64,000 bases of DNA from Thainema sp. (GTDB lineage Bacteria > Cyanobacteriota > Cyanobacteriia > Phormidesmidales > Phormidesmidaceae): assembly GCA_052168235.1 (NCBI GenBank), contig JBQLZK010000004.1, forward strand, positions 32,001 through 96,000. Reading direction: 5' to 3'. The notes beneath the pieces were generated by a model. That model saw only the letters and a program-made list of their open reading frames with translations, did no database searches and was not told the DNA's origin. The position numbers were made by a program, and so were the translations under genes. This document shows, piece after piece, positions 1 through 64,000 of the stretch; the first letter of the stretch is position 1; every line of letters starts with the position of its first letter.

Positions 1-264
1 ACCGCGATCGCGCTCTCTGCACCTACTAGTAAAGCTGACGATGACGGGCGTATAGATGGAATGGCGCTACCTCAGCTATCGCCGTCGTTTACAGAAACAG
101 CAGTCAGTAGGATTGAGAACTTGGATACAACATTGGGTACAACAACTCAGCCGTGTATGAGTCTGATGACTAGAGCGGTTTCACAATTTCTTTCTGGAAG
201 TACTAGACCATCAGTGCTGTAATAAAAGCGATCGCATGATCAAACGTTTTAGGAGGTAAACAGG

Positions 265-741
265 ATGCAGTCGATGCCAATTGATATTGGAATTAAGGAA
301 CAGGATCGGCGCGAGATTGCCGAAGGGCTTTCCAAACTGCTCGCCGATACATATACCCTGTATCTCAAAACTCACAACTTCCACTGGAACGTGACTGGGC
401 CGATGTTCCAGACGTTGCACCTCATGTTTGAGCAGCAGTATAACGAGCTGGCTTTAGCGGTGGATCTGATTGCTGAACGGATCAGGGCTCTGGGCTTTCC
501 GGCTCCTGGAACGTATCAACAGTTTGCCCAGCTCTCATCCATCGACGAAGAGGAGGGTGTCCCAAACGCAGAGGACATGATCCGCAAGCTGGTGGAAGGT
601 CAGGAAGCGGTCGTCCGCACGGCCCGTTCAATCTTTCCAGTGGTGGAGCGATCGAGCGATGAACCTACGGCGGATTTGCTCACCCAACGGATGCAAGTTC
701 ACGAAAAAACAGCCTGGATGCTGAGAAGCTTACTGGGCTAG
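265..741 (+). CDS. dps: Dps family DNA starvation/stationary phase protection protein
   Basis: Dps signatures [32 protein letters not shown] and [17 protein letters not shown] upstream. Confidence 0.95.
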
Positions 742-761
742 TGGCACACGATTACATGATT

Positions 762-817
762 GCGATCGCACTTTCTATTCCTATCTTCATACTTGAATAT
801 TGGGAAAGTGCGATCGC
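762..817. repeat. HIP1-bounded ~50 bp repeat unit (copy 1)
   Basis: GCGATCGCACTTTC...GAAAGTGCGATCGC 14-bp inverted termini; the interior resembles the units at 1518-1623. Confidence 0.8.
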
Positions 818-838
818 ACCATACAAGCTCCACAATCA

Positions 839-1462
839 TCATTTACCAGCACTCAAAATTTGTTCAGCCGTTAGCTTCAATCCTGGAAAAGTTGACGAGT
901 CGATAGTTTGATTGCCTCGCAGCTGCTGAATTTCGTACTCTCCATCGACCAGCGTACAGATAGAAAGAGTGGGCTGTTTGGGTTTACCAATGTATCGAGT
1001 TCCGCCCAATCCTGCGTAGTCTGCAATCCAATATTCGGGGATACCTAAAGCTGCATAGTCTTCAACTTTACGAGCATAGTCGTTTTGCCAGTTGCTGCTA
1101 ACAACTTCGGCGATAAATTTAATCGAACTGCCTAGAGTCAGGATCGATTGGTCAGGCCAGAGCGGTTCTTGGGGCAATTCACCTTGGTCAATAACTGCAA
1201 CATCAGGTCGAAATGCAGTCATACCGATGTTAGAAGGGCGCAACAATCCGCGTTGCAGCACAAACCAAGGTGAACCTGTGCTGTCGATTTGGACGCAAAG
1301 CTTGCGAGTGATGAAGGCGGCCACTTCCTCATGCTGACCCGTTGGTTCCAAGTCAAACACCTCTCCATCAATCAGCTCATAGCGCTTATCCCCACCATAA
1401 CGGTTGAGGAACTGATCAAAGTCGAGCGACTGTTGTATTGGCTGGTTGAACGCAATAGTCAT
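839..1462 (-). CDS. Uma2 (DUF820) family PD-(D/E)XK endonuclease
   Basis: RYELIDGE, RPDVAVID, IAEVVSSN, DYARKVEDYAALGIPEYWIAD; ATG 1462 preferred over the 1480 ORF start. Confidence 0.92.
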   Translation of the reverse strand: MTIAFNQPIQQSLDFDQFLNRYGGDKRYELIDGEVFDLEPTGQHEEVAAFITRKLCVQIDSTGSPWFVLQRGLLRPSNIGMTAFRPDVAVIDQGELPQEPLWPDQSILTLGSSIKFIAEVVSSNWQNDYARKVEDYAALGIPEYWIADYAGLGGTRYIGKPKQPTLSICTLVDGEYEIQQLRGNQTIDSSTFPGLKLTAEQILSAGK

Positions 1463-1517
1463 AGGCCAACTTTGTCCCATCGGTGCCTTCAGTCTACTCT
1501 AGAAAAATTTAGAATTT

Positions 1518-1623
1518 GCGATCGCACTTCTATTCCCACCTTCTATTTGAATCTTGGGAAAGTGCGATCGCACCTTACTACTCCTACCCACCTTCTATTT
1601 GAGCTTTGGAAAAGTGCGATCGG
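1518..1623. repeat. Two tandem HIP1-bounded repeat units (copies 2 and 3)
   Basis: HIP1 at 1518 and 1564 and a variant GCGATCGG at 1616; shared interior CCCACCTTCTATTTGA..TTGG.AAAGT. Confidence 0.8.
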
Positions 1624-1708
1624 ACTAACGGTGAAGTTGTGCGGCGGCAGACAGGCTTGAACTCTCACCGATAACCTTTGTGCCGTCCGCACCAACGAAG
1701 TGTTAGGC
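1623..1708 (-). other. attC: Integron attC recombination site (86 bp)
   Basis: Minus strand reads R'' GCCTAAC, 5-nt spacer ACTTC, L'' GTTGGTGC ... L' GCACAAC, 6-nt spacer TTCACC, R' GTTAGTC. L'' has one extra base relative to L'. The Rieske gene stop TAA lies within R''. Confidence 0.88.
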
Positions 1709-2674
1709 TGCTAATGAATGGTTCCAGTTTTTGTAAAGTTCTTCTGCGTAGAACATAATCTCTTCATTTGGCAGATGAAGCTTAGCTTTTTGCCTTGGGT
1801 ATAAACTTTCAAGGCAATCCGCATCTTGTTGAACCACAATCGAAGCTGCATTGAGTAGAGAATCCTGCATGATTGGTTTTAATTCAGGATTGCTAAATTT
1901 TGCATAGAGCAGGATGAAAGTCTTAGTCGTATCCTCTGTCTCTGGATAAAGAATATGTCCTTGATACGTTTTGACATCAGGAGAATTCAAGCAAAAGAAC
2001 TGAGTTGATGGAAAAACATATTCAAGGAAATTTTCCATCACTTCCGGAATTGCTCCTAGCATCGGATTGGCTTCAATCTCTTCTGCTGTGTAGTCATCTT
2101 TCTCAGCTACCTGAGAAACTTTAGCGTAAATACCATCTTTTTCAAGAAATGTAGATCGAGTGGATTTGACCTTGAAAAACTCTCTGTGAGTACCATTTTG
2201 ATGATCGTGATCATAATTGATCATCAGGCTACTCAAGAAGCTATTTTGAATACTTCTCAGAGCAGTCACTCCCAAAAATTCATATTCAGATGCAACTTTC
2301 CTATGTAACTCGGGAATAGGTAGCCGAGGATCAAACCCACCATAAGTCCAAATGAAGTCACCATCAACAATCAACTCTAATGGTTCGGCTAGCGGTACAC
2401 GGCTTAACCCACAATCTCGCAACAAATGCCCTGACCCATCGAATTCCACAGCATGAAACGGGCAGGTGATCGAATTACGCTCCTCACAAATCCATCCATT
2501 GGACAACGGAGCTTGCATATGTGGACAAATATTGTTAAGAGCAAAAACCTCTCCAGCGGCATTCTGCCAAAGGACGTAATCTTGACCATTCAGCGTGATT
2601 TTATATGGTTTGTTGACCTCCAGCATAGACTTATGGGCTATGAGCCAAGGCGCACCGGGAAGAATGGGAAGCAT
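1703..2674 (-). CDS. Rieske [2Fe-2S] non-heme iron oxygenase (ring-hydroxylating/VanA-like alpha subunit)
   Basis: CPH...CPFH Rieske ligands; NYDHDHQNGTH mononuclear iron motif; distal QQDA aspartate. Confidence 0.9.
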   Translation of the reverse strand: MLPILPGAPWLIAHKSMLEVNKPYKITLNGQDYVLWQNAAGEVFALNNICPHMQAPLSNGWICEERNSITCPFHAVEFDGSGHLLRDCGLSRVPLAEPLELIVDGDFIWTYGGFDPRLPIPELHRKVASEYEFLGVTALRSIQNSFLSSLMINYDHDHQNGTHREFFKVKSTRSTFLEKDGIYAKVSQVAEKDDYTAEEIEANPMLGAIPEVMENFLEYVFPSTQFFCLNSPDVKTYQGHILYPETEDTTKTFILLYAKFSNPELKPIMQDSLLNAASIVVQQDADCLESLYPRQKAKLHLPNEEIMFYAEELYKNWNHSLAA

Positions 2675-2690
2675 AACGTATCGAACCTCT

Positions 2691-2732
2691 AATTAAACAC
2701 TTGTTTAGTTAATTAAACGGATGTTTAATTAA
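2691..2732. promoter_or_regulatory. Tandem palindromic operators, probable TetR binding sites
   Basis: AATTAAACACTTGTTTAGTT directly followed by AATTAAACGGATGTTTAATT (TAAAC-N4-GTTTA twice, 20-bp period) between the divergent genes. Confidence 0.75.
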
Positions 2733-2807
2733 TCTGTCAAGTATCTCTGATGGAAAACCAGGGGGTAGGCTGGATACAGTCGTCTGTTTGCTGGATCAAC
2801 CTAGGTC

Positions 2808-3449
2808 ATGCCCAAATTGTCTAACTCTGCTGCCAAAAAGGAAAAGCAAAGCCGTAATCCGGAAGTCACAAAGGCTAATATTCTGTCGGCTGCGATTGAA
2901 GAATTTGCACAGTACGGTTTGTCTGGCGCACGGACAGAGGCGATCGCATCTCGTAGCGGCGTCACAAAAGCAATGCTTTGTTACTACTTTAAAAACAAGG
3001 AAACCCTTTACCGATCGGTTTTACAGCAGCTTGTTGACGACATTAACAACGCCTTTCAAAACATTGATTGGGAAAAGCTGTCTGCCGATCAGGCGCTAGA
3101 GGCAGTTGTCCGAAACTATATCGGATTTGAGGTCAGCAATCGCTGGCATGGAATGCTATGGTTCCAGGAAGCTATTCAGAACCAAGGTCGCTATGGTGCA
3201 GAGACAGGATGGCAAGCGGGTTTTCAAACGATTGTAGAAATCTTGGAACGAGGAATCGCTGAGAAAAAATTCCGCCAGGTTGATCCGTTTCTAACAGCAA
3301 TTAATATTTTGGGTATCTGCTCGTTTTACTTCGATGCCCATGAAAACCTGAAATACCTTGACTCTAATAAAGACCTTCTAAGTTCTGACATGGTCAAGCA
3401 GCAAACAGAAACGGCTGTCGAGTTTATTCTTGCAGGTATAGCGGCTTAA
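2808..3449 (+). CDS. TetR/AcrR family transcriptional regulator
   Basis: N-terminal HTH ILSAAIEEFAQYGLSGARTEAIASRSGVTKAMLCYYFKNKETLY. Confidence 0.95.
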   Translation: MPKLSNSAAKKEKQSRNPEVTKANILSAAIEEFAQYGLSGARTEAIASRSGVTKAMLCYYFKNKETLYRSVLQQLVDDINNAFQNIDWEKLSADQALEAVVRNYIGFEVSNRWHGMLWFQEAIQNQGRYGAETGWQAGFQTIVEILERGIAEKKFRQVDPFLTAINILGICSFYFDAHENLKYLDSNKDLLSSDMVKQQTETAVEFILAGIAA

Positions 3450-3468
3450 ACGCATACCTGCTTAAGCC

Positions 3469-3574
3469 GCCTAACTATTAATTAGACGGAAATAGTCTAC
3501 TTAAACCGCCAAATTGGGTGTTTAGGTAGAAATCTGTCAGCCTAAACATACCAATTGCGGTGTTTAGGTGGAAA
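3469..3574 (-). other. attI-like site with accessory repeats
   Basis: Minus strand GTCTAAT-TAATA-GTTAGGC has the L box/5-nt spacer/R box geometry of attI1. Upstream are direct repeats GGTGTTTAGGT(A/G)GAAA at 3517-3532 and 3559-3574 (plus strand). Confidence 0.55.
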
Positions 3575-3692
3575 CGTTCAGTATAACCACCCTACGATTT
3601 GGAATTGTGGCACGGATACAAGGATGACCACCAAACTGTTTTGGATTGTATAGGTCCTTTCGAGTAGTTTTAACTTTTTATAAAGCATCAAA

Positions 3693-3731
3693 CATCACTT
3701 ACCAGCACTCAAAACTTGTTCAGCCGTTAGC
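3693..3731 (-). pseudogene. Remnant of a Uma2 gene 3' end
   Basis: 37/39 identical to 837-875, the end of the first Uma2 gene; encodes LTAEQVLSAGK*. Confidence 0.8.
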
Positions 3732-3732
3732 C

Positions 3733-3801
3733 GGACAGATTTATGACCGATTAGTGGCGCATTTTGGACATGATGCCATTTTTAAGGATGTGGATGACAT
3801 T
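3733..3801 (+). pseudogene. Fragment of a TIR-domain gene
   Basis: Translates as GQIYDRLVAHFGHDAIFKDVDDI, resembling the bacterial TIR_2 segment (GRIYDRL..HFG...IFKDVD.I); no start codon and no rest of the domain. Confidence 0.65.
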
Positions 3802-3826
3802 CTAAATTGCACATCACGTCAGTAAG

Positions 3827-4408
3827 CTATCCTTGCAAAATCTGCTCAGCAATCAACTGCAAGGCTGAAAACATGGGTGGCTCGATCACCTCTGTGCCTG
3901 AATACTCTGCTGCCTCATACCACCCTTCCAACAGCATACACACCGTTACCCTCTCCTTCAGCGGGTCAACGATCCAATACTCTGGAATATCCAGCACGCT
4001 ATACTCTGCCCGCTTGGCCCGATAGTCCGTACTCTTCGTAGACTCGCTCACCACCTCCACCACCAGTAACGGTGGCGGCTCGTTCAGACGAATGACCGCT
4101 TCCCGGTTTTGCAATGTCTCCCATTGCGCCAACGTTAGCACCGTCACATCCGGAATCCGCACTGTATCCCAGGCTTCACCCCGAGGCGATTGCAGCCCAA
4201 CTGTTCCCGCCAGCGCAATCCACGGCTGCCGCAGACGCTCAATCTCATCATCCAAAATACGCTCCAAACGCTTGATGATGGCTCCGTGACGACCAGTCCC
4301 TAAACTCATCGGCAGCAGATCCCCATTCAGCAACTCATAGCGAACATCACTGCCATCGTCATAGGCCAGATATTCCTCTAGAGTTAAGCGCTGAGTGGCG
4401 ATCGACAT
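3827..4408 (-). CDS. Uma2 family endonuclease
   Basis: LTLEEYLAYDDGSDVRYELLNG, RIPDVTVL, LVVEVVSES, DYRAKRAEYSVLDIPEYWIVDP. Confidence 0.95.
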   Translation of the reverse strand: MSIATQRLTLEEYLAYDDGSDVRYELLNGDLLPMSLGTGRHGAIIKRLERILDDEIERLRQPWIALAGTVGLQSPRGEAWDTVRIPDVTVLTLAQWETLQNREAVIRLNEPPPLLVVEVVSESTKSTDYRAKRAEYSVLDIPEYWIVDPLKERVTVCMLLEGWYEAAEYSGTEVIEPPMFSALQLIAEQILQG

Positions 4409-4478
4409 AGCTAGGTCGTTGCAACAGTAAGGTCTTACCCAAATCGCAAAATGTAGTGGATAACGCCTGCTTAACGGG

Positions 4479-5024
4479 TTAAGCGGCGGAATCGTGGTGA
4501 TTAGGGGGTTGGTCGATGAGCAGCGCGTCTAGATCCGGTGGGGGAATGATTAGCGTGACGGCGGGTTGTTCGGTCGCGGGTTGATGATTTTCCTGAGAGG
4601 GTTCGACCACGACATCAAGAACCGTCGTTGATGAATCGGGTTGTTCTGTCATTGCTGCCGCCGCGTCTGAATCTGTCGGTTTTGCAGGTGCGGGTTCAGC
4701 CGATGCCGTTTCAACCGCCTCTACCGGACTCACAGGGCACTCTTCCACAGGCACGGCCTCAGTGGAACTCTCTTCTGCGACACTCACATCATCAGCCGCT
4801 TCAGCAGATTCAGCATCCTCATCGATCCAGGGCGAATCGAAATGGTGCCAAGGCAAAATTGGACTATTAGGTAACTCACTGGATAAAACCGTGATGTTCT
4901 CCTTATCGGGTTCAGGAATACAAAGACCATCCTGAGCCGAACATCCATTTTGGGACATTTCAGTAATCGGAGGATTCATAACGGAGACCAACGCGACAGG
5001 CGATGTGCAGGATTTGCCAACCAT
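4479..5024 (-). CDS. Hypothetical acidic/Pro-rich protein
   Basis: Starts immediately after the stop of the upstream gene; short motif PILPWHHFDSPW followed by a low-complexity tail; start uncertain. Confidence 0.6.
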   Translation of the reverse strand: MVGKSCTSPVALVSVMNPPITEMSQNGCSAQDGLCIPEPDKENITVLSSELPNSPILPWHHFDSPWIDEDAESAEAADDVSVAEESSTEAVPVEECPVSPVEAVETASAEPAPAKPTDSDAAAAMTEQPDSSTTVLDVVVEPSQENHQPATEQPAVTLIIPPPDLDALLIDQPPNHHDSAA

Positions 5025-5666
5025 TTAGACGAAATAGGTCGCCAAAATGTGCGTTAACAGAATACCTGCGATCGCAAGGGTATTGTAGGCAGCATACTTG
5101 AGTGTTTGAGAGACATCATCCACTCGCTGCTTGTTCGCATTATATATCTCAGTCAAATTGGCTAGCATCTGTAATTGATACTGATCCGGCGTCAGCACCA
5201 GATAGCGCTCCAAAAATTTGCGGTCTTCTAGGTTGGGACTCACCGCCACTTGACGAGGTAAATAAGCCCGCACCAACAGGACGAAACTCACCGCAAATCC
5301 AGTAATTTCGGCCAAGCTGAAGATACTCGGATGAAAGATCAGCTGCGAGATGGTCAAACTGGTCAGCAACGCACCATTGGTCACAAACAGAATGTTAAGT
5401 TTTGTCGTCAAAACCTGACTTTGCTCCCGCTGCTCCTCCAGCACCCGCCGCACATCCTGCGCCGCATAGTCGAGCGTCAGCGCAATCAGGGCTGGTTGGG
5501 CTGGCGGAGTCGGCTGAGGCGACAGTTCAGCTTGAGCCGTTGGAGGCGATGGCTCAGATGGTGCTTGAGGAGAAGATTTTGTCGATTGAGCCGATTGATT
5601 CGGTTGAGTGGAATAGGCAGATGAATCGAATTGAGCAGCTTGGGTCGAAAGTTCAGAGTCAGTCAC
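5025..5666 (-). CDS. Hypothetical membrane protein (about 3 TM helices)
   Basis: 213-aa ORF with a disordered N-terminus and three hydrophobic segments. Confidence 0.75.
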   Translation of the reverse strand: MTDSELSTQAAQFDSSAYSTQPNQSAQSTKSSPQAPSEPSPPTAQAELSPQPTPPAQPALIALTLDYAAQDVRRVLEEQREQSQVLTTKLNILFVTNGALLTSLTISQLIFHPSIFSLAEITGFAVSFVLLVRAYLPRQVAVSPNLEDRKFLERYLVLTPDQYQLQMLANLTEIYNANKQRVDDVSQTLKYAAYNTLAIAGILLTHILATYFV

Positions 5667-5726
5667 GTTTGCGATCGCAGATGGCAGGTGGCATTCAGGC
5701 AGCAGATTACAGTTTCTAAAACCATA

Positions 5727-6110
5727 CTAATCAGTTACATCGGCTTCTGCATGGGTTTCTTGCTGCGAATGCAACACAACTCCACGTTCCGACACAGACC
5801 ATTCCGGTCGCCACTGATACTCACTCAGTTTAATTTTATTTTTCTGGTTGAATTTGACCCCTTCTTGCTCCAATAACTCCTGCTGAAGATAGTCCGAACC
5901 TTCCCGAAACGGCGAGTGCGATACTTCTCCCTTCGCATTAATCACCCGATGCCAGGGAACCTCATCTTTTTCCACAACGCGATACAGCGCATAGCCCACC
6001 AGCCGCGCCTGCCCCGGCATGTTCGCCAACTCAGCAATTTGCCCATAGGTTGCCACCTGGCCCACCGGAATTTGCCGCACAATTTTGTAAATCTGCTCGT
6101 AAGCTGTCAT
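5727..6110 (-). CDS. MGMT family alkyltransferase-like (ATL) protein
   Basis: IPVGQVATYGQIA...ARLVG and PWHRV (Trp instead of the catalytic Cys of PCHRV). Confidence 0.92.
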   Translation of the reverse strand: MTAYEQIYKIVRQIPVGQVATYGQIAELANMPGQARLVGYALYRVVEKDEVPWHRVINAKGEVSHSPFREGSDYLQQELLEQEGVKFNQKNKIKLSEYQWRPEWSVSERGVVLHSQQETHAEADVTD

Positions 6111-6805
6111 GAGGCAGAGGGTTCAGCGGGCAGGTGAGTTGCGATCGCACTTCTACATTCCTCAACAGGCAACCGTTCCTGCATGGCCGTGACCAGCGCA
6201 TCATAGGCATCGCGATGTTTTTCCAGTAACGTTTTCGCTTGCAAAGCCGACCAGCGCTGACGAGCCTCGCATTCACTGAGCGGTCGCTGAAGCTGCGTCC
6301 AGAGGATGCGGAAGTTTTGCCGATCATCCTTGCCGCCCTGGGCGTTGTTGTAAACCAGCATTTCTGCGGCGATGCCCGCCATCCAGACCATGCTGTAACG
6401 GTTCAGCAACTGGGCGGAGAGTTGGCCCTGTTCAATTTCCTGCTCTAGCTCACCCGTGCTGAAAATGACGCCGCCTTGTCCCGGTAAGCCACGCCGAAAG
6501 GCTTCCCAGGCGCTGAGGCTGTAGTCCGTAACGGGAATCTCTAGCAGATGCGCCACCAGAAAATGTCCCGCCTCGTGATGCAGCACCCGTTCCCGTTCCT
6601 CCGCTGAACCCATTTTTAGCCAGTCCAGCAGCAGCGTGCCGCCGCGTCCCTGGAAGCTAAAGCTGTCTACCGTTGCCACGCCTAAAATACTAACCGTTGC
6701 GATCGCAGGTATGACAGGCGAAATATGCAGCATTGGCCCTAGCAGACTCGACATCGTCAGGCCAAAGATGGTGATGGCAATCAGGTTAATGCTGGTCTGA
6801 TTCAT
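6107..6805 (-). CDS. Membrane-bound M41/FtsH-like Zn peptidase without ATPase domain
   Basis: HHEAGHFLVA (HEXXH) and MAGIAAE third ligand; two N-terminal TM helices. Confidence 0.88.
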   Translation of the reverse strand: MNQTSINLIAITIFGLTMSSLLGPMLHISPVIPAIATVSILGVATVDSFSFQGRGGTLLLDWLKMGSAEERERVLHHEAGHFLVAHLLEIPVTDYSLSAWEAFRRGLPGQGGVIFSTGELEQEIEQGQLSAQLLNRYSMVWMAGIAAEMLVYNNAQGGKDDRQNFRILWTQLQRPLSECEARQRWSALQAKTLLEKHRDAYDALVTAMQERLPVEECRSAIATHLPAEPSAS

Positions 6806-6873
6806 GGCAGGTCGGGATCACGCGAACAGTTCTATTTACCGTAACAAACGATCCCCATTCTTGCTGCACTGTT

Positions 6874-6919
6874 CAAGCGAATACCCAAAGCGGCATTAGC
6901 CGCTTTGGGTATTCGCTTG
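6874..6919. repeat. Perfect 21-bp inverted repeat
   Basis: CAAGCGAATACCCAAAGCGGC-ATTA-GCCGCTTTGGGTATTCGCTTG. Confidence 0.9.
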
Positions 6920-6933
6920 GGTATTTGCATACG

Positions 6934-7104
6934 TTAATTCGATTCATTCAGCGTCCGATGAGCCGGATTTGTGGAAATAAACTGACCGTAGAAGCGGCTG
7001 AAGTGCCAGAACCGGATGAGTGCTTGCCGTGCAATATGGCGAGGTTCTTTGGCCTCAAAGTTTTCTGCTTCGACAAAATTGGTATGAACAGTGAGCCACA
7101 GCAT
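6934..7104 (-). CDS. Candidate small protein (56 aa), below the ORF-track cutoff
   Basis: GAGGTG RBS just before the ATG; MLWLTVHTNFVEAENFEAKEPRHIARQALIRFWHFSRFYGQFISTNPAHRTLNESN*; hairpin follows the stop. Confidence 0.4.
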   Translation of the reverse strand: MLWLTVHTNFVEAENFEAKEPRHIARQALIRFWHFSRFYGQFISTNPAHRTLNESN

Positions 7105-7371
7105 AATTCACCTCTTCTTTTCCTAATGGCAATACGGGTTGATGACTGTTTCTGATTACAGAAATTCTGATTACAGAAATAACTACAGATCAGGCACTCT
7201 GATTCCGCTCCAGTCCGATGAAGACTGGATAAATTTTGGCTTAATTTAAGTGTTCCCAAAGAGTGCTGAACTGGAGGACTAGCAGTAGGAATGAAGTGCG
7301 ATCGCGGCTTTCCTCGCTTGCTTGATTTCATCCTATGAAAATGCCTCAGCACAATCAAACGATGGCATCAA

Positions 7372-7665
7372 TTACATAGATGAAAGACATTCATATAGCT
7401 GAACCAGAGGCATAGGTTTAACCAGTGAGCGAATTTCAGCCCAAACTTTGCGCGTACCGTCTGATTCAGTTGAAATGACGGCGTAGTGTCCCTGATATTC
7501 AATTGCACAGGCCAATGCACAAGCTTTCACCCGCTCATCTGATGGGTACTGGGCAATCAGCTTGTAAATGCCGTTGTGAATGATGGCTCCTTTGTAAATT
7601 GCCCCATCGGCAAAGAACTTAAATTCAGAAATATCTGAGCCTGAAATAATCTGAAATCGGGTCAT
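7372..7665 (-). CDS. Hypothetical protein
   Basis: 97-aa ATG ORF with globular composition filling the gap. Confidence 0.65.
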   Translation of the reverse strand: MTRFQIISGSDISEFKFFADGAIYKGAIIHNGIYKLIAQYPSDERVKACALACAIEYQGHYAVISTESDGTRKVWAEIRSLVKPMPLVQLYECLSSM

Positions 7666-7786
7666 GATGAGCTTCTTGGCATCCTAGCTAAGATGAACCG
7701 CGCAACACCATTGTATAAACGCTTTAGTAACGTCCGAATAAGAAACTTGTAAGAAGAGAAAAATCAGCACCGGCTGTATGGAGTGG

Positions 7787-8695
7787 CTAACTTTTATTCG
7801 AAGGATTCTGCGATCGCGGTAGATTGGTGCCGCAGCGCTTACAAAACAGCGCATCGTGGTCATGGAACGACAGGCCACAGGTGAGGCAGGTCAGCCGAAT
7901 TTGATCAACGGTTTTAATCACTCGCTTGATCAATTCGCCCAGTTGCCAGGGAATCAGCGCTACGCCAGTCAGGATCATCAGCACGGTCAGCCCTCGGCCT
8001 GCCGACGAAATGGGCGTCACATCGCCAAAGCCCACCGTGGTCATTGTTACAACTGAGAAGTAGAATGCATCAACGAAATTGGCAAATTGCTGGGGATTGA
8101 TGGGATGCTCTACCTGGTAGATCAGTCCTGAGTAGATGAAGGTGATGGAAAACAGCGTAAATACAATCCGAGCCAGAATAATGCCATCCTCAGTACGCAC
8201 CAATCCCAGCCAGGTTTGCTGATTGAGAAAGCGAACTAGCCGCAGCACCCGAAACCAGCGAAACAGCCGCAAAAAGCGGATGTCAACGAAGCCGAACAGA
8301 AACGGCACAATTGCCAGCAAATCCAAGATGGAATAGAGGCTAAACACGAATGCTCTTTTGTGCGGCGCGCACCAGAGCCGCAGACCATACTCCAGGATGA
8401 AAATGGCCAAGATGGCATCGTCTAGGAGGGCCAGCACAGTTTGCACCGTAGGCGGCAGGTCGTAGGTTTCCGCGACGAAAATGCTGGCCGATACCAGAAT
8501 TAAAACTGCGATCGCACCATTAAAGGCCGCTCCCGCTGGCGTTTGTACGTCGTCAAGATAGGCTGCAATTCGCTGACGCAGGGATTCATTTAAGCGAGGT
8601 TTGACGGCAGATGAACCAGAGGGTGGAGCAGAACGTTGCGATCCATCAGGATGATCGGGACTGTCTATAGAATCCATAGAAGTAAAATCTGCCAT
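7787..8695 (-). CDS. Voltage-gated potassium channel / ion transport protein
   Basis: S4 segment RFLRLFRWFRVLRLVR, pore TMTTVGFGD, C-terminal CxxC...CxxC. Confidence 0.93.
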   Translation of the reverse strand: MADFTSMDSIDSPDHPDGSQRSAPPSGSSAVKPRLNESLRQRIAAYLDDVQTPAGAAFNGAIAVLILVSASIFVAETYDLPPTVQTVLALLDDAILAIFILEYGLRLWCAPHKRAFVFSLYSILDLLAIVPFLFGFVDIRFLRLFRWFRVLRLVRFLNQQTWLGLVRTEDGIILARIVFTLFSITFIYSGLIYQVEHPINPQQFANFVDAFYFSVVTMTTVGFGDVTPISSAGRGLTVLMILTGVALIPWQLGELIKRVIKTVDQIRLTCLTCGLSFHDHDALFCKRCGTNLPRSQNPSNKS

Positions 8696-9591
8696 TAATA
8701 ATCTGCCGAACGACGTAGTTTTAACAGCTACCGCTTGTAACGTTATAGCGAGTACAGCGTCCAGTTTAGCGAGTGCAATGATCGGTCTGAATAGAATCTC
8801 TCAAATTACGCTGCGCCATTAGCTCGTCTCTACGAATACTGCACTAATACTGCCAGGCAAGGCTTTCGTACAAGTCAGAATCAGTCCATTCTCAAAATCC
8901 GCAGAAAATAAAATGCTTAATGTTTTTTTAGCTATTTTTGTGTTTTTTAATACAATTGCTTGATTGAAATCTGTAGGGTCGATCCCCGGTGAGTAAGGAC
9001 ATTGATTTTTTGAGAGAGAACGTAATTTTAAGATGATTTTTGGGCCAAAGATGTATGAAATCTCGATGAGAAAAACCAAAGAAAATATATTTTTTCTCCG
9101 AACTTAAACGCCTATCTGAGCAGCCAAGCTGTAACGGATGCAGTATTGTGGGTGTTTCGGGGATCATTCCTTGGTGGGCGATCCCCAGTTTTATATCTGG
9201 GGTATTATTGCAATCTAGAGATGCCCTTGACATAATGAGGAGAGTTTCTAGTTACTCAAGTTTTATAAACTCAAACGAGTTCAATTCTTCTTAACTGTTG
9301 TTTACTTTATTGACTGACTCGACGATCGCAATTCAGCACATAAACAGTTTGGTTTTATGTAACAACTATTTAACAATTGCCCCATTGTTGCGATCGCTAC
9401 CAGTTAGATCTCAGTTGAATTGCTGCCAATTTGTGGTTTGAAGGAGTAGCCCGTAGAGTTGCTTTGAGGCAAATGCTGATTGAAACCAGTCCTATTTGAC
9501 GACAAAGCTTAATCTCTATTTCACGTTTAGGCGTTTAAGCAGCAATCTTAAAACTTCAGTGGCTTGCACGATTAAAAAAGGCTTTTAGGTT

Positions 9592-9792
9592 ATGAAAATG
9601 ATTCAGCAGACGGATTTAGTCCAGATCATTCACTGCCCCAACTGTGGTAGTCGTGCTGAGCGGGAGCATATCAGTGAGCGCAATGTTGTCCAGACTGAGT
9701 GCCCCTCTTGTGACTATTTCATGGTGATCCATGCTGAGACGGCTCAAGTTGTGGAAGCTTACGCACCCGGTCTTCCAGCCATGTTCCGCTAG
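9592..9792 (+). CDS. Small cyanobacterial Zn-ribbon protein
   Basis: CPNCG...CPSCDY and a C-terminal VVEAYAPG motif. Confidence 0.8.
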   Translation: MKMIQQTDLVQIIHCPNCGSRAEREHISERNVVQTECPSCDYFMVIHAETAQVVEAYAPGLPAMFR

Positions 9793-9802
9793 TGTTGTTA
9801 CT

Positions 9803-9851
9803 CAAAACCTAGAGGGGGCTACCGCGTCGCGGTAGCCCCCTCTAGGTTTTG
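9803..9851. repeat. Perfect 24-bp inverted repeat between convergent genes (possible bidirectional terminator)
   Basis: CAAAACCTAGAGGGGGCTACCGCG-T-CGCGGTAGCCCCCTCTAGGTTTTG. Confidence 0.9.
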
Positions 9852-9859
9852 TACGAAGC

Positions 9860-11554
9860 TTAAGCCTGCTGCTGTTTGACCAGCAGGGGAGCGGCCTGGA
9901 GCAGCACTTGGGTATAGGGATGCTGGGGCTGGGTGAAAAGCTGCTGGGTGGGGCCAATTTCGACGATTTTGCCCTGGTTCATCACCGCAATGCGATCGCA
10001 CAAGAAGCGAGCCACCCACAGGTCATGAGTAATAAATAAGTAGGTCAAATCCAGTTCCCGCTTCAGTTCCAGCATTAGCTCCAGCACCTGAGCCTGGACG
10101 CTGGCATCGAGCATACTGACGGGTTCATCGCAGATTAGCAGCTTGGGACGAGTGATCAGGGCGCGTGCGATCGCAACTCGCTGCTGCTGGCCGCCAGAGA
10201 GGTCGCTGGGGAAATAATCGTAGTACCGCTCTGCCGGAGTGAGGCCGACGCGCTCCAGCATATCCAGCACCTGCTGACGGGCTTTTGAGGAGTCGGCTAA
10301 ACCGTGAATCAGCAGCGGATCGGCAATGCTCTGGCCGACGGTCATGGTCGGATTGAGGCAGGCGTGGGGGTCTTGAAACACCATCTGCATGTGGCGGCGC
10401 TGTTTGCGTACCTGCGACTTGGGCAAATGGGTTAGATCTTCGCCCAGAAACTCGACGCTGCCTCCGGTCGGTTCAATCAGCCGTAAAATCGTGCGGGACA
10501 GGGTAGATTTGCCGCAGCCGGATTCGCCCACCAGTCCCAAAATTTCGCCAGCATACAGCTCCAGCGTCACGCCATCTACGGCTGGAATGGTTTGATTCGG
10601 CTGCTTAGAGAAAATGCGGGCCAGGACGTTGGGTTCAATTACATAATGCTTTTGCAAGTCGCTCAGCTTGAGCAGCGGTGCCTTATCTGGAACCGAATCC
10701 AGTGGCGTCTGGCGATTTTCGGCGGAGGTTTGCAGATGAAACGCTGCATTGAGCAGAGATTTCGTGTACTCATGCTGCGGATTGGCCAGAATGTCGGCTG
10801 TATTGTGCAGTTCCACCAGTTCGCCCTTGTACATGACCGCAATGCGATCGCAATATTCCCCCACCAGCGCCAGATCGTGGGAAATCAGCATCAGCGCCAT
10901 GCCCCGCTCTTCGCACAGGCGGGTCAGCTCTTGCAGAATTTGGGCGGAAACCGTGACATCCAAACTAGTCGTCGGCTCATCGGCCACGATCAGCTTGGGG
11001 TTGAGCAACAGCGCGAGTGCGATCGCAACTCGCTGCCGCATACCGCCACTGAATTCGTGGGGATACTGGTTCCAGCGATCTGCCGGAATATTGACCGCTG
11101 CCAGGGTGGAAATGGCGACTTCTTTGGCTTGCGATCGCGACAGTTTCGGCTGGTGAGCGCGCAGGGTTTCAATACAGTGCTCACCAATCGTCATCAGCGG
11201 ATCGAGCCGGGTCATCGGGTCTTGAAAGACCAGCGCCACGGCTTCACCACGAAAGTGGCGCAGTTCGGCCTCGTTTAAATCCAGGACTGACTTCCCCTCG
11301 AAGGTGACGCGACCTTCAACTTGGCTGGACGGCGGCAGCAGGCGCATGACGGCGCGACCCAGCGTGGACTTGCCGCAGCCGGATTCGCCCACTAAGCCCA
11401 GCTTCTCGCCCGGACGCAGCCTAAACGAGACATCGTCAACCGCCCATTCAATCGCTGCATCAGCCGCATCGCTGGTGCGACTGCCCGCACGGCTGGGGTA
11501 GGCGACCCGCAAATGCTCAATACAGAATAGGTCGTCGCTCATCGGCTTATCCAT
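9860..11554 (-). CDS. Dipeptide/oligopeptide ABC transporter ATP-binding protein (fused double ATPase)
   Basis: Two GESGCGKST Walker A motifs, FSGGMRQR and LSGGQQQR signatures, PQHPYT. Confidence 0.95.
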
Positions 11555-11583
11555 TGGTTTTCTGCTGATCTGCGCTAGTCAAA

Positions 11584-12153
11584 TTAGTCTGAGTCGAAGC
11601 GGCGCATGAGATAGGCCACGCCAAAATCCCCATTGGGATGCTTTTCCAGCAGTTCAGCCAGTTCAAATACCTTGGCGGCCAAGTCGTCACCCAGTTTATC
11701 AATCGTGGCCTGTCGTTCACGGTGGCTGTAGGTCAGCTCCTTGACCCGCTCTTGCCAAGTATTGGAAAACAGCTTTTCAATCGAGGTATGCAGTCCCAAG
11801 GCTTCCAGCACCTCCCACTCGCCGCGATCACACCAGATACCGCCGCAGGCCATACAGCGCTCGACATAGAACGGATTTTTTAAGCTTACTTTCGCCCGAG
11901 ACAGATAGCGGCTGCAGTCGGGACAGAGAGCTGCACGGGTATCTTGGGGCGGCTGTTTGAACTCAACTTCCAGAATTTTGGGCAGCAGGGCTTCAGCAGA
12001 CGTATCGATGGGTGCTTGCTTAGCCTGCCAGCTTTGATACTGTTCGGCAGGAATCCAGGTGCCTTTGCAGTCTGGACAACACATCACCGATAGGTCACCC
12101 GCGATCGTTTGGGATTCGAGGGTGACGTTTTTATCTTTGGGACACTGTACCAA
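11584..12153 (-). CDS. zf-TFIIB domain protein
   Basis: Two Zn-ribbon units (CPDCKGTW; CPDC...CMACGGIWCDRGE). Confidence 0.85.
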   Translation of the reverse strand: MVQCPKDKNVTLESQTIAGDLSVMCCPDCKGTWIPAEQYQSWQAKQAPIDTSAEALLPKILEVEFKQPPQDTRAALCPDCSRYLSRAKVSLKNPFYVERCMACGGIWCDRGEWEVLEALGLHTSIEKLFSNTWQERVKELTYSHRERQATIDKLGDDLAAKVFELAELLEKHPNGDFGVAYLMRRFDSD

Positions 12154-12434
12154 TCGTGCGTTCTCCCTTCATTTGCGCTCAATATGCTCAGACTGCCACC
12201 AGGTTGTCTGGATTCTTGTACTGGTTGACACCGATTTGATTGTTCTTGATCTGTTCTATTAAACCATTGGATAGCCGTATATTCGGTATCTGATCATGAC
12301 TGATGATCATGGATCGATTCAATGAACCTGGCGGCAACTGCGACATGGCCTAAGTGGGTCATGCCGTTGCGATCGCAGATCCAGTAGCCTGGGATTAATT
12401 TAAATTAATTCCCCCGTAATCCCCCCTGTGAATT

Positions 12435-13718
12435 ATGACGCAACTCGACACCTGGCGTAATTTGGCGGCTGGCACCCTCGATTCTCTGATTCGCCGCATT
12501 AATAGTTCAACCTTTACGGTCGAAGATGGCCTGGTTGATAACCTGCTGCGTATTCTAGCTGGGCAGCCGCCCCGTCCGTTGAATCGTGACCCATACGTGG
12601 GCCTGTTCGGCGCTGGGTCAGTGGCTAATCTCCGCAGCCGCGCCGCCAGTGGAGTGCGCGTTTATCTAGAGCAGCTCGATGCGCTAAATTTGGTCAAGGC
12701 TGATGAGGAAGCAGATCGGCTGATTCGGGAACTGAGGAATTTTCCCACTGAGCGTCCTACGGGCGTACTGCCCTATGAATCCCTGTTTGGCTATACCGAT
12801 ACCAACATCAGCGAGTCCCAAATTGAGCTGTGGCGACGCCAGGCCGCTAATCGCCTCCAGTCGCTGATTGCCGATATTGCCAGTTCGACTCCGGTGGAAA
12901 CCGATTTCTTGGCCGATTCGCTGCTGCGCGCCTTGAGTAGCCAACCCGCCCGGCCGGCTGATCGCGATCCGTATCGGGGACTAATTTTGCTGCCCGAAAG
13001 CACGCCGTTTCGGGAATATCGTCTACGAGCCGCAGATGCATTGAAAATCTACATCGATAGCATTGATGAACCTAAACTCGGTTCCAAGGATGCGGTAATT
13101 GACGATGTGATTCGCAAAGTAACGCCCAATCCACTGCCCAGTCGTCCGATTAACCGTCTCCCCTACGAAGGTTTATTTCCCACCGCGACAGGCATTACCG
13201 CTGCTCAACTGCGGCAGATTGCGCCCGAGGCACCCGCCGATGTCGAGAAGTTCATCTCGCCGATTAACGTCACAATTGCAGAGTTTGATATCAATACTCC
13301 CCTCCGTCAGGCGCATTTTTTAGCTCAGATTGCCCACGAATCCGGAGGTTTTCGCTTTGTGGAAGAACTGGCTAGCGGCGATCAGTATGAAGGACGGCTC
13401 GACTTGGGCAATACGCAACCGGGTGATGGTCGCCGCTTCAAAGGCCGGGGGCTAATCCAAATTACCGGACGCAGCAACTACACCGCCTGTAGCTTAGGGT
13501 TAGGCTTAAACAATGCGCTGATCAATCAGCCGGACTTGCTGGAGCGCAGTGATTTGGCGGCTCGCAGCGCAGGCTGGTACTGGAATTCTCGCGGTATCAA
13601 TCGCTTCGCCGATCGCGATGATCTCAATGCCGTTACCCGTGCCATCAATGGTGGGTTGACCAACATTGAGGATCGGGCGCTGCGATTGAGTCGGGCAAAG
13701 CGATTGCTCGGAATCTAG
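12435..13718 (+). CDS. Glycoside hydrolase family 19 (chitinase/endolysin-like) with N-terminal repeat domain
   Basis: AHFLAQIAHESGG, FKGRGLIQITGRSNY, SAGWYW, VTRAINGG. Confidence 0.9.
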   Translation: MTQLDTWRNLAAGTLDSLIRRINSSTFTVEDGLVDNLLRILAGQPPRPLNRDPYVGLFGAGSVANLRSRAASGVRVYLEQLDALNLVKADEEADRLIRELRNFPTERPTGVLPYESLFGYTDTNISESQIELWRRQAANRLQSLIADIASSTPVETDFLADSLLRALSSQPARPADRDPYRGLILLPESTPFREYRLRAADALKIYIDSIDEPKLGSKDAVIDDVIRKVTPNPLPSRPINRLPYEGLFPTATGITAAQLRQIAPEAPADVEKFISPINVTIAEFDINTPLRQAHFLAQIAHESGGFRFVEELASGDQYEGRLDLGNTQPGDGRRFKGRGLIQITGRSNYTACSLGLGLNNALINQPDLLERSDLAARSAGWYWNSRGINRFADRDDLNAVTRAINGGLTNIEDRALRLSRAKRLLGI

Positions 13719-13782
13719 GCGTCTATTTTTTGGACAGAATCGGGAATACTGCCAGAGTAAGGTATCGCTCACTCCCACCCCT

Positions 13783-15666
13783 ATGCCAAATTCTGAGTCT
13801 CAGTCCTCTAGGCAATCTGCGATCGCACAACAGTGGGTGCAATCGCCCCTTCAATTGGCAGTTTCTCTGGAGCAAAAAGGTAGCCTCCGCACCAAGATCA
13901 TGCGTGGCTACGTATTGGCATTGGGCATTGCAGTGTTCGGTACCACAACCGGATTAATCATCGGCAATCAGCTCCAGCAGCGAGCACTGGCGGCCCGGAA
14001 TGCCGCTGCTCGCGAGCGCCAACTGGTCAATCAGCTCCAGGTTGATATTCTCTATAACCGTCCGGCCAAGCAGCTTTCTCCTTACTTGCAGGAGCCACAG
14101 CGCTTTCGGCAAGAGAGCCGCGCCATGATCGAGCGAATTGATGGGATTCAGCAACTGCTGCGGCAGCAAAATCAGTCAGAGGAGCCGCTACAGCTTCCAG
14201 GTTTACAGTCGCTCCTCACCGAATACGAGCAGAGCGTTCAGGTCTTTTCCGGCAAACTGGAGACTGCGATCGCACAATTATTACCGATGACGGCTGATCC
14301 AGCCCAGCGAGTTCAGGCTGAGCAGACGCTGCTGAATTTGGTCAGAAGTCCAGAGTTTGTGGCCTTCATTGAGTTTCCCGACCAGCTCGTCGAGTACAAC
14401 AACCGCGCCACCACGCTAGAGCGAGCCGCCGAAACAAACCTGCTGCGAGCTGAAACGCTGCGCATGCAGATTATTATCCTGAGCTTAGTGATGTCGAGTG
14501 CGATCGCATTTGTACTGGCTTTGCGTACCAGTCGAATTATCACGCAGCCACTGCAGCAGGTGACGAGCGTGGCCCAACAGGCCGCCAAAGAGTCCAATTT
14601 TGATCTGCGGGCCGATGTTTACACCCAAGACGAAGTGGAAACCCTGGCGCAGTCTCTGAATCAGCTAATCGAGCGGGTCAAAGTCTTACTGGCCGAACAG
14701 AGGGCGGCAGAAGCGCAACTAGTACATAGCGAGAAAATGTCCAGCTTGGGGCAACTGGTGGGAGGCGTTGCCCATGAGGTGAATAATCCAGTCAACTTTA
14801 TTCACGGCAACCTCAACCATGCTGGAGCCTACGCTGCCGATTTGCTCGACATCATTGAGCTTTATCAACAGCATTACCCTCAACCCGCAGATGCGATCGC
14901 AGAAAAACTGGCCGATGTTGACTTTGAGTTCATCCGCAGTGATTTACCCAAGCTGTTCACCTCCATGCAGGTTGGCACCGATCGCATTCGTAAGATCATC
15001 GCGTCCCTTCGCACCTTTGCCCGTTTGGATGAAGCTGAACGGAAAACTGTCGATATTCACGAAGGGATTGACAGCACGCTGATGATTTTGCGTAATCGCC
15101 TGAAAGTCCATCAGCCACCGATTCAAGTCGAAAAACACTACGGTTCACTGCCGCTAGTCGAGTGCTTCCCCAGTCAGCTCAATCAGGTGTTTATGAATAT
15201 CTTGATGAATGCCGTTGATGCACTGGAAAGTTGCGATCGCACTCCCTTGACTGACTATTACGATCAGCAAGCGAATACCATCACAATTTCCACCTCTATT
15301 TGCAGTGCAAACGGTCGTTCCTCTGATGAGAAATTCGCGCCCAACCCTGAGGTCAGTCAGTTCGCTACTCTCCCGATCGAGCAAGCCTGGGTTGAAATTC
15401 AGATTTCGGATACTGGCTCTGGTATTCCAGCCAATATCCGAACCAAATTATTTGATCCGTTCTTTACGACGAAACCAGTCGGCAAAGGCACAGGACTCGG
15501 CCTCTCCATCAGCCACCAAATCATTGTTGATATGCATCGCGGCCAGCTCGACTGCGAGTCCACACCAGGTCGAGGTGCAGCATTTATCATCCGCATCCCC
15601 GTCCGCCAACCGAAGATGTCACCCAGTGCGATCTCCGCATCGGCCCCCCAACCCACAGCCGTTTAA
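13783..15666 (+). CDS. HAMP-domain sensor histidine kinase
   Basis: Two TM helices, HAMP, H-box GVAHEVNNP, NQVFMNILMNA, DTGSGI, GKGTGLGL. Confidence 0.95.
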   Translation: MPNSESQSSRQSAIAQQWVQSPLQLAVSLEQKGSLRTKIMRGYVLALGIAVFGTTTGLIIGNQLQQRALAARNAAARERQLVNQLQVDILYNRPAKQLSPYLQEPQRFRQESRAMIERIDGIQQLLRQQNQSEEPLQLPGLQSLLTEYEQSVQVFSGKLETAIAQLLPMTADPAQRVQAEQTLLNLVRSPEFVAFIEFPDQLVEYNNRATTLERAAETNLLRAETLRMQIIILSLVMSSAIAFVLALRTSRIITQPLQQVTSVAQQAAKESNFDLRADVYTQDEVETLAQSLNQLIERVKVLLAEQRAAEAQLVHSEKMSSLGQLVGGVAHEVNNPVNFIHGNLNHAGAYAADLLDIIELYQQHYPQPADAIAEKLADVDFEFIRSDLPKLFTSMQVGTDRIRKIIASLRTFARLDEAERKTVDIHEGIDSTLMILRNRLKVHQPPIQVEKHYGSLPLVECFPSQLNQVFMNILMNAVDALESCDRTPLTDYYDQQANTITISTSICSANGRSSDEKFAPNPEVSQFATLPIEQAWVEIQISDTGSGIPANIRTKLFDPFFTTKPVGKGTGLGLSISHQIIVDMHRGQLDCESTPGRGAAFIIRIPVRQPKMSPSAISASAPQPTAV

Positions 15667-15714
15667 TCCCTCACCTCACTGCTCCAGACCGCTACCGATT
15701 CCGAGTAGCTCGAA

Positions 15715-16092
15715 TTACGGATGCTGCTTACGGTAGCTCAACAACCAATTGGCCATCGTTGCCCGACGCGTCAAGCGAGGAATCAATTGATCAACTGAAT
15801 AGCCCTTAAAGCCCAACTCTTCTTTCAACAACTGCTTATTGGTCTTTGGAATTGAGCGGGTCAGTTGCACTGTCGCCGGACGGCTTTCGATAAAATTGGG
15901 CGGTTCAGGATACTTCTCGCGCCAGGTTTCCTCAACTTGAGTGATGTCCCACTGCTGGGTCGATTCGTCATAGCGATAGCCCAAATAGTGCCACACCAGT
16001 TGATTCACCGTGGCATCATCTAATTCTTCGTTGAGGATCGCCCAGATGGTTTCAGTCGTGAGTGGCGGTAGATCTGACATATCAATTAGCAA
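15715..16092 (-). CDS. DUF1823 family protein
   Basis: VNQLVWHYLGYR, SRPATVQLTRSIP, KQLLKEELGFKGY, TRRATMANWLL. Confidence 0.85.
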   Translation of the reverse strand: MLIDMSDLPPLTTETIWAILNEELDDATVNQLVWHYLGYRYDESTQQWDITQVEETWREKYPEPPNFIESRPATVQLTRSIPKTNKQLLKEELGFKGYSVDQLIPRLTRRATMANWLLSYRKQHP

Positions 16093-16122
16093 TTAGAAAT
16101 TTCAGAAATTATCAATCAGCAA

Positions 16123-16755
16123 CTAATCCTGTGTTTTAACGAAACCAAATCGATCAAACGGCCAGAAGCGGAAGAAGGCGCGGCCAATGATGTTCTGGCG
16201 CGGCAAGAAGCCCCAAACGTGGGAGTCGTTGCTGTTATTGCGATTGTCGCCCATGACAAAGTATTGGTCATTGGGCACAAGTGCTGGCCCCCATTCATAG
16301 TTGGGTGGCTGAAGAATATAGGGTTCTCTCAGTTGTTGCCCATCTGCGTAAACCTGACCGTTATGCACCTCAATCTGCTGTCCCGGCTGACCAATCACCC
16401 GCTTGATAAAGGCTTGATCCGGTAAATAGCCCCGCTCCTGTAGCGCTTGCGGTGGCTCAAAAACAATGATATCGCCCGGTTCTGGCTGATGGAATCGATA
16501 AGATACCTTTTCAACCACTAACCGATCGCCAATTTTCAGCGTCGGCAGCATGGAATCAGACGGGATAAATCGCGGTTCTGCCACAAACAACCGAATCAGC
16601 AGCGCTAAGCCAAGTGCGATCGCAAGTAGCCGCACGTTTTCGCCCTGACTCTGCCACAGTTTTTGTAACCAGGACAATGATGGCTCAGCATCCTGGGTTG
16701 CCGGCGTTGGAGAGTTGGTTGAGGAAGTCGGCTGGTCTTTTTCGTCAACGGTCAT
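16123..16755 (-). CDS. lepB: Signal peptidase I
   Basis: IPSDSMLPTL, FIKRVIG, MGDNRNNSNDSH. Confidence 0.96.
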   Translation of the reverse strand: MTVDEKDQPTSSTNSPTPATQDAEPSLSWLQKLWQSQGENVRLLAIALGLALLIRLFVAEPRFIPSDSMLPTLKIGDRLVVEKVSYRFHQPEPGDIIVFEPPQALQERGYLPDQAFIKRVIGQPGQQIEVHNGQVYADGQQLREPYILQPPNYEWGPALVPNDQYFVMGDNRNNSNDSHVWGFLPRQNIIGRAFFRFWPFDRFGFVKTQD

Positions 16756-17057
16756 TGGCGTTCTGCGCTGTTGTCAATAGTTATCAATATAAATATCGCG
16801 GTGGGGGTTTCAGCTCATGATTGTGGGGGTGCAGTCCGCATATTCGTGAGCGTTTGAAAACAACCATCATCGCTTATGGGATTGTAACGCGGCAGGGTTC
16901 GACCCGAAGAAATCGGCAATTGAACTTGATTGCACTCTATAAAACTCGATAAATTTAGGCCAGATTTTGGACTGGATTTGGCTAGGGCTTTGATCCGGAT
17001 CAACGTTTAACTGTACGATGCAATTCGTACCGTTGTATGACCCATTGAGAATTGTCT

Positions 17058-17783
17058 GTGCGTAAGATTGTCATTGCCGGAAACTGGAAAATGTTCAAAA
17101 CCCAAGTAGAAACCCAGGAGTTTCTGCAAGGGTTTATGCCGTTGCTCTCCGAAACCCCGGAAGAGCGGGAAGTCGTCCTCTGTGCGCCTTTTACCGATTT
17201 GGGTACGCTGTCGCGCAACCTCCACGGCAGCCGGATTAAAGTCGGAGCGCAAAACGTTCACTGGGAGGAGACCGGCGCATTTACGGGTGAAGTTTCGGCT
17301 CCCATGCTGACAGAAATAGGTGTGCGGTATGTCGTGATCGGCCACAGCGAACGTCGCCAATATTTTGGAGAAACAGACGAAACGGTCAATTTACGTCTCA
17401 AAGCAGCTCAAAGTCACGGTCTGACCCCAATTCTCTGCGTCGGCGAATCAAAAGCGCAGCGGGATGCAGGCGAGACAGAAAAAATTATTAGCCAGCAGCT
17501 CGAAAAAGATCTAGTGGATGTTGATCAGGCTAATTTGGTGATTGCCTATGAACCAATTTGGGCCATCGGTACAGGTGACACCTGCGAATCTGGTGAAGCG
17601 AACCGAGTAATTGGCCTCATTCGCAGCCAGTTAACCAATAAAGACGTCTCCATTCAGTACGGGGGGTCGGTAAAACCTGGCAATGTAGATGAAATCATGG
17701 CCCAGCCTGAAATTGACGGTGCCCTAGTCGGCGGTGCGAGTTTAGAGCCAGAAAGCTTTGCTCGAATTGTAAATCACCAATAG
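17058..17783 (+). CDS. tpiA: Triosephosphate isomerase
   Basis: [34 protein letters not shown] start at 17058 assumed. Confidence 0.98.
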
Positions 17784-17859
17784 ATTGGGCTAAATCCACA
17801 ATGAGCAGTACTGTTGGGTGGGCAATGCCCACCCTGCTTTTAGGAATGTTTGAAATTCT

Positions 17860-18786
17860 TTAGCTTTGCCGCACAACTTCGGCCAGTGCGGGTTTAATCG
17901 TTGCGTACTGATAGTCAAAATCGGTTGCCAACGTCCGCTTGGGCAAAACCTGCTGCCCTTCCAAAACAACCTTTGCGCCATCTCCCAGCAGCAGTTCCAG
18001 CGCGATGCCAGGGACGGGTAGCCAGGATGGACGATTCATCACTTCGCCGAGGGCATGGCTGAGTTCACTCATCCGCACTGGATGAGGAGCAGTGGCGTTG
18101 TACGTACCCTGCATTGAGCTATCGAGCAGCGCTTTCAGGATCAGGTTAACGAGATCCTCACGGTGAATCCAGGAAAACCATTGCTTGCCCGAACCAATGG
18201 GGCCACCGGCAAACATGCGAAACGGCGTCAGCATTTTTGCGATCGCACCTCCGTTACCGAGCACAATCCCAAAGCGCAAGATCACCAGTCGCGTTCCGGT
18301 TGCTTTGACCTGCTGTGCTGCCGCTTCCCACTTTTGACAAACCGTGGCCAAAAAGTCATCACCGGAGGCACTGGTTTCGTCAAACGTGGCGGTTTCGCTG
18401 GTGCCGTAATAGCCAATGGCAGAGGCATTGACCAGCACCGCAGGCTTGGAATCGGCCTTGGCGATCGCATCCACCAAATTCTGGGTCACGTTTTCGCGAC
18501 TGGTGAGAATTTTCTGTTTGACTGGCTCTGTCCAGCGGGTTTCGGCAATGGGATAGCCTGCCAAGTTGACAACTCCATCGCAACCTGCGATCGCATTTTG
18601 CCACTCACCGGACTGGTTCGGCTGATATTCGACAATTTCCACGGCTGGAAATGCCTGTGAGGGAAACACCTTCTGACCATGACTATGGCTACGGGTCAGC
18701 ACCACGATCTGATGTCCCTCCGCCTGGAGCTTTTCGACTAAGCGACTGCCTACAAAACCTGTCGCACCCGCGATCGCAACTTTCAT
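17860..18786 (-). CDS. TIGR01777 family NAD-dependent epimerase/oxidoreductase (ThyD-like)
   Basis: MKVAIAGATGFVG, VVNLAG, ASAIGYYG, GSGKQWFSWIH; ATG 18786. Confidence 0.92.
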   Translation of the reverse strand: MKVAIAGATGFVGSRLVEKLQAEGHQIVVLTRSHSHGQKVFPSQAFPAVEIVEYQPNQSGEWQNAIAGCDGVVNLAGYPIAETRWTEPVKQKILTSRENVTQNLVDAIAKADSKPAVLVNASAIGYYGTSETATFDETSASGDDFLATVCQKWEAAAQQVKATGTRLVILRFGIVLGNGGAIAKMLTPFRMFAGGPIGSGKQWFSWIHREDLVNLILKALLDSSMQGTYNATAPHPVRMSELSHALGEVMNRPSWLPVPGIALELLLGDGAKVVLEGQQVLPKRTLATDFDYQYATIKPALAEVVRQS

Positions 18787-18940
18787 CGTTCTACCAATTT
18801 GCTTACTAACGTTTTTTTCGGCACTGCCTATCGGGCATGAATTGGGATGTAGAAATACCCCCACATCCCAATTCATACTTGAAATCAGCAAGTCCGATTT
18901 TGCTTATGTCTAGCTGTCTACCTATATATCTACAAGGTTT

Positions 18941-19013
18941 ACTCGCATCTTGCACTAAAACCCAAAGAAGATATTCCGCTGCAACACAGCAGCAAATATC
19001 TTTTCTGGGTTTC
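18941..19013 (+). repeat. Partial family-C element (CATCTTGCAC terminus)
   Basis: ACTCGCATCTTGCACTAAAACCCAAAGAAG...TTCTGGGTT matches the left part of the element at 40094-40196. Confidence 0.7.
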
Positions 19014-19060
19014 TCTCTGGGTTCCTCGTTACTATCGAAAACGCAATTAAAGCGCGAACT

Positions 19061-19525
19061 TTAGAGAACTTGATGCGTATAGGCATGCTGCTTGACGTTG
19101 TCTTCGGTTTTGACAACGTGATCGGCATTGAGGACGCGCTTTTTCTCGGTTGAGTAGTTGAAGTGGGTGTGGGTTGTGCCAAGCGGGATCAACGTCTGGG
19201 CTTCCGGACGAGTTTGATAGGTGCGGGCGGCTGCCAATGCTCGTTCTACAAAATCGGGGCAGAACTGGGCTTCTGAAGGAAAGCTATCGGGAATTTTCAT
19301 TGTAGTGGCGTCTACAACCGCACCCAGCGTAGTTGCGATCGCTTGGCTGTAGGAGGTCGGAATATTCTTGAATAGGGCTTCCAATGCGGCAGAGGGAATG
19401 GGTTCAACCATCTGGACTTCTTCAATTTCGCCATCTTCTTTCAGATAGCAGGTTGCCAAACCAATGACGATATAAGCATCAGTGGTTAGATCGGAAGCAT
19501 TGGGCAATTCGATGGCCGTGGTCAT
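19061..19525 (-). CDS. Conserved cyanobacterial hypothetical protein
   Basis: YIVIGLATCY, EPIPSAALE, DNVKQHAYTHQVL. Confidence 0.8.
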   Translation of the reverse strand: MTTAIELPNASDLTTDAYIVIGLATCYLKEDGEIEEVQMVEPIPSAALEALFKNIPTSYSQAIATTLGAVVDATTMKIPDSFPSEAQFCPDFVERALAAARTYQTRPEAQTLIPLGTTHTHFNYSTEKKRVLNADHVVKTEDNVKQHAYTHQVL

Positions 19526-19728
19526 AATTTAATCTCATCGTGGTTAGCGAGACGATGCCGCTAAGATTCCAAAGCATTGTATCGTGCTGCATTCTTCGAT
19601 CTTGCGAACTGTTTCGGAAACGCGGCTGAGATTTAGGAAACGATACAGTTTGTTATATAGGGGAAGAAAGGTGAATGGATATCAAGGGTAACTAGGTGTT
19701 AGGTACTGGGTTTTGGGTTTATTTTCGC

Positions 19729-20208
19729 TTAGGCAAACAGTTCAAAAAAGCTATCATCGAGTTCGTAACCCAGCATCTGCGTCATAAACTTGAGACGGGT
19801 TCGGTTCAAAATTCCGTTTTGTTTCATCCAGTCCAGGCTGATGAAGACTTTTGACATGACGAAGATTTCCAATGCTTCGGGATTGTAGCGGATGCCTTCG
19901 GTGGGGCTGAACTGATGCGGAATCAGCATAGCGGCATAGCGACCCAGTTCGCCCGCTTCCCAGTCCAGAACCAAAGGTAGCCAGGGATAGCGTGTGTCTA
20001 GCCGGACGAACCACAAACGCACTTCAGGAATTTCGGACAGTTCACGCGGATCGTTTGCATCACGGGAATACTGAATATCAAAATGCAAGTTGATATCTGA
20101 TAGGGCCGTGTCGGTTTCAATCTGCTTGAGGACGGCTTGAATCGTGGCTTCAGCCGCAGTCAGGTCGAGGGTTTGAATCTGAGTTTCAGTCAGAGTAATT
20201 GAAGTCAT
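19729..20208 (-). CDS. CRR6 family NdhI maturation factor (DUF1817)
   Basis: DPRELSEIPEVRLWFVRLDTRYPWLP, RYAAMLIPHQF; ATG 20208. Confidence 0.92.
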   Translation of the reverse strand: MTSITLTETQIQTLDLTAAEATIQAVLKQIETDTALSDINLHFDIQYSRDANDPRELSEIPEVRLWFVRLDTRYPWLPLVLDWEAGELGRYAAMLIPHQFSPTEGIRYNPEALEIFVMSKVFISLDWMKQNGILNRTRLKFMTQMLGYELDDSFFELFA

Positions 20209-20326
20209 GCAGGTAGCAGATGGGCTAAACGGCTGAGTGATACCAAATCGGCTGATGAAAACCAACTTGGCCAATTTTGATTGTTAGCGATAGGCCAACA
20301 AAAAGCAAAGTAATACAGCAATTTTA

Positions 20327-20377
20327 AGTTGATTATGAACAGGCCGCTCCAGCGGGGCGGCCTGTTCATAATCAACT
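20327..20377. repeat. Inverted repeat with 21-bp perfect arms
   Basis: AGTTGATTATGAACAGGCCGC-N9-GCGGCCTGTTCATAATCAACT. Confidence 0.88.
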
Positions 20378-20476
20378 CAGTTCACTAGCTATTTAGTAGA
20401 GCTATATTCCCTTGGTTAAAGATTAGTTCGAACAGTTTAGGACTATGGATTAAATAGCCTGTAAACCGTTCTATTT

Positions 20477-20505
20477 GTAGGGACACGGCAATGCCGTGTC
20501 CCTAC
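20477..20505. repeat. GTAG-family REP-like palindrome
   Basis: GTAGGGACACGGCA-A-TGCCGTGTCCCTAC, inside imperfect outer inverted repeats (~20439-20542). Confidence 0.85.
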
Positions 20506-20999
20506 CCCAAGAATTTCACCTTATTAAATCCGAGTTCCTTAGGGGCATGGGTTGGGATTAGACTATTCCTTGATTTCTAAGTTAAAGTGGAAATGACTAC
20601 GGTTGCAGATTGTGCCTATGTAACTCTTGCCCCCTTAAAGTCGGTAAGGCGATAGATTTTTCAGAGCTTATTTTCAGAGCTTATGTAGAATACAGGCAAA
20701 TCGATCCTGAGCAGCGGGTTACGTTTGTGTAGTGGGTACTGTGTAGTGAATAGATAGCACCGTAAATCCATCACAAGTCAAACACAAGTTGACTAGCTAA
20801 CCAATTCAAATCCGTAATGCGCAGTTTGCTGATCTGAGCGGCTCGCAGCGTTTTTGCCTATCCACGCTAAAATATTCGCGCTAAAACTGGAACCCCATCA
20901 GCCGCGATCTCAACCTCGCTAGAATAGAACCAGGTGGGTTGCAGGACAGTTTTGATTCTTACTCTATTCATTTGATTGATCAACGAGGGCTAAAGCAAG

Positions 21000-21446
21000 A
21001 TGACTAGCAGCAGCGATACGACAACAGTTGCGAAACCCATTCGTTCTTTAGACGACGCTATTGAACGGTGTCAGGAATTGGGGATGCGTCTGAGTCGCCA
21101 ACGTCGCTACATCTTGGAATTGCTGTGGAATGAACAAGAGCACCTGTCTGCCCGTGATATTTACGATCGTCTTAATCAGCAAGGCAAAGAGATCGGCCAT
21201 ACGTCGGTTTACCAAAACCTAGAAGCGCTTTCAGAGCAGGGCATTATTGAGTGCATGGAGCGTTCGGATGGTCGGCTGTACGGAAACATTAGCGACTCCC
21301 ACAGTCACGTCAACTGTGTGGACACCCAGCAAATCATTGATATTCACGTCGAGCTGCCTGACGAGGTGATCCAAGCGGTTGAAGCTCGCACTGGGGTTAA
21401 GATCCACGATTACCGCATTGACTTTTTCGCCAAGAAAAACGGCTAG
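21000..21446 (+). CDS. Fur family transcriptional regulator (FurC/PerR-like)
   Basis: GMRLSRQRRYIL, HLSARDIY, IGHTSVYQNL, HSHVNC. Confidence 0.93.
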   Translation: MTSSSDTTTVAKPIRSLDDAIERCQELGMRLSRQRRYILELLWNEQEHLSARDIYDRLNQQGKEIGHTSVYQNLEALSEQGIIECMERSDGRLYGNISDSHSHVNCVDTQQIIDIHVELPDEVIQAVEARTGVKIHDYRIDFFAKKNG

Positions 21447-21471
21447 GCTCCTTGGCAGCTTGAACATCGAG

Positions 21472-21519
21472 ATCAAAAAGAGAGAGGCATTCTGGGTGAA
21501 TGCCTCTCTCTTTTTTGAT
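21472..21519 (+). terminator. Intrinsic terminator after the Fur-family gene
   Basis: AAAAAGAGAGAGGCATTC-TGGGT-GAATGCCTCTCTCTTTTTT. Confidence 0.85.
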
Positions 21520-21736
21520 GGCTGATCTAAAGAATTTATGCAACTCGGTTCAGGTGCTTGCATTGTGATTAAAAACTTCTACAATTGTCAGCATCTTTGC
21601 CTAACTCGGGGAGATTGCGCTCCAAGCAGAGATCAGGCCGCAGTTAGATTAACTCTAAATCTACTTAACATAAGCTTTGAGTTTCGCTAGATATAGCGTT
21701 TTTAATTAAAATCGTTTGCCCATCAGGGTTTAATTT

Positions 21737-23944
21737 TTGGTTGATATGTCCCAATCATCTTCTCATTTGCACTATCAGTCCCAGCCCCCTGTTCCGTTCC
21801 TGCATGGCTTTGAAGCTGATGGCACAGCGCCTACTACTGCGGATGCCGTAGATGAGGAAGAACTCCTACGAGATTTAGGATTAGAGGACAATGCATCAGG
21901 CGCAGATGGTTTAGATACTGCTGATTCGACACCTTCACAGTTTTCTACGCTATCGGCCTCGCAGCAGGTGCCCCAAGCCGTTCGCAAATTTCTGCGATCG
22001 CACTCCAAGTTGCGGACATCATCAAAGTTGAATCCCGCATGGGTGCTGCAACAGGCTAAAGCCCTCATTCCCGATCCGCAGACGGCCCAGCAGGCGGCTC
22101 ACCAAACGGCCCAGCTGATCGTGCCCCGCTTAGCGCAGCGGCCTGCCCGGCCCGCTAAACGGGGATGGTTCGCTGCGGTTACCTTGCCGACGATCTGGAT
22201 GGGGGTGCTAAGTAGTTTAGCGATCGCAAGCTTGGGATCGCTGATTTGGTTGACTCGACTGCCGCCCGCCCCAGATTGTCAGAAGCTGTCAGCTTTTGCC
22301 GCCGATGTGGATCAGCTCTACTGTGCCGGACAAGCGGCGCAAACGGGTAAGGTCGATGATTTGGTGGCGGGCATTAATTTAGTGAAGGACTGGCAGACCG
22401 ATCACCTGCTCTATGCCGAGGCGCAAACGCTGCTGAGCCAGTGGTCAGGTTCGCTGCTGTTACTGGCTCAGGATCAACTGGCCCAGGGCAATTTCGGTAA
22501 AGCCGTCGAGATGGCGGGGCTAATTCCTCAGCAGAGTCCCGTTTATGCCGACGCGCAGGTCAAGATTAAAGATTGGCAAGCGGAGTGGCAGCAGGGCAAG
22601 CAGTTGAAATCAGAAATCGAAACTGCCGTTGAACAGCAGAAGTGGCCTACCGCGCAGGAAAAACTGAAGAAGCTGCTTCAGCTCGATGAGGACTATTGGG
22701 TGCGGCAGCAGGGCGGTGAACTGCGGCAGTTGATTAAGCGGGAAGAGTCAGCCTTTGCTACGCTGACGGCGGCAACAGAGCTAGCGGATTCCGATGATCC
22801 CGATGAGCTGGCAGAGGCGATCGCACTGGCCCAGTCGATTCCGGTTCAGGCACGGGCCTGGGATGAGGCGAAACCAAAGCTGGATGGCTGGAGCCGCAAG
22901 CTTCTCCGCATTGGCTTTAAGCGTTGGGAAGAAGGTGATTTAGATGGTGCGATCGCAGCCGTGCAGAAAGTGCCTGCCGACCCGACGCTGACCCGTGAAG
23001 CCAGAGACCTGATCCAGATTAGCTACGCCGAAAAGGCCGCAAGCGACGAGGTACAGACCTGGATACCGTCGTTTTACCAGATCTACGCACTGCAAGAAGC
23101 GATCGCAGCCGTCCGCACCATGTCGCCGCTCAGCCCCTTTTACGAAGAGGCGCAAACGCATTTGCAGGAGTGGCAGGCTGAACAGGACGATTTAATTCAA
23201 CTCCAGTATGCCAATCTGCTGGCTGGATTCCAGCAGAAGTTTACCTATCAGATCGCCATTCATCAGGCGCAAACGATCCAGACTGAGCGACCCCGGCGCA
23301 CTCAGGCCCAAACGCTGATTGCCCACTGGCGGCAGGAAATTGAGCGGATCGAAGATCAGCCCTATCTGGATCGAGCGACTGCCTTGGCTAGCGTTCGCGC
23401 TGTGCCGAATTTGAAAGCTGCGATCGCAGAAGCATCCAAGATTGAACTGGGTCGGGCGCTGCGGGTTGAAGCTCAAACCTACATTGCTGATTGGCAAGTT
23501 GAAATCGAAATCATCGAAGACCAGCCGATTCTGGACGAAGCCGTAGAGCTAGCCAATCAGAACAAGCTGACGGAAGCGATTGAAGTGGCCCGCAAGATTG
23601 AATCGGGTCGTGCGCTATATGACGATGCCCGCGAGCAAATCGGCAACTGGACGGCTCAGATTCAGATTAAGGAAGACCGACCGATCCTGACGCGGGCAGA
23701 AAATTTAGCCGCGAAGGGTAGCCTCTCGGCAGCGATTGAAACGGCCTCTCAAATTGGCGCTGGGCGGGCACTATATCGTGAAGCGCAAAGCTCGATTGCC
23801 ATCTGGAAGAAAGAGCGGGCGGCGATTTGGGAAACCTGGGCTACCGAAGATACTCAGAGCAATGGCTATGCTGAAGACAGCTATGACAGTGGGTACGATG
23901 ACGGCTACAGTGATGACTATTACGATGATGGCTATGCTGAGTAA
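21737..23944 (+). CDS. Membrane-anchored helical-repeat protein (cyanobacterial family often labelled chromosome segregation ATPase)
   Basis: One TM, LPPAPDC, repeated EAI..A..I...RALY.EAQ..I..W units; no Walker A seen. Confidence 0.8.
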   Translation: MVDMSQSSSHLHYQSQPPVPFLHGFEADGTAPTTADAVDEEELLRDLGLEDNASGADGLDTADSTPSQFSTLSASQQVPQAVRKFLRSHSKLRTSSKLNPAWVLQQAKALIPDPQTAQQAAHQTAQLIVPRLAQRPARPAKRGWFAAVTLPTIWMGVLSSLAIASLGSLIWLTRLPPAPDCQKLSAFAADVDQLYCAGQAAQTGKVDDLVAGINLVKDWQTDHLLYAEAQTLLSQWSGSLLLLAQDQLAQGNFGKAVEMAGLIPQQSPVYADAQVKIKDWQAEWQQGKQLKSEIETAVEQQKWPTAQEKLKKLLQLDEDYWVRQQGGELRQLIKREESAFATLTAATELADSDDPDELAEAIALAQSIPVQARAWDEAKPKLDGWSRKLLRIGFKRWEEGDLDGAIAAVQKVPADPTLTREARDLIQISYAEKAASDEVQTWIPSFYQIYALQEAIAAVRTMSPLSPFYEEAQTHLQEWQAEQDDLIQLQYANLLAGFQQKFTYQIAIHQAQTIQTERPRRTQAQTLIAHWRQEIERIEDQPYLDRATALASVRAVPNLKAAIAEASKIELGRALRVEAQTYIADWQVEIEIIEDQPILDEAVELANQNKLTEAIEVARKIESGRALYDDAREQIGNWTAQIQIKEDRPILTRAENLAAKGSLSAAIETASQIGAGRALYREAQSSIAIWKKERAAIWETWATEDTQSNGYAEDSYDSGYDDGYSDDYYDDGYAE

Positions 23945-24008
23945 AGCCCGTTTTACCACTCGTTTGTCGCTAAAATAAGTCCGTCAGAGCCTTGCCTGAG
24001 ACATCACT

Positions 24009-26042
24009 ATGAGCAATCGCCCAGCTAATATTGTTTTGCTTGATCATGATCCCGTTTTTCGATTGGGATTACGCATTTGGCTGGAGCAGTATGCCGACCT
24101 GCGGATGGTGGCGGAGTGCCAAACGGGGAGCGAGGTGCTGCAGTTGCTGGCGGAAGTACAGGCTGAGGGGGCTAGAGGGGCTGACGGGGCTAGGGCGTCT
24201 GCTTCAGAGCCAATAGTTGATGCTCTGGAAGAGATATCGGGACGTACAGCCGATAGCTCTGAGTCGGATCGATTGACGGCTGATGCGGCTGGAATTGATT
24301 TGGTGATCACGGATCTGGTGGCGAACGAGAGCGATCCGCGTGAGGTGCCGGGGCTGGTGCTGTGCCAGCGGATTAAGCAATTGTTTCCGAACATCAAAGT
24401 GTTGATCCTCAGCGATCGCAATGAGCCAGTGATTGAAGCAGCGGCGCGACGTGTGCAGGCTGATGGCTACTGCTGGCGACAGCAGCCTGTCAGTGAATTA
24501 GCCTCCATCATTCGCCAAGTGGCTCAGGGGGCAGCGGTCTGGCCGCAGGTGTTACCGGATGCTGAACTGGAGCAATCTCCCACTGTAACCGCTCAATCTG
24601 GAGCAGCCGGTCGGACAGGTAGGGTTCCAGTCCGACGATCTTGGTGGCAGCAGGTGCGCCAGTCGGCTCGGCAGTCGGGACTGCGAGAAATCGATGCGGA
24701 AATCAATCGGCTCCAGGCTCAGCTTCAGCGGGCGCTGCTGCTAGATATTGATCCCGATCGACTCGCAGTTTTGGTCATCGAAGGCCGCCTACGCGAGTTG
24801 CGCACAGCCCGCTGGATCGTTACTCGCTTATTAGCCACCCCTAGAGCCTCCACCGTATTGCTGGAGGAGCCCAGTGCCACACCCACACAGCGCTTAGACC
24901 GACCGAATCGATTCACCCGCCGCCAAATTGCCGATCGCTCATCCCCAAACCCATCAACCATCAACTCTGCCAATAATCCAGCCAATAATCTACCCAATAC
25001 CTCCGACTCTGCGGCAGCGGAACCAGATGCAGCACTAATCTCGCAACCTGCCACCAGCTTACGCACAATTCCCTCATTCACTGTTGATGCCGCCTTTAAT
25101 CGGCTGCAGGGCAGCCTGCGGAACTTAACTCGGTCACCGCTGGAAATTGATATTCTCAGGCGCGATCGCAAACGAGAGTTGCTCTATATCATCTTGCGCA
25201 GCTTGATTCAGGTATTGGACGATTTGCAGCAGGCGCAGATTACGACCGGACAACTGGCCGAAAACCAATTAGCCTATCTGAAAGAAGTGTGGGCAAAAGC
25301 GGTTAATGAATTTTATGGTCGCTACTACATGGTGCAGGTCAGCACGGTGGAGCAGGCGCTGGTGCAGGTGATTCTGCAAGATGAAGCCGTCGTGCAGCGG
25401 GATATTCTGGAGCAAATTCCCCTGGTGGGAGAACTGCTGTCATATTTATTATTTCAGACGCCGCTGATGGTAGACGGTGTGCCCAGTGGCAGCGCCTCAC
25501 CACAGGCTCAACAGCAGGCGCAGTTACTGTTGGACAACTTGCTTTTGCAGATGGCGAATGCCGTAGTGCAGCCGCTGTTAAATCGCTTTGCCGATGTGGA
25601 AGCCGTGAAGCGCGATTTTTATGACGTGCGACTGCTTTCGACCCGTGAAATTGAGCGCTTTCGTAATGACCTCTCGTGGCGGTATCGGCAGCAGCGCTAT
25701 ATTAAAGAGCCGACCGCTATCTTTGAAAGTCGCTATCGGCTGCTGTCCCTAGCACCGGAAGGCATTCGTCCGGCATCGATGTATGCGCCACGTCGGGCCG
25801 AACTGGAGCAGCTCGAAGGAATTCCATACGTCGTAACGCTATCGCTGGAATTCCGGGATGCGGTTGCGCCCCGATTGCGATCGCTCATATCGTTTGTCGG
25901 CAGTGGCTTGATCTATGTGCTGACCGATGTGATTGGTCGCAGCATTGGCCTCGTTATTCGGGGGGTTCTGCAAGGCATTGGTAGCGCTTGGCAAGATGTT
26001 CGCTTTGGCCGCAATGATAAACGCCAGCGTCAGGATGGCTGA
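24009..26042 (+). CDS. Ycf55-like receiver-domain protein (REC + DUF3685)
   Basis: N-terminal IVLLDHDPVFRLGL receiver; C-terminal LSTREIERFRNDLSW and LEFRDAVAPRL. Confidence 0.88.
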   Translation: MSNRPANIVLLDHDPVFRLGLRIWLEQYADLRMVAECQTGSEVLQLLAEVQAEGARGADGARASASEPIVDALEEISGRTADSSESDRLTADAAGIDLVITDLVANESDPREVPGLVLCQRIKQLFPNIKVLILSDRNEPVIEAAARRVQADGYCWRQQPVSELASIIRQVAQGAAVWPQVLPDAELEQSPTVTAQSGAAGRTGRVPVRRSWWQQVRQSARQSGLREIDAEINRLQAQLQRALLLDIDPDRLAVLVIEGRLRELRTARWIVTRLLATPRASTVLLEEPSATPTQRLDRPNRFTRRQIADRSSPNPSTINSANNPANNLPNTSDSAAAEPDAALISQPATSLRTIPSFTVDAAFNRLQGSLRNLTRSPLEIDILRRDRKRELLYIILRSLIQVLDDLQQAQITTGQLAENQLAYLKEVWAKAVNEFYGRYYMVQVSTVEQALVQVILQDEAVVQRDILEQIPLVGELLSYLLFQTPLMVDGVPSGSASPQAQQQAQLLLDNLLLQMANAVVQPLLNRFADVEAVKRDFYDVRLLSTREIERFRNDLSWRYRQQRYIKEPTAIFESRYRLLSLAPEGIRPASMYAPRRAELEQLEGIPYVVTLSLEFRDAVAPRLRSLISFVGSGLIYVLTDVIGRSIGLVIRGVLQGIGSAWQDVRFGRNDKRQRQDG

Positions 26043-26045
26043 GGT

Positions 26046-26900
26046 ATGAAGCGGATCGGAAGACTGCCAGGATGGAGTCGAACCGCTCGGCAGTTCGTCA
26101 TGCGAGTTTTGCTCGTGCTGCTGTGTCTAGTGAGTCTATCGGCGGGAATGAGTGGCTGTGAACAGCTTACCGATCGGCTAGGGCTAAATCAACCAGCGGA
26201 CACCGCTGATGATGATGTGGACGTTGATCCAGATGTGGCAACGGATACTGAGCCAGAGTTGGATATTGAAGATGACAATGTGGTGGAGCCGATTGGACGG
26301 TCGCGCCCGTTTGACCAAACCGATAACGATTCGCTGAATCAGCCCGATGCCCCCGCTCAGAATGAGCCCTTTACTGCACCGCGTACCCCACCCCCGTCTG
26401 AAACGCCTGCCACGAACCCTAATTTAGCCCAGCCCAATGACCAGCTCATCCTGCGGAACATCATCGTGAGTGAGGACAACCGGAGCCAAATTGCGGTTCC
26501 AAATGATTGGCAGCAAGAGTACACGCTACATCCAACTGCTGAGCTACAGGCCGCTGCGCCACTGGATCAGCTTTATTTTGCCGCTCTGTCGGATACCAGC
26601 TTTAATTCGGCTGTTACGACGCTAGACAGCCGTGCTGCTCGCTATTTGCAGCAGTTTATTGATAGTCTGTCGCGCACTGAAACGGCACGGCGAACCAATG
26701 TGCAACAAATTGCTGGCTATCAGGCCGTTCAGTACCAACTGGAGGCAGAACTAGACGGTGTGCCGATCACGTTTTTACACACAACGGTGGCGACGCCTTT
26801 TGCCTACTATCAGTTATTGAGCTGGACATTGCGATCGCAGTTTCCGGCATATCGTGAAGAACTGCAGTTGGTCACGCAGAGTTTTGAAATCCGCAATTGA
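26046..26900 (+). CDS. Hypothetical lipoprotein
   Basis: Hydrophobic leader ending MSGC (lipobox-like), acidic linker, globular C-terminal domain. Confidence 0.75.
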   Translation: MKRIGRLPGWSRTARQFVMRVLLVLLCLVSLSAGMSGCEQLTDRLGLNQPADTADDDVDVDPDVATDTEPELDIEDDNVVEPIGRSRPFDQTDNDSLNQPDAPAQNEPFTAPRTPPPSETPATNPNLAQPNDQLILRNIIVSEDNRSQIAVPNDWQQEYTLHPTAELQAAAPLDQLYFAALSDTSFNSAVTTLDSRAARYLQQFIDSLSRTETARRTNVQQIAGYQAVQYQLEAELDGVPITFLHTTVATPFAYYQLLSWTLRSQFPAYREELQLVTQSFEIRN

Positions 26901-27002
26901 TAACCAACAAATCACCTATGAGGGTAAGAAATTGGGCTGATTTTGATGGGGAATCACTCTATTCCTATCTGTAGATCATCACAACAGTCACGTCCATGTA
27001 AG

Positions 27003-27097
27003 CCAAATCCGGCTGACAAACCCCAAACAATGATTTGAGAAAAAACACATGAAGTGCGTTTTCTCAACAACAAAGCGAGTTTTACAAGCGGATTTGG
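27003..27097. repeat. Degenerate family-A-like element
   Basis: CCAAATCCG...CGGATTTGG termini with an imperfect central hairpin. Confidence 0.55.
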
Positions 27098-27117
27098 TCA
27101 AACCTTAGCCCCCAAGG

Positions 27118-28194
27118 ATGATCATGAAAAAGCGTTTAATTGTCTGCTGCGATGGCACCTGGCAAGACCTCGGTAACTCCACCCTCACCAACGTCGCTAA
27201 ATTTGCTCAAGCGATCGCATCGATTGGCCAAGATGGTACTCCTCAAATTGTCTTCTACGACGAAGGTATTGGCACAGAACTGACCAGCAATATTCTGAGC
27301 GGTGGTGCCTTTGGTCGCGGCATTGACTATCACATTCAAGAAGCCTATGGCTTTCTGGCCCTGAACTACAATCCGGGCGATGAAATTTATCTGCTGGGAT
27401 TTAGCCGGGGTGCCTATACCGTGCGGAGCTTAGCCGGATTCATCTACAATTCTGGGCTTTTGAAGCGAGAACGGATTAATCAAATCACCGAGGCGTACGA
27501 AAATTATCGCGATCGCACTTTACATCCCGATCAATCCCCTGAGCTAGTCAAGTTCCGCCGCGATAACGGTGAACGAGTACCCGTTAAGTTCCTCGGCTGC
27601 TGGGATACTGTTGGTTCACTCGGTCTGCCTAATCTAATGCCGTTTTTGCCAATTCGTGAGTCATTCAATCAGCGCTATGCGTTTCATGACCATAAGCTGA
27701 GCGATATTATTGAACATGCCCGACATGCGATCGCAATTGATGAACCGCGTCAGTCGCTCAGCGTCACACCGATGGAGCAGGGCGAAGCGGTAAAGCAGAC
27801 GCAAACGCTGAAGCAGGTCTGGTTCCCTGGCGATCACGGCTGCGTCGGTGGCGGGACGCCCGAATATCGGGGATTTTCCGATGCGGCTTTAGAGTGGATG
27901 ATGCAGCAGGCCAGTGAACTGGGTTTGGCTCTCAAACCGGAATACATCGCCGATGGTATTCAGCCCGATCATGCGATCGCGTTTACGCCCCACTCACCCT
28001 TGCCCTGGATGCTGCTGGGCGGATATAAGCCTCGGCAGCTCAACCCAGAGCGTGGCGATCACCTGCACCCGATTACGATTCAACGCTGGCAAGAACTAAA
28101 TAATTATCGTCCGCATAATCTGCTGCACGCTTTTGGAACGTTATTAAACAACCAGTTCTGTTCTCCGTCCTGTTCAACGGTAGTACAAGCTTAG
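27118..28194 (+). CDS. DUF2235 alpha/beta hydrolase (Tle1-like)
   Basis: KRLIVCCDGTW, GFSRGAYTVR, GCWDTVGS, HAIAIDE, VWFPGDHGCVGGG. Confidence 0.93.
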   Translation: MIMKKRLIVCCDGTWQDLGNSTLTNVAKFAQAIASIGQDGTPQIVFYDEGIGTELTSNILSGGAFGRGIDYHIQEAYGFLALNYNPGDEIYLLGFSRGAYTVRSLAGFIYNSGLLKRERINQITEAYENYRDRTLHPDQSPELVKFRRDNGERVPVKFLGCWDTVGSLGLPNLMPFLPIRESFNQRYAFHDHKLSDIIEHARHAIAIDEPRQSLSVTPMEQGEAVKQTQTLKQVWFPGDHGCVGGGTPEYRGFSDAALEWMMQQASELGLALKPEYIADGIQPDHAIAFTPHSPLPWMLLGGYKPRQLNPERGDHLHPITIQRWQELNNYRPHNLLHAFGTLLNNQFCSPSCSTVVQA

Positions 28195-28213
28195 AAATCG
28201 GCGTTTTTGTATC

Positions 28214-28306
28214 AAGTCCGTATATGAGAGAACCCAACTTACTTTTGTGAGAGCTTGGCTAGGCCAAGCTCTCACAAAAGTAAATTATCGGGTTTTAACT
28301 GGACTT
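28214..28306 (+). repeat. Family-A palindromic element
   Basis: AAGTCC...AACCC, 21-bp perfect arms (28239-28283) with TAG loop, GGGTTTT...GGACTT. Confidence 0.88.
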
Positions 28307-28323
28307 CGTACTGCTAATCACGA

Positions 28324-28378
28324 ACTCAAAGAGGTAATTGTACTGCCGCAATGCGGCAGTACAATTACCTCTTTGAGT
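28324..28378. repeat. Perfect 27-bp inverted repeat (family-C core)
   Basis: ACTCAAAGAGGTAATTGTACTGCCGCA-A-TGCGGCAGTACAATTACCTCTTTGAGT. Confidence 0.9.
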
Positions 28379-28394
28379 CTGGATGGAAGAGAGG

Positions 28395-28649
28395 TTAATG
28401 CTCCGATTTTGGATCGGTGGTTTTCATCGCCTCGTGGTGAAGCCGATTATCAACATAGTGTTTGGCCTGTTGAATCGCTGCTTTTTGCGTGGGTGCAGCA
28501 GGCACAGCAACCGCACAGCCAGTTGCATGATTTGCCCATACCGAATACACCGTGTAACCATCAAGCTCGGTTTGATCAATTTCAAGCTGCCATCCCCGAT
28601 AGCCAAATGACCAAACAACACGGGGAAAATCAGGATCAGCAAAAACCAT
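28395..28649 (-). CDS. Small hypothetical protein downstream of sodB
   Basis: MVFADPDFPRVVWSFGYRGWQLEID...VWANHATGCAVAVP; the most protein-like frame among the overlapping ORFs. Confidence 0.6.
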   Translation of the reverse strand: MVFADPDFPRVVWSFGYRGWQLEIDQTELDGYTVYSVWANHATGCAVAVPAAPTQKAAIQQAKHYVDNRLHHEAMKTTDPKSEH

Positions 28650-28710
28650 ACGGTGAACCACACAATGAAGGACTGCTCTGCCTCAATCGACAGAGCCAGA
28701 GAAGCAAAAC

Positions 28711-29310
28711 TCAAGCGGCTGCCAGATTCTTCTCAGCAAAATCCCAGTTCACCACGCTGTTCAAAAATGAGCTGATGTAGTCTGGGCGCTTATTCTGATA
28801 ATCCAGATAATAAGCATGTTCCCAGACATCCATTGTCAGCAACGGAACTTGGTTACTCGTCAGGGGGTTATCGGCATTGAGAGTTTTTGTCACCTTGAGC
28901 GTATCGCCATCCAGCACCAACCAGGCCCAACCGCTGCCAAACTGAGTTGCACCTGCGGTCTTAAATGCGTCTGCAAATTTCTCGTAGCTGCCAAAATCAG
29001 CATCGATCTTTTTGGCCAGTTCTCCCGTTGGCATGCCGCCACCACCCGGCTTCATGCTGTTCCAGTAAAAAGTATGATTCCACGCTTGCGCCGCGTTGTT
29101 GAAGATGCCGCTTTTCTCCGGATCGCCAGCGACCGTTTTGATCACAGCCTCGATGGGTTGCTTATCTAAGTCTGTCCCCTCAACCGCACTGTTGAACTTG
29201 CTGACATAGGCGGCATGGTGCTTATCGTGGTGGAACTCTAGCGTACTTTTTGAGATATGAGGTTCGAGCGCTGTGTAGTCATACGGCAAAGCAGGAAGTT
29301 CGTATGCCAT
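28711..29310 (-). CDS. sodB: Fe superoxide dismutase
   Basis: HHDKHHAAY, FNNAAQAWNH (Fe-type), FGSGWAWL, DVWEHAYY; ATG 29310 with AGGAG RBS. Confidence 0.97.
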   Translation of the reverse strand: MAYELPALPYDYTALEPHISKSTLEFHHDKHHAAYVSKFNSAVEGTDLDKQPIEAVIKTVAGDPEKSGIFNNAAQAWNHTFYWNSMKPGGGGMPTGELAKKIDADFGSYEKFADAFKTAGATQFGSGWAWLVLDGDTLKVTKTLNADNPLTSNQVPLLTMDVWEHAYYLDYQNKRPDYISSFLNSVVNWDFAEKNLAAA

Positions 29311-29857
29311 CTTGATTTGTGTCTCCTTTTTAGGATTTCTCAGTAGATCGGTTAGACGAAGACTGCGATCGCAAGTTTTACTCAGCCTCAAATAGGCATC
29401 AGAAACTGTCTGCGGATAAATTGCTCTTGCCGCAGGTCTGATATGAAGTCGTAAGTATTGCAGTACCTTTCTCCGCCTGTAGTTGGGAGAATATCGTAGG
29501 TATTCTAATAATGCTATGCACCTGGGGGGCATGAAAGATGCTCCCTGGGGGCATTTGATGCTTAGTCGCGATGCTGACTGGGTAGTCTCAGCAACGAATT
29601 GAGCGTTTGGATCGCGGCAACTTACCCAACCAATTGGGTTTTATCTCGACAAACTGTGAACTTCCTCCACAAAACCTGTCCATTCTGCTGAAGAGTCGAT
29701 ATATTGAATACGTTTTATGGCGCTACGGACTTCAATGGAAGCCATTTTGGGCGTGAACGCAGTGTAAAACGGCGCTTTCACCCAGAACTTGTTCTAACCT
29801 ACGCACGTCGTGCCATAATGACCGCACCATTCGCCCTGATTGACCTTCAGTAGCACC

Positions 29858-30580
29858 GTGCAGATTCCCCAATTTCCTGAATGCCAGCATCCCATTGTTA
29901 AGTCGCTGTTCCACTCCAGCGATTACGAACTGCTGCAAAAATTCCAGCAACATCCCGACAGCGGCAAGTATTTTGTGGCAATTTTTTGTCGCTACAGCCC
30001 GATGGTGTACACCCTAATTCACCATTCGGCGCGTTCACCCGTGCAGGCCGACTATTTGTTTGCCCTCACCTGGCGACATATTCAGCGGGAGCTGGGCGGT
30101 CTCGACCTGTTTGAAGGGGCTCCTCCCGGCGCGACGGAACCCGTGATTACGCTGCAAAACTGGCTAATTAACGTCACAGCCGCCTGCATCAATCAAGTGA
30201 CGCTGCCGGAAGTGGAGTCGATTCACTACTCCATCGAGCAGGCTTCGCCGCCCCTGTGGTGCTATGTGGAGCAAGCTCTGGATCGGCTGGAACCCATGCA
30301 GCGCCTAATCGTGGTGATGGCGCAGACCTTTCACTGGAGCGAAACGCGGATCGCGGCCTATCTGCAAGCTGAAGGGGAACGGATTTCCCCTGCCGAAGTG
30401 CGATCGCACCTGCAAATTGGCTATCAAGAACTCGAACGTGTGTTACCGGACGATATTCGGGAAATCTATTTACAGAATCTACAGTCTAATCTGTCGGGTA
30501 CGGTTGAATCGGAACCGTCGGAATCTGATCTAGCCGATTCGCTAATGGCAATGGTGGATTCGAGTCTGGACGGACTTTAG
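29858..30580 (+). CDS. Sigma-70/ECF-like protein conserved in cyanobacteria
   Basis: YFVAIFCRYSP, QADYLFALTW, region-4-like HWSETRIAAYL; GTG start assumed. Confidence 0.75.
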   Translation: MQIPQFPECQHPIVKSLFHSSDYELLQKFQQHPDSGKYFVAIFCRYSPMVYTLIHHSARSPVQADYLFALTWRHIQRELGGLDLFEGAPPGATEPVITLQNWLINVTAACINQVTLPEVESIHYSIEQASPPLWCYVEQALDRLEPMQRLIVVMAQTFHWSETRIAAYLQAEGERISPAEVRSHLQIGYQELERVLPDDIREIYLQNLQSNLSGTVESEPSESDLADSLMAMVDSSLDGL

Positions 30581-30694
30581 ATTTTGGATTTTGGATTCGG
30601 GATTTTGGATTAGACCGTACTTGATTGATTGCGAACTCAGCCATAAGTCAAAAACTACATGCAATCGTAAATCCAAAATCTAAAATCCAAAATC
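30580..30694. repeat. STRR-type heptamer repeats in inverted arrangement
   Basis: (GATTTTG)n at 30580-30611 and (CAAAATC)n at 30671-30694. Confidence 0.75.
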
Positions 30695-30721
30695 GCAACG
30701 CGTTACTGGGGGAGGTGTGAG

Positions 30722-31852
30722 ATGAATCGGTTATTAGGCGCTCGGGCAGAATATGGCAGTTTGGGTCGCGGTATTCGTAAAGGTTGGCGTGGATCTGCGA
30801 TCGCATCCTTTATTCCTTTAGGATTGTCCCTGGGCATATTGGGATTTGGAGTTGCTTCGGTATTACCTAACCCAGCCCAGGCTGAGCAACTGGAGCAGCA
30901 GCTTGATATTCAGCCCTTCAACGGCACGGCCCGCGAGGGTATCCGACAGTATCGGGATGCTGCCGATCAGTTGGTTTGGCTAGGAGAGCAGCAGGCCGAA
31001 CAGGGAAACTATCAGCAGGCGATTGGCTTTTGGAATCAAGCGCTGGAGCTTTATCGGGCAATTGATGATATAGCGGCAATGGGCAAGACCTATGACCATT
31101 TGGGTCGAGCCTACGGTCGTCTAGGGCAGTATCGTGTGGCTGAAGAACTGTTGCGCAGACGACTTGCGATCGCACGTGACAACCACGACTCCACCGGACA
31201 AATCTACGGTTTGAACAACGTCGGCGGTGTCCTGCTCCAGAAAAATGATCTGCGGGGTGCCCAAGCCTCGTTTGAGCAGGCACTTGCGATCGCGCGGAAT
31301 GTTCGCGATCCAGACGGGATTGGCTTGTCACTGAGCAATTTGGGCTTAGTGGCAGCCGCACAGAGCAACTATGATCAGGCAATTCGTCTTTACGAGCAGG
31401 CCGTTGACCTGCGGCATCGGGGCCGCGACTGGGTTGGCGCAGCCAATACCCATAACAATCTCGGAGATGCAGCCTACGCGACGACGAACTATTTCCGGGC
31501 CGCGACTGCCTATCGAGCCGCTTGGAACCTGGGTCAGCAATATCGCGATCGCAATGTGCAAATTCGGGCCTTGGACGGTCTGATCGCTACTTACCAAGCA
31601 TATCAACCCCAGGCTGTCCCCCAATTCCTGGCTGCACGGGCAGAACTGACGCAGGACGGCGTTGACTTAGCCCAAACGCTGGAAACTTTGCGGCTCGTCG
31701 GTGAGTTCTACGAGTATCAGGGTGATTTGAGTACCGCTCAAGTTCTCTATCGGCGCGGACTTGCGATCGCAGAACAGCTCGGCAATCGGCAGATGATGGC
31801 TGAGTTACAGTATCGAATTCTCAGCTTGGCATCGGGCAATCCTACCCGCTAA
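30722..31852 (+). CDS. Tetratricopeptide repeat protein, probably exported
   Basis: Signal-like leader ending AQA; multiple TPR units (LNNVG, LSNLG, HNNLG). Confidence 0.9.
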   Translation: MNRLLGARAEYGSLGRGIRKGWRGSAIASFIPLGLSLGILGFGVASVLPNPAQAEQLEQQLDIQPFNGTAREGIRQYRDAADQLVWLGEQQAEQGNYQQAIGFWNQALELYRAIDDIAAMGKTYDHLGRAYGRLGQYRVAEELLRRRLAIARDNHDSTGQIYGLNNVGGVLLQKNDLRGAQASFEQALAIARNVRDPDGIGLSLSNLGLVAAAQSNYDQAIRLYEQAVDLRHRGRDWVGAANTHNNLGDAAYATTNYFRAATAYRAAWNLGQQYRDRNVQIRALDGLIATYQAYQPQAVPQFLAARAELTQDGVDLAQTLETLRLVGEFYEYQGDLSTAQVLYRRGLAIAEQLGNRQMMAELQYRILSLASGNPTR

Positions 31853-32340
31853 TAAGAGTCACTTACGCTTACACTAAAAATTGCTTCAAGGGATGACAGC
31901 CGCCGCTCGTGTAGCGTTGATCAGGGGCTGCAGTATCCTATGGTTTGATCAAGTGACGTGAGAACTTTACTATTCAAGCTTTTCAAAAACCGACAATAAT
32001 CTTTTTTGCAGAAGGTTCTAGCCTAATCTGCATTGTGTAGGCAAATTTACTGATTGGGCTGCAAGTTGAATGACTCTAAATTAGATAAACTTAGCGATTG
32101 CGAAGTAACTGCAAAAGTAACTGATTACGAAAAGCAAATAAGTCAGAAAAACAAGTTAGAAATAAACAAACCGCGGCTGGTCTCAATATAAATCTGTCTG
32201 TAAGCGGGTTTAACGTTAAACCTAGATATTAACCAGTTGGTGACCGTTGCTGACGCCCCGGCATCCCCAGTTTCTTTTAGGCTACTGGAGCTAAACAAAA
32301 CGAGAGAGGGAGGTCGTCCACCGGTCAATTGAGCGGGAGA

Positions 32341-32541
32341 CTATGATTCAAAGCTTGGGCCTGATTCGAGTCCCCATTGATGCTTTAGGAAATGCTTATA
32401 CATCGTTTCTTTGAGCATCATTTGTTCGTAGAGCTTAACTAAGAAGTCTTGAGCTTGCTCTCGACTCATACGGTTGACTTGGGTTTCAAACGATCGGAGG
32501 TTAAATTGCTGCTCCAACGTTAATTTGCCAGATTCAAACAT
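32341..32541 (-). CDS. nblA: Phycobilisome degradation protein NblA
   Basis: LTLEQQFNLRSFETQVNRMSREQAQDFLVKLYEQMM; ATG 32541 with AAGGAG RBS. Confidence 0.95.
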   Translation of the reverse strand: MFESGKLTLEQQFNLRSFETQVNRMSREQAQDFLVKLYEQMMLKETMYKHFLKHQWGLESGPSFES

Positions 32542-33336
32542 AAAGCACACTCCTTAAAAGAGCTAATTCTGCACTAGGGAGATTATCTGCCCAAGCTAAA
32601 TTCATATTGGCCTTAAGTCTAGGGCGCTGGGTGGATGAACCAGCGGCAGCCTTAAAGTCGAACTATCTGGGACAGAACGGCGTGTAAACTTCCCAAAAAT
32701 GGAAACTACACGTTCAAGCAAGATAGGTAGAACATTCCCTGATTTAAGGGATAAATCGAGAATGAGTTCATAAAAGATAACAACATTCTGAGCTTTCCCT
32801 GTACATCTCAAGACGTAACAACCGGGGGGTAAGGTTTCCACCTATATGGAGAATTCAACGCGGAAGTGGATGATTCCGTATTGAATTACAGAAGTTTTAG
32901 CAATCTGTAATTTACAAAAATGCTCAATTCGAACATATTTAGGTTTTTCGTCTAAAACTTTGATGAACTTCAAAAAAGCTAATCAGTCGTATTTGAGGTG
33001 GCATTCAGCCGGATCAGTCTGTTAGTTTGAAGGCTTGAATAATGGGCTTGTGGTGCTACTTGTGCCCAAATTGGTATTTACTTATGGCTCAAGTAAAGTG
33101 ATGTATCTCAACGAGTTGCCGATAAGGCGTTGACTTCGATCCTTGTAGGGAAAGCATTTTGAGCCAGTAAGACAGTTTTGCTAAAGTCAAAGAATGGGCA
33201 GAGAGCAGCTCAACAAATTGATTAATAAAACTTAATCTACCAAACAAAAAAGCTAATAGATTGGCTGGAAAACTGAGGAGAAACACAATAGAAATACGGA
33301 TTTTTATATCAAGATTGATACCAAGAATACGGTTTC

Positions 33337-34158
33337 TCAACGTGCTTTTAAGTTCAAGTCAAATCCTTCCCGCCGACTGCGCAGGTCGTAATACAGTACC
33401 GCTTTCAGCGACTGCCAAAACGGCATAACCAAAATGCTTCCCCCAATACTCAAAATCAAGCTCAGGCTGTATATCGACCAGTAAGTCGGTGTATTTTGCT
33501 CAATTTGGGTTAAGAAAATGGAAGGAATGTAGTTAGTCAACATCAAAATCGGCAGCGTCATGATGAAGGCCACAATCACTAATCCCTGAACCCGTAAGAC
33601 AGAGCCCGCCGTTAACTGCCAACTGCGGCTAATACTTTTATCGGCGCTGATTTGATCTTCTAGCGCTAAGGGTAACTCGGGTAAAAACAGCCGCGAGAGT
33701 AACCAGACAAAGCCAAACAGAAATCCTGCGATGATTAATACGCCAGCCAGTATGCCAATGATCAAACCAACGGTTTGTTCATTCCCGAAGGCGGCCAAGA
33801 TGAACGAAATGCTGAAGATAAATAAGAACATAACGATCGTGGCTGCGATCGCAAATGCAATATAAGCCGCCAGTAAGATCAGTCCGACTAAGAGCGCTAG
33901 CCCCAAAAACGACCAGAGCCGCTGATTAATATAGCGACGAGCGGTAGATAAGCTTTCCGGCTGATAAATCAGCTCCTGATAGGCCAGCCGGGAAATTAGG
34001 GCCGCATGAGCAAAATATTTTGCCCAGCCATAAATGGGCACCAGCAGCCAGAGATAGGCCTGAGCTGACAGGCTGAGGTAGGTTTTCCAATGCGCTCCAT
34101 AGAGGCGGAATCCTGCACTGGCGATGTTTCCAATGCGCAATAGGCTAGCTGACAACAT
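33337..34158 (-). CDS. Integral membrane protein (DUF975/GDPD membrane-domain-like)
   Basis: LWLLVPIYGWAK, SISRSWQLT, KAVLYYDLRSRREG; ATG 34158. Confidence 0.8.
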   Translation of the reverse strand: MLSASLLRIGNIASAGFRLYGAHWKTYLSLSAQAYLWLLVPIYGWAKYFAHAALISRLAYQELIYQPESLSTARRYINQRLWSFLGLALLVGLILLAAYIAFAIAATIVMFLFIFSISFILAAFGNEQTVGLIIGILAGVLIIAGFLFGFVWLLSRLFLPELPLALEDQISADKSISRSWQLTAGSVLRVQGLVIVAFIMTLPILMLTNYIPSIFLTQIEQNTPTYWSIYSLSLILSIGGSILVMPFWQSLKAVLYYDLRSRREGFDLNLKAR

Positions 34159-34252
34159 CTCTTTCACATTATGTGCGATCGCTATACAGGCATTGTGTGG
34201 CAAACATAGCCTGACGGAAAATGTTTGCCACAAAAATTAGTTAGTTCTGTCG

Positions 34253-36406
34253 TTAGCTTCCTCGTTCTTGGGCCATTGCCATCAAAATCGTGTGAGCACT
34301 TTGCTCCGGGCAGCTTTTATTGGGCTGACGCTGCACATAGCGACCATCGGGCTGTAAATCCCAGGCTTGACGATTATCGGCCAGTAGAATGCCCAGAATT
34401 TCCTGGAGATCTTTGGCGATGTCTGGGTCTTCAATCGGAACGATGGCTTCCACTCGCCGATCGAGATTGCGCGGCATCCAGTCGGCGCTCCCGATAAACA
34501 CCTGCTCCTCACCGTTGTTATGGAAGTAGAAAATCCGGGAGTGCTCTAAGTAGCGCCCCACAATGCTAATCACGCGAATATTGTCGCTAATGCCTTCTAA
34601 ACCGGGCCGCAGGCAGCAAATACCGCGCACGATTAAATCAATCTGCACGCCAGCTTGGGAAGCTTCATACAGGGTGGCAATCATTTCCGGATCAACCAAG
34701 GCATTCATCTTGGCGACGATACGGCCATGATGTCCGGCTTTGGCCTGTTCGATCTCCCGCCGGATCAGCCCCAGCATTTGCTGGCGCAGGTTAACGGGCG
34801 CAATCAGCAACTTGCGATAGGACTGCTGACGAGAATATCCGGTTAGGTAATTAAATAGATCGGTCAGGTCTGCGCCGAGTTCATCGCGGCAGCTCAGCAA
34901 GCCCAAGTCGGTATAGAGGCGGGCTGTTTTGGGGTTGTAATTCCCCGTACCAATGTGGATATAGCGACGCATGGTTTTACCCTCTCGGCGCACGACCAGC
35001 GCGGTTTTGGTGTGAGTTTTGAGGCCAACCAGACCGTAAACGACGTGTACGCCTGATTTTTCTAGGGTTCTGGCCCAGAGAATATTGTTCTCTTCGTCAA
35101 AGCGGGCCTTTAGCTCCACGAGTACTGCGACCTGCTTGCCGTTTTCGGCTGCTGATACGAGAGCTTTCACAATGGGCGAGTCCCCAGATGTCCGATACAG
35201 CGTCATCTTGATCGCCAGCACATTCGGATCGTGGGCAGCAGTGGTAATAAAGCGCTCCACCGATGCCGTAAACGAATCATAGGGATGATGAACCAGCAAA
35301 TCGCGCTTCCGCAAAATGGCAAACAAGTCTTGACCGTCTTCACTGTCACTGTCGCCACCATTGGCTAACCGCCGCAGTCGAAGCGGGACAACGGGGGAAT
35401 AGTCTGGATCTTTAAGCTGGGGCAGGGGCAATCCCATAAAAGACATCAGATCGCCGAGTCCCAGCAGCCCATCGACATCGTAGACATCGTTTTCCTCTAG
35501 CCCCATTTCGCGCATTAGGGTTTGGCGAATATCCGGGGGCGTTACCGTTTGGATTTCCATACGGACGCTGGAACCACCGAGTCGCCGCTTGCGCAGCTCT
35601 TTTTCAATGGCTAGCATCAAGTCATCAGCTTCGTCTTCCTCGACTTCTAAATCAGCGTTGCGGGTAATCCGAAATGGGTAGTATTCCTGGATGTTCATGC
35701 CAGGGAAGAGAAACCCTAAATTATGGGCAATTACCTGCTCTAGGGGTACTCCTGTCCAGCAGGAAGGCTGTCCGTCATCTTCGTGGAGCCGCAGATGTTC
35801 GGGCAGGGCAATGAAGCGGGGCAAAACTTTGGGGACTTTGACGCGAGCGAAATGCTCTTCTTCGGTTTCTTCATCCTTAACGACAACGGCCAAATTAAGG
35901 CTGAGGTTCGAGATGTAAGGAAACGGGTGGCCCGGATCGACGGCCAGCGGGGTCAGAACCGGAAAGATTTGCTCTTCGAAGTACTGCTGTAAATAAATGC
36001 GCTGTTCCTGGTTGAGGTCCACATATTCGATCAGGTGAATACCGTGCTCGGCCAGTAGGGGACGCAGTACCTGATGGAAATGCTGGTGCTGGGTGGTGAC
36101 GAGGGGACGTAAGCGATCGCAAATATCATCCAATTGCTGTTGCGGGGTGCGACCATCGGGCGTGAGTTTGGAAACGGCGGCGTCAACCTGCTGTTTGAGG
36201 CCAGCGACCCGCACCATGAAAAACTCGTCCAGGTTGGAACTGAAGATGGCCATGAACTTAAGTCGTTCAATCAACGGTGTGCGATCGTCGCAACCCTCAT
36301 GCAGAACTCGAGCATTGAACTCAATCCAGCTCAGTTCGCGATTGAAATAGTATTCAGGCTGGCGCAACTGTTGAACTTCAGCAACCGGATCTTTCGTTTT
36401 TGTCAT
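34253..36406 (-). CDS. ppk1: Polyphosphate kinase 1
   Basis: YFNRELSW, SNLDEFFMVRVAG, VELKARFDEENN, LKTHTK, SADWMPRNL. Confidence 0.98.
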   Translation of the reverse strand: MTKTKDPVAEVQQLRQPEYYFNRELSWIEFNARVLHEGCDDRTPLIERLKFMAIFSSNLDEFFMVRVAGLKQQVDAAVSKLTPDGRTPQQQLDDICDRLRPLVTTQHQHFHQVLRPLLAEHGIHLIEYVDLNQEQRIYLQQYFEEQIFPVLTPLAVDPGHPFPYISNLSLNLAVVVKDEETEEEHFARVKVPKVLPRFIALPEHLRLHEDDGQPSCWTGVPLEQVIAHNLGFLFPGMNIQEYYPFRITRNADLEVEEDEADDLMLAIEKELRKRRLGGSSVRMEIQTVTPPDIRQTLMREMGLEENDVYDVDGLLGLGDLMSFMGLPLPQLKDPDYSPVVPLRLRRLANGGDSDSEDGQDLFAILRKRDLLVHHPYDSFTASVERFITTAAHDPNVLAIKMTLYRTSGDSPIVKALVSAAENGKQVAVLVELKARFDEENNILWARTLEKSGVHVVYGLVGLKTHTKTALVVRREGKTMRRYIHIGTGNYNPKTARLYTDLGLLSCRDELGADLTDLFNYLTGYSRQQSYRKLLIAPVNLRQQMLGLIRREIEQAKAGHHGRIVAKMNALVDPEMIATLYEASQAGVQIDLIVRGICCLRPGLEGISDNIRVISIVGRYLEHSRIFYFHNNGEEQVFIGSADWMPRNLDRRVEAIVPIEDPDIAKDLQEILGILLADNRQAWDLQPDGRYVQRQPNKSCPEQSAHTILMAMAQERGS

Positions 36407-36452
36407 GGTGTATCACTGACCTTAAGAAATCCCTCTGCGCAGTCCTTCATAT

Positions 36453-36544
36453 AAGTCTGGTTGGAAACCTGTAATTTATTTCTGTGAAGCGTTTGCTCCG
36501 CAAACGCTTCACAGAAATAAACTGGGTTCTTAATACCCAGACTT
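36453..36544 (-). repeat. Family-A palindromic element upstream of ppk1
   Basis: AAGTCTGG...CCAGACTT termini; 22-bp perfect arms (36475-36521) with a 3-nt loop. Confidence 0.88.
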
Positions 36545-36634
36545 GATATTAACGCTACGCGCATATGACCATATCAGATGTTGTCAAAGAGCAGATTAAC
36601 AAATGCTGGATTTAGCACATCTATCCCAGGAATG

Positions 36635-36841
36635 TTAAAAGACCTCATCTTCGATACCGACCCACCATTCACCCAAATTCATCACGTCCTGGTGGATATC
36701 GGCTAAGGCTTTAGCATATTCGTCGGCAGTGAGTTCTGCACGCTGTTCCTGTAATTTTTGGATTCGCAGTTGGGCCAGTAACCAAGGCTTGCTAATGCCA
36801 TCGGTGGTCTGAATGTAGTGGCTGAGTTCTTCGCTATTCAT
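36635..36841 (-). CDS. Small conserved hypothetical protein
   Basis: ISKPWLLAQLR...LGEWWVGIEDEVF. Confidence 0.75.
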   Translation of the reverse strand: MNSEELSHYIQTTDGISKPWLLAQLRIQKLQEQRAELTADEYAKALADIHQDVMNLGEWWVGIEDEVF

Positions 36842-36931
36842 TTAGATAAGGTAAAAAGAAAAGGTAAACGATTGTTTGGATAAGTATAGAAGGATGTTTG
36901 TGATGCGATCGCGCTCAAAATAGCTCAACCC

Positions 36932-37501
36932 TTAGTATTCCGCTGCCAGAATTTGAGCGGCAGTTAGCGCAAAGTTCGAAAATAACAGCGATTCTACAAC
37001 TTGATCACCCTGGTAAATTTTCTCCTCGTAAAGGCCATCAATCCAGTTCAAACCCGTTACTTTTTGAGCCTTTGGATCGACAATCCAGTATTCGCTAATA
37101 TGACGACCCGCATATTCTGTCCGCTTGTAGCGATAGTCACGGTTTTCCTGTTTAGGGCTAACGACTTCGACAACAAGCGCTGGGGGCGGCATATCGTGAG
37201 TGATTAGCCGTTGCGTTGCATCTTTTAATGCCTCTGCTGCTTCGTCAGAAAGCACGGTCAAATCAGGTTGCCGAGCTGTCGCTAGCTTACCGCTAACCGC
37301 GATTTGAATTTTCATGCTCAAATGCGTGTAGGAAACGCCAAGTTGAAGGAAATAGGCATACAGGAAAGAGGCGATGCGATCGTGAAGGTCGCTCTCGGGC
37401 GGCATGGCAATTAGCTCTCCCTCAACTAGTTCGTAGCGGGTATCAGTACCATCGTCAAAGTTAAGATAATCTTGCAGGGTCATGGGTGTTGCGATCGCCA
37501 C
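36932..37501 (-). CDS. Uma2 family endonuclease
   Basis: RYELVEGELIAMPPES, RQPDLTVL, LVVEVVSP, DYRYKRTEYA, EYWIVDP. Confidence 0.95.
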   Translation of the reverse strand: MAIATPMTLQDYLNFDDGTDTRYELVEGELIAMPPESDLHDRIASFLYAYFLQLGVSYTHLSMKIQIAVSGKLATARQPDLTVLSDEAAEALKDATQRLITHDMPPPALVVEVVSPKQENRDYRYKRTEYAGRHISEYWIVDPKAQKVTGLNWIDGLYEEKIYQGDQVVESLLFSNFALTAAQILAAEY

Positions 37502-37578
37502 GGCGCACCTTACCTACTCAACAGATCTATTCTAGCTGTGCAATATATTGCACTATGTCTATCCTGCAAGGGATATCC

Positions 37579-37665
37579 AATCCGTATATAAAAACCCAAT
37601 GATTTTTTGTGGACGGCTGGCTTGGCCAGCCGTCCACAAAAAATCATTGGGTTTTAACCAAACTT
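37579..37665 (+). repeat. Family-A palindromic element
   Basis: AATCCGTATATAAAAACCC...; 31-bp perfect arms (37591-37655) with TTG loop. Confidence 0.88.
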
Positions 37666-37701
37666 TGTATGAATTTTGAGCGTTTGTTGAATTGATCAGT
37701 C

Positions 37702-37745
37702 AAAAAAGGAGCCTCTTGCCAAATTCGGCAAGAGGCTCCTTTTTT
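37702..37745 (-). terminator. Intrinsic terminator after htpG
   Basis: AAAAAAGGAGCCTCTTGCC-AAATTC-GGCAAGAGGCTCCTTTTTT. Confidence 0.88.
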
Positions 37746-37762
37746 CAGATCTTTTCTGTGGA

Positions 37763-39763
37763 TTACACAGATTTCTCAGTAAGTGCCGTCAGAACCTTGT
37801 TAGAACGCTCAACAAAGGACTTCATGCCGTCGGCGTCAAAGCCTTTCTGAGCCATCAGGGCCAAATCGTAAACGTGCTGGCAGATCAGGTTAGCCATTTC
37901 GCTGGATGGTGAGTCACCGCTGCCCGTGATGATACTGCCCTGGCTGATCTTGAGCAGATTTTGGATCAGCGGGTGCGAGGTATTCACCATCAGGATGTGC
38001 TCGTCAGGGAACTCAGCCGCTTCCTGGCTGTAGAGAGCAGTCATATCCCGTAGACGGCGCAGGGCTTCCGGCAACAGCACCATTGCAGGTGGTGCGCTGG
38101 CTCCATCGTCGGCTTTGAGCGCCTGAGTCTTGACGTTGAGCTTAGGCCGATTGAGCGCCTTTTCAAATAATTCCTTGATCTGGTCGCCCCGCGTCTTGTT
38201 GGTTGACGGATCGACGATTTCGTCGGTTTGATCCTGATCGATTAGCGTATCGTCAATTTCGGCATCGACGCGGGAGAATCGAACATCCGAATACTCGCGC
38301 TCCAAGAACGAGATGAAGTGAGTATCGATGAAGGAATCGAGATAGAGAACCTCTAAACCTTGGCTCTTGTGCAGCTCGACGTAGGTTGACTGAGCAACGG
38401 GGTCGTTGCAGTAGAACACTCGGTTTTCGTGCCGTTCCTTATTGCGCTCCAGGTACTCTTGCAGAGTGGTATAGGAAAATCCCTTGCTGTCGGTAACAGC
38501 ATTAGCGGCATTACTGCCAGAAGACGCATCTTCCCAAACGTCGCCTTCGGCGGTTTGCACTTCCACCTTGGGCTGATCGTCGGCTTTAGTACCCAGATCG
38601 GCAGTGGTGCGATAGATCAGGATATCCTCGACCTGCTTCTTGAACTTGTCGTCGTTGATCGAGCCAAACTTGACGAAAGTACCCAAGTCTTGCCAGCAGC
38701 GGATGTACTGTGCGAGATCTTCTTTGTACAGCTCCTTGAGCCGATCGCCCACTTTCTTAGCAATGTAGTCAGCAATGCGGCGGACAGTGCGGTCTGCTTG
38801 CAGGAAGCTACGGGAAACGTTGAGCGGAATGTCGGAGCTATCGATGACGCCGCGTAGGGGCAGCAGGAAGCGGGGCACCACTTCTTCGCAGTTGTCGCTG
38901 ACGAAGACCTGGTTGCAGAACAGCTTGATCTGACTTTGGGTAATATCGACATCCGGCTTCAGCTTGGGGAAGTAGAGAATGCCATTGACGACGAAGGGAT
39001 AGTCGGTGTTGAGGTGAACCCAGAGCAGCGGATCTTCCTGGAAGGGATAGAGATAGCGGTAGAACTCTAGATAGTCTTCATCGGTGAGTTCGCTGGGGGA
39101 TTTGCGCCAGATTGCTTCGTGCTTGTTGACGACTTCGCCATCGAGCTTGATGGGCACGGGCATGAAGTCGCAGTAGGTAGTAATGAGCTGGCGAATACGA
39201 GCAGGCTCCAGATACTCTGCCTCGTCATCCATCAGCGTCAGAGTAATAGACGTGCCGCGCGAAGTGCGATCGCTATCGGTCAAGGTAAATTCTGTCGAAC
39301 CATCGCATGACCAGTGAACGGCTTGAGCATCTTTGCGGTAAGACCGGGTATCGATTTCGACTTTGCTGGCCACCATGAAGGAGGAGTAGAAGCCGAGACC
39401 GAAGTGACCAATGATGTTCTCGTTGCTGTTGTCCTTGTACTTTTGAATAAATTCTTCAGCGCTGGAGAAGGCAACTTGATTGATGTAGCGCTTGACTTCA
39501 TCCGCCGTCATGCCAATACCGTTGTCCGTGACGGTCAGGGTTTTAGCGTCTTTATCGATGGTAATTTCAATTTCCGGATCGTCGAGTTCGCCTTCAAATT
39601 CATCGCTGTAGGACACCATTTTCAGCTTGCTGATGGCGTCAACGGCGTTGGAGATGAGTTCCCGCAGAAAAATTTCGTGGTCGGAATAGAGCCACTTTTT
39701 AATAATCGGGAAAATATTCTCAGTATGGATACTGATGTTGCCCTGCTCTAGAACTGTGGTCAT
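37763..39763 (-). CDS. htpG: Molecular chaperone HtpG (Hsp90)
   Basis: LYSDHEIFLRELISNAVDA, DNGIGMT, IGHFGLGFYSSF, DIPLNVSRS. Confidence 0.98.
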   Translation of the reverse strand: MTTVLEQGNISIHTENIFPIIKKWLYSDHEIFLRELISNAVDAISKLKMVSYSDEFEGELDDPEIEITIDKDAKTLTVTDNGIGMTADEVKRYINQVAFSSAEEFIQKYKDNSNENIIGHFGLGFYSSFMVASKVEIDTRSYRKDAQAVHWSCDGSTEFTLTDSDRTSRGTSITLTLMDDEAEYLEPARIRQLITTYCDFMPVPIKLDGEVVNKHEAIWRKSPSELTDEDYLEFYRYLYPFQEDPLLWVHLNTDYPFVVNGILYFPKLKPDVDITQSQIKLFCNQVFVSDNCEEVVPRFLLPLRGVIDSSDIPLNVSRSFLQADRTVRRIADYIAKKVGDRLKELYKEDLAQYIRCWQDLGTFVKFGSINDDKFKKQVEDILIYRTTADLGTKADDQPKVEVQTAEGDVWEDASSGSNAANAVTDSKGFSYTTLQEYLERNKERHENRVFYCNDPVAQSTYVELHKSQGLEVLYLDSFIDTHFISFLEREYSDVRFSRVDAEIDDTLIDQDQTDEIVDPSTNKTRGDQIKELFEKALNRPKLNVKTQALKADDGASAPPAMVLLPEALRRLRDMTALYSQEAAEFPDEHILMVNTSHPLIQNLLKISQGSIITGSGDSPSSEMANLICQHVYDLALMAQKGFDADGMKSFVERSNKVLTALTEKSV

Positions 39764-39937
39764 AGGAGTCAACGATTTTTAATTACAAAATCTAGTACAA
39801 AACCCAAACGAAACTCGGTTAGTTTGGCTGAATGAATTCGCGATTCTCTTGCAATTTTCTTCTCTTGCAATTTTCTAAAGAGATGGCAAAAGCGATCGCA
39901 CATCCAAAAATCTACGAATGTCTCAATCCCGATAGCA

Positions 39938-39971
39938 ATGGTGCGTTACGGCTACGCCTAACACACCCTAC
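39938..39971 (-). repeat. GTAG-family REP-like element
   Basis: Reverse complement GTAGGGTGTGTTAGGCGTAGCCGTAACGCACC; related copy at 52922-52952. Confidence 0.8.
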
Positions 39972-40093
39972 AGGATCTCCGGCTGTGATTCACAATCATG
40001 GTCATCGTATGCTGATTTGTTTTGCATCGTAGATCGGAATACTCCGTTTAATAGAGTTCGGATCTCCCTACTCATTCCGTTTCTCGTTGGTGG

Positions 40094-40196
40094 ACTTACA
40101 TCTTGCACTAAAACCCGAAGAGGGTATTTCGCTGCCGCATCGCGGCGGCGAAATAACCCTTCTGGGTTCTTGGTTTACAAGGTGCAAGATGTAAGT
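40094..40196. mobile_element. MITE-like family-C element with 15-bp terminal inverted repeats
   Basis: ACTTACATCTTGCAC...GTGCAAGATGTAAGT around an internal GCCGC...GCGGC hairpin; partial copies at 18941 and 43214-43275. Confidence 0.75.
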
Positions 40197-40255
40197 AGAG
40201 CTTTGGGTAGTGTGGGTATCGGAGCAAGGGAGCAGCGGAGCCTTGAGGCGCAAAT

Positions 40256-41155
40256 TTAGGCGCGGACGGAGGCTGTTTCGTCCATCCAGGTGAGGCAGCG
40301 CTGCATTTCTTGGCGCATGGTGTCCACGTCGGCATGGAAGCGGCGACCGTGACCGGGCAGCACCCACTCGAAGTCGTACTGAGCCAGTTTGGTCATAGAG
40401 CGAACCAGTTCTGGCCAGGAATACCAGCAGTGGCGGCGGAAGGCATAGAGCTGCCCCAGATAGTCTGACCAAGCGAGGTGATCGCCTGTGAAGAGTGCTC
40501 GTTGGTCGTAGAGTAAAACCGTATGGCCTTTGGTATGTCCGGGAACAGGAATGATCAGCAGATCTTCGGCTAGCTGGATAGGATCGTGACCGCTGATTGG
40601 ATGTTCAATATCGCGGGTTCCGGCTGTGATTTCATCGGTGTGCAAAATGCGATCGCACTTGAAATGGTCATGGAACTTTTGATGATCGGCGACATCGTCC
40701 CGATGAGTCAGGTAGAGGTAGCGGATGCCACCTAGTTTTTCAATTTGTTTGACGAGCGGAGCGGCGAACCGGGGCGAATCAACCATCACGTTGCCGTCTG
40801 GACGAGTGATTAAATAGCTGGCGGCCCCAAAGGATTTTTCCGAATGGTAGCCACAGTGATAAACATTTTCCGTGATGGACAGGGGAAAGCTCTCTTGGGC
40901 GGCCTTAATATCGTGGGGCTTCTCGACGGTGCCAATGGAAGCGGTTGGGCACGCGAGTAATGCCTGGAGCGCTTCCTGCCGCTGTGTGGGGTTGGTGGGT
41001 TGATGATAAACCGCTGATTGACTGTCGGCGCGATGGAAGATGTCAGGAGCCATCCAGCGGCAGGTATCACAGTCAATACAGGTGGCATCGACGTAAAAAT
41101 CGCCTGCGACGTTTTGCGATCGTCGCTGATCAATATGAGCCATGAGGATCACCAT
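40256..41155 (-). CDS. Ferredoxin-domain MBL-fold metallo-hydrolase
   Basis: CIDCDTC...ACP ferredoxin; THRDDVADH, PGHTKGH, FTGDH, LPGHG. Confidence 0.92.
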   Translation of the reverse strand: MVILMAHIDQRRSQNVAGDFYVDATCIDCDTCRWMAPDIFHRADSQSAVYHQPTNPTQRQEALQALLACPTASIGTVEKPHDIKAAQESFPLSITENVYHCGYHSEKSFGAASYLITRPDGNVMVDSPRFAAPLVKQIEKLGGIRYLYLTHRDDVADHQKFHDHFKCDRILHTDEITAGTRDIEHPISGHDPIQLAEDLLIIPVPGHTKGHTVLLYDQRALFTGDHLAWSDYLGQLYAFRRHCWYSWPELVRSMTKLAQYDFEWVLPGHGRRFHADVDTMRQEMQRCLTWMDETASVRA

Positions 41156-41281
41156 TGGGTTCTCCCTCCAGGCTAGCGAAATCCCGATGGTTTCAGCAGC
41201 AGTTGTGGTTTGACGCAGGATTGGGGAATGGAATGCGGAAGTGCGATCGCACCTCTCTCAAATCTGTACGACGATACTTCT

Positions 41282-41551
41282 TTATGACGATATCAACGGA
41301 CATGATTGCACCGCAGGCTCAACGATCAGGGTATTACCTTGACGACCGAGGATGGTGACTTCGGTGCCGCGCGGTAGCGATCGCACATTACCACTACAAA
41401 TTCCAAACCAGTAGGTGGCCTGGTAGCGGACTCGTCCTGGACAATTGGGGCGAATGGGCTGCTCAACATAGCCAGTCGTTTGGGCGGATAAGGCTGGATA
41501 GGTTGGCAGCAGGGGCTGTACGATTGGAGTGCGTTTCAGGAGATTTAGCAT
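41282..41551 (-). CDS. NfeD-like (C-terminal OB-fold only) protein
   Basis: GRVRYQATYW, GTEVTILGRQGNTLIV. Confidence 0.82.
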   Translation of the reverse strand: MLNLLKRTPIVQPLLPTYPALSAQTTGYVEQPIRPNCPGRVRYQATYWFGICSGNVRSLPRGTEVTILGRQGNTLIVEPAVQSCPLISS

Positions 41552-41577
41552 CTTCAATGCTCTCTAAGAGATGATGA

Positions 41578-41651
41578 AAGTTCGGTCAGAAACTCATAGT
41601 TTGTTATTGTGAGATGCTTGCTGAGCAAGCATCTCACAATAATCTGAGTCT
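41578..41651 (-). repeat. Family-A palindromic element (one end degenerate)
   Basis: 18-bp perfect arms TTATTGTGAGATGCTTGC-TGA-GCAAGCATCTCACAATAA (41604-41642). Confidence 0.8.
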
Positions 41652-41864
41652 TAGTAACTGCTGGGCAGTTGGCGACTCATGATAGAAATAGAGCGTAAAG
41701 TTTGCGATTAGGATTGGCCAGATTGCTGGTGCAATTGGGGGCGTGATAAAAGTGTGTTAGCAATCTGGCTGATGTTACGGCAGTAGACTGCCTTTCATTA
41801 CAACGGGTGAGATCTGGCTGGGCAGTGGGGGATGAAAGAGGCAGACGATGGGGCAGATGATTGA

Positions 41865-43049
41865 TTAGCCGCCGCCGCCGCCACCGCTGGCACCACCGCC
41901 ACCACCGCCGCCTGAACCGCCGCCGCCACAGCTACCGCCACCGCCGCCAAATCCGCCGCCGAAGCCGCCACCATAGCTGCCGCCACTGTAGCTTTTGCTA
42001 GAGCGACTTCCAGAAATCGTTGGCCGTTGCGGAATATCTTGGTAATGAGTTGAGCGATAACTACAGGAACTACAGGCGTGGCCAACTTCTTTTTCGCCTT
42101 TCTGGCGCGTGGTAGGAAAGCGGATTACTCGACTGACGCGGCGGAGTCCTCGCTTGCCGCAACTGGGGCAGGATCGCTGAGTAAAAAAGAAGAAACAAGC
42201 GACGGCGGTGACAACGGCCATGATGCCCAACCATTGCAGAGCCAGCGTTAGCAGATTCTCTGGTGTAAAGACTGGGTTTTGAATAAGGGGAGGTGTTTCA
42301 TTGGTGGGATTGGTACGATTGGTGGGATTTGCGATCGCAGTTTGTCCCTGCGAACTATCGGTATCGGCAACATCATCAGTGATATCGAGAATGTTGCTAG
42401 GAAAGCGAACTTTGACTTCCAGAAATTCCCTGGGGGCAAGGGGTTGATTGGCAGTAAATTCAAACGTTTGAGGATCGATTTGCCGACTTGTGGCCGCAAC
42501 GCCTGTACTCGTAAACTGGTTGACGTTGCCCACCAGTTCATCGGGTAAATGAACAGCCACTTTGCCCTGTTTAATCTCCGCGTTGCGTTCGGGGAAGAGG
42601 GCACGCCAGTAAATCTGGTGGTTGGCTCCCCGCGTTTGTACGCCACCCACGACGCGATATTGAATTTTAAAGGTGTGGGATTCGGGAGCGTCTAAGGCGT
42701 GTCGCCAGCGAATCCAATACTGGTTATCCTGAATCCCAGTCTGGGCGGGAAGCTGTTCTTCGCCTTCAGAGACAGCAACATCGGTAATCCAGTCAATGTC
42801 ATCGAGCGGGATATAGCGATAGCGCTGATTGGTGTGATCCGCTGTGAAGGTATATGTTTGCGTCTCGGTGATTACCATGTCACCGTTGGACTGGAGATTG
42901 ATATCGACATTGATAGCGTCCCAGTAAAAAGGAGAGGCGGCTTGAGCAACCCCAATCCCTAAGCTGAGTAAACAGGCACAGAGGCCAACGATGAGCCAGC
43001 GGCTAAATTTAAAGCGCCACGGGCGCTGGTGAAGCTTGAAGTTAATCAT
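41865..43049 (-). CDS. DUF2207-domain membrane protein with Zn ribbon and Gly-rich tail
   Basis: Signal peptide, INVDINLQSNGDMVITETQTY, IYWRALF, TM helix, CPSC...CSSC, GGGFGGG tail. Confidence 0.85.
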   Translation of the reverse strand: MINFKLHQRPWRFKFSRWLIVGLCACLLSLGIGVAQAASPFYWDAINVDINLQSNGDMVITETQTYTFTADHTNQRYRYIPLDDIDWITDVAVSEGEEQLPAQTGIQDNQYWIRWRHALDAPESHTFKIQYRVVGGVQTRGANHQIYWRALFPERNAEIKQGKVAVHLPDELVGNVNQFTSTGVAATSRQIDPQTFEFTANQPLAPREFLEVKVRFPSNILDITDDVADTDSSQGQTAIANPTNRTNPTNETPPLIQNPVFTPENLLTLALQWLGIMAVVTAVACFFFFTQRSCPSCGKRGLRRVSRVIRFPTTRQKGEKEVGHACSSCSYRSTHYQDIPQRPTISGSRSSKSYSGGSYGGGFGGGFGGGGGSCGGGGSGGGGGGGASGGGGGG

Positions 43050-43301
43050 GATGATTTGGTCTAATTGACGTGAGGGTTAAGTCGGTGAATGCCCCTCGAT
43101 TAGCTTCAACTGTAGGCAAGACAAGGGTTAGGCAGAGCATAAGCCGCGTTATGAAACGGGTTATGAATGCGCTATGGCGTGATGTGACAGGATTGATCCG
43201 GGCAGACTGCTATCCCAGAACTTGTTATGCTGAAAGGCAAAATAACCCTTCTGGGTTTTGGTGCAAGATGTGAGTCAACGAAACTCTAGTTCTCTAGCCC
43301 G

Positions 43302-44636
43302 ATGGCCGCTGACAACGAACTCTTTCAAGAAGCGCAGACCCAATGGAATCTGGAGAGGCTATACGCGGATCTTGCGATCGCAAAACAGGAAACGGCTCCC
43401 CACAAGCAGCGGTCGCTCACGCAGATGGAGCAGGAGCTACTGCGGGGCTTACTGTGTCGCTATAGTCCAGCGGAAATTGCGGCGCAGCGGTTTACCGCGC
43501 CCAAAACGGTGGAAGTCAGCCTCAGCAACACGATTTATCGCTATGTGGAGACGTTGACGCGACGGGACGTGAACACGCTGGAGAGCTGGCGCGATGTGGC
43601 GGATTGGCTGGCAGCAGCGGGTTACGAATCGGCACGGCTGGAAATTAACTGGTCGCAGGTGCCGGATGTGCCTGTGTTCTACGGGCGGGAAGTGGAGTTG
43701 TCCCAGTTGCAAACCTGGACAACGGAACCGGATGCGGTCTGTCGAATGGTGATGGTGCTGGGGCCAGGGGGCATTGGCAAAACCAGTCTGCTGGTGAAGC
43801 TGGTGGAGCAAATCCAGAGTCAGTTTGATTGTTTGATTTGGCAATCCCTGCGCCACGCGCCGCCGCTGGAGACGATGCTACACCAGTGGCTGACCCAGCT
43901 TCCGGGTGCAGTCGATGGCTCTGAGGGCGATCTGCACGCACAGCTCTGCTACCTGACGGAGTATCTACGCAGTCACCGCTGTCTGATTGTGCTGGATAAC
44001 CTAGACACAATTTTGCGCGAAGGGGACTTTGCGGGACATTACCGAGAAGGCTACGAGAACTACGGCGATTTGCTGCGACGGCTGGGTGAGGAGCAGCACC
44101 AGAGCTGTGTCCTGATCACTAGCCGGGAATCAACGAAAGAAATCGTCATGCTGGATGGGCCGACTCGGCCAGTGCGATCGCTGGATCTGCCTGGGCTGGG
44201 AGATGCCGCAGAGGGCATTCTGCAAGAGGCGAATCTGTCGGACGAAAAGCAGTGGGGGCAACTGATTCGCATTTATCGCGGCAATCCACTGGTACTGAAA
44301 ATTGTCGCTTCCAATATTCGTGAATTGTTTAGCGGCAGCGTCAGCGACTTTTTGAAACAGCGGATCACGCTAATCACCAGCGATGTCAGCTTTCTGATTG
44401 AGCAGCAGTTCAGACGGCTCTCGGCAGCGGAACAGGAATTGCTCTATGCGCTGGCGAAAATTCAGGAACCCGTCAATGTGGGACGATTGCAGGCGGAACT
44501 GGCGCCGAATATTTTGCAGCCGCTGGGGTCGCTGGTGCGGCGATCGCTGGTGGAAAAAAGTGCGGCAGGGTTCACGCTGCGCCCGGTGGTGATGGAATAC
44601 GTGTGCGATCGCATGTCTCGTGAGGCATCATCATGA
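43302..44636 (+). CDS. HTH + NB-ARC (STAND) NTPase lacking C-terminal sensor repeats
   Basis: N-terminal LTQMEQELLRGLL...SPAEIA HTH-like region; FYGREVEL, GPGGIGKT, LIVLDN, LITSRE, GNPLVLK; ends after the winged helix. Confidence 0.9.
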   Translation: MAADNELFQEAQTQWNLERLYADLAIAKQETAPHKQRSLTQMEQELLRGLLCRYSPAEIAAQRFTAPKTVEVSLSNTIYRYVETLTRRDVNTLESWRDVADWLAAAGYESARLEINWSQVPDVPVFYGREVELSQLQTWTTEPDAVCRMVMVLGPGGIGKTSLLVKLVEQIQSQFDCLIWQSLRHAPPLETMLHQWLTQLPGAVDGSEGDLHAQLCYLTEYLRSHRCLIVLDNLDTILREGDFAGHYREGYENYGDLLRRLGEEQHQSCVLITSRESTKEIVMLDGPTRPVRSLDLPGLGDAAEGILQEANLSDEKQWGQLIRIYRGNPLVLKIVASNIRELFSGSVSDFLKQRITLITSDVSFLIEQQFRRLSAAEQELLYALAKIQEPVNVGRLQAELAPNILQPLGSLVRRSLVEKSAAGFTLRPVVMEYVCDRMSREASS

Positions 44637-45718
44637 GCTTCTGCATCAATCCCAAATGCCCAGATCGGCAGCAGCCCGATGAGTTAACGCAGTGTGCGGC
44701 CTGTGGAACGGAGTTAGTGATCTGCGATCGCTATCGTCTGATTCGTCCGCTGCGGGAACTGGACGATTGGCTCCCGACTGACATTTTTGAGGTAGCAGAT
44801 GAGATAGCAAATGGAGATACGCTGAAGGTGCTGAAGGTACTGAAACAGCCCAAGCTGCAATTCCTGTTCGAGCGCGAGGCGCAGACCCTACAGCGGCTCG
44901 ATCATCCCGGTATTCCTCAGGTTGAGCTGGATGGCTATTTCACAGTTACGACATCAGAGGGGCAATTGCTGACCTGCTTAGTGATGGAAAAGATTGAGGG
45001 ACTGACGCTGGAGCAGTGGCTAGCCAAGCATGGTTCGGTTGACCCAAAGCAAGCGCAGGTATGGTTGCGGCAGGCGTGCGAAATTTTAGGACTGGTGCAT
45101 CAGACGGAACTGTTTCACCGAGATATTAAGCTCTCTAACCTGATGCTGCGCCCCAATGGACAGTTGGCTCTGATTGACTTTGGCACCGTCCGCCAGATGT
45201 CGAATACTTACCTGGCCAAAATCGGCGGCCAGCGCGATGTCACGAGCATCGTGTCACCTGGCTATACGCCCCTGGAGCAAATCAACGGAAAAGCGGTGCC
45301 CCAGTCGGACTTTTATGCGCTGGGCCGTTCACTGGTGCATCTGCTGACGGGGCAGCATCCAGTGGATTTGGAAACCGATGACGCAACAGGAGCATTAATC
45401 TGGCGTGATTCTGCTCCTCAGGTTGATCGCTGGTTTGCCGAGCTGGTTGATGATTTGATGGCTCCTTTTCCGGGACAGCGCCCGCTCAATGCTCAGGAAA
45501 TTTTGCGACGGCTGGATACGAAACCCGTAAAGCCTCGGCAAAATGCTGAGCAGCTTTGGATTTGGCTGCTCATCAGTCTCAATATTGCCCTGTTGCTAGT
45601 TCATGGCGTGCTGGGTTGGCGTTGGGTGCAGCAGCGAGAGGCGCGATCGCACCTGCCAACCGAACAAAGTCACGTCGCAAATTTCCAGGTTTGTAGGGGC
45701 GATGCATGGCGCACATAA
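44633..45718 (+). CDS. Ser/Thr protein kinase with 4-Cys prefix and C-terminal TM
   Basis: CINPKC...CAACG, HRDIKLSN, IDFG, SPGYTPLEQ, SDFYALG; ATGA overlap with the NB-ARC gene. Confidence 0.93.
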   Translation: MSFCINPKCPDRQQPDELTQCAACGTELVICDRYRLIRPLRELDDWLPTDIFEVADEIANGDTLKVLKVLKQPKLQFLFEREAQTLQRLDHPGIPQVELDGYFTVTTSEGQLLTCLVMEKIEGLTLEQWLAKHGSVDPKQAQVWLRQACEILGLVHQTELFHRDIKLSNLMLRPNGQLALIDFGTVRQMSNTYLAKIGGQRDVTSIVSPGYTPLEQINGKAVPQSDFYALGRSLVHLLTGQHPVDLETDDATGALIWRDSAPQVDRWFAELVDDLMAPFPGQRPLNAQEILRRLDTKPVKPRQNAEQLWIWLLISLNIALLLVHGVLGWRWVQQREARSHLPTEQSHVANFQVCRGDAWRT

Positions 45719-45765
45719 TCTCTATGACCGAAGAATACGGTACTGCCACCATGCATCGCCCCTAC
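45693..45765. repeat. GTAG-family REP doublet overlapping both convergent gene ends
   Basis: GTAGGGGCGATGCATGG...CCATGCATCGCCCCTAC (17-bp arms). Confidence 0.85.
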
Positions 45766-47060
45766 GGCGTGGCCAACAACATTCGGGTTTCTGCCGCTGC
45801 CGTTCGCATGGCGTCTTCGGGGGTAGCCTCTCCGACCAAGACCTGCCAAAGATGGGTCTGCAAAATGCGGGATGCCTCGTCATATTGGGGAATTTGGGGC
45901 CGAAAGACGGAATGGTTTTCCAGCGACTCCAACACCTCAGGAAAGAACGGATATTGCGCCACAATCTCCGGATCGGTGTAAAGCGCAGGACGACTCGGCA
46001 AATGGGCCGAATTGAGCACAAACTGTCGTTGCGCAGCGGCACTGGTGAAAAATGCGATCGCACGTTTGGCGGCCTCTGGATGAGCTGCATTTTGGGCAAT
46101 ACCGAATCCCCAGCCGCCGCGACAGGCGTGCGGGATTTGATTCGATGCAGCCACGACGGAGGTTAAACCGACTTGCCCTTGGAGCGGTGAATCACTCTGA
46201 CTGGCTTGTTTCCAGAGATAAGGCCAGTTTCGGACAAACAGACTCTGGCCATCCAAAAACTGATTAAACGATTCTGTTTCGCTATAGCTGGTGACGAGCT
46301 GGGGAGAAATGCCCTGTCGAATGGTGTCGGCTAGGAAAGTGGCAGCTGCGATCGCGGCTGGCTGATCGAGTCCTACTTGCTTCGTATTGGAGTCAATCCA
46401 AAATCCGCCGTGTCCCGCCAAGACTTCTACAAAATTGGCGATCAGTCCTTCATACTCGCGTCCCTGCCAGAGATAGCCCCACGGGGTTGCCCCTTGCGCC
46501 TGTACCAGTTGGGACTGGGCGATCAGTTCGGCAAAGGTCTGGGCTGGCTCCACGTCTAGTTCTGCCATCAGCGCTTGATTGTAGAACAGTAGCCCCAAAT
46601 CAGCCCGAAACGGCATTCGGTAAAGATCGCTTTGGTAGCGCCCTGCGGCCAATTCGCTCGGCAGAAATGCTGCTAATTCATCGGTTGACAGTACGTCTGA
46701 TAGCTCTTGCAGCCATCCTTCGCTGGCAAACCAGGGCAGCCACACCACATCCATATACACCAGATCATGCTGGGGATTGCCGCTACTCAGATCGGCGGTA
46801 TAGATAGCTTTAACTTGGTCGGTACTGTAGGTGCCTTCGACTAACTGCAGCCGAATATCAGGATTTTGCGCTTCAAATTCTGTAATCAGGGGTCGCCACG
46901 CCACCGATTCATCCAGCGGCACCACAAAGGAGAGTACTGTTGGGCTAATCTGGGGCCACTGAATCCACCACACCGCTAGTCCCAGCAGTTGCACCAGGAG
47001 TAATCCTCCTAGAAATGCGATCGCAAACTGACTTGGAACTTTGGAAAACTGAAGACGCAT
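45762..47060 (-). CDS. Carbohydrate ABC transporter substrate-binding protein (orphan)
   Basis: DLVYMDVVWLPWFA, GYLWQGREYEGL, FVRNWPY, GGWGFGI; ATG 47060 assumed. Confidence 0.9.
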   Translation of the reverse strand: MRLQFSKVPSQFAIAFLGGLLLVQLLGLAVWWIQWPQISPTVLSFVVPLDESVAWRPLITEFEAQNPDIRLQLVEGTYSTDQVKAIYTADLSSGNPQHDLVYMDVVWLPWFASEGWLQELSDVLSTDELAAFLPSELAAGRYQSDLYRMPFRADLGLLFYNQALMAELDVEPAQTFAELIAQSQLVQAQGATPWGYLWQGREYEGLIANFVEVLAGHGGFWIDSNTKQVGLDQPAAIAAATFLADTIRQGISPQLVTSYSETESFNQFLDGQSLFVRNWPYLWKQASQSDSPLQGQVGLTSVVAASNQIPHACRGGWGFGIAQNAAHPEAAKRAIAFFTSAAAQRQFVLNSAHLPSRPALYTDPEIVAQYPFFPEVLESLENHSVFRPQIPQYDEASRILQTHLWQVLVGEATPEDAMRTAAAETRMLLATP

Positions 47061-47120
47061 GAATAAAAATGTGGGGCTAAGGTAGGCATCGCCCACCCTA
47101 CAAAATATCACCCCGCAAAG

Positions 47121-47212
47121 CTAGTACTCTGTAGATTAAGTTTTGATGGTTGATGTGCCGCGCGGCACATCAACCATCAAAACTCATTAAAACAAAGTTG
47201 ACAGACTACTAG
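47121..47212 (+). repeat. Family-B element with a loopless 46-bp palindrome
   Basis: CTAGT...AGTTTTGATGGTTGATGTGCCGC|GCGGCACATCAACCATCAAAACT...GTTGAC...ACTAG. Confidence 0.88.
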
Positions 47213-47416
47213 TTAGTCTTCTGGTAGAACCCACTGGGTGGGTTGAGATAAGCGCTCCATGGCTTTGCGGCGAACGGCTTCGTCAGCCATGGCAATCATG
47301 TCATCTAATGAGGTTTCTTTAATAAATTGTGATACCTGTGGTACGTATTCGCGGTTCGGGCACTCGTCGCCTAGAACACATCCATTCACACAGGCTTCTG
47401 CGCAGTTAATCTCCAT
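47213..47416 (-). CDS. Small Cys-rich conserved hypothetical protein
   Basis: CAEACVNGCVLGDECP motif; GAGGAG RBS. Confidence 0.82.
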   Translation of the reverse strand: MEINCAEACVNGCVLGDECPNREYVPQVSQFIKETSLDDMIAMADEAVRRKAMERLSQPTQWVLPED

Positions 47417-47593
47417 GCTGATTCTCCTCTGCTAAGATTCCTGGCTTGATCAAGGGTGGCACCCCCGACTCAATTCGTGCAATCCGCTGGTTTGATAAAC
47501 CGATCTGATTGCTGGCCAAGTTGATGATTATGAACCTTTTTTATCTTAATCGATGACAGAAATCCGGCCATGACCCGTTCTAGGCAAATGCGT

Positions 47594-47691
47594 TAGTGCT
47601 ATGTCAAATCAGTTTTTAGGGTTGATATGCCGCGCAGTGCGCGGCATATCAACCCTAAAAACCCGCTAAAACAATGTTGACCAACCACTAG
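47594..47691 (+). repeat. Family-B element with 25-bp perfect arms
   Basis: GTTTTTAGGGTTGATATGCCGCGCA-G-TGCGCGGCATATCAACCCTAAAAAC; flanks resemble those of 47121-47212. Confidence 0.88.
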
Positions 47692-47748
47692 AGGAAACAA
47701 CCCAAAAACCTGCTCTATTGTCTATTACACAAAAACAGGAGTATGCCA

Positions 47749-47804
47749 GTGTTTGTGAACTGGTGTTTGTAAACTGGTGTTTGTGAACTGGTGTTTATGA
47801 ACTA
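47749..47804. repeat. Tandem 14-bp repeat x4
   Basis: GTGTTTGTGAACTG units with 0-2 mismatches. Confidence 0.85.
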
Positions 47805-47816
47805 GATTGATGGCTG

Positions 47817-48554
47817 CTACGCGCGTTCAGCGGTTGGTGAACTGGCAAGCCGCTGAGCAAGATAGCCCGTGCCGCGAATTGTAATAATGAGTTCTGGATT
47901 ACTGGGGTCTTCCTCTAGTTTGGCGCGGAGGCGAGTGATATAAACATCCACCACGCGCAAATCAGAGCGCCGCTTGGATGCGTATCCCCAAACCTGCTCC
48001 AAGATATGAGTGCGGGAAACAGGTTCACCAGAATGTTGAAACAGCAGCTCCAATAAGTTGTACTCGGTTTGAGTTAGCCGAATACGCTGCTGAGCTTTGT
48101 AGACCTGCTGCGTATTGGTATCAATTTCGATATTGCTGACTCGGATGACGCCGGGATTGGGTGGGCCGAGTCGGTCGGTTTTCTTGAACCGTCGCAAGAT
48201 GGAGTAGATACGTGCCTCTAACTCTTTAGGGGAGAAGGGTTTGGCCAAATAGTCGTCGGCCCCAATCTTTAAACCTGTGATTCGGTCGCCAACGTCTCCT
48301 AGGGCCGTCAGCATGATGATGGGAACGTCAGACTCTTGCCGGATTTCCTGGCATACCCGATAGCCGTCCACCTTCGGCATCATTACATCTAGAACAACTA
48401 AATCCGGAGCTTCTTGCTCAAACTTTTCGAGTGCTTCTTGGCCGTCGGCGGCGGTGATAACGTCGTAGCCAACCATGCCGAGCCGGGTCGTGAGGATACG
48501 ACGAACTGCGGCCTCATCATCAACCACCAGAATTTTGTCTGTCTGATCTACCAA
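47817..48554 (-). CDS. OmpR-family response regulator, diverged RpaB/Ycf27 paralogue
   Basis: ILVVDDEAAVRRILTTRL, DVMMPK, DRITGL, RLRAKLEEDPSNPELI; differs from canonical RpaB in the DNA-binding region. Confidence 0.9.
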   Translation of the reverse strand: MVDQTDKILVVDDEAAVRRILTTRLGMVGYDVITAADGQEALEKFEQEAPDLVVLDVMMPKVDGYRVCQEIRQESDVPIIMLTALGDVGDRITGLKIGADDYLAKPFSPKELEARIYSILRRFKKTDRLGPPNPGVIRVSNIEIDTNTQQVYKAQQRIRLTQTEYNLLELLFQHSGEPVSRTHILEQVWGYASKRRSDLRVVDVYITRLRAKLEEDPSNPELIITIRGTGYLAQRLASSPTAERA

Positions 48555-49020
48555 AGTGCTGCCTCTTTGCGATCGCCGGTTCTCTATGTGGAATATGGGT
48601 CAATCTGTTAGTGCTGCTGATGTAATTGATTCGGGTTAAGGGCTTGCCTAAAGGCGGCCCTGCGCGCGTGATGCGGCGAGCTGATTGACCAAAGCCGACG
48701 CATTATACCTCAAGCATATTTATCTGAAAACAATTGTTATCAGCTTGTTATCAATCATAACGAACTTATGCCGAAGTTGAAAGAGTTTTACGAGAGTCTT
48801 AACTAAAGCATTGATTGATAAAAAATATGCGAAGGGTTGATTTTTATAGAGATTCAGGGATTCAAAGGATTGCGATCGCGCTGCTTTAATGAAATTTCAC
48901 CTTGATTATGTGATGAATCATGTCAAAACAGTTCGTAGGGTAATCGCTCGACTGATATTATCTCACCTAAGCTGTGCAGTAATTTTTTGCATTCACCGAT
49001 CCCTGACGTAAGCGAATGAG

Positions 49021-49299
49021 ATGCCTAACCCGTTTCTCGGTGTCAGAATTCCCCAGGACTTAAGCGATGCGATCGCAGCTCGCATACAGGAAACCGGGCA
49101 ATCCCGTTCTGAGATTGTGATTGAAGCACTCCGACTCTATTTGGGCATAGCCCCAGAGCAAGCGCGGTTAGACAGCGTGGAAGAACGGTTGTCTGCTGTT
49201 GAGTTGGAGTTGGGTTTGGGTCATTCTGTATCCCCCCATTCAGCTCCACCCCATCTGCCGCCGAATAAACCAGAGGGTAATGAAAACCACAATGCGTAG
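49021..49299 (+). CDS. Ribbon-helix-helix (CopG-like) protein
   Basis: LGVRIPQDL...ETGQSRSEIVIEALRLYL followed by a coiled coil. Confidence 0.82.
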   Translation: MPNPFLGVRIPQDLSDAIAARIQETGQSRSEIVIEALRLYLGIAPEQARLDSVEERLSAVELELGLGHSVSPHSAPPHLPPNKPEGNENHNA

Positions 49300-49479
49300 G
49301 CTCTTAGCCCTATTTTGCGATCGCTGCTGATTCGAGATTCAGCAAATCAGTGGAAGATTGACGATCGACCGTTAGGCGGGGAGCAAAGGAGTATACTGAG
49401 AAGCATGAGTAACCATTCGTTAATCACCCGTTAACGGTATCTTGTTCTCAGCACCCATATTTTCAGCCCCCGCAGTCAT

Positions 49480-49851
49480 ATGGCCTCTTCTTCTCCTTCC
49501 ATCGAATTTTTTGACAATGTGCCTGAAGAGCTCAGTGGCATCAGTCTGCGCCGGAACCGAAGCACTGGCGTTCGTGTTGCTGTGATGATGTTTGAGCAGT
49601 TGGCCTCGTTGGAGCGCTTTAACAGCTTTACCAAGCGGTTTTCGAAAACGATGCGGCTGACGGATGAAGAAGGGGAAATTAATGTAGAGCCTTCGGGGAT
49701 GCAGTTTATTTTTGGTGGGCCGGAGGGTGATGAGCTTCAGCGGGTTGAGTGCAAAATCGAGATTGACCGCGATGATCACTGGGAGCGGTTGATGCGGTTT
49801 ATGCACCGCTATGCTGAGGCCAATGGGATGGCCTATGGAGAGGATTTGTAA
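49480..49851 (+). CDS. psb28: Photosystem II Psb28 family protein (Psb28-2-like)
   Basis: PSIEFF...PEELS, MRLTDEEGEI, WERLMRFMHRYAEANGM. Confidence 0.92.
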   Translation: MASSSPSIEFFDNVPEELSGISLRRNRSTGVRVAVMMFEQLASLERFNSFTKRFSKTMRLTDEEGEINVEPSGMQFIFGGPEGDELQRVECKIEIDRDDHWERLMRFMHRYAEANGMAYGEDL

Positions 49852-49991
49852 CGAAGGTTGCTGAAGTGGCCTAGTCCCCTCAGGCTCTCCCGATGGTACG
49901 TTCCGCTGCCTCAGGCCCCCACGGATCAGGTGATCGGTGGGGGTTGTTAGATCGCTTCGCTTTGCTGGGGTGGGCGTTTCGCCCAGTTGGT

Positions 49992-52280
49992 CTAGAGTTT
50001 GCGATTAAATTTAGCTTGGAGGTCTTGCAGGCTCGTCTGTGACTGCTGCTTAGACTGCTTTCCGCCCGACTTCTTCTTCCCCGATGGTCGAGGGGTAGAC
50101 GACTGTCCCGCATCCTGCGATCGCATTGACAGGCTAATCCGGCTCAGCTTTTCGTTGACTTCCAGTACGCGCACTTTCACCACCTGACCCACTTTGACGA
50201 TGTCATTGGGATCTTTAACAAAGCGGTCAGCGAGTTGGGAAATATGCACCAGGCCATCTTGGTGAACGCCGATGTCCACGAATGCGCCAAAGTTAGCCAC
50301 GTTGGTCACGACGCCTTCCAGCTCAATGCCCGGCTTTAGGTCAGACATTTCGGTGATACTGGCGTCAAACGTGGCGTAGGTAAACTGCTCACGCGGATCG
50401 CGTCCGGGCTTTTCCAGTTCCGCCAGGATATCGCGCAGGGTTGGTTCACCTACGGTGTCGGTGACGTATTGCTTCAGGTTGATTTTTTGGAGGCGCTCGC
50501 GGTGTTTGGAGATGTCTGTCAGTGGCAGTGCCAGATCCGTTGCGATCGCTTGCACCACGTCGTAGCTTTCGGGGTGCACAGCGGTATTGTCCAAGGGATT
50601 TTCGCCATCGCGAATCCGCAGGAATCCGGCAGACTGTTCAAACGCTTTTGGCCCCAGCTTAGTCACTTTCAGTAACTGCTTACGATTTTTAAACGCGCCG
50701 TTTTCATTGCGGTAGGCGACGATGTTGTTGGCAACGGTAGACGATAGGCCGGATACCGACGTGAGCAATTCTTTCGATGCAGTGTTGAGGTCAACGCCCA
50801 CATAGTTGACGCAGCTTTCGACCGTTTCCTCTAGCTTTTTCTTCAGCAGCTTTTGGTCAACGTCGTGCTGATACTGGCCGACACCGATGGATTTGGGGTC
50901 AATCTTGACCAGTTCCGCCAGTGGATCTTGCAAGCGGCGGGCAATGCTGATGGCACCCCGCACGGTGATGTCCAAGTCAGGGAATTCTGCGATCGCAACT
51001 TTACTGGCCGAGTAAACCGACGCGCCGGATTCGTTCACCATCACCTTAATCGGCGGCTTGTCCAGCGTTTTCAGTACGTCTGCTACGAAGGCATCGGTTT
51101 CGCGGCCAGCCGTACCGTTACCAATGGCGATCAGGCCGATCTTGTGATTCTGAATAAACTGCTTCAGCGTTTTCGCCGCCTGCTCTTTCTGCGCGTTGGA
51201 ACCATGCGGGAAAATGGCCTGATATTCCAAAAATTTGCCCGTTTCGTCCACTGCCGCCACTTTACAGCCCGTGCGGAAACCGGGGTCAATGCCCAGCGTC
51301 GGCTTCATGCCTGCCGGAGGAGCAAGCAGCAGATTGCGCAAATTGGCCTCGAAGGTTTCAATTGACTCGTCGTCGGCCCAGGCTTTCTTCTCGGCAGTCA
51401 CTTCGCTGGTGAGGGAGTTCTTCATCAAGCGATTTAGGGCATCCTGCACCATTGCTCGGTAGAAACTACGCAGCGTTTTGTCCCTGGTGCGAATCGTTTC
51501 CGACTCCAGGTAATCCAGCACCTCGGCTTCATCAAACGCCAGATCGAGCTTCAGAACGCCTTCCTTCTCGCCCCGCAGCAGCGCCAGTACGTTATGGGGC
51601 GCAATCGTTTTCACGGGGTTCTGGAACTGACGGTACATTTCGTACTTGGTCGTGCCCTCGGGATAGTCGGCCTTGATGCGCGACTCGAACTGACCTTGAT
51701 TCAGCAAATAGTGGCGCACGTAGGCTCGCAAATCGGCTCGTTCGGCCACCGCTTCCGCCAAAATATCCGATGCGCCCTGCAACGCTGCAGCGGCATCCGG
51801 CACATCCTGTTCGGGATCGACATATTTCGCCGCTTCGGCTTCCAAGTTGATCTGGGAAACCTGAGGCTGATTCTGCGCTTCGATCCAATCCGCCAGCGGT
51901 TCCAAGCCCCGCTCTTTCGCGATCGTGGCGCGGGTGCGGCGCTTCGGCTTATAGGGTAAGTACAGATCTTCTAGCTCGGTTTTCTGCTGGCAGGCTTCAA
52001 TCTGGGCCTTCAGCTCATCGGTCAGCTTGCCCTGCTCGGCAATGGATTTGAGAATCGTCTGCCGCCGATCTTCCAGTTCCGTCAGATACGCATAGCGATC
52101 GGCCAAGTCTCGCAGTTGCGTCTCGTCCATTTCCCCCGTGCGCTCTTTCCGGTAACGGGCGATGAAGGGAACGGTTGCCCCTTCGGCAAATAGCGCTAGG
52201 GCGTTTTCTACCTGATGGGGACGCAGGGACAGTTCAGTTGCAAGCTGTTGGACAAATTGCACAGATTGGGACATAGCCAA
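49992..52280 (-). CDS. tex: Tex family RNA-binding transcriptional accessory protein
   Basis: GATVPFIARYRKE, GIDPGFRTGCK, KSIGVGQYQHDV, C-terminal S1 domain. Confidence 0.97.
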   Translation of the reverse strand: MAMSQSVQFVQQLATELSLRPHQVENALALFAEGATVPFIARYRKERTGEMDETQLRDLADRYAYLTELEDRRQTILKSIAEQGKLTDELKAQIEACQQKTELEDLYLPYKPKRRTRATIAKERGLEPLADWIEAQNQPQVSQINLEAEAAKYVDPEQDVPDAAAALQGASDILAEAVAERADLRAYVRHYLLNQGQFESRIKADYPEGTTKYEMYRQFQNPVKTIAPHNVLALLRGEKEGVLKLDLAFDEAEVLDYLESETIRTRDKTLRSFYRAMVQDALNRLMKNSLTSEVTAEKKAWADDESIETFEANLRNLLLAPPAGMKPTLGIDPGFRTGCKVAAVDETGKFLEYQAIFPHGSNAQKEQAAKTLKQFIQNHKIGLIAIGNGTAGRETDAFVADVLKTLDKPPIKVMVNESGASVYSASKVAIAEFPDLDITVRGAISIARRLQDPLAELVKIDPKSIGVGQYQHDVDQKLLKKKLEETVESCVNYVGVDLNTASKELLTSVSGLSSTVANNIVAYRNENGAFKNRKQLLKVTKLGPKAFEQSAGFLRIRDGENPLDNTAVHPESYDVVQAIATDLALPLTDISKHRERLQKINLKQYVTDTVGEPTLRDILAELEKPGRDPREQFTYATFDASITEMSDLKPGIELEGVVTNVANFGAFVDIGVHQDGLVHISQLADRFVKDPNDIVKVGQVVKVRVLEVNEKLSRISLSMRSQDAGQSSTPRPSGKKKSGGKQSKQQSQTSLQDLQAKFNRKL

Positions 52281-52375
52281 ATCACGTTAAACCAAATCGA
52301 GTTGCCTGGATCATTTTAGACGCTGACAGGAGTTTGCTAGGATAATTCAGCTCCAGCATTTTATTAGGTAGTGTT

Positions 52376-52858
52376 TTGAAACCCAAAACAGTAGAAGCGC
52401 GATCGCACTTACCGATTATTGGCTGGCGAGAATGGTTGGCGCTGCCGGATCTTGGAATTGCTGCAATCAAGGTCAAAATTGACACAGGTGCTCGTTCTTC
52501 TGCGCTACATGCGTTTGATATTCATTCGTTTGAGCAAGATGGGCAAACTATATTGCGGTTCAAAATCCATCCCTTCCAGCGCAACACGCAGCAAACCATC
52601 GTAGCTGAAGCGCCTCTGCTGGATCAGCGCGAGGTGCGGAACTCCGGGGGACATGCCGAACTGCGACCCGTAATCTCAACCACCGTACAGACTCGCAATC
52701 AGCAGTGGCCCATTGAACTCACCTTGACGAATCGCGATGTCATGGGCTTCCGTATGCTGCTGGGTCGGCAAGCCGTGCGCGATCGCTTTTTAGTGGATGC
52801 GGGAGCGTCCTATCTCCAGGGCCATGCACCAAAGGTGGAGCAGAGGAGCCTGGAGTAA
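52376..52858 (+). CDS. RimK-associated retropepsin-like protease (RimB-like)
   Basis: IIGWREW, KIDTGARSSALHA, LTNRDVMGFRMLLGR. Confidence 0.9.
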   Translation: MKPKTVEARSHLPIIGWREWLALPDLGIAAIKVKIDTGARSSALHAFDIHSFEQDGQTILRFKIHPFQRNTQQTIVAEAPLLDQREVRNSGGHAELRPVISTTVQTRNQQWPIELTLTNRDVMGFRMLLGRQAVRDRFLVDAGASYLQGHAPKVEQRSLE

Positions 52859-53050
52859 GGGATAGGTGTGTGAAGGGCTGGGTGGCTGTAAAGAGCTGTA
52901 AAGGCTGCAAAGGGCGATACTGTAGGGTGTGTTGAGCACAGCGAAACGCACCGCACTCAACGCTTAATGATCTGAACAGAAACGTTTCCTTCAGCGGATT
53001 TGCTGTTAGCTGACAGATATATCTAAAAATTTACTTATTCAATTTCACAG

Positions 53051-53956
53051 ATGAAAATTGCGATTTTATCTCAGGATGCCCAGCTCTACTCAACTCGGCG
53101 GCTCAAGGAAGCTGGCGAGGAACGGGGTCATGATGTGCAGGTGATTGATTATTTGCGCTGCTATATGAACATCACCTCTCATAAGCCGCTGGTGATCTAT
53201 CAGGGGAAGCCGCTGGAGGGCATTGATGCCGTAATTCCTCGGATTGGGGCGTCTAAGACGTTCTATGGCACCGCAGTAGTGCGGCAGTTTGAGGTGATGG
53301 GTGTTTTTACCACGAATGAGTCCCAGGCCATTTCGCGATCGCGGGATAAGTTGCGCTGTTTACAAATTTTGGCGCGTAAAGGGATTGGTCTGCCTGTGAC
53401 GGGTTTTGCCCATTCCACCAAAGATATTGATGGCCTGATCGACATCGTGGGCGGTGCGCCGATGGTGATTAAGCTACTGGAAGGGACGCAGGGGATTGGC
53501 GTGGTGCTGGCGGAAACGACTCAGGCGGCAACGTCGGTGATTGAGGCATTCCGTGGGATGGATGCCAATATTTTGGTGCAGGAATACATTAAGGAAGCGG
53601 GTGGTATGGATATCCGCTGCTTCGTGATTGGCGATAAAGTAATTGCCTCCATGAAGCGGCAGGGCGCACCAGGCGAGTTCCGCTCCAATCTGCACCGGGG
53701 CGGATCGGCCTCTAAGATTAAGCTGACGCCGGAGGAGCGCAGCACGGCTGTTCGAGCCGCTAAAGCAATGGGGTTGCGCATTGCTGGGGTCGATATTCTG
53801 CGTTCCAATCATGGCCCGGTGGTCATGGAGGTGAATTCCTCACCAGGTCTGGAGGGGATTGAAAAAGCAACGGGTATAGACGTGGCTGGTAAGATTATCG
53901 AATTTCTAGAGAAGAATGCGGCCAGTGGGACAAATAAGGATCGCGTTCCTTACTAA
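53051..53956 (+). CDS. rimK: Ribosomal protein S6--L-glutamate ligase
   Basis: [48 protein letters not shown]. Confidence 0.97.
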
Positions 53957-54023
53957 ATTGTCCTCGACAGTTAATGATTGTTTTGATTATCTGTGAAGAG
54001 CTTGCTATGCGAGCCTTTCACAG

Positions 54024-55040
54024 ATGATCGTTCCGGAAATAATGTCTGATATTGCTCCAACTCACTTAGAACCGATTCTGACCATCAGCGGCACAACCGT
54101 TTTGCCCGGAAAAAAGCAGCGGTTGGAAATTCCGATTGCTCGCCTGCCGACCCAAACCATGCTGTCTCTACCCGTGACGGTGGTTACAGGGCTACGACCT
54201 GGCCCACGACTGTGGCTGAGTGCCGCCATTCACGGTGACGAACTGAACGGAGTAGATATTATCCGGCGGGTGCTGGGCAAAATCGCTCCTGGCTACCTAA
54301 ACGGCACAGTTATTGCCGCGCCCATCGTCAACGTATTTGGCTTTATCGAACAGTCACGCTATTTGCCTGACCGCCGCGATTTAAACCGTTCCTTTCCCGG
54401 CTCGCCACGAGGATCACTCGCGGCCCGACTGGCCCATCTGTTTATGAAAGAAGTGGTCAACCAGTGTACCCACGGCATTGACCTACATACGGCAGCTTAT
54501 CACCGCACCAATTTGCCGCAAATTCGGGCCGATCTGCGCGATGAGCAGACCCGAAAATGCGCGATCGCATTTGGCGCTCCTTTGATGATGCAGTCTGCCG
54601 TACGCGACGGGTCGCTGCGTCAAGCTGCTGCCCAGAAAAGGATTCCAGTATTACTCTACGAAGCGGGAGAAGCACTGCGATTCGACGACGATGCGATCGC
54701 AGTTGGCGTCACAGGCATTATGCGCGTGATGAAAGCGCTGAACATGTACGACTCTGAGGTAGAACTGAGCACTAATCCCCCCGTAGCAGTGGACAAAAGC
54801 CAGTGGGTACGCGCTTCCCACAGCGGCATTCTGCACCTGACGGTGAATCTGGGCGACTGGGTGGGCAAACGACAGCAAATTGCGCTGATCAGCGATGCCT
54901 TTGGCGACAAAACCTTTGAGGTACTGGCCCCCACCGATGGTATTGTGATCGGCTGCACCCGCAACCCACTGGTGAACCAGGGTGACGGCATCGTCAATCT
55001 TGCGATCGCGCATCGCAGCGACCTCAATGCCAATCTGTAG
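54024..55040 (+). CDS. Succinylglutamate desuccinylase/aspartoacylase (M14-like) family protein
   Basis: AAIHGDELNG, RDLNRSFPG, GIDLHT, LYEAGE. Confidence 0.93.
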   Translation: MIVPEIMSDIAPTHLEPILTISGTTVLPGKKQRLEIPIARLPTQTMLSLPVTVVTGLRPGPRLWLSAAIHGDELNGVDIIRRVLGKIAPGYLNGTVIAAPIVNVFGFIEQSRYLPDRRDLNRSFPGSPRGSLAARLAHLFMKEVVNQCTHGIDLHTAAYHRTNLPQIRADLRDEQTRKCAIAFGAPLMMQSAVRDGSLRQAAAQKRIPVLLYEAGEALRFDDDAIAVGVTGIMRVMKALNMYDSEVELSTNPPVAVDKSQWVRASHSGILHLTVNLGDWVGKRQQIALISDAFGDKTFEVLAPTDGIVIGCTRNPLVNQGDGIVNLAIAHRSDLNANL

Positions 55041-55106
55041 GGGCGATGCATTTGGGCAAATGTTGGTATCACGAGCGTAATATGTCGGCCAAATGCATCG
55101 CCCCTA
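55037..55106. repeat. GTAG-family REP doublet
   Basis: TAGGGGCGATGCATTTGG...CCAAATGCATCGCCCCTA (18-bp arms); the upstream gene's TAG stop lies in the GTAG. Confidence 0.85.
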
Positions 55107-55238
55107 AGGAGTACCGAACATGAATGGTTGCGTTGAAATTGCAGCATATCGGCCAAATGCATGCCCTCCACGCATGATTTAATTTGGAACGGAATAAACA
55201 CGTTAAAGTAGAACTACAGCCATCTCTATAAATGGCTA

Positions 55239-55592
55239 ATGCCGTACACATCAAAAATGGTGGTTGCTGCAATGAACCAAATTTTGCCGCGCTTTGTGCG
55301 TTCTCTCTACCGTCGGGAGCCAGTTACCAGCATTCTGATTACGATGGGTGCCACCGATGCCGCCATCGGCGGGTTGAATAATCGCGTCATGCTGATGTCC
55401 TTTGGCTTAGCTTTAGTCGGCGTGACTGTACTGCTGCGGTTCCTCCAGTCCCAGCGTCAGAAGTCCCAGCCCCAGCTACCGATTCAGCCGAAAGCGAAAC
55501 CCCAGCTTTTCTTACCGGATCGACAGGCCCCCCAGCCGATTCATTTAGAAGTCAAGACCGATGTGCGATCGCAACCCCGCCGCCGTCCCTAG
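55239..55592 (+). CDS. Conserved hypothetical membrane protein
   Basis: YRREPVTSILITMGATDAAIGG plus TM; start may be slightly downstream. Confidence 0.75.
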   Translation: MPYTSKMVVAAMNQILPRFVRSLYRREPVTSILITMGATDAAIGGLNNRVMLMSFGLALVGVTVLLRFLQSQRQKSQPQLPIQPKAKPQLFLPDRQAPQPIHLEVKTDVRSQPRRRP

Positions 55593-55692
55593 TTGGCATT
55601 TATGTGGGGGCGAATGGCCATTTGCCCCTACAACGCAACGCAATGTCAGCCTAAAGATGGCAGGATAGGGAAGCGCAGATTTCAGTTTGCTT

Positions 55693-56415
55693 ATGCTCGG
55701 TCTTGCTTTACATACCGCTAGCCCGGAATTGGGACTAGCCGTGGGTGATGGAACTACAGAGGTGCGATCGCAGGTTTGGCCGCTGGCGCGAGAATTGTCG
55801 AGCCAGTTGCACTCCTATTTAGTTGAGTTTCTGCAACCCCACTCGTTTCAGGATGTGGGTTTTGTGGCAGTAGCCAGAGGCCCTGGCGGATTTACCGGAA
55901 CGCGGATTGGCGTGGTTACGGCTCGTACACTGGCGCAACAGCTTGACGTGCCACTCTATGGTGTTTCGACGCTGGCGGCTGTGGCTTGGCAAATTTTCAA
56001 CCAGATGGAGATGGATGCTAAACCGTCACCGCCGGATATTGCGATTCAAATGCCTGCTCAGCGGGGTGAGTGGTTTACGGCGATTTATCGGATTCAGTCC
56101 GGCGAGAGGACTCGTGTTGGTGATCAGTCTGAGGAGTTGGGAGGGGGAGCCGGGGAGCAAGGGGGGCAAATTGTAGTTGCCCAATCGCCTGATGCGGTGA
56201 TGAAGCTGACGGATTGGCAGCAGTTGCTTGAACAGTGGCCTCATCCTTATTATTTGCATCAAATTCCAGCCGCTGCGGGGTTGGGTGATACGGTGACGGG
56301 CATATTTGCGATCGCGCAGCATCAGTATCGGGCTGGGATTCGGCCCCACTGGTCTGAAGTGACGCCATTTTATGGTCAGCATCCCGTCCAGTCGCCAACG
56401 TCAGAAAATGCTTAA
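55693..56415 (+). CDS. tsaB: tRNA threonylcarbamoyladenosine biosynthesis protein TsaB
   Basis: LALHTASPELG, VARGPGGFTGTRIGV, ARTLAQQL, PFYGQHPV. Confidence 0.93.
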   Translation: MLGLALHTASPELGLAVGDGTTEVRSQVWPLARELSSQLHSYLVEFLQPHSFQDVGFVAVARGPGGFTGTRIGVVTARTLAQQLDVPLYGVSTLAAVAWQIFNQMEMDAKPSPPDIAIQMPAQRGEWFTAIYRIQSGERTRVGDQSEELGGGAGEQGGQIVVAQSPDAVMKLTDWQQLLEQWPHPYYLHQIPAAAGLGDTVTGIFAIAQHQYRAGIRPHWSEVTPFYGQHPVQSPTSENA

Positions 56416-56611
56416 AAATCGGCAAAACTTGTCACTTTTCACAGATAGACTTTAGTTTGAATAGCAGATAGTCAATAGCGCTGTTTTCAAGGCAACTAAG
56501 TCAGTTTTTCCAGGATATTGAACCGCTTTTTCCAGGAGTCAATGTTACTGTTAATGAGGTAGGCAGACAGCCTATTAACCTACAGTTACAGAATATTCGT
56601 CATAGCGGTCT

Positions 56612-57496
56612 ATGTTTCAGTGTGCTCTCATCTGCACGGACTTTACGGATGGTTTACACCGTTTAGTCAACGTTGTCCCCAGTCTGTCTGAGGCTGGGCT
56701 GAAAAAAGTGATCTTTTTCCACAATGCTTCGTTTATTAAAGATCGCGAAATACCCAGTGTGGATGAAGAAGCGGCAGAAATTGCGCGTCAACGCTTAATG
56801 GTGGCAGTTGAAAAAGCTCCCGCTGGACTAGAGGTGCAGGTGATTGTCAGAGCTGGGCGACCGATTGATAACATCCTGCAATTGGCCAATGAGCACGCTG
56901 CCGACATTATCCTGCTGGGGATGCCAAGCCGGAGCTTGCTGAACGAAAAGCTATTCGGCAGTACGACAATGGGGTTGGCTCAGCGTACCAGTATTCCGCT
57001 AATGACGCTGCGTCCACAACTGGTTTCAACCTATACGACCGAGGAGCTAGAGCTGCGCTGTCGGCACCTATTTCGCTTCTTTTTGGTGCCCTATGACGAC
57101 AGCAAAGCGGCTCAGTATTTAGTGAAACGCCTGCAAGATCAGTTTGCTACTCACCCCAATCCAGTTTTGCAAGAATGCTTGCTGTACTGGGTGGTTGAAG
57201 AAGGGGGACGGCGCGAACTGCGGGGTGAAACTCGCATGCAGGACGCGAGAAACCACTTGCGCAACGTGCAGCAACAGTTTGCCAATGCTGTAAATATCAA
57301 GGTGAATGCAGAAGTGGTGCTGGGCGACCGGGTTGCGAAAACCTTGGAAGCGGCCAATGAGTATGACATCAGTGCGATCGCAACTTCGTCTGACAGTCTC
57401 GGTAAGCTCCTAGAGTGGTCGGTGCCCAGCTTTACGGGCGAAATTCTACGCAAGAGCTGGCACCCAGTGATTTATTTCCCGCCCGGTCGCGATTAG
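56612..57496 (+). CDS. Universal stress protein (tandem Usp domains)
   Basis: ALICTDFTDG, LFGSTT, FLVPYDDS, SWHPVIYFP. Confidence 0.9.
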   Translation: MFQCALICTDFTDGLHRLVNVVPSLSEAGLKKVIFFHNASFIKDREIPSVDEEAAEIARQRLMVAVEKAPAGLEVQVIVRAGRPIDNILQLANEHAADIILLGMPSRSLLNEKLFGSTTMGLAQRTSIPLMTLRPQLVSTYTTEELELRCRHLFRFFLVPYDDSKAAQYLVKRLQDQFATHPNPVLQECLLYWVVEEGGRRELRGETRMQDARNHLRNVQQQFANAVNIKVNAEVVLGDRVAKTLEAANEYDISAIATSSDSLGKLLEWSVPSFTGEILRKSWHPVIYFPPGRD

Positions 57497-57551
57497 ACGT
57501 ATTTGACCGTTGCGTCTAACAAACCTCAAAGAGGAAATTTTGCCGCCACAA

Positions 57552-57689
57552 GTACTTGTTTAGCGCAATACTCTGATAGATCCCCCTAAATCCCCCTTAA
57601 AAAGGGGAACTTTGAGCTAGTGGTGGTATAGCCCCTTTTTCAAGGGGGCGGCGACAGCTGGGGATCGTACAACTACGCTAAACACATAC
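57552..57689. mobile_element. 138-bp MITE inserted in a family-C palindrome
   Basis: TIRs GTACTTGTTTAGCG / CGCTAAACACATAC (12/14); flanking CGCCACAA / CGCCGCAA 8-bp duplication. Confidence 0.75.
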
Positions 57690-57805
57690 CGCCGCAATGC
57701 GGCGGCAAAATCCCCTCTTTGGGTTTTCGGACGAGTTTGAAGTTTGTCTATACCAGCCTGCTGAGGTTGCAAAGCTTTCTTGAAGAATCCGTGATTTTCC
57801 GGACG

Positions 57806-57835
57806 CTTAAATGTTCCTTTACCTGAAATTCATAA
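57806..57835 (+). promoter_or_regulatory. Candidate cyanobacterial Pho box (SphR site)
   Basis: CTTAAATG-N3-CTTTACCT-N3-ATTCATAA with 11-bp period, upstream of phosphatase and nuclease genes; third repeat weak. Confidence 0.5.
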
Positions 57836-57941
57836 CTTCTTGATGTCAACCCCCTAAAGTCGTCAGGGAGTTAGTTGAAGTTGAAGCTGAGTGTTTGTCC
57901 GCCTTGCGGGCGCAGGCTCTGTACAGTCTGCATGTAATATC

Positions 57942-58034
57942 AAGTCCGCGTATAAGAACCCAATTTATTTTTTGTGAAATGCTTGCTAAGCAAGCATTTC
58001 ACAAAAAATAAACCGTGGGTTTTCAACCGGATTT
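57942..58034 (+). repeat. Family-A palindromic element
   Basis: AAGTCCG...AACCC, 23-bp perfect arms (57964-58012) with TAA loop, GGGTTTT...CGGATTT. Confidence 0.88.
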
Positions 58035-58143
58035 TGTATAAAGGGAACGTCCTGCGAGTGCGATCGCATTCCGGAAATGTACGGATTTTGTCGCTCAGTG
58101 ATATGAATGCTTCTGGGGTGCTGCTTGTGTGTATCGCTAATAC

Positions 58144-58237
58144 GAAGTCCGCTCATAAAAACCAGTTTTTATTTTCATGAAAGTTAGGCGTAGCCTAACT
58201 TTCATGAAAATAGTTCGGGTTCTTTATAGTCGGATTC
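58144..58237 (-). repeat. Family-A palindromic element
   Basis: GAAGTCCG...CGGATTC termini; 20-bp perfect arms (58170-58212) with GTA loop. Confidence 0.85.
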
Positions 58238-58361
58238 GGCATAAGATGCACTGCGACCGATCACGATAACAACAAACAATCATGCCTGCGCTCAGACAGA
58301 GACAGACGCTGCTAACTCCAGATTCATTTGCAGTCGTCCATTTCCATTATTTGAGGTACGC

Positions 58362-61300
58362 ATGGCTGAATTTACACTGCAACTCCTGCACGCCGCTGAC
58401 CAAGAAGCCGGAGTTTCTGCCATTGAAGATGCTCCCAATTTTTCTGCTGTCCTGAATGCATTGAAAAATGAAGATGCCGATGGCGACGGAGTTGTTGATT
58501 ATGCCAACACGCTGATCCTGTCTTCTGGCGATGCCTACATTCCAGGGCCATTTTTCTCAGCTAGTGAAACCGCCTTCGGCAGAGCTGGTCAGGGCGACAT
58601 CCTGATTCAGAATGAACTCGGCTTTCAAGCGATCGCGCTGGGCAACCACGAGTTTGACTTGGGCACAGGTGTGGTGGCTAGCTTAATTGCACCCGATCCA
58701 GCGACAAGCTATCCCGGCACGGCTTTTCCCTATCTCAGCGCTAACCTTGACTTCAGCAACGATGCGAATCTAGCCGGACTCGTCGCGGCTGACGGTCAAG
58801 AAGCCAGCACCATTCCTAACAGTTTGGCAGCTAGCACCGTCATTACTGTTAATGGCGAACGAATTGGCGTGGTTGGTGCGACGACTCCGACCCTGCCGAC
58901 CATTTCGTCGCCTGGAGATGTGGGCGTATTCCCCACTGCGTTCGATGCGTCGAATCCAGCCGATATTGCGGCACTGGCGGCTGAGATTCAGGCCGATGTC
59001 GATGCTCTGTTAGCAGCGAATCCTGACATTAACAAAGTGGTGCTGCTCTCCCACATGCAGCAAATCAGCATTGAGCAAGCTCTGGCCACCCAGTTACGCA
59101 ACGTCGATATTATCGTTGCGGGTGGTTCCAATACTCGGTTAGTGGACGAAACCGATCGGCTGCGGGCAGGTGATACGGCGCAAGGTACCTATCCCATCAT
59201 CCAAACCGATTTGGACGGCAATCCAGTCGCTGTGGTTAACACGGATGGCAACTACAAGTACGTCGGTCGTTTGGTGATTGACTTCGACACAAACGGCGTC
59301 ATCGTTCCCGAAAGCTATGATCCGACGGTGAGTGGAGCCTACGCTACCGATGATCAGGGGGTTGCAGATGTCGGCGGTACGCCCGATCCGGAAGTTGTCG
59401 CCATTGTCGATGCTCTGGCCGAGGTGATTGCGGCCCAGGAAGGCAATATTTTCGGTAGCACCAACGTGTTCCTCAACGGTACCCGCAACGACGTGCGGAC
59501 TCAGGAAACCAACTTAGGCAACCTGACGGCAGATGCGAACTTGGCCTACGCGCAGCAAACCGATCCGACCGTCGTGATTTCGATTAAAAACGGCGGCGGC
59601 ATCCGGGATGACATTGGTGACGTGATTGTGCCACCGGGAGCGACGAATCCAGAAGACTTTTTGCGCGTCCCTCCTCCTGCCAATGAGCTGGCGGGTAAGG
59701 AAGAGGGCGACATTTCTCAGCTTGATATCACCAACTCGCTGCGGTTTAACAACGGCCTGACGCTGCTGACTGCTACCGCTGAGGAACTGTTGGCTGTCGT
59801 TGAACATGGGGTTGCGGCCAGTGCTGATGGAGCAACTCCGGGCCAGTTTCCTCAAATTGCAGGTATTAACTTCAGCTTTGATGATGACCTACCAGTGGGC
59901 GACCGTATTCAGTCTTTGGCTGTTCTCGATGCCAATGGCGAAGTACTGGACGTTGTCGTGCAGGACGGTGAGTTAGTCGGTGATGCCAACCGCACCTTCC
60001 GGATTGTTACCCTCGGTTTTCTGGCAGATGGTGGTGATGGTTATCCCTTCCCGAATCGCGATCGCATCGATCTCTTCGCTACTGATCCAGCCGCTCAAAC
60101 CTTTACGGGCGATGCTACGTTTGCGCCTGACGGAACGGAACAGGACGCATTAGCTGAGTATCTAGACGACAACTTTAGCGCTCAGCCCTTTGATCGAGCC
60201 GATACCGCTCCAGCAGAAGACACCCGCATTCAAAATCTCGATTTCCGCGAGGATACCGTTCTGGCCGATGTCGATCCTGGAGACGGCGGTTCGGGTAGCG
60301 ATGCTGTGCCTCAACTGACGACCATTGGCACCTACGAAACAGGGATTTTCGACGAAGGTGCAGCAGAAATTGCCGATTACGATCCGGAAACCCAGCGCTT
60401 GTTCGTCGTCAACGGCAGCAGCGGCGGCATTGATATTCTCGATCTGTCTACGCCTGGTAGCCCCGTCAAAGTCGGTGAAATTGATATTTCAGCTTACGGT
60501 GATGCGCCCAATAGCGTCGCCGTCAAGAATGGCGTACTTGCGATCGCAGTTCAAGCCGAAGATGGAGCTGAAGCGGGCCAAGCCGTTTTCTTTGATGCTA
60601 ACGGCAATTTCCTCAGTGCCGTCACAGTCGGTGTGCTGCCCGACATGATCACCTTTACACCGGACGGCACGAAGATACTCACCGCCAACGAAGGCGAACC
60701 TGTTTACGACGATGACGACAACGTAATCGCCGATCCGCAGGGTGGCATCAGCATTATTGACATTTCCGGTGGGGTTGAGAATCTAACTGACGCGAACGTT
60801 ACCACCGTTGACTTCACAGCCTTCGACGGCATGGAAGCTGACCTGCGGGCAGACGGCGTCCGCATCTTCCCCGGTCGTTCCTTCTCGCAAGATGCTGAGC
60901 CAGAGTATATTTCGGTATCCCCAGACGGCAGCAAAGCCTTCGTCACGCTGCAAGAAAATAATGCGATCGCAGTTCTCAATCTTGAAACCAACGAAATTGA
61001 AGAGATTCAGCCCCTCGGTCTAAAAGACTGGAGCAGCGGGCCAAAGCTCGATGCCAGCGATCGCGATGGTGGTATTAATCTGCAAAACTGGCCCGTGTTT
61101 GGCATCTACATGCCAGATGCGATCGCAACTTACGAAGTCGGTGGCGTCACCTACTACATCACGGCCAACGAAGGCGATGATCGCGGTGATGCCGATGCGA
61201 CACCCGGTGGCGATGCTGTCCGGCTCAAGGATTTGGGTGATGTGATTTCCTTTGGTCGCAGTGGCTTGTCGCTAGATGAGAGCTTTGATCCGGCGCTGCT

Positions 61301-62381
61301 GGCAGATGAAGCGCTCGGTCGGTTGGTGATCTCCTCGGTCGATGGCGACCTGGATGGCGATGGCGATATCGACCAAATTCAGTCCTACGGTGCCCGCTCC
61401 TTCACCATCTGGGATGAGAACGGCAACCTCGTGTTCGACAGCGGCGATCAGATTGCCCAAATCACCGCTGCGCTAGTGCCTGAGCTGTTTAATTCAGAAA
61501 ATGGTGATCCGGGCGAGTTCGATGCTCGCTCTGACAATAAGGGGGCTGAACCCGAAGGCGTCACGGTCGGCATCGTCGATGGTCAGGTGTATGCCTTTAT
61601 CGGCCTAGAGCGCACAGGCGGCGTCCTGGTTTACAACGTCACCAATCCCACTAGCCCCGAATTCATTCAGTATGTCCAAACCGAAGGCGACATCGCGCCC
61701 GAAGGACTCAAGTTCATCAACGCAGCAGACAGCCCCACGGGTCGAAATCTGCTGGTTGTCACTAATGAAGTCAGTGGCAGCACGACGCTCTACGATTTCG
61801 GCACGGTGATTTCCGGTTCCGGTAACGGCGACACAGTTGGCGAAGATGCGGATGATGTGATTCAAACTGGCGACGGCAACAATACCGCTGCGGGGGGCTT
61901 GGGTAACGACATCATCCTCGGTGGCGATGGCAACGACATCCTGCGGGGCGACTTGAATAAGCAAAGCGCCCAAGGCAACAAGGGTGACGATGACATCATC
62001 CGGGGTGGTGACGGCAATGACCAAATCGGCGGCAAAGGCGGCAACGACGACCTCTATGGCGATGCGGGCAATGACCAAATCTGGGGCGATGCGGGTGACG
62101 ACCTGATTCAGGGCGGTCTCGGCGTTGACAAAGTGTTCGGTGGCGACGGTGCGGATACCTTCTTCCTGACGGTGGGCGAAGGATTTGACCAAATTCGCGA
62201 CTTCAGCTTTGCGGAGGGTGACATGATTCGCCTACCGCAGATGGTTAGCGTGGACGATATCACCATCATGGGTAAAGGCAACGGGACCGATATCCTGCTG
62301 GGTGAAGACCTGCTGGCTAATCTGCGCGGTGTCAGTGCGGAAACGCTAACAGCAATGGCGGATCAAGTGTTTATTGCCTAA
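58362..62381 (+). CDS. Secreted 5'-nucleotidase / alkaline-phosphatase-like (choice-of-anchor I) fusion with RTX Ca-binding repeats
   Basis: LLHAADQE, ALGNHEFD, ETNLGNLTADA, KNGGGIR; PDM...TANEGEP, RSDNKGAEPEG; GGxGxD nonapeptides; no signal peptide. Confidence 0.9.
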   Translation: MAEFTLQLLHAADQEAGVSAIEDAPNFSAVLNALKNEDADGDGVVDYANTLILSSGDAYIPGPFFSASETAFGRAGQGDILIQNELGFQAIALGNHEFDLGTGVVASLIAPDPATSYPGTAFPYLSANLDFSNDANLAGLVAADGQEASTIPNSLAASTVITVNGERIGVVGATTPTLPTISSPGDVGVFPTAFDASNPADIAALAAEIQADVDALLAANPDINKVVLLSHMQQISIEQALATQLRNVDIIVAGGSNTRLVDETDRLRAGDTAQGTYPIIQTDLDGNPVAVVNTDGNYKYVGRLVIDFDTNGVIVPESYDPTVSGAYATDDQGVADVGGTPDPEVVAIVDALAEVIAAQEGNIFGSTNVFLNGTRNDVRTQETNLGNLTADANLAYAQQTDPTVVISIKNGGGIRDDIGDVIVPPGATNPEDFLRVPPPANELAGKEEGDISQLDITNSLRFNNGLTLLTATAEELLAVVEHGVAASADGATPGQFPQIAGINFSFDDDLPVGDRIQSLAVLDANGEVLDVVVQDGELVGDANRTFRIVTLGFLADGGDGYPFPNRDRIDLFATDPAAQTFTGDATFAPDGTEQDALAEYLDDNFSAQPFDRADTAPAEDTRIQNLDFREDTVLADVDPGDGGSGSDAVPQLTTIGTYETGIFDEGAAEIADYDPETQRLFVVNGSSGGIDILDLSTPGSPVKVGEIDISAYGDAPNSVAVKNGVLAIAVQAEDGAEAGQAVFFDANGNFLSAVTVGVLPDMITFTPDGTKILTANEGEPVYDDDDNVIADPQGGISIIDISGGVENLTDANVTTVDFTAFDGMEADLRADGVRIFPGRSFSQDAEPEYISVSPDGSKAFVTLQENNAIAVLNLETNEIEEIQPLGLKDWSSGPKLDASDRDGGINLQNWPVFGIYMPDAIATYEVGGVTYYITANEGDDRGDADATPGGDAVRLKDLGDVISFGRSGLSLDESFDPALLADEALGRLVISSVDGDLDGDGDIDQIQSYGARSFTIWDENGNLVFDSGDQIAQITAALVPELFNSENGDPGEFDARSDNKGAEPEGVTVGIVDGQVYAFIGLERTGGVLVYNVTNPTSPEFIQYVQTEGDIAPEGLKFINAADSPTGRNLLVVTNEVSGSTTLYDFGTVISGSGNGDTVGEDADDVIQTGDGNNTAAGGLGNDIILGGDGNDILRGDLNKQSAQGNKGDDDIIRGGDGNDQIGGKGGNDDLYGDAGNDQIWGDAGDDLIQGGLGVDKVFGGDGADTFFLTVGEGFDQIRDFSFAEGDMIRLPQMVSVDDITIMGKGNGTDILLGEDLLANLRGVSAETLTAMADQVFIA

Positions 62382-62390
62382 TTTCAATCC

Positions 62391-62424
62391 ACAAAGAGCC
62401 GAGATACCTCGGCTCTTTGTTTTT
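62391..62424 (+). terminator. Intrinsic terminator-like hairpin
   Basis: ACAAAGAGCCGAG-ATAC-CTCGGCTCTTTGT-TTTT. Confidence 0.8.
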
Positions 62425-62524
62425 ACCAAATTCAAGATCAAGACACTTACAAGTCTTCAGCTTGTGAGCCTGTTTGTGCTGTGTTTGTACTGAAAAATTT
62501 ACGACCTGGAGCAATCGAGGAAAC

Positions 62525-64000
62525 ATGAGCGATTTGATGATCACTGGGATTATTGATGGGCCTTTAACGGGCGGAATTCCTAAAGCGATTGAGTTCTATG
62601 TCCTCAACGACATCCCCGACCTGAGCATTTACGGTTTTGGCTCGGCTAATAACGGTGGCGGCAGCGATGGTCAGGAATATACCTTTTCTGGCTCTGCCGC
62701 TGCTGGAGAATATATTTACATTGCGACTGAAACAACCGGATTCACCAACTTCTTCGGTTTTGCGCCAACTGACACCAGTTTCGCCGCGTCAATCAACGGC
62801 GACGATGCGATCGAACTGTTCATGAATGGCATCGTCGTTGATGTTTTTGGTGATATTAACCTGAGCGGAACTGGACAGCCTTGGGACTACATGGACGGTT
62901 GGGCTTACCGAGTTCCTGAGTCTTTACCAGATAGAACGTTCAGCTCAGCAGATTGGACGTTTAGCAGCCCCAATGCGCTCGATGGTTCAACTACAAACGA
63001 CGATGCAGCTACGCCGTTTCCACTGGGTTCGTATACGGCTGATGGCAGCTCTAGCCTGGTGATTAACGAGATGGTCGTCTCGACGGCTGGTACCGATCGC
63101 GAGTTTGTTGAACTGCTCGGCTTACCCTCTGCATCGCTGGATGGCGTGTTCTTGCTTGAGGTTGAGTCGGGTGGCGAAATTGATACCGTGCTTGATTTTT
63201 CAGGCCAGTCGCTGGGCACAAACGGCTATTTTCTGGCCACTAGTCCAGAAGCAGAAGCCGTACTCGGTGTAACGGGTGACATATCCATTGCCAATAACAC
63301 CTTTACCAATGCGTCGCAGACCTACCTGCTGGTGCGAAACTTTACAGGCGCGAGCGGGGACGACCTTGATTTAGACGATGACGGCACAATTGACGTTTTG
63401 CCCTGGGATGAACTGCTCGATGATGTGGCGTTTATCGATGATGACAATCCCATCATCTACAGCTCAAACGTTGTTGGCCCCGATGGATCATTTCTAGCGC
63501 CGGGTGGTTTCCGCGATCCAGACGGCACGGGCGCTTTTGTTCAGCACAGTTTTTCTGATCCCTCTACCTACACGCCCACTGCCGGAGACAGCGACGGCGG
63601 CAATGGAGGTGGTGACGGCGATTTGGTTGCTATCTATGAGATTCAAGGTGCCGCGCATACCTCACCCCTGGAGGGTCAAACCGTCATCACAACGGGTATT
63701 GTCACAGCAATGGATTCCAACGGATTCTACCTGCAAGACCCAACTGGAGACGGGAATATTGCCACGTCCGATGCCATTTTTGTGTTTACAGGCGGCAGTC
63801 CGGGCGTAAGCATTGGCGATGAGCTTCAGGTGGAAGGAACGGTCTCGGAGTTTACGCCTGGTGGCGTTTCAACCCGTAACCTGTCCACGACGCAAATCAG
63901 CGGTAGTCCGACGATCACAACGCTGAGTACGGGCAACGCATTACCAGAGGCTGTGATCATTGGTGCCAATGGACGCATTCCGCCTTCGGAAAGTATCGAC
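62525..64000 (+). CDS. Large extracellular nuclease (ExeM/NucH-like), truncated by the window end; missing from the ORF track
   Basis: ATG 62525 after GAGG; MSDLMITGIIDGPLTGGIPKAIEFY..., later IYEIQGAAHTSPLEGQTV...GFYLQDPTGDG...SDAIFVF (OB-fold typical of this family); catalytic domain not in view. Confidence 0.8.
   Translation, partial: MSDLMITGIIDGPLTGGIPKAIEFYVLNDIPDLSIYGFGSANNGGGSDGQEYTFSGSAAAGEYIYIATETTGFTNFFGFAPTDTSFAASINGDDAIELFMNGIVVDVFGDINLSGTGQPWDYMDGWAYRVPESLPDRTFSSADWTFSSPNALDGSTTNDDAATPFPLGSYTADGSSSLVINEMVVSTAGTDREFVELLGLPSASLDGVFLLEVESGGEIDTVLDFSGQSLGTNGYFLATSPEAEAVLGVTGDISIANNTFTNASQTYLLVRNFTGASGDDLDLDDDGTIDVLPWDELLDDVAFIDDDNPIIYSSNVVGPDGSFLAPGGFRDPDGTGAFVQHSFSDPSTYTPTAGDSDGGNGGGDGDLVAIYEIQGAAHTSPLEGQTVITTGIVTAMDSNGFYLQDPTGDGNIATSDAIFVFTGGSPGVSIGDELQVEGTVSEFTPGGVSTRNLSTTQISGSPTITTLSTGNALPEAVIIGANGRIPPSESID

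Follow-up and report, generated by a model that had tools for sequence, protein, structure and literature searches.

The question raised by this locus was how a regulator gene and an oxygenase gene, closed by an integron-type attC and abutting an attI-like sequence, came to lie in DNA from which the integrase gene is missing. The whole stretch analysed, 64 kb in length, is referred to as the window, and the coordinates of its relevant features are compiled in Table 1. With a probability of about 0.7, the locus is what remains of a cyanobacterial integron: it has kept a genuine attI and a single attC-ended cassette and has lost its integrase gene. The earlier note on this DNA had named a 'remnant of a deleted intI locus' as the alternative to its own interpretation, and that alternative is the reading preferred here.

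Table 1. Predicted features of the locus and its flanks, in coordinates of the window
Feature	Coordinates	Strand	Remarks
Integron cassette, 1846 bp	1629..3474	-	Two genes with their own regulated promoter; limits set at the attI crossover and the G of R'
attC, 86 nt	1623..1708	-	R''-5 nt-L''...L'-6 nt-R'; the bottom strand is the + strand of the window
Rieske [2Fe-2S] oxygenase gene, 323 aa	1703..2674	-	Pfam Rieske, E=1.3e-18; stop codon inside R'' of attC
Divergent control region	2675..2807	.	Two palindromic operators at 2690-2731 (inverted repeat I10, direct repeat D10)
tetR, TetR-family repressor gene, 213 aa	2808..3449	+	Pfam TetR_N, E=5.8e-13, plus TetR_C_29
attI region	3469..3599	-	Alternating inverted boxes YCTAAW / WTTAGR, ending in the simple site
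attI simple site GTCTAAT-TAATA-G|TTAGGC	3487..3469	-	Read directly in the sequence
Uma2 3'-end scrap, 43 nt	3689..3731	-	93% identical to 833-875
Intact Uma2 gene	839-1480		833-875 is its 3' end
Tandem array of ~50-bp units with HIP1 palindrome GCGATCGC	1489..1625	.	Flanking DNA, outside the cassette

The cassette and its attC

The simple site, the 1846-bp segment and the divergent arrangement of tetR, operators and Rieske gene, all described in the earlier note, were found again at the positions listed in Table 1. The tetR gene lies antisense to the cassette direction and divergent from the Rieske gene, and its stop is located approximately 25 nt inside the 5' boundary of the cassette. The operators overlap a consensus-like promoter for the Rieske gene on the minus strand (TTGACA at 2740..2735, a 17-nt spacer, and TTTAAT at 2717..2712), assigned by consensus match only; generic promoter and terminator scans gave nothing above shuffled sequences, and this promoter was not in their output. 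Operator-like words are conserved in the loci L001, L002, L003, L006 and L007. The best solved relative of the Rieske protein is DdmC, the oxygenase of dicamba O-demethylase (E=6.9e-9, Rieske domain only), and 640 homologs were obtained at E<=0.001, the named ones being nearly all cyanobacterial.

The cassette has a GC content of 43.2%, lower than the 51.2% of the window, and stands apart in base composition from the chromosome around it; a value as low is reached by only 1.9% of 1846-bp segments, and the low-GC tract spans about 1650-3850. At third codon positions the Rieske gene has 37.5% GC, compared with 50-68% for housekeeping genes. The best named relatives of the Rieske protein are from Roseofilum (84%) and Nostocales (~60%), and those of the housekeeping protein TIM are from Nostocales and Leptolyngbya (~83%); close relatives have a TIM that is 95-96% identical. 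On account of its base composition, and with the best relatives differing between Rieske and TIM, the cassette looks imported, both arguments being indirect.

On the minus strand, the attC begins with R'' GCCTAAC (1708..1702), which includes the TAA stop of the Rieske gene, and continues with the 5-nt spacer ACTTC and L'' GTTGGTGC, which contains one G more than L'; the right half consists of L' GCACAAC, the 6-nt spacer TTCACC and R' GTTAGTC (1629..1623). The sixth base of R' deviates from GTTRRRY; that part of R' comes from adjoining DNA. In the stem, 20 of the 21 designated pairs are formed, and all 21 with the 5' start of the cassette itself; the folding energy of the + strand is -19.1 kcal/mol (z=-2.43). 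A strict scan (RYYYAAC, 5 nt, L'' of 8 nt including one extra base versus L' of 7 nt, 6 nt, and GTTNNNN with at least 6 of 7 bases complementary to R''), which was designed after the site had been seen, matched the window once, at 1708..1623, and matched none of 300 first-order Markov simulations; no site was found by it in 1,438,129 bases from 80 other cyanobacterial loci.

The window attC is 83-93% identical to five attC copies on cyanobacterial plasmids, and among its relatives are the attC at the end of cassette 1 in the complete integron (intI-attI-cassettes) on plasmid pB of Kovacikia minuta CCNUW1 (NZ_CP083584.1, L081; 91.5% identical over 82 nt) and a decayed copy in L001 (82-85% identical). 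A covariance model of this family, which includes the window copy, scored the window attC at 109 bits and found attCs outside its training set, three in L081 (pB), two in L085 (pA) and one in L087; across the whole window it returned one strong attC, the other match (12500-12595) being weak (E=0.045) and inside a CDS. Conservation across seven aligned members of the family ends right after GTT(A/G), as expected for a crossover at G|TT, and stem covariation among these seven closely related sequences lacked significance, with 56 of 500 shuffles scoring as high. Two attC homologs in Kovacikia pA have been invaded by one and the same element, which in the L085 copy matches group II intron models. 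One class of group II introns targets attC sites. The geometry, extra base and spacers that had led the earlier note to speak of a textbook attC were thus confirmed, with homologs in a complete integron, and the site at 1708..1623 is, on sequence grounds, a canonical attC and more than a product of chance.

The first bases of the cassette, TTAGGC, complement GCCTAA of R'', so that a closed circle would rebuild the attC, and the 5' start of the cassette, TTAGGCGGCTTAAGCAGGT, resembles that of the first Kovacikia pB cassette. The segment therefore has the attC geometry, the attC homology to a complete integron and the start complementary to R'' by which an integron cassette is recognised.

The attI region and its relatives

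Within the attI region, three direct repeats TTTCYRYCTAA start at 3574, 3532 and 3492, and these are the only three copies in the whole window. The simple site, with a predicted crossover between G 3475 and T 3474, aligns with GTCTATTAATTG|TTAGCT of Kovacikia pB, where the start of intI is ~220 bp away. An nhmmer profile was built from four plasmid attI-like sequences, with the window left out and the pB site beside intI included, and it matched the window at 3579..3468, covering positions 4-112 of the 112 in the model (E=1.1e-12, 47.4 bits, 1.6 Mb searched); the attI-like site proposed in the earlier note was thereby recovered independently of the window itself. By pairwise alignment, the window attI is identical to Kovacikia pB (L081 3901-4034) in 97 of 131 columns and to Kovacikia pA in 85 of 109, and the pA and pB sites are 79.5% identical to each other. 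Exactly one attI homolog is present in the 64-kb window.

As a side observation, the relationship is visible only by profile and pairwise alignment and is missed by blastn, which returned only two spurious 23-nt Enterococcus matches when the window attI was compared with plasmids. Among the papers listed by full-text literature searches, none was devoted to cyanobacterial attI.

The complementarity of TTAGGC to R'', already pointed out in the earlier note, follows a rule that repeats in three loci: the hexamer after the G of attI is the exact complement of R'' in the first attC (hexamer/R'' TTAGGC/GCCTAAC in the window, TTAGCT/AGCTAAC in Kovacikia pB and TTATGC/GCATAAC in Kovacikia pA). Because the hexamers differ between the three loci and yet each complements its own R'', this match is a signature of insertion by IntI, and the junctions are, to judge from it, of the kind that IntI produces when it recombines attI with a circular cassette at G|TT. 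At 3469..3487 the junction with the first cassette lies at G|TT, 3' of paired inverted boxes, as in an attI; intI does not adjoin the site in the window and does adjoin the homologous site on Kovacikia pB. Since members of this family lie beside intI at one of the five replicon sites found (Kovacikia pB only), the label attI in the window expresses position and junction logic. The evidence of profile, alignment and junction argues that the attI-like site of the window is real.

The attI1 of class 1 integrons combines a simple site with accessory repeats upstream of it that bind the integrase. The predicted cyanobacterial site is like attI1 in its terminal inverted pair of 7-bp boxes, its crossover at G|TT and the repeated boxes before it; unlike attI1, to which it has no sequence similarity, it has more and longer repeat units with a period of ~41 bp.

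Integrase-less attI homologs were found on three further replicons, all of them cyanobacterial plasmids. Kovacikia pA carries an attI and two cassettes, and the 10 kb to each side of them contain no IntI; the IntI of this genome is encoded on another replicon, pB. In Nostoc commune plasmid8, two attI copies lie in tandem and attC is absent. Leptolyngbya BL0902 has partial attI repeats together with an attC and a gene for an ATPase. The blastn matches of the latter two were weak (E=0.1) and looked spurious at first, and these sites were retained only on the strength of their visible repeat architecture and of their scores against the profile.

The missing integrase and the competing readings

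As the earlier note had observed, the 64 kb contains no recognisable tyrosine recombinase: none of 52 ORFs (>=110 aa) matched Phage_integrase at E<=1e-5, and tblastn with cyanobacterial IntI gave no match at E<=10 and no intI fragment. On Kovacikia pB, intI begins ~95 bp past the last conserved attI box, and the equivalent place in the window is occupied by unrelated DNA and the 43-nt Uma2 scrap. Alignment of the sequence upstream of 3599 with the 5' end of pB intI scored 26 (shuffle mean 26.7; 265 of 500 shuffles as high), and a resemblance to the start of intI ('ATG ACC ACC'), noticed by eye upstream of attI, was accordingly dropped.

The window and Kovacikia pB share the attC family, the architecture and crossover position of attI, a cassette start complementary to R'' and a first cassette with two genes. 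Unlike the window, pB has an annotated intI (320 aa, ~220 bp from the crossover), whose product scores 468 bits against TIGR02249 (cut-off 265) and is 49.8% identical to IntI1, and it has at least five attCs (that of the first cassette, one recognised by eye at ~7262-7360, and three by the model) versus one in the window.

A complete integron comprises intI with the IntI-specific domain and at least one attC, and a CALIN comprises at least two attCs without an integrase; the window holds one attC and no intI. Loot et al. (preprint) define a SALIN as a lone attC that has no integrase in its vicinity, and 3400 are counted in 21,105 genomes. The window locus, with one cassette made up of one attC and its CDS and with neither integrase nor second attC nearby by the covariance model and the integrase searches, is a SALIN by this definition. 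The earlier note had set it apart from CALINs and SALINs; its structural interpretation stands and that separation does not. What does distinguish the locus from other SALINs is the position of its cassette in a homolog of a true attI, instead of a minimal GWT genomic site, and for this reason loss of intI is a likelier origin than recombination of attC with a genomic site (attG). On the homology described above, the locus is thus a SALIN that yet retains its attI. In Cury et al. (2016, PMC4889954), CALINs are attributed partly to integrase loss, and 95% of them have no recognisable intI pseudogene; like them, the window holds integrase-less integron material without such a pseudogene.

According to the preferred reading, a remnant integron, a circular TetR/Rieske cassette would have been inserted by an IntI at an attI that, when empty, would have read ...TAATAG directly followed by TTAGTCCGATCGC, and intI together with the ~100 bp adjoining it would later have been lost by rearrangement, either here or before the block arrived. 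The deletion is deduced from absence, since no intI fragment marks it, and arrival of a block already without integrase, or a stand-alone attI never linked to intI, would fit equally well. The present-day role of the cassette would be that of an ordinary self-regulated operon, and hence it would be independent of an integron promoter; TetR is proposed to bind the two palindromic operators over the Rieske promoter, and a small-molecule ligand would induce the oxygenase. Excision or replacement of the cassette would occur only if IntI were supplied from elsewhere in the genome. Against the remnant reading stands the wide occurrence of the TetR/Rieske pair without attC, which leaves its route into a cassette unexplained.

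The interpretation favoured by the earlier note, a working satellite platform ('distributed integron') whose integrase-less attI is loaded and unloaded in trans by an IntI encoded elsewhere, with other such sites possibly spread through the genome, is considered rather unlikely. It would account for the full-length match of the window attI to the profile, for the nearly perfect pairing of the attC and for the recurrence of integrase-less attI sites on Kovacikia pA, Nostoc commune plasmid8 and Leptolyngbya BL0902; it would also suit Kovacikia, whose IntI is encoded on pB and whose pA attI is so similar to that of pB, and the fact that IntI genes of this clade are named in many cyanobacterial genera. 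However, the window contains one attI and one credible attC only, a recent remnant would also keep intact-looking sites, and action in trans on integrase-less attC clusters is already accepted as possible, so that the new part would be the retention of attI.

Insertion of the cassette into a non-specific attG, as for SALINs in general, with a coincidental likeness to attI, is very improbable. SALINs are common, as the count given above indicates, and IntI1 is reported to insert cassettes at sites needing little more than GWT, with the attG motif CRGM at positions 6-9; the window junction does have GTT. The target, however, is not unrelated to att sites beyond GWT: ~110 bp upstream of the junction match the attI profile (E=1.1e-12), the box architecture ends at a crossover identical to that of the site beside intI on Kovacikia pB, and the reconstructed target has CCGA in place of CRGM at positions 6-9 (a motif defined for IntI1 in E. 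coli).

Scarcely credible is a non-integron origin, with a resident operon followed by a hairpin that serves as transcription terminator or belongs to a small MITE/REP-like repeat of cyanobacteria. In its favour, TetR/Rieske is a conserved cyanobacterial module, the top-strand fold of 1615-1716, which contains the hairpin, is unremarkable (z=-1.22), and other small repeats abound in the region. Against it, homologs of the hairpin sit at the cassette ends of a complete integron, the two Kovacikia pA homologs have been invaded by one and the same element, and there are no long terminal inverted repeats, target duplications, T run after the stem or Rfam family (the Rfam search of 1-6000 yielded just two matches, to eukaryotic RNAs and below threshold).

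Cassette formation, implications and flanking DNA

In 74 of 80 related cyanobacterial loci, the Rieske gene is accompanied by a tetR homolog in divergent orientation. No attC was found by blastn beside the Rieske gene in any of these loci; behind Rieske orthologs, attC relics better than their own shuffles were present in 0 of 11 loci, and the covariance model gave no match in six loci. The attC-less orthologs of the cassette genes are 81-87% identical. An attC relic seen by eye behind the Rieske copy on an Acaryochloris plasmid, which shares only GCAGCCTA at the gene end, was not supported and was discarded. Since the pair occurs elsewhere without an adjoining attC, the complete self-regulated two-gene module may have gained its attC here, as a case of cassette birth.

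This idea may be linked to another, that cyanobacterial integrons are modular, with integrase-less attI platforms, some holding cassettes and others empty, on chromosomes and plasmids served in trans by an IntI from a different replicon; the two together are regarded as doubtful. The instances of a modular integron would be four, namely the window, Kovacikia pA, Nostoc commune plasmid8 and Leptolyngbya BL0902, and if integrase-less attI sites were to prove functional in trans, the number of integron platforms counted per genome would have to be revised.

A sequence-defined attI family is now available for cyanobacterial integrons, and a two-gene, self-regulated cassette is documented. Surveys of CALINs and SALINs skip attI because, according to Cury et al. 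(2016, PMC4889954), attI is unknown outside classes 1-3; as a consequence of this blindness, SALINs and CALINs that keep their docking site are indistinguishable from stray cassettes. With its occurrence in many genomes without attC, the TetR/Rieske pair can also serve as a natural case for cassette creation, the mechanism of which is unknown according to the same paper.

In the flanking DNA, the HIP1 tandem array adjoins R', and repeat family D1 has four copies, including one that follows the intact Uma2 gene at 781-819. When a clean insertion of attI plus cassette into a Uma2 3'-flank/repeat unit was modelled, the left half matched (3731..3689 versus 875..833), and on the right the second repeat unit (1584..1516) fitted better than the unit abutting R', which makes the boundaries of the attI-cassette block ambiguous. 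The neighbourhood is crowded with scraps of Uma2 paralogs and tandem repeats.

The attC and the layout of the element

A strict scan for textbook attC geometry gave 1708..1623 as its sole match in the window, and none in 300 simulated windows or across 1.44 Mb of further cyanobacterial sequence; the scan was devised after the site was known. The decisive sequence evidence that the predicted attC is real was its homology. By blastn against plasmids it was 83-93% identical over 72-82 nt to copies in five records (Kovacikia minuta pA and pB; Synechocystis PCC 7338, 7339 and 6714), one of them in a complete integron, and the attC proposed at 1623-1708 in the earlier note was thereby upheld. The homolog on pB terminates cassette 1, which carries two genes, and the array begins beside an annotated integron integrase (TIGR02249, 468 bits, cut-off 265; 49.8% identical to IntI1 over the full length).

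Conservation in an alignment of seven copies extended from R'' through GTT(A/G) and then ended abruptly, the pattern that a crossover at G|TT would be expected to leave. In the window attC 20 of the 21 designated pairs form, and the single mismatch lies in the portion of R' derived from neighbouring DNA. Bottom-strand pairing was better than top-strand pairing in PCC 7338 (19 vs 16 pairs) and PCC 6714 (17 vs 15), a small hint at bottom-strand selection; a formal covariation test on these few, similar sequences was not significant. The covariance model of the family detected attCs outside its training set in the pB locus L081 (three), the pA locus L085 (two) and locus L087 (one), and L081 additionally holds the first-cassette attC and one recognised by eye. 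In the window the model matched 1708..1623 and, weakly, a site within a CDS (E = 0.045) that was taken as noise.

The window is cyanobacterial chromosome, with 97 HIP1 palindromes (GCGATCGC) and ORFs whose domain matches include the housekeeping proteins TIM, polyphosphate kinase, HtpG and SOD. An ORF at 27118-28191, in an otherwise housekeeping stretch, matched a Tle1-like T6SS phospholipase catalytic domain (Pfam E = 2.4e-82). All sequence details reported earlier for the element, the 1846-bp length included, were correct on direct reading.

Features of the TetR/Rieske element as read from the window
Feature	Position	Strand	Details
Inverted boxes, ~130-bp series	ends at 3487..3469	minus	ends at simple site GTCTAAT-TAATA-G|TTAGGC
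tetR	2808-3449	plus	antisense in element
Control region, 133 bp	operators at 2690-2731		between tetR and Rieske gene; two predicted palindromic operators and consensus-like promoter
Rieske oxygenase gene	2674..1703	minus	323 aa; stop codon contained in R'' of attC
attC hairpin element, 86 nt	1708..1623	minus	R'' GCCTAAC, 5-nt spacer, L'' GTTGGTGC, L' GCACAAC, 6-nt spacer, R' GTTAGTC

The attI-like site and the absence of an integrase

On pB the stretch that separates intI from the first cassette ends ...TTCTGTCTATTAATTG|TTAGCT, with repeated boxes before it. A profile was built from four plasmid sequences, the window being excluded (pB, pA, and two tandem copies on Nostoc commune plasmid8), and searched against the window and 87 loci. 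It matched the window at 3579..3468 (E = 1.1e-12), covering positions 4-112 of the 112-position model, and at E<1 the 80 Rieske loci gave no match. Pairwise, the window region was identical to pB at 97 of 131 columns and to pA at 85 of 109. In three loci the hexamer after the attI G was perfectly complementary to R'' of the attC that comes first downstream (window, TTAGGC / GCCTAAC; pB, TTAGCT / AGCTAAC; pA, TTATGC / GCATAAC). This three-way covariation is the strongest single argument for the putative attI; the match reads as the footprint of an attI x attC insertion and fixes the crossover position. The name attI for the window site rests on position and junction logic, and the profile match together with the hexamer rule bears out the attI-like site of the earlier note. 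The TetR operator half-sites (TAAAC / GTTTA, 4-nt spacing; 2690-2731) resemble the window attI boxes (CTAAAC / GTTTAG, 13-14-nt spacing; 3500-3568), a likeness that is absent from the attI boxes of Kovacikia and so probably coincidental.

None of the 52 window ORFs of at least 110 aa matched a tyrosine recombinase, and tblastn with the Kovacikia IntI found nothing in the window at E<=10, in agreement with the earlier statement that the 64 kb hold no such gene. Upstream of the attI homology, a 230-bp stretch was no more similar to the pB intI end than shuffles were. The pB intI starts about 95 bp past the last box shared with the window; at the equivalent position the window carries a 43-nt Uma2 scrap (3689-3731; 93% identical to 833-875) and then a further Uma2 gene. 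At the opposite end of the block, R' adjoins a tandem array of HIP1-bearing repeats, of a type also present behind the intact Uma2 gene, and the block therefore lies in rearranged, repeat-rich DNA. From this absence we infer that intI was lost, either at its present location or prior to the block's arrival. Intact Uma2 (DUF820) endonuclease-like genes occur at 839-1480, 3827-4408 and 36935-37501, besides the scrap, which is a 3' end; related HIP1 tandem-repeat units lie behind both the scrap and the copy at 839-1480, and recombination among Uma2 paralogs may have removed intI.

Related sites on other replicons and classification

The window holds one attI and one attC in 64 kb. Outside it, three of the four replicon sites of the attI repeat family had no IntI within 8-10 kb on each side: pA (attI and two cassettes, of which cassette 1 has three genes), Nostoc commune plasmid8 (two attI copies in tandem, both empty) and Leptolyngbya BL0902 (partial repeats, an ATPase gene and an attC). 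These sites would suit attI sites served in trans by a distant IntI, as would the annotation of IntI genes of the pB clade in many cyanobacterial genera and the arrangement in Kovacikia, where pB encodes IntI and the attI array on pA lacks an integrase; this is the arrangement that had been proposed. Repeated integrase loss fits the same facts equally well, and service in trans is considered unlikely.

The element is not a complete integron. Under the definition in the Loot et al. preprint (a single attC and no integrase nearby) it is a SALIN, and the distinction previously drawn from SALINs was not sustained; having a single attC, it does not qualify as a CALIN. Insertion at a secondary genomic site (attG) is disfavoured by the profile match, since the target is homologous to true attI. 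What is new is modest: a recognisable, putative attI family for cyanobacterial integrons, an attI kept by an element that lacks an integrase, and a two-gene cassette under its own regulation, with genes that otherwise occur without attC.

Plasmids of Synechocystis PCC 7338 and 6714 (L082 and L083, about 4100-6090) share a three-gene block (DHFR-family, GNAT, ASCH) ending in an attC-family copy; no attI profile match and no IntI were found in the fetched flanks, and the blocks look like multi-gene SALINs common to both. On pA an ORF-less group II intron (L085, 12500-13230; Rfam group-II-D1D4-3, 128.8 bits; Intron_gpII, 42.3 bits; group-II-D1D4-1, 37.5 bits) has entered an attC at or near R'', on the opposite strand to the cassettes, and its sequence abuts a second attC in the plasmid locus L084 (about 9900-10000). 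It presumably resembles the attC-targeting intron class.

Origin of the TetR/Rieske pair

A search of species-representative genomes with the Rieske protein yielded 80 loci, and in 74 of them tetR was divergent from the Rieske gene; the taxa were mostly Nostocales, and also Baaleninema, Acaryochloris and UBA2566. By blastn no attC adjoined the Rieske gene in any of these loci, the sole copy (in L001) not being next to it, and none was found in the 21 Rieske downstream regions inspected. The Rieske oxygenase is related to O-demethylase-type enzymes over the Rieske domain (DdmC, E = 6.9e-9), and the predicted TetR-controlled promoter would make the cassette independent of an integron promoter.

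The cassette looks imported, to judge from its composition and relatives: GC was 43.2% (window, 51.2%) within a low-GC tract from about 1650 to 3850, Rieske GC3 was 37.5% (housekeeping genes, 50-68%), and the best named Rieske relatives were Roseofilum (84%) and Nostocales (about 60%), the closest overall being 87% and 84% identical, whereas those of TIM were Nostocales and Leptolyngbya (about 83%), with others at 95-96%. On the conjugative plasmid pREC2 of Acaryochloris marina (L088, 3336-7339) the pair neighbours a Tn3-family transposase, a tyrosine recombinase and a convergent 2Fe-2S ferredoxin gene, and is therefore an accessory, mobile-prone module. The ferredoxin could be the electron donor of the oxygenase; the recombinase, 25.6% identical to IntI over 180 aa, is probably not an IntI. 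The Rieske gene ends GCAGCCTAG on pREC2, close to GCAGCCTAAC in the window, and no attC was detectable at that end on pREC2.

In L001 (UBA2566), the closest relative in the genome collection, an insert of ~780 bp (9134-9920) splits the TetR-Rieske control region and is flanked by two diverged copies (about 85% identical) of a ~52-bp promoter/operator segment. It contains a decayed attC-family copy (9636-9724) just upstream of a truncated FtrA/GbdR-like (DJ-1 domain) ORF, and this is therefore a second lineage in which integron debris touches the pair, although its position differs from that in the window and its orientation is reversed.
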